A stretch of 6,736 nucleotides of DNA, taken from Candidatus Nanopusillus sp. (lineage in GTDB: Archaea > Nanobdellota > Nanobdellia > Nanobdellales > Nanobdellaceae). Below, one piece after another: positions 1 to 6,736 of this stretch. Below the pieces are notes generated by a model that had not been told where the DNA came from, ran no database searches, and worked only from the letters and a program-made list of their open reading frames with translations. The translations under genes and the position numbers were made by a program. The stretch spans positions 1 to 6,736 of the forward strand of contig DAIUEN010000029.1 in the NCBI GenBank assembly GCA_036845085.1, written 5' to 3'. Numbering within the stretch: the stretch's first letter is position 1; every line of letters starts with the position of its first letter.

Positions 1-57
1 ACAGGTAATTCGGCTGAAATTGATGTTGAAGTATATCCTTTGATTGAACAAAAATAA
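1..57 (+). CDS. 3' end of an unidentified CDS entering from the left edge (...TGNSAEIDVEVYPLIEQK, stop TAA 55-57)
   Basis: Frame 1 is open from base 1 to TAA at 55-57. It is absent from the ORF track because no start codon lies in the window. It is too short to identify. Confidence 0.3.
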   Translation, partial: TGNSAEIDVEVYPLIEQK

Positions 58-70
58 TTTATTAGAATTT

Positions 71-81
71 AATAAATAAAA
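71..81 (-). terminator. Oligo-T tract immediately 3' of the candidate H/ACA RNA
   Basis: The minus strand reads ACA-TTTTATTTATT. Archaeal RNA polymerase terminates at oligo-T runs. The AT-rich background makes this weak evidence. Confidence 0.3.
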
Positions 82-140
82 TGTCCCCCGGCCATCGTTA
101 CCAATACTCATTCCATCATATTGGTTCTACCAACCGGGGT
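82..140 (-). ncRNA. Candidate single-hairpin box H/ACA guide sRNA (archaeal type, K-loop plus 3' ACA)
   Basis: Minus strand 5'->3': A-CCCCGG(139-134)-UUGGUAGA(133-126)-ACCAAUA(125-119)-UGAUGGAAUGAG(118-107)-UAUUGGU(106-100)-AACGAUGG(99-92)-CCGGGG(91-86)-G-ACA(84-82)-UUUUAUUUAUU. The lower stem has 6 GC pairs, plus 2 possible U-G pairs. There is an internal two-sided pocket and a 7-bp upper stem. The apical loop can form tandem sheared G117-A108 / A116-G109 pairs plus U115-U110, the L7Ae-type K-loop signature. ACA lies 1 nt after the lower stem and 15 nt from the base of the upper stem. A T-run follows. It is a GC-rich island in AT-rich intergenic DNA. Confidence 0.6.
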
Positions 141-164
141 ATATTTATTAATTCTTAATTAAAT

Positions 165-173
165 CCTAAAAAA
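165..173 (-). promoter_or_regulatory. TATA-like box candidate for the H/ACA RNA
   Basis: The minus strand reads TTTTTTAGG at -33..-25 relative to base 140. It resembles the TTTTTAAAGG element at a similar distance upstream of tRNA-Cys. The region is AT-rich, so specificity is low. Confidence 0.25.
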
Positions 174-194
174 GATTTTTTTCGATATTTATTT

Positions 195-1094
195 ATGCTA
201 ACCAAAAAAGATATAGAAATGATACTAGAGAAGGTAAAAGAACACAATTTAAAATTTTATAATGAAAAATTAAACGTAGAAATAAAATTACTAGACTTAA
301 GTGATATAAAAATAGAAAAAAATAGGAATTATGGATTCATAGATTCCTCTTATATTAACGGTATTATAGGACCATATAGTTATATATATGCAAGAGCAGT
401 TATTGTTTCACCAAAATTTCTAGACGAAATTGCATTTTTTGATATAATAGCAGATCTTTTTGTTTCTTTTGAAAATTCTGAGAAAGAACCGGTAGATATA
501 AATAATATTTCGGCTCTAATAGCTAAAAGCTTAGAATACAGTCTTGCTAGAAAATATTCTGATCTTTATATTTTTATGGACGGATCTATAATCTCAGATG
601 CAATATTATATTCAAAGTTTAAGGATAAACTAAATTATGAAAATATAGAATCTATAAGAAAAAAATTTATAGAAGACTTTTCTTATATGTTAAACAAAAA
701 ATTGATCTCTATCGCTAAAAGAATTTTACATTCTAATATGTATGGATATACTACTTCAGATATGATACTACTATTGAATAAATTTCCAGAAGATGAATTT
801 TATACTGAAATCAGTGAATATTTATTATCTCCACAAAATAAAAAAATATATATTTCTTACTTTAGAGCTAGAAAGAAAGATCATATATACAGAATCGAAG
901 CATTAGATAATATAAGTAAAGAAGAATTTAAAGAAATAATTTTCGAAACAATATACAAAAATAAATCTTATCCAAAATATTTAAAAGTTGCACATAATTT
1001 GTGTAAAGTTAATAATAAAGAAAAACTAATGTTAGAAAATATATTAAGGAGTTTGTTAGGATATAGTTTTTCTGTTGGTTGGGAAACTAAATAA
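195..1094 (+). CDS. NurA-domain-like nuclease (putative); otherwise hypothetical protein
   Basis: ATG-started 299-aa ORF. Its motifs occur in the order and approximate spacing I associate with the NurA (RNase H-like) fold: GFIDSS (D50), SLEYS (E114), LYIFMDGSII (D129), LISIAKR, YPKYLKVAHNLCKV (H267). The assignment comes from remembered motif patterns, not from a search. Confidence 0.5.
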   Translation: MLTKKDIEMILEKVKEHNLKFYNEKLNVEIKLLDLSDIKIEKNRNYGFIDSSYINGIIGPYSYIYARAVIVSPKFLDEIAFFDIIADLFVSFENSEKEPVDINNISALIAKSLEYSLARKYSDLYIFMDGSIISDAILYSKFKDKLNYENIESIRKKFIEDFSYMLNKKLISIAKRILHSNMYGYTTSDMILLLNKFPEDEFYTEISEYLLSPQNKKIYISYFRARKKDHIYRIEALDNISKEEFKEIIFETIYKNKSYPKYLKVAHNLCKVNNKEKLMLENILRSLLGYSFSVGWETK

Positions 1095-2511
1095 ATCTAT
1101 AATAACTCTTATCTTTAAAGTCTATCAAATCTATTCCTATATTTCTTAGTCTAGATCTTATATAGTCAGAAATCTCGTAATCTTTTCTTTCTCTTAATTT
1201 ATTTCTAATTTCAATTATTAATTCTATCAAATTATTTAATATTTCCATATTTTCTTTTTTTCCATAGAATATATCATCCCATACTGCGTATATTTTATTT
1301 ACAACATTGTAAAATTCGTAGGCTGTATAGTATAAAGTAAAAACTTTTTTATTTATTACTTCTTTATTAATAAATCTTGTAGCTTCTAGTAATATAGATG
1401 TGCTTAAAGTAGTATCTATGTCATCTAGTATAGCATAAATAAACTTCTTTTCATATTCTAAAAGTTTTTTCCATATTACATAATCTTCATTGTCTAGCTT
1501 AAAGGTTCTATCTAATGAATATAACGTAGTAATTACTGTCTTAATAGTAGAAGTAATATAATTATAATTTTCTATTGCCTGATTTATACTATTTTCATTT
1601 AAATCTATAGGATCTCTATAATGAACTGAAATAAGAAAAAACCTAGATGACATAGGGCCATACAAATTAATAAATTCATCAGCAGGAATTATGTTTTTAA
1701 GAGATTTAGACATTTTTTGTCCATTAACTGTTAAATATCCAAAATGAATCCAATATTTTACCCATGGTTTAACTTTATATCTTGATTCTGATTGTGCAAT
1801 TTCGTTTTCATGGTGCGGGAATATTAAATCTTGTCCACCAGAATGAATATCAAATTGGATACCTAAATACTTTGAAGACATTGTTGAACATTCGATATGC
1901 CATCCTGGTCTTCCTTCGCCAATAGAAGTAATCCAATAAGGTTCTCCTTCTTTTTTGAATTTCCATAAAGCAAAATCATATGGATGCTTTTTATCTTGTA
2001 TAAGATCTATTTCTTGATTCCATAAATCTTTGTTTAAATTTCCAGATAATTTTCCATATTCTGAAAATTTGTCTACATCAAAATATATACTATATTTTCC
2101 AAAATATGCATATCCATCTCTTATTAAGTCTTTTATAAATTTTTCTATATCTTCGATATGTTCTGTTACTAAAGGATTTATATAAAATGGTAAATTATTA
2201 ATCTTTTTAATCACTTCTAAATGATATTTTATATTTCTCTTTGGAATTTCATGCCAGTTCTCTATTTTTTCTTCTTCTTTTGCTTTGTTAATTATTTTAT
2301 CATCTATATCTGTAAAATTACTAATAGCTATATCTACGTATCCTAAAAATCTTAAAGTTCTTCTTATTACATCTAATGCTATTTCAGATCTTAGATGACC
2401 TACATGCGATTTTTCATAAGGAGTTATACCGCAATGATATATTCTTACAAATGGATATTCTATAGGTTCAAATATTTCTTTTTTCTTAGTTAGTGTATTA
2501 TAAATATACAA
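1087..2511 (-). CDS. cysS: Cysteine--tRNA ligase (class I cysteinyl-tRNA synthetase)
   Basis: 474 aa. N-terminus is xYIYNTLTKKKEIFEP. The HIGH motif is HVGH within CGITPYEKSHVGHLRS. CysRS-specific RPGWHIECS and FPHHENEIAQSE motifs are present. KMSKS is present as GQKMSKSLKN. The start codon is TTG at 2509-2511, with an in-frame TAA 4 codons upstream, so no ATG or GVG alternative exists. Confidence 0.95.
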   Translation of the reverse strand: MYIYNTLTKKKEIFEPIEYPFVRIYHCGITPYEKSHVGHLRSEIALDVIRRTLRFLGYVDIAISNFTDIDDKIINKAKEEEKIENWHEIPKRNIKYHLEVIKKINNLPFYINPLVTEHIEDIEKFIKDLIRDGYAYFGKYSIYFDVDKFSEYGKLSGNLNKDLWNQEIDLIQDKKHPYDFALWKFKKEGEPYWITSIGEGRPGWHIECSTMSSKYLGIQFDIHSGGQDLIFPHHENEIAQSESRYKVKPWVKYWIHFGYLTVNGQKMSKSLKNIIPADEFINLYGPMSSRFFLISVHYRDPIDLNENSINQAIENYNYITSTIKTVITTLYSLDRTFKLDNEDYVIWKKLLEYEKKFIYAILDDIDTTLSTSILLEATRFINKEVINKKVFTLYYTAYEFYNVVNKIYAVWDDIFYGKKENMEILNNLIELIIEIRNKLRERKDYEISDYIRSRLRNIGIDLIDFKDKSYYRFI

Positions 2512-2513
2512 AA

Positions 2514-2517
2514 CACC
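2514..2517 (-). promoter_or_regulatory. Possible Shine-Dalgarno-like GGTG ahead of the cysS TTG start
   Basis: The minus strand reads AATCGGTGTT-TTG. GGTG matches the archaeal anti-SD complement, but the spacing is short (2 nt). Confidence 0.3.
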
Positions 2518-2568
2518 GATTGTTTAGTTCCATAAATATATTGGAAGTAAAAATCTATTTAAATGTAT

Positions 2569-2652
2569 TGCGGCGGAGGGGATTTGAACCCCTGGCGGAT
2601 CTTTTCCATTCGGACCTAAACCGAACCCCTTTGACCGCTCGGGCACCGCCGC
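2569..2652 (-). tRNA. tRNA-Leu (anticodon UAG), class II with long variable arm, no encoded CCA
   Basis: Hand-folded minus-strand sequence: GCGGCGG UG CCCG AGCGGUCAA AGGG G UUCGG UUUAGGU CCGAA UGGAAAAGAUCCGCC AGGGG UUCAAAU CCCCU CCGCCGC A. The 7-bp acceptor stem is all GC, the T-loop is UUCAAAU, the anticodon loop is UU-UAG-GU, and the variable region is 15 nt. Confidence 0.9.
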
Positions 2653-2653
2653 A

Positions 2654-2729
2654 AGCCGCCGACGGGATTCGAACCCGTGATTAAAGAGGGTCTGCAGCCC
2701 TCCCCCTTTGACCGCTCGGGCACGGCGGC
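2654..2729 (-). tRNA. tRNA-Cys (anticodon GCA), discriminator U73, no encoded CCA
   Basis: Hand-folded minus-strand sequence: GCCGCCG UG CCCG AGCGGUCAA AGGG G GAGGG CUGCAGA CCCUC UUUAAUC ACGGG UUCGAAU CCCGU CGGCGGC U. The anticodon loop is CU-GCA-GA. The U discriminator fits known tRNA-Cys identity. The 7-nt AT-rich variable loop is unusual. Confidence 0.85.
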
Positions 2730-2750
2730 ATATATAGTATTCTAAGTTTA

Positions 2751-2760
2751 CCTTTAAAAA
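2751..2760 (-). promoter_or_regulatory. TATA-box candidate for the tRNA-Cys/tRNA-Leu transcript
   Basis: The minus strand reads TTTTTAAAGG at -31..-22 relative to G1 of tRNA-Cys (2729). The TTTAAA core is centred near -26/-27, the canonical archaeal TATA distance. This would start transcription at or very near the mature 5' end. Confidence 0.35.
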
Positions 2761-2782
2761 TAAAATATATAAAAAAATAAAA

Positions 2783-5700
2783 TTAGATTATATTAAATAA
2801 TAATAAAATTGATAATATTCCAATAGCTATAGAAATTATCTTAATTAGTTCTATTTTTTCAGATATTATTAATTTTTGCTGTGTATAGCTAGAAACTTCT
2901 TCACTATGAGTTAATACATATACAGGAACTGTTGCATTTATATTATTCGTTCCATATATACTTATACATTGTACATTTATCAACAGATTATCAACTCCTG
3001 GCTGTATTCCTAATATTTCTATAGTTCCATATACACTTTTTAATCCAGGTATTGTTACGTTATTTGTTTGTATTCCTTCTATTTTATTACTCAATATTTG
3101 TATATAGTTTCTTTGAGGAACTACCAATACACTACAGTTTATATCTGAAGGTACAAGGTTTACTATAGCATATTGTAATGTACTTTGTTGTCCTTGGTAA
3201 AGTGATATAACATTTGCTTGTAGTGCTATTCCGAAAATATTATTTGTAGAATATATAAGAGAATTATAGAATGCGTAATATCTTTTGAACTCTGCGTATT
3301 GATTTTTTGATATTATCGTTGTATTACAATATTGAGAGGTACACATTCCGGAAGTATAAATAAATGTAGAATTACATATTCTTGAAAATGGCAGTCCATT
3401 GAATTCTATATAACATTCTAAAGTATTTATATCTTTTATTTCAAATGTTGTTGGTGGTTGCAATTGTGTTCTATCTAGTGGTCTTATTAATTCCGATATT
3501 GGAATTACAACTGAATAATTATAAATATATGTATTCCATCCATAGATTGTAAATGTCATATTATAATCTTTTGGACTACACGATGTATTAGTTATATTTA
3601 TCTTTATTTTGTAATGTTGTTGTTGTCCCGGATCTATATTTATAGGATTATCTTTCGATATAATTTGTATACATGACGGATTATAATATATATTGTTTAC
3701 AGATACATTTTGTGCTTGAACAGGACCTAAATTATTTATTAATAATATTATGTCGGATGGATAACCATAAGTTATTTTAGAAAGATTTTGATTTGTCATA
3801 ATTTCTAATTTAACCCATCTTATTTGTACATTATTGTTTGTATATATTTTTAAATCATTACAAGCTGTTAGATTATAATAATTCATTACAGAAACGTTAT
3901 AATATATGCTAAAATCTTGATGTAATCCTATATTAGTTGGGTAGTATATAAAAATATCGTAAACACTTTTTGCAGGTAATATAAATGATCTATTATATTT
4001 ATTTCCTAGTATATCATAATTAATATTTACTATAAAACTATAATTTTCGCTATTATTTATACTTCCTACATATATAGGAGCTCCAGGATTCGTATTGTAG
4101 TTATCTGGATAATATGTTAAGTTATATAAACTCACTTGGGGTGAATAATCACAATTTAATATTAGTAATGTATTATTGTAATTTGAAGAAACAGGGACAA
4201 ATCCTATAGGATAGGCATTTACCAATCCTGGATAAACACTAAGAAATTCTGCGTATGACGTAAGATTATATGAATAACTACTAAGATTATTTATATAATC
4301 TTTTATTACATCTTTATTTCCACAACTTTCATTTAAATAATCTGAAAGATTTACAGTAACATTATTCAGTAACAAAGCATATTTATATATTCTTTCCCAA
4401 TTATCCAATAACCATGCAGTATCCTTATTTTTTGTAGCATTTTTAACTTCTAATAGATATATACTATAATTTTCTAGATAATTTGTATAATTTGAATATG
4501 CACCAAAACAATTTTTAGTAGAATTATTACTTAAAAGATATTGAGTAATATTATATACTACTATAGTATAATTGTATAAGTAATCTGATTTATTGTATAA
4601 TTCTCCTAAGTATTGTTCAGTATATTTTATATATCCTATACTACAGAGATCGGGATTTCCTACTGGACAAATATAGCTAGGAGATGGAGAATCACAGACT
4701 GCTTTTAGTACATAAGCCATTAGGGTATATTTTCCAAACTCACTACTACTAAAAGTCTTATAATCTAAAGAATTTCTGCCCTTAACAGGAGTACTCCAGC
4801 TTGCATTAGGATATACTATTCCATAATTTTTATATTGATTAAATATAAGATAATATGTAAGATCATATCCGCTATTTAAATAATTCTTAAAACTTACAGT
4901 ACCATTTATACTACCAGTTATCAAAGTTTTTGGAGATGCATAATAGTACAACCAATATACCGGAACTGGAGTACCAGATTCTTTAACCGCATTTGAACAT
5001 AGCGCATTATAACTTCCTGAAATACTAATTCCGATAGTAGTATTTGGTATTAATACATACATCTTTTCTCCTGTTATAGCATCATATATTATAGTATAAT
5101 AAGTTCCGCTGTTTGGTCCATTATATGATACATAATAACTACTACTAATAGCATTTGCCTTAAGTTCACCAGCATGGCTGCATGTAGAGTTAGTAAATAA
5201 TGAAGATTGTCCATATATATTGTTTTGCATTAATATTGTTACTAAGAGCAGTAATAAAATTACAAATATTTTTCTTTTCTTCATGAGATAAATTAATAAC
5301 GCCATAATTATAATAATTATAGCTATCAAAAGATATACTTTACTTGACTTTATACTCTGTTGTAACTCTGGTATATTAGGGGTTGTAATATTTTCATATG
5401 TAACATTTGTGATATTATATTCTTTTTGAGATCTTGATATATTCCATTTATTTGAATAATAATCACTTTGAAAAGTAACTATATAGTTTCCATATTCTCT
5501 AAATGTATAATTTACACAATCATTATTAATATTACTAGAATACTTAATGTTAAATGGGCTATTTAAATAAATAAACAGATTGCCTTGTATCTTAGAACAT
5601 ATATAAAAGTAGTCTTCTGTATAATTTACAGAAATTAGATTATTTGGAGCTATTCCGTAAAAATTATTTCTATTTATAACATAATAGGTACAATAATTGT

Positions 5701-6736
5701 ATTCTAAATTATTATTTGATGTCAAATTTATACATAATGAGAATTCATCTTTGTTTAATTCTATCCTATCATATATATATGTGAATAAAGTAGTAGTATA
5801 ATAAGATATATCTCCAATATTTATTGTTTTATATAAATTAAGTTCTGGAGAATACATTATAACCGAAACATTCTTCGTTATGGGATATGTATAATGGTCT
5901 GGAGATGGTGCTACAATTATCATTAAAGAACCATCTCCCGCTAAATAGATACCATCTAATCTTGTAGTAGGACCAAGTATTATAAATCTTAATCTATCTA
6001 AAGCCTGTAATCTTCCATCAGAATATACTTCTATTCTAAAAGAATAAACATTGGGCTTTATATTAGTTAAATCAATATATGGTATTTTTATATTATTTTC
6101 TCCAACAGATAAAGACACATTAAATTCCTTTTCATATATTGGAGTATATAAAATATCATCCCATGGAGATATTCTAATTTTTATAGTAGCATTTGAATCA
6201 AAGCTAGAATATAAACTTACAGTTAAGTTAATGTATTCTCTTACTCCATATCCAACAGCACCACTTCCAGTTTCGATTTTAGTATCTGTACTACTACTAC
6301 TATTTACTATTTCGCTCCAAGTCAAAAGAGTTGGGCTAGTCATATAAGTATTTTGCTTATCAATATATATCCAAGGATATTTACCTGAAGGATTAATTAC
6401 TTTAAATTCTTTATATTGTCCAGGCAAAAATATAAATGGTATTCCGTTTATGTTCCATAAGGGAGTATATAGATATGACACCAAATAATATTCTCCATTT
6501 AAAGTATCAATAGGTACTGAATAATTTAGGCTAATATTAATATTCTGACCTGGTTCTAAGTATAAATCTTTTATTAAATATTCATATATAACTTGATGTT
6601 TATTTAAATGGAAAGGATATATGTATTCATTTCCTTCTTTTTTTATAATTTGTATTACTAAGCTAACATTTGGTAGATAATATTTGTCACCATTTCTAAT
6701 AAATATATTGTAATATAATGTTTCTCTAGAATATAC
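2783..6736 (-). CDS. Giant secreted/membrane-anchored surface glycoprotein candidate, 5'-partial (continues beyond the right window edge)
   Basis: The track ORF 2783-6484 begins at a TTG, not an ATG. I translated the same frame by hand from 6485 to 6736 and found no stop: ...VYSRETLYYNIFIRNGDKYYLPNVSLVIQIIKKEGNEYIYPFHLNKHQVIYEYLIKDLYLEPGQNINISLNYSVPIDTLNGEYY-L-VSYLYTPLWN. The product is rich in N/Y/I/S/T. I hand-counted about 47 N-X-S/T sequons in the 1233 aa. It has a C-terminal hydrophobic anchor and an internal hydrophobic hairpin. I recognise no catalytic motifs. Confidence 0.75.
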   Translation of the reverse strand, partial: VYSRETLYYNIFIRNGDKYYLPNVSLVIQIIKKEGNEYIYPFHLNKHQVIYEYLIKDLYLEPGQNINISLNYSVPIDTLNGEYYLVSYLYTPLWNINGIPFIFLPGQYKEFKVINPSGKYPWIYIDKQNTYMTSPTLLTWSEIVNSSSSTDTKIETGSGAVGYGVREYINLTVSLYSSFDSNATIKIRISPWDDILYTPIYEKEFNVSLSVGENNIKIPYIDLTNIKPNVYSFRIEVYSDGRLQALDRLRFIILGPTTRLDGIYLAGDGSLMIIVAPSPDHYTYPITKNVSVIMYSPELNLYKTINIGDISYYTTTLFTYIYDRIELNKDEFSLCINLTSNNNLEYNYCTYYVINRNNFYGIAPNNLISVNYTEDYFYICSKIQGNLFIYLNSPFNIKYSSNINNDCVNYTFREYGNYIVTFQSDYYSNKWNISRSQKEYNITNVTYENITTPNIPELQQSIKSSKVYLLIAIIIIIMALLIYLMKKRKIFVILLLLLVTILMQNNIYGQSSLFTNSTCSHAGELKANAISSSYYVSYNGPNSGTYYTIIYDAITGEKMYVLIPNTTIGISISGSYNALCSNAVKESGTPVPVYWLYYYASPKTLITGSINGTVSFKNYLNSGYDLTYYLIFNQYKNYGIVYPNASWSTPVKGRNSLDYKTFSSSEFGKYTLMAYVLKAVCDSPSPSYICPVGNPDLCSIGYIKYTEQYLGELYNKSDYLYNYTIVVYNITQYLLSNNSTKNCFGAYSNYTNYLENYSIYLLEVKNATKNKDTAWLLDNWERIYKYALLLNNVTVNLSDYLNESCGNKDVIKDYINNLSSYSYNLTSYAEFLSVYPGLVNAYPIGFVPVSSNYNNTLLILNCDYSPQVSLYNLTYYPDNYNTNPGAPIYVGSINNSENYSFIVNINYDILGNKYNRSFILPAKSVYDIFIYYPTNIGLHQDFSIYYNVSVMNYYNLTACNDLKIYTNNNVQIRWVKLEIMTNQNLSKITYGYPSDIILLINNLGPVQAQNVSVNNIYYNPSCIQIISKDNPINIDPGQQQHYKIKINITNTSCSPKDYNMTFTIYGWNTYIYNYSVVIPISELIRPLDRTQLQPPTTFEIKDINTLECYIEFNGLPFSRICNSTFIYTSGMCTSQYCNTTIISKNQYAEFKRYYAFYNSLIYSTNNIFGIALQANVISLYQGQQSTLQYAIVNLVPSDINCSVLVVPQRNYIQILSNKIEGIQTNNVTIPGLKSVYGTIEILGIQPGVDNLLINVQCISIYGTNNINATVPVYVLTHSEEVSSYTQQKLIISEKIELIKIISIAIGILSILLLFNII
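2786..2854 (-). other. C-terminal transmembrane anchor of the giant protein
   Basis: The last 23 residues are IELIKIISIAIGILSILLLFNII, followed by TAA at 2783-2785. Confidence 0.7.
5228..5338 (-). other. Internal membrane hairpin: TM helix, KKRK, then signal-peptide-like helix, with an in-frame ATG at 5282-5284
   Basis: The translation reads ...SSK-VYLLIAIIIIIMALLIYL-MKKRK-IFVILLLLLVTILM-QNNIYG-QSS... The second half (MKKRKIFVILLLLLVTILMQNNIYG/QSS) has the n-region, h-region and small-residue layout of a Sec signal peptide. The first half looks like a C-terminal anchor. No stop codon separates them. Confidence 0.7.

What the first reader, a model, noticed from the sequence alone, without database searches (positions are those of the whole stretch)
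82..140. Unannotated GC-rich hairpin with K-loop and 3' ACA: candidate archaeal H/ACA pseudouridylation guide RNA
The 57-194 intergenic spacer contains a 59-nt island that is far more GC-rich than its surroundings. Read on the minus strand it has every architectural element of a single-hairpin archaeal H/ACA sRNA. The lower stem is GC-rich (CCCCGG/CCGGGG, extendable by two U-G pairs). The two-stranded internal loop (5' UUGGUAGA, 3' AACGAUGG) could be the pseudouridylation pocket. The upper stem has 7 bp (ACCAAUA/UAUUGGU). The apical loop UGAUGGAAUGAG can form the tandem sheared G-A/A-G plus U-U arrangement of an L7Ae-binding K-loop. An ACA triplet follows the stem, 15 nt from the upper-stem base, which matches the known 14-16 nt ACA-to-target ruler. 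An oligo-T tract follows. On the plus strand these motifs disappear (UGU, no G-A pairs), which fixes the orientation. With standard pocket geometry the target would resemble 5'-CCAUCGUU-UN-UCUACCAA-3' (partial pairing is sufficient). I cannot tell which rRNA or tRNA site that is. No ORF-based annotation would report this gene.
Basis: partly seen in the sequence, partly recalled or inferred. Interest (0 to 1): 0.7.

Follow-up and report, generated by a model that had tools for sequence, protein, structure and literature searches.

The report
Unannotated H/ACA guide RNA in Nanoarchaeota
The GC-rich hairpin is very probably a real small RNA gene of the kind that guides conversion of uridine to pseudouridine; it is conserved in tiny symbiotic hot-spring archaea (Nanopusillaceae) but missing from RNA databases, and its target is still unknown.

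Summary
Window 82-139 (minus strand) folds into a lower stem, two-stranded pocket, 7-bp upper stem and 12-nt loop with GA...GA. ACA lies exactly 15 nt after the upper stem and an oligo-U tract follows.

The window comes from a Nanopusillaceae archaeon (about 26% GC). I found seven homologues in relatives, including Nanobdella aerobiophila and strain YN1. All lie antisense-upstream of the NurA gene.

Across the eight sequences, 99% of stem cells pair and 5 of 13 pairs show compensatory double changes. The GA...GA dinucleotides and ACA never vary, and the ACA distance stays at 14-16 nt. A descriptor for the full architecture finds only these loci in 130 kb (0.05 hits per shuffled set).

Rfam has no match, and the only published nanoarchaeal H/ACA RNA (N. 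equitans) is unrelated in sequence. This is a new family of a known kind.

In five relatives a tRNA-Ser gene starts 1-5 nt after ACA, which suggests a dicistronic precursor.

Still open:
- **Target.** I could not obtain the lineage's rRNA, and the tests I could run found nothing above background.
- **Proteins.** Presence of Cbf5/Nop10/Gar1 genes was not tested.
- **Expression.** Not testable here.

The parts
134..139 (-). Lower stem, 5' strand (CCCCGG)
   Evidence: It pairs with 86-91. The closing pair covaries among homologues as G-C / U-A / C-G.
126..133 (-). 5' strand of the pseudouridylation pocket (UUGGUAGA). The likely guide core is the 5 nt next to the upper stem (GUAGA).
   Evidence: Variants in homologues are UUAGACGA (5 sequences), UUCGAAGA and UUGACGA. 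The leading UU can pair with the last two nt of the 3' strand: U.G/U.G here, U-A/U-A in Nanobdella.
119..125 (-). Upper stem, 5' strand (ACCAAUA)
   Evidence: Three of its 7 pairs show compensatory double changes (two of them only in the L158 homologue, the third in L158 and L011), and a fourth pair changes on one side to G.U.
107..118 (-). Apical K-loop: U-GA-UGGAAU-GA-G. It has tandem sheared G.A candidates and is the presumed L7Ae binding site.
   Evidence: GA...GA is invariant in all 8 homologues while the other loop bases vary. The 'GA stem' is 7 + 1 + 2 = 10, the value found in H/ACA RNP crystal structures (PMC4652768).
100..106 (-). Upper stem, 3' strand (UAUUGGU)
92..99 (-). 3' strand of the pocket (AACGAUGG). 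It is the best-conserved guide element.
   Evidence: Identical in 6 of 8 homologues. L158 has ACGAUGG and Nanobdella has AUCGAAA(G).
86..91 (-). Lower stem, 3' strand (CCGGGG)
82..84 (-). ACA box, 15 nt 3' of the upper stem
   Evidence: ACA is invariant in all 8 homologues at 14 nt (L158), 15 nt (six sequences) or 16 nt (L011, which has a bulged C).
71..81 (-). Oligo-U tract (UUUUAUUUAUU), a plausible archaeal termination signal
   Evidence: Function is inferred. In five relatives this position is instead occupied by a tRNA-Ser gene.

Best explanation
Window ~80-142 (minus strand) encodes a ~60-65-nt single-hairpin box H/ACA small RNA of a Nanopusillaceae (Nanoarchaeota) archaeon.

Inferred mechanism, by analogy with characterised archaeal H/ACA RNPs:
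- L7Ae binds the apical K-loop.
- Cbf5, with Nop10 and Gar1, docks on the lower stem and the ACA box.
- A substrate RNA pairs with the two pocket strands, its 5' half with (A)ACGAUGG and its 3' half with the 5' strand.
- This places an unpaired uridine at the base of the upper stem, 15 nt from ACA, where Cbf5 isomerises it to pseudouridine.

Predicted target: 5'-(CCA)UCGU(U)-U-N-UCUAC-3' for this organism, and ...UCGUC... for most relatives. The target is most likely in rRNA.

Shown here: the RNA architecture, its conservation, the covariation and the strand. Inferred: protein binding, catalysis and target class. Unknown: the actual target site.

In relatives the gene abuts tRNA-Ser. There the sRNA 3' end is probably produced by 5' processing of the tRNA from a dicistronic precursor. 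In this window the gene ends in an oligo-U tract instead.
For: **Architecture.** It is exact in the sequence and reproduced by MFE folding (z = -3.4).

**Organism.** NurA homologues place the window in Nanopusillaceae, near Nanobdella aerobiophila and strain YN1. GC-rich islands in a ~25% GC genome mark structured RNAs, and the only other island in the window is a tRNA pair.

**Homologues.** Seven were found, all antisense-upstream of NurA although NurA proteins are only 43-54% identical. The covariance model scores them at 52-92 bits, on the minus strand only, with no other hits in ~200 kb.

**Covariation**: 99% of 104 stem cells pair, and 5 of 13 pairs have double-sided changes (8 cells). 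0 of 500 shuffles reach the covariation score. Slid controls give 36-48% pairing.

**Signature elements.** GA...GA of the loop and ACA are invariant. The ACA distance is 14-16 nt and the GA stem is 10. These fall within the published constraints: ACA 14-16 nt and GA stem 8-11, 10 in crystal structures (PMC4652768); 14-15 nt (PMC2377435).

**Guide conservation pattern.** The unpaired 3' pocket strand is almost invariant while the 5' strand varies. This matches the published finding that the 3'-guide interaction matters more than the 5' one (PMC2377435).

**Chance.** The descriptor search gives 0.05 hits per shuffled set.

**Precedent.** An abundant H/ACA sRNA and its modification machinery are documented in the related N. 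equitans (PMC3491384).
Against: No target was found.
- E. coli 16S/23S/5S gives a best score of 12/16, which is at background level (background).
- ~130 kb of local Nanopusillaceae DNA, including its tRNAs, gives nothing.
- Two collection scans built on my 23S H88/H74-junction hypothesis returned only chance matches or bacterial 23S.
- I could not obtain any Nanopusillaceae rRNA, so these negatives are weak.

The 5' pocket strand differs at 2-3 of 8 positions between lineages. A guide aimed at a conserved rRNA site would not be expected to vary this much.

The upper stem has 7 Watson-Crick pairs, one more than the 5-6 bp rule derived for Pyrococcus (PMC2377435).

There is no Rfam hit even at E <= 10.

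Cbf5/Nop10/Gar1 genes were not checked in this lineage, and there are no expression data. One NurA-CysRS lineage (L012-L020) has no copy upstream of NurA or anywhere in the ~20 kb examined.
Confidence: 0.85

Rival explanations
1. It is an H/ACA-shaped, L7Ae/Cbf5-binding RNA that does not guide a modification. It could be an orphan acting as an rRNA-folding chaperone, or a degenerating guide whose 5' arm is drifting.
For: No target was identified. The 5' pocket strand exists in four variants among eight sequences. The pocket strands are partly self-complementary (CG/CG) and close up in the MFE folds of several homologues.
Against: The 3' pocket strand is unpaired in the consensus structure yet almost invariant (AACGAUGG in 6 of 8). 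This implies selection on its sequence, as expected for a guide. The 14-16 nt ACA ruler is strictly kept even where indels occur (L158, L011). A conserved 3' guide with a variable 5' guide matches functional Pyrococcus guides (PMC2377435). The target search was crippled by the lack of rRNA from the lineage.
Confidence: 0.08
2. It is a structured 5' leader of the tRNA-Ser precursor, acting as a processing or stability element rather than an independent sRNA.
For: In five relatives the tRNA-Ser gene starts 1-5 nt after ACA on the same strand.
Against: The element is equally well conserved where no tRNA follows. In this window it is followed by oligo-U and a convergent ORF. In Nanobdella a 1320-aa gene separates it from tRNA-Ser. 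In L158 it overlaps the end of the upstream gene. A leader would not need a K-loop, an ACA at a fixed 15 nt, or conserved unpaired strands.
Confidence: 0.03
3. It is a DNA-level or transcription-level inverted repeat, such as a terminator for the convergent upstream ORF or a protein-binding palindrome, and not an RNA gene.
For: It lies between a convergent ORF end (57) and a divergent gene start (195). The plus strand also folds significantly (z = -3.0).
Against: The terminator scan finds nothing on either strand. The internal-loop and apical-loop sequences are conserved asymmetrically: ACA and GA...GA make sense on one strand only. G.U pairs occur (L158, and the lower-stem extensions), and these would be C-A mismatches on the other strand. 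In relatives the neighbouring gene arrangement differs while the element is retained.
Confidence: 0.02

Closest known systems
Single-hairpin, K-loop-type archaeal box H/ACA sRNAs of Thermococcales (e.g. Pyrococcus Pab91/Pf9-type motifs; H/ACA RNP crystal structures 2HVY, 3LWO, 3HAX as cited in PMC4652768)
   Same: - The layout: lower stem, two-stranded pocket, upper stem closed directly by a K-loop with tandem G.A pairs.
- ACA 14-15 nt from the pocket top.
- GA stem of 10.
- A ~60-nt RNA.
- The 3' guide is more constrained than the 5' guide.

   Different: - No detectable sequence or covariance-model similarity to any Rfam family.
- The upper stem is A/U-rich and has 7 rather than 5-6 Watson-Crick pairs.
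- The guide sequences are different and the target is unknown.
- The host is a reduced-genome DPANN symbiont.
The 159-nt H/ACA sRNA of Nanoarchaeum equitans (Randau 2012, PMC3491384)
   Same: Same phylum and same RNA class. It is an intergenic gene with its own A/T-rich promoter region and T-stretch terminator.
   Different: The N. equitans RNA is a GC-rich double hairpin with internal K-turn bulges. It lies between tyrosyl-tRNA synthetase and NEQ392. By inspection of the sequence, its pocket sequences (e.g. ACGAGAGU / UGUUAGUGU) are unrelated. The RNA here is a single hairpin with a K-loop next to NurA. The two are not homologous by sequence.
Dicistronic tRNA-sRNA genes of N. equitans (C/D box sRNA8 immediately downstream of tRNA-Val; PMC3491384)
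   Same: A guide sRNA gene abuts a tRNA gene with almost no spacer. This implies that tRNA end-processing enzymes also create an sRNA end.
   Different: Here the sRNA is an H/ACA RNA and lies upstream of the tRNA. The shared cut would be the tRNA 5' cleavage (RNase P-type), not the 3' cut by RNase Z. This arrangement is found in relatives but not in this window.
Sulfolobales / Aeropyrum H/ACA sRNAs that guide Psi35 of pre-tRNA-Tyr (PMC2651775)
   Same: They are a precedent for an archaeal H/ACA guide with a non-rRNA (tRNA) target. That matters here because no rRNA target has been found.
   Different: The predicted target (…UCGU(U)-UN-UC…) does not fit a GUA anticodon loop. No tRNA in the loci examined matches.

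Membership tests
Archaeal box H/ACA guide sRNA | Hairpin made of a lower stem, a large two-stranded internal loop (pocket) and an upper stem | tested here: met
   Direct reading. MFE folds of this RNA and five homologues give z = -3.0 to -6.4.
Archaeal box H/ACA guide sRNA | ANA (usually ACA) box 14-16 nt 3' of the base pair that closes the pocket on the upper-stem side | tested here: met
   ACA lies at 15 nt in the window and five homologues, 14 nt in L158 and 16 nt in L011. Constraints are from PMC4652768 and PMC2377435.
Archaeal box H/ACA guide sRNA | K-turn or K-loop (tandem sheared G.A) in or on top of the upper stem, with a GA stem of 8-11 bp | tested here: met
   The loop is xGA-N5-6-GAx, with GA...GA invariant in 8 of 8 sequences. 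The GA stem is 10 (definition). This is a sequence-level test only. L7Ae binding was not tested.
Archaeal box H/ACA guide sRNA | Lower stem of about 7-9 bp | tested here: met
   There are 6 G-C-rich Watson-Crick pairs, plus 2-3 further U.G/A-U pairs that the MFE adds. In Nanobdella the extension is kept by U.G -> U-A changes. That gives 8-9 bp if the extension forms and 6-7 bp if not.
Archaeal box H/ACA guide sRNA | Structure conserved in relatives through compensatory changes | tested here: met
   Eight sequences. 99% of cells are paired, 5 of 13 pairs have double-sided changes, and slid controls give 36-48%.
Archaeal box H/ACA guide sRNA | Bipartite complementarity of the pocket strands to a stable RNA (rRNA or tRNA) around an unpaired U-N | tested here: inconclusive
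   Nothing exceeded background in E. coli rRNA or local loci. Scans for one specific 23S hypothesis were negative. No rRNA of Nanopusillaceae could be retrieved with the remaining search quotas.
Archaeal box H/ACA guide sRNA | Host genome encodes Cbf5, Nop10, Gar1 and L7Ae | not tested
   None of these genes lies in the ~130 kb of loci examined. Literature gives only indirect support: N. equitans has an abundant H/ACA sRNA (PMC3491384), and N. acidilobi is reported to truly lack only four ribosomal-protein genes (bioRxiv 10.1101/2021.01.31.429008). That paper does not name L7Ae among the losses it lists for these small genomes, but its Table 1 was not read.
Archaeal box H/ACA guide sRNA | Expressed as a discrete small RNA that is bound by the H/ACA proteins and directs pseudouridine formation | not testable with these tools
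   Needs RNA-seq or northern blotting, co-IP, in vitro reconstitution and pseudouridine mapping.
Any curated Rfam RNA family (including archaeal H/ACA families) | Covariance-model match at the gathering score | tested here: not met
   No hit at gathering in the window. No hit overlapping the hairpin body even at E <= 10 in 1-260: two chance matches (E = 1 and 6) touch only its outer edge, at 133-186 and 126-204.
N. equitans H/ACA sRNA (Randau 2012) | Sequence homology or shared guide sequences | tested here: not met
   The sequence from the paper's supplement shares no stem, loop or pocket sequence with this family. This was judged by inspection; no alignment statistic was computed.
Box C/D sRNA | Box C (RUGAUGA) near the 5' end and box D (CUGA) near the 3' end | tested here: not met
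   The window loop contains UGAUGG, but relatives have UGAAAAG or AGAAAAU. There is no CUGA at the 3' end.

The most novel reading that the evidence does not exclude
This may be the single, lineage-specific H/ACA guide of Nanopusillaceae, directing a pseudouridine at a site that is not one of the classic conserved archaeal positions. The site could be a variable rRNA segment or a non-rRNA substrate. Its 5' guide arm is being remodelled between genera while the 3' arm is fixed. Its 3' end would be generated by 5' processing of the abutting tRNA-Ser. That would be an H/ACA-tRNA co-maturation mode not described so far.
Probability: 0.25. Interest if true: 0.55.

Novelty: new member of a known kind. 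Interest (0 to 1): 0.4.

Why it matters
Nanopusillaceae have some of the smallest archaeal genomes (about 0.6-0.8 Mb). Which RNA-modification functions they keep shows what is indispensable for a hyperthermophilic ribosome.

Their genome annotations list only tRNAs and rRNAs; N. acidilobi has 46 RNAs (PMC4935971). This conserved guide RNA is therefore missing from current gene sets and from Rfam.

The family supplies a covariance model, a predicted target motif and a genetically linked tRNA-Ser arrangement. All three can be tested in the cultivated Nanobdella and Nanopusillus co-cultures.

The finding is useful but unsurprising. H/ACA guides are expected in archaea, and one is already known in N. 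equitans.

Tried and rejected
**1. Target at the 23S H88/H74 junction (E. coli ~2416-2433, CCAUCGCU-CA-ACGGAUAA).**
- This was the top E. coli site at 12/16 and resembled both guide variants.
- A genome-contig scan (GTTATCCC N9-13 TTRGWMGANAANCGA) gave 3 non-rRNA chance hits.
- A metagenome scan (CYWTCGWTT N18-48 GGGATAACAGGCTGAT) gave 17 hits: three non-rRNA chance matches, and the rest 23S-like with the bacterial-type sequence; the five submitted to Rfam all matched the bacterial LSU model. None had the 3'-arm complement.

**2. Viral-contig scans** for the sRNA and for the target motif gave 0 hits and >=120 chance hits. Uninformative.

**3. Target in local DNA, including tRNAs and the adjacent tRNA-Ser.** Best scores were 11-12.5 of 16 in A/T-rich coding sequence, which is background.

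**4. Pyrococcus-like 16S/23S typed from memory, as a lead only.** Nothing scored above 10.5 of 16. This is not evidence.

**5. rRNA fragments of N. equitans** listed as C/D targets. None contains the predicted motif.

**6. Rfam.** No family matches.

**7. Other sources of rRNA.** I looked for rRNA genes in all fetched Nanopusillaceae loci and found none. A lottery of further genome look-ups was judged not worth a whole-database search.

**8. Cbf5 search.** Not run. I had no close query, so Nanopusillaceae hits would probably be buried under thousands of closer archaeal hits.

Full report
**Observation.**

The minus strand of window 71-140 reads A-CCCCGG-UUGGUAGA-ACCAAUA-UGAUGGAAUGAG-UAUUGGU-AACGAUGG-CCGGGG-G-ACA-UUUUAUUUAUU. 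ACA (84-82) begins 15 nt after the last base of the upper stem (100).

The segment has 50% GC inside a spacer of 13-28% GC. With a 50-nt sliding window, the only GC islands in the whole 6.7-kb window are this element and the tRNA-Leu/tRNA-Cys pair at 2552-2754.

RNAfold returns the two stems: -23.7 kcal/mol, z = -3.4, and none of 200 shuffles folds as well. The complementary strand folds less well but still significantly, so energy alone does not decide the strand.

I wrote a strict descriptor for the whole architecture: 6-bp lower stem, 5-10-nt pocket strands, 7-bp upper stem, xGA...GAx loop of 10-14 nt, and ACA 14-16 nt downstream. It finds only this element and its homologues in 130.5 kb of related DNA on both strands. 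It finds 0.05 hits per block-shuffled copy of that DNA.

**Where the window comes from.**

The flanking genes are as follows:
- a partial ORF ending at 57 (+)
- NurA nuclease, 195-1094 (+)
- cysteinyl-tRNA synthetase, 1087-2511 (-)
- two tRNAs
- a 1233-aa protein rich in N-x-S/T motifs, with no Pfam match

NurA homologues are 40-55% identical. They belong to Nanobdella aerobiophila, 'Nanoarchaeota archaeon YN1' and several Nanopusillaceae MAGs. The same contig exists in an ENA hot-spring-type assembly. The host is therefore a ~25% GC, reduced-genome DPANN symbiont.

**Comparative evidence.**

I fetched the NurA loci of relatives. A homologous element lies on the strand opposite NurA, 33-55 nt upstream of its start codon, in seven of them:

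| Source | Locus and coordinates |
|---|---|
| YN1 | L004 9906-9968 |
| JGI metagenome contig | L005 9904-9966 |
| JGI metagenome contig | L011 9905-9968 |
| NCBI MAG | L010 8918-8980 |
| NCBI MAG | L159 320-382 |
| N. aerobiophila | L002 6855-6918 |
| More distant ENA contig | L158 9281-9340 |

A covariance model built from six of them scores all eight at 52-92 bits, only on that strand. It finds nothing else in ~200 kb.

On the model-based alignment, 99% of 104 stem cells are standard pairs. Five of 13 pairs show changes on both sides:
- The lower-stem closing pair is G-C, U-A or C-G.
- The third lower-stem pair is C-G or U-A.
- Three upper-stem pairs change from A-U to G-C.

No shuffle reaches the observed covariation score. 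Sliding the 3' partners by 1-3 columns drops pairing to 36-48%.

The GA...GA of the apical loop and the ACA never vary, although the other loop bases do. Where indels occur, the ACA distance still stays at 14, 15 or 16 nt. The RNA is much better conserved (86% mean column identity) than the adjacent protein (about 50%).

**Fit to the family.**

| Published constraint | Source | This family |
|---|---|---|
| Lower stem 7-9 bp | PMC4652768, | 6 strong pairs plus 2-3 weak ones |
| ACA 14-16 nt from the pocket-closing pair | PMC4652768, | 14-16 nt |
| GA stem 8-11 bp, 10 in all crystal structures | PMC4652768, | Exactly 10 |
| 14-15 nt ruler | PMC2377435, | 14-16 nt |
| Upper helix 5-6 bp | PMC2377435, | 7 Watson-Crick pairs |
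| 3' guide matters more than the 5' guide | PMC2377435, | 3' strand conserved, 5' strand variable |
| U-N-N triplet tolerated | PMC2377435, | Compatible with the 1-nt-shorter L158 pocket |

The weak lower-stem pairs are kept in Nanobdella by U.G -> U-A changes. The only deviation from the constraints is the upper helix, which is one pair longer than the Pyrococcus rule.

The 3' pocket strand is AACGAUGG in 6 of 8 sequences, ACGAUGG in L158 and AUCGAAA(G) in Nanobdella. The 5' strand exists as UUAGACGA (5 sequences), UUGGUAGA (this window), UUCGAAGA and UUGACGA. This is the asymmetry expected from the Pyrococcus work.

The Nanobdella changes suggest that the outer two or three nucleotides of each pocket strand extend the lower stem. 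The working guides are probably about 5 nt each: (A)ACGA and GACGA, GUAGA or GAAGA.

**Not in databases.**

Rfam 15 has no match at gathering score. Even at E <= 10 no match overlaps the hairpin body; two chance matches (E = 1 and 6) touch only its outer edge. The single H/ACA sRNA described in Nanoarchaeota is a 159-nt GC-rich double hairpin with K-turn bulges between NEQ389 and NEQ392 of N. equitans (PMC3491384). It shares no stem, loop or guide sequence with this family.

The N. acidilobi genome paper lists 46 RNAs, of which 43 are tRNAs (PMC4935971). That leaves no room for sRNAs. A library search found no paper combining Nanopusillus or Nanobdella with sRNA or pseudouridine.

**Gene context and maturation (inferred).**

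In YN1, L005, L159, L011 and L010 a tRNA-Ser gene (GGA or GCU anticodon) begins 1, 5, 5, 4 and 3 nt after ACA on the same strand. This suggests a dicistronic sRNA-tRNA precursor in which the cut at the tRNA 5' end also forms the sRNA 3' end. A Nanopusillaceae MAG encodes an RNase P p29 subunit (L013).

In this window, in L158 and in Nanobdella the tRNA is not adjacent. Here the gene ends in UUUUAUUUAUU. So the element is an independent unit, not a tRNA leader.

A/T-rich TATA-like boxes lie 20-30 nt upstream in all copies. In 24% GC DNA that is not discriminating.

**The target: unresolved.**

With standard geometry the substrate should read 5'-(CCA)UCGU(U)-U-N-UCUAC-3' in this organism and ...UCGUC... 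in most relatives.

- I could not obtain any Nanopusillaceae rRNA. None lies in the fetched loci.
- E. coli rRNAs give a best site of 12/16 at 23S ~2424. That is no better than the background seen in random A/T-rich DNA.
- I spent the single genome-collection scan and the single metagenome scan on that 23S hypothesis. They returned only chance hits or bacterial-type 23S without the 3'-arm complement.
- Viral-contig scans, the N. equitans rRNA fragments and memory-typed Pyrococcus rRNAs (leads only) gave nothing.
- No local tRNA matches.

The negative result is therefore weak. It says only that the site is not an obvious universally conserved motif.

**Rivals.**

- *Terminator or DNA palindrome.* It is excluded by the strand-asymmetric conservation, the G.U pairs and the terminator scan.
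- *tRNA-Ser leader.* It is excluded by conservation where no tRNA follows.
- *C/D box RNA.* It is excluded because the box-like UGAUGG is not conserved.
- *H/ACA-shaped RNA without guide function.* This cannot be excluded until a target is found. However, the near-invariance of an unpaired 8-nt strand argues for base-pairing with something.

**Verdict.**

This is a bona fide, conserved and previously unannotated single-hairpin box H/ACA sRNA family of Nanopusillaceae. It is a new member of a known kind.

Protein partners, expression and the modified uridine remain to be shown. Fetching the rRNAs of AP019769.1 and AP031373.1 and searching them with each genome's own guide would settle the target within minutes.

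Noticed in passing
window 2568-2729 (-): tRNA-Cys(GCA) and tRNA-Leu(UAG) abut with a 0-1 nt spacer (ARAGORN 2654-2729 and 2568-2653; Rfam 2654-2729 and 2569-2652). They look like a tightly packed dicistronic tRNA pair, so a single cut would have to serve as the 3' end of one and the 5' end of the other.
   Followed up: no
L004 9823-9968, L005 9817-9966, L159 232-382, L011 ~9820-9968, L010 8832-8980 (all minus strand): In five relatives the H/ACA sRNA gene is followed after 1-5 nt by a tRNA-Ser gene. The anticodon is GGA in four and GCU in L010. In Nanobdella a 1320-aa ORF (L002 2822-6784) sits between the sRNA and tRNA-Ser(GCU), and in this window the tRNA is absent.
   Followed up: partly
L158 10283-10340 (-): A GC island directly after the NurA stop reads, on the minus strand, AUGAUGA-CGUGGUCCUCA-CAUGA...AUGAAGA-GGUUGCGCCGCUG-CUGA. 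This looks like a box C/D methylation guide sRNA, at the position where other relatives have tRNA-His.
   Followed up: no
L013 203-514: A Nanopusillaceae MAG encodes an RNase P/MRP p29 (PF01868) subunit. N. equitans is known for lacking RNase P. This bears on how the sRNA-tRNA-Ser junction could be cut.
   Followed up: no
window 1087-1094: NurA (+) and cysteinyl-tRNA synthetase (-) are convergent and their 3' ends overlap by 8 nt. The same NurA-CysRS overlap occurs in the L012-L020 lineage. That lineage has only 12 nt upstream of NurA and no copy of the sRNA in the ~20 kb examined.
   Followed up: partly
window 2783-6484 (-): A 1233-aa ORF has no Pfam match. It is very rich in N-x-S/T sequons, Tyr and Asn. 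It has a strongly hydrophobic segment plus a second signal-like stretch near residue 390-430, and a C-terminal hydrophobic anchor. It is probably a glycosylated surface protein, or two fused ones. Large unannotated ORFs also flank NurA in relatives (655-743 aa downstream of NurA in L002 and L004, and the 1320-aa ORF upstream in L002).
   Followed up: no
L029, L032, L037 (metagenome contigs): Three bacterial 23S rRNA genes carry an ~18-nt insertion (…CUUUCGAUUGUAGGAUCGAAGAAGCUCAUCGGAUAAAAG…) between helix 88 and the GGAUAAAAG segment near the peptidyl-transferase centre.
   Followed up: no
L004 10940-11011, L005 10934-11005, L002 7869-7940, L010 9975-10047, L159 1349-1421 (all minus): In five relatives a tRNA-His gene on the opposite strand begins at, or overlaps by one base, the NurA stop codon. 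In the three checked (L002, L010, L159) ARAGORN calls it tRNA-His; L004 and L005 are assigned by position only. In these relatives NurA is thus bracketed on both sides by small RNA genes.
   Followed up: no

Follow-up and report, generated by a model that had tools for sequence, protein, structure and literature searches.

A conserved Nanoarchaeales surface-glycoprotein gene with the hallmarks of an ancestral operon fusion and a putative internal signal-peptidase site

The window analyzed here, the whole stretch of 6,736 nucleotides from Candidatus Nanopusillus sp. (contig DAIUEN010000029.1), is metagenome-derived and carries on its minus strand one very long frame. According to the translation of the window, no stop codon occurs between 6736 and 2786, a run of 1317 codons closed by the stop at 2783-2785 (Table 1). 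The frame runs off the window edge, and alignment with homologues suggests that ~47 residues at the N-terminus, the signal peptide among them, lie outside the window. The start at 6484 given in the ORF listing results from the start-codon rule of that listing. An exact DNA search of metagenome contigs for the DNA flanking the truncated 5' end returned no match. One contig from the same sample was recovered via the NurA protein; it is shorter than the window and ends before the region of interest, referred to below as the junction.

The original prediction had described, within a reading frame that never closes, a hydrophobic anchor followed by MKKRK, a second hydrophobic core and a QNNIYG|QSS cleavage-like site, with an 833-aa product from an internal Met. 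A recheck of the letters bore out these coordinates, the internal Met being codon 485 of the visible frame, and the frame is open across the junction from 6736 down to its stop.

Table 1 Features of the fused surface-glycoprotein gene in the window (KD, peak of 19-residue Kyte-Doolittle windows; AF2, AF2 model).
Feature	Position	Strand	Remarks
Fused surface-glycoprotein gene, visible part	2783..6736	-	1317 codons plus stop; stop-free translation; homologues 1410-1461 aa
Ectodomain 1	5339..6736	-	Visible residues 1-466; all-beta, string of Ig/FN3-like sandwiches (AF2, foldseek)
TM1, VYLLIAIIIIIMALLIYL, putative stop-transfer anchor of former gene 1	5285..5338	-	Residues 467-484; KD 3.13; AF2 helix 464-484
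MKKRK, predicted short basic cytoplasmic loop	5270..5284	-	ATG 5284-5282; K/R cluster kept in all relatives
h-region, IFVILLLLLVTILM, internal signal-peptide-like segment	5228..5269	-	14 residues; shorter than TM1 and the C-terminal anchor; KD 2.18
c-region, QNNIYG	5210..5227	-	Predicted signal-peptidase site G509 (ends 5210) / Q510 (starts 5209)
Ectodomain 2	2840..5209	-	Residues 510-1299; lineage-specific N-terminal part 4142-5209, conserved beta-sandwich C-terminal part (alignment, AF2)
C-terminal membrane anchor, IISIAIGILSILLLFNII	2786..2839	-	KD 2.49; AF2 helix 789-808 of the C-part model; kept in all homologues; stop 2783-2785 next

Both large domains are rich in N-glycosylation sequons, with 15 in ectodomain 1 against 7.3 ± 2.5 expected and 35 in ectodomain 2 against 15.1 ± 3.3 expected, whereas the cytoplasmic proteins NurA and CysRS lie at or under expectation. 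In the nascent chain both domains are thus probably outside, with KKRK inside. Confidence is low for both AF2 models (pLDDT 56.6 and 49.7), and foldseek searches of these models against the PDB retrieved only generic Ig/FN3/macroglobulin-type sandwiches at TM-scores below 0.35; they matched neither a viral fusion protein nor SlaA/B nor any other specific fold. A Pfam search of the window protein returned no family, and a sequence and profile search against the PDB returned no match. The two ectodomains are dissimilar (blastp E > 3, hhalign probability 0.1%), which led us to reject a tandem duplication of one unit.

At the junction, the TM1 anchor is 18-19 residues long and aligns with the C-terminal anchor of proteins that correspond to the first half alone. 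MKKRK would correspond to the basic tail of such a protein merged with the n-region of a second signal peptide. The stretch 5284-5210 displays the tripartite design of a Sec-type class I signal peptide, namely a positively charged n-region (KKRK), an h-region within the range of ~7-15 residues and below the length of a transmembrane helix, and a polar c-region whose -3 and -1 residues are small or neutral. QSS follows QNNIYG directly, so that QNNIYG|QSS spans 5227-5201. A class III (prepilin/archaellin-type) signal peptide was rejected, as KKRK-IF lacks the G/A of the [K/R]-[G/A] motif, and PGF-CTERM/archaeosortase anchoring was rejected, as no PGF precedes TM1 or the C-terminal anchor. Among the relatives, P0013 (KKRG-MF) alone resembles the class III motif.

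The fused form is widely kept. All ten database homologues are single proteins with an uninterrupted junction, and each of the 11 junction-spanning Nanopusillaceae genome loci holds one continuous ORF, with a stop or frameshift at the junction in 0/11. The fused set includes Nanopusillus acidilobi, Nanobdella aerobiophila MJ1_0095, Nanobsidianus stetteri and YN1, and the junction is also kept in four more divergent fused Nanoarchaeales proteins (P0013, P0015, P0016 and P0017). The MJ1_0095/YN1_4260 family matches window residues 3-1317 with E-values of 1e-229 to 4e-258, and in MJ1_0095 the junction-spanning stretch reads FLSTIHSQTITV. The order of anchor, K/R cluster, short core and small residues at -3 and -1 is found again, in the homologous place, in each of the relatives examined, which share 38-42% amino-acid identity with the window; the arrangement is thus more than chance. 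K and R are otherwise scarce in the Nanobdella and Nanopusillus proteins. The window itself fits the family in its internal TM, K/R cluster, short core and [IV]-x-[SG]|Q junction as well as in its C-terminal TM. The original prediction had allowed for a strain-specific event or an assembly error; with one gene in 11/11 related loci, the fusion is neither.

In more distant DPANN archaea, of which one carries the label Aenigmarchaeota, the halves exist as two genes side by side. Gene 1 of these pairs encodes about 520-545 aa, with an anchor and a basic tail ahead of its stop codon; likewise, the family consisting of ectodomain 1 only spans 521-607 aa, with a TM and basic tail at its end. Gene 2 begins -8 to +10 nt from gene 1 and has its own signal peptide. 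The gaps, and the E-values of the downstream gene against the ectodomain-2 profile, are -8 nt and 1e-6 (L014), +10 nt and 2e-15 (L019), -1 nt and 5e-18 (L021), -1 nt and 2e-50 (L022), and -4 nt and 4e-14 (L023). Unfused gene-1 proteins match profile positions 12-524 with E-values of 1e-35 to 6e-44, and unfused gene-2 proteins match positions 696-1052 or 1002-1402. In these unfused relatives, the homologue of the internal segment is a genuine N-terminal signal peptide.

As distant relatives carry the halves as two adjacent genes, an ancient fusion of two adjacent, co-oriented surface-protein genes, conserved in Nanoarchaeales, is supported by the sequence comparison. The proposal in the original prediction that two surface-protein genes had become one ORF thereby gains the distant pairs as evidence, in addition to a junction that reads as the end of gene 1 and the start of gene 2. 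That the event was a fusion and not a fission relies on parsimony and on a single unfused example with a taxonomic label, the Aenigmarchaeota one. L022, a low-GC relative with the same Lon neighbor, is unfused, and more than one event may therefore have occurred.

In the ancestral pair, gene 1 would have coded for a beta-sandwich ectodomain of ~480 aa, preceded by a signal peptide and followed by a C-terminal anchor and a short basic tail. The gene 2 product, likewise starting with a signal peptide of its own, would have had a large ectodomain whose head is variable, and it too would have ended in an anchor. Positions 5338-5210 would then be the place where the first protein's anchor and tail run into the second protein's signal peptide. 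During biogenesis, the N-terminal signal peptide, which is seen in homologues, would start Sec translocation of ectodomain 1 until TM1 halts the transfer, KKRK would be kept in the cytoplasm, the internal signal-peptide-like segment would re-initiate translocation of ectodomain 2, and the C-terminal anchor would halt the transfer of this second domain. We infer all steps after the first from the sequence and the positive-inside rule, together with the surplus of sequons in the two domains. A type I signal peptidase cut after G509 (IYG|QSS) would finally release two anchored N-glycoproteins in a 1:1 ratio, and these mature products would be the same as those of the ancestral two-gene operon. 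On balance, we consider it probable that this conserved Nanoarchaeales gene is such an operon fusion whose product is cut by signal peptidase into two anchored N-glycoproteins.

The main alternative is a single uncleaved chain in which TM1 and the second segment form a permanent hairpin around KKRK, displaying two ectodomains and ending in a third, C-terminal TM. We regard it as rather unlikely, although several observations are compatible with it. The ORF is continuous in all relatives, the arrangement obeys the positive-inside rule, and in the window 20 residues (the h and c stretch) separate the last K from the putative site, enough to span a membrane. AF2 places adjacent helices at 464-484 and 488-504, the second packed against TM1; at low confidence, this model fits an uncleaved hairpin equally well. 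However, in all fused relatives the internal h-region measures 10-15 aa and is often broken by Pro, compared to 18-21 for TM1 and the C-terminal anchor. In P0005-P0008 no 19-residue window of the internal segment reaches a Kyte-Doolittle value of 1.8, whereas TM1 and the C-terminal anchor do. A short h-region separates cleaved signal peptides from signal anchors (PMC2120157).

A plain helix would also leave the strict motif at the internal site, [I/V]-x-[S/G]|Q, unexplained. I or V at -3, S or G at -1 and Q at +1 were each found in 12/12 sequences, and the N-terminal signal peptide site follows the same motif, S-[IV]-[FY]-S|Q, in 11/11 orthologous loci. The c-region ends with I-Y-G|Q in the window and with [IV]-H-S|Q in the orthologues; in the divergent fused forms it ends with V-F-S, I-K-A, S-S-G and S-Y-S. 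The predicted mature N-terminus behind the internal site reads QSSLFTNSTC in the window and QTITVSPTNL in MJ1_0095. The spacing between basic cluster and putative site is likewise similar, with 17 residues for the internal site and 16 for the N-terminal one in L007. That the homologous segment is a true N-terminal signal peptide in unfused relatives also speaks against the uncleaved chain. Of the three-TM hairpin in the original prediction, the nascent-chain topology is thus probably right, while a permanent second helix is less likely in view of the short h-region and the conserved motif. Since the internal segment resembles a cleavable signal peptide and not a permanent helix, the mature form is more likely to comprise two polypeptides.

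The original prediction had also suggested that the downstream unit may still be translated on its own, and in this scenario an internal promoter yields a leaderless mRNA from ATG 5284 and a separate 833-aa protein, besides or instead of the full chain. We consider this improbable. In these genomes, a TATA-like box lies near -30 of the genes and Shine-Dalgarno motifs are lacking, suggesting leaderless mRNAs, and the TM1 codons upstream of the ATG are very A/T-rich; the TTTAAA/TTTATAA box present at the true starts of this gene, however, was found in 0/11 internal contexts (the window and 10 loci, with L010 left out), and no Shine-Dalgarno motif was seen at the internal ATG 5284. A Met stands 0-5 residues ahead of the basic cluster in all sequences except one, but P0008 has no Met, and some unfused gene-1 anchors carry a Met at the same place (FIMKNL*, IMMLLLRRKK, LIIMTRRRKA*) while the partner gene starts elsewhere, which weakens the case for this Met as a relic or working start codon. 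Synonymous codon identity at the junction (0.87-0.91) is close to the gene mean (0.85 ± 0.06) and thus gives no sign of an embedded constraint, in a test of low power under the strong A/T codon bias of the genome. On contig L018 (ERZ1669406 NODE_692), ectodomain 1 is interrupted by a nonsense codon (TAA) that, if real, would make internal initiation the sole route to ectodomain 2, but L018 is a metagenome contig at 6x coverage.

An assembly or sequencing artefact, or a recent strain-specific stop loss between two genes, was rejected as extremely improbable, since the same in-frame junction occurs without a stop or frameshift in the independent complete genomes CP010514, AP019769 and AP031373, in MAGs and in database proteins, even though the window is metagenome-derived and the other contig found from the sample ends before the junction.

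For annotation, the gene should be left as a single ORF in Nanoarchaeales but labelled a two-module precursor that contains an internal signal-peptide-like segment. The archaeal signal peptidase is Sec11-like, and the family offers a natural test of whether this enzyme processes internal signal peptides, with closely comparable natural fused and unfused versions as controls. More generally, a "protein end plus protein start" signature inside an ORF can faithfully record that an operon was fused. Nanoarchaeota need surface contact with the host, and a conserved anchored glycoprotein of two subunits whose head evolves fast may reasonably be proposed for the host interface; if the reading is true, the complex, with a hypervariable head on subunit 2, could help these obligate ectosymbionts to contact their hosts. 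It is probably a minor constituent of the cell surface or of the host contact site and not the main S-layer protein. In the published Nanobdella description, MJ1_0095 is not highly expressed, ranking below 100th, and the S-layer candidate is MJ1_0160; the same source lists a Sec system only, together with a signal peptidase (bioRxiv 10.1101/2023.10.27.564410).

The closest known proteins are the hypothetical proteins MJ1_0095 of Nanobdella aerobiophila, YN1_4260 and DDW05_00570 of Nanobsidianus stetteri, all full-length homologues at 38-42% identity. MJ1_0095 and its orthologues show the same order as the window, with signal peptide, ectodomain 1, TM, K/R cluster, signal-peptide-like segment, ectodomain 2 and C-terminal TM. 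The window protein differs from this family by the absence of the first subdomain of ectodomain 2 (~270 aa) and by an insertion of ~140 aa. The accessible part of the Nanobdella description makes no mention of an internal anchor/signal-peptide junction (bioRxiv 10.1101/2023.10.27.564410). In contrast to how they have been described so far, the family members are more than plain type I proteins with a single C-terminal helix.

The unfused pairs resemble SlaA/SlaB of Sulfolobales, two surface glycoproteins encoded side by side, one of which has a C-terminal TM anchor. There is no homology between the two systems, both partners are membrane-anchored here, and the Nanobdella orthologue is weakly expressed. 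Tetrabrachion of Staphylothermus marinus is an archaeal surface glycoprotein with two chains derived from one gene product (PMC5744192). Its chain is cut at Glu700/Gly701, possibly by the STABLE protease, and contains no internal anchor or signal peptide; the window protein has no sequence similarity to any solved structure. In our literature search, no paper on an internal signal peptide in an archaeal protein was found.

A further parallel in design is viral. Envelope polyproteins such as flavivirus prM-E, HCV E1-E2 and bunyavirus Gn-Gc are cut by host signal peptidase; in these, an internal signal comes directly after a stop-transfer anchor and restarts translocation for the ectodomain behind it, and cleavage after this signal gives two anchored glycoproteins from one chain. 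It is conceivable, though we put it forward tentatively, that the window encodes a cellular archaeal surface polyprotein of this kind, in which signal peptidase would cut a Sec precursor at an internal signal to give two anchored glycoprotein subunits in a 1:1 ratio. Since relatives make the same pair of subunits from two genes, the fused and unfused forms would be functionally equivalent. The adjacency of these two genes in other lineages is indirect evidence that the two products may act together as separate polypeptides. If so, a biogenesis logic so far tied to enveloped-virus glycoproteins would operate here as well. Although the window ORF is a cellular archaeal gene without sequence or fold relation to the viral polyproteins, and its cleavage is deduced from sequence, it shares with them a stop-transfer anchor placed directly before an apparent internal signal sequence.

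Translation of the window (G+C ~24%) left one minus-strand frame open up to the window edge, so the start of this gene lies beyond it. The original prediction had described in this giant ORF an anchor-KKRK-signal-peptide junction lacking a stop codon; translation and the continuous frame in all 11 related loci that cover the junction confirmed it, and a coordinate check on the window sequence found its positions correct throughout. By hydropathy, the protein carries three hydrophobic segments, i.e., the anchor (KD 3.13), a weaker and shorter second segment (2.18) and the C-terminal anchor (2.49). A Pfam search of the protein gave no match. The giant ORF is also listed with a TTG start at 6484 (2783-6484), which is a tool convention and no real start, as the frame is open to 6736.

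Features of the window and parts of the junction within the giant ORF
Feature	Position	Strand	Remark
NurA-domain protein	195-1094	+	
Cysteinyl-tRNA synthetase (CysRS)	1087-2511	-	
tRNA-Leu(TAG) and tRNA-Cys(GCA)	2568-2729	-	
Giant ORF	6736 → 2786	-	1317 codons without stop (translation)
Anchor VYLLIAIIIIIMALLIYL	5338-5285	-	
Internal ATG	5284-5282	-	codon 485 of visible frame; product from ATG 833 aa
MKKRK	5284-5270	-	
Hydrophobic core IFVILLLLLVTILM	5269-5228	-	
QNNIYG, then QSS	5227-5210	-	

The two tRNAs abut (0-1 nt apart) directly upstream of the CysRS gene on the same strand, tRNA-Cys thus adjoining its own synthetase. In five related genomes the orthologous surface-protein gene has no tRNA within 6 kb, hence downstream synteny differs in the window organism. 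The convergent NurA and CysRS frames share 8 nt at their 3' ends (1087-1094).

A search of ~5.8 billion proteins yielded ten homologues, all single proteins of 1410-1461 aa from Nanoarchaeota, including YN1_4260, Nanobsidianus stetteri DDW05_00570, Nanobdella aerobiophila MJ1_0095 and metagenome proteins. The order of parts is identical in all ten aligned sequences: an N-terminal signal peptide (consensus MKKIYLLSFLLF..SIFS↓QG); a ~480-aa domain (ectodomain 1), a ~20-residue anchor and a K/R cluster; a 13-residue hydrophobic core, frequently with Pro, followed by [IV]-H-S↓Q; and a ~880-aa domain (ectodomain 2) with the C-terminal anchor. Scanning one genome per species recovered 12 orthologous loci, all in Nanopusillaceae and including the complete genomes of Nanopusillus acidilobi, Nanobdella aerobiophila and strain YN1. 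Every one of the 11 loci covering the junction holds one continuous gene and not two. As identity between the window protein and these orthologues is only 38-42%, the junction has outlasted long divergence. Its presence in 10/10 homologues and 11/11 loci rules out an assembly artefact.

Searching 1.84 billion representatives exhaustively with a profile returned 28 matches in three groups. Fused but divergent proteins, namely P0013 (1404 aa), P0015 (1232 aa), P0016 (1173 aa) and P0017 (1159 aa; cluster labelled Nanopusillaceae/Nanoarchaeales), keep the anchor, basic and short-core arrangement. The second group, proteins of ~515-555 aa, matches ectodomain 1 only and ends in a TM with a 2-10-residue basic tail; a second, word-based search gave 18 members of this family (521-607 aa), one labelled Candidatus Aenigmarchaeota. 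The third comprises P0014 (985 aa) and P0019 (836 aa), which resemble ectodomain 2 but stand alone, each with a signal peptide and a C-terminal anchor of its own.

The genomic contexts of the unfused pairs are decisive for the origin of the fusion. Here, gene 1, matching ectodomain 1, is followed on the same strand by gene 2, whose product bears a Sec-type signal peptide of its own and matches the ectodomain-2 profile.

Unfused gene pairs in related loci
Locus	G+C	Gene 1	Gene 2	Spacing	Gene 2 against ectodomain-2 profile
L014	36%	527 aa	1101 aa	8-nt overlap	E 1e-6
L019	46%	544 aa	1333 aa	10-nt spacer	E 2e-15
L021	34%	529 aa	998 aa	1-nt overlap	E 5e-18
L023 (Aenigmarchaeota MAG)	48%	521 aa	1190 aa	ATGA overlap	E 4e-14

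In a fifth unfused case, L022 (G+C 27%), with a Lon-protease neighbour as in the Nanopusillaceae loci, the ectodomain-1-like gene ends in TM-AKKIKS-stop and overlaps (TGATG) the start of P0019, which aligns at E 2e-50 with the 400 conserved residues at the C-terminal end of ectodomain 2. With stop and start codons overlapping, a one- or two-base indel would be enough to give exactly the fused junction of the window. Ectodomain 1 shows no sequence relationship to ectodomain 2; two distinct genes were therefore joined, and an origin by duplication is ruled out. The five pairs thus bear out the proposal that two adjacent surface-protein genes became one ORF, and an old, conserved fusion event is supported. 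The ectodomain-1-like gene of L022 (5856-7001) is shorter, broken by an in-frame stop and called as two genes of 222 aa and 150 aa; it may be a decaying copy.

Both large domains contain about twice the N-x-S/T sequons expected from composition (ectodomain 1, 15 vs 7.3±2.5; ectodomain 2, 35 vs 15.1±3.3), while the cytoplasmic controls NurA (3 vs 2.4) and CysRS (1 vs 3.0) do not. Together with the surface glycosylation of N. acidilobi shown by lectin staining (PMC4935971), this excess makes it most likely that both domains lie outside the cell and, in keeping with the positive-inside rule, the KKRK loop inside. AF2 models of low confidence show strings of beta-sandwich domains with helices at 464-484, 488-504 and the C-terminus, and Foldseek returned only generic Ig/FN3/macroglobulin-like arrays. 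The suggested three-TM protein with two ectodomains is probably right for the precursor, and for the precursor only.

Four arguments from sequence comparison favour a putative cut by type I signal peptidase at the internal site. The internal core spans 10-15 residues, compared to 18-21 in both true anchors of these proteins, and gives no 19-residue hydrophobic peak in several orthologues; classically, it is the length of the h-region that distinguishes a cleaved signal peptide from a signal anchor (PMC2120157). Positions -3 (I/V), -1 (S/G) and +1 (Q) hold in 12/12 sequences and are the most conserved of an otherwise variable stretch. The same motif, including the +1 Gln, recurs at the N-terminal signal peptide in 11/11 orthologues, with 16 residues from the basic residues to the cleavage site there and 17 internally, whereas signal peptides of unfused relatives end differently (A↓I, G↓W, A↓E, S↓C). 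Owing to this shared, lineage-specific motif, the two predicted sites seem to have co-evolved, which would be expected if one peptidase reads both and both create a mature N-terminus. For Nanobdella, the Sec pathway alone and a single signal peptidase gene are described (bioRxiv 10.1101/2023.10.27.564410). Cutting would give fused and unfused arrangements the same mature products, which would explain why both states occur among relatives. An uncleaved hairpin, which would share the precursor's topology and keep the chain in one piece, is rather unlikely. The invariant Gln after both predicted sites in Nanopusillaceae proteins (alignment A1 columns 21-22; window G509/Q510, 5207-5212) is not shared by unfused relatives; it would allow N-terminal pyroglutamate on both mature chains.

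Independent translation of the downstream 833-aa unit from its own ATG, also envisaged originally, is unsupported. About 45 nt upstream of gene starts in L002-L013 were inspected: true starts of the family gene and its neighbours have TTTAAA/TTTATAA near -30 (-27 to -33 from the ATG) but lack a Shine-Dalgarno motif. This pattern suggests that mRNAs are leaderless in these Nanopusillaceae, and internal expression would then need an internal promoter. The internal contexts lack this box and are A/T-rich only through Ile/Leu codons; synonymous sites at the junction show no unusual conservation, the internal Met is absent in the homologue P0008, and similar Met residues occur at the ends of unfused gene-1 anchors. 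In L019, an unfused locus of higher G+C, gene 2 is preceded by a clear GGTGGTG motif (8636-8645). In a close relative, L018 (ENA ERZ1669406 NODE_692), a single in-frame TAA lies in ectodomain 1 (about 1176-1178; GTYYI-stop-FYSSQYS, Ser in others), 55 codons before the anchor, so the gene caller began the second half at the internal MMKKKK (P0011). The contig's coverage is only 6x, and the TAA may be either a genuine nonsense allele or an error due to low coverage.

Ectodomain 2 has a lineage-specific N-terminal third (window 4142-5209, minus strand, residues 510-865; AF2 confidence <50). In 10/10 homologues a first subdomain of ~270 aa follows the internal signal peptide; the window protein lacks it, begins directly at their second 'QSCSHA' subdomain and has a ~140-aa insertion. 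The equivalent head in gene 2 of L019 comprises DUF2341 and a ConA-like lectin domain. Both observations point to a variable, possibly host-binding head.

The family is known so far only as hypothetical proteins. The available part of the Nanobdella description groups MJ1_0095 with "other cell surface proteins" and ascribes to it a C-terminal TM helix, low expression and Ig-like folds, in accord with Foldseek; it makes no mention of the internal junction and names MJ1_0160, not MJ1_0095, as S-layer candidate (bioRxiv 10.1101/2023.10.27.564410); in N. acidilobi the candidate is Nps760 (PMC4935971).

The gene combines two known kinds of feature, a gene fusion and a predicted internal signal peptide that follows a stop-transfer anchor, and the archaeal surface-protein family to which it belongs is uncharacterised; our literature search turned up no description of an archaeal protein with an internal signal peptide. 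This arrangement is directly testable in two cultivated Nanoarchaeota. In viral glycoprotein polyproteins, signal peptidase cuts after internal signal sequences, making them the closest mechanistic analogues of the cleavage predicted here from sequence. The closest archaeal precedent is tetrabrachion, in which two surface chains arise from one gene; it differs in its cleavage at Glu700/Gly701 by another type of protease and in having no internal anchor (PMC5744192).
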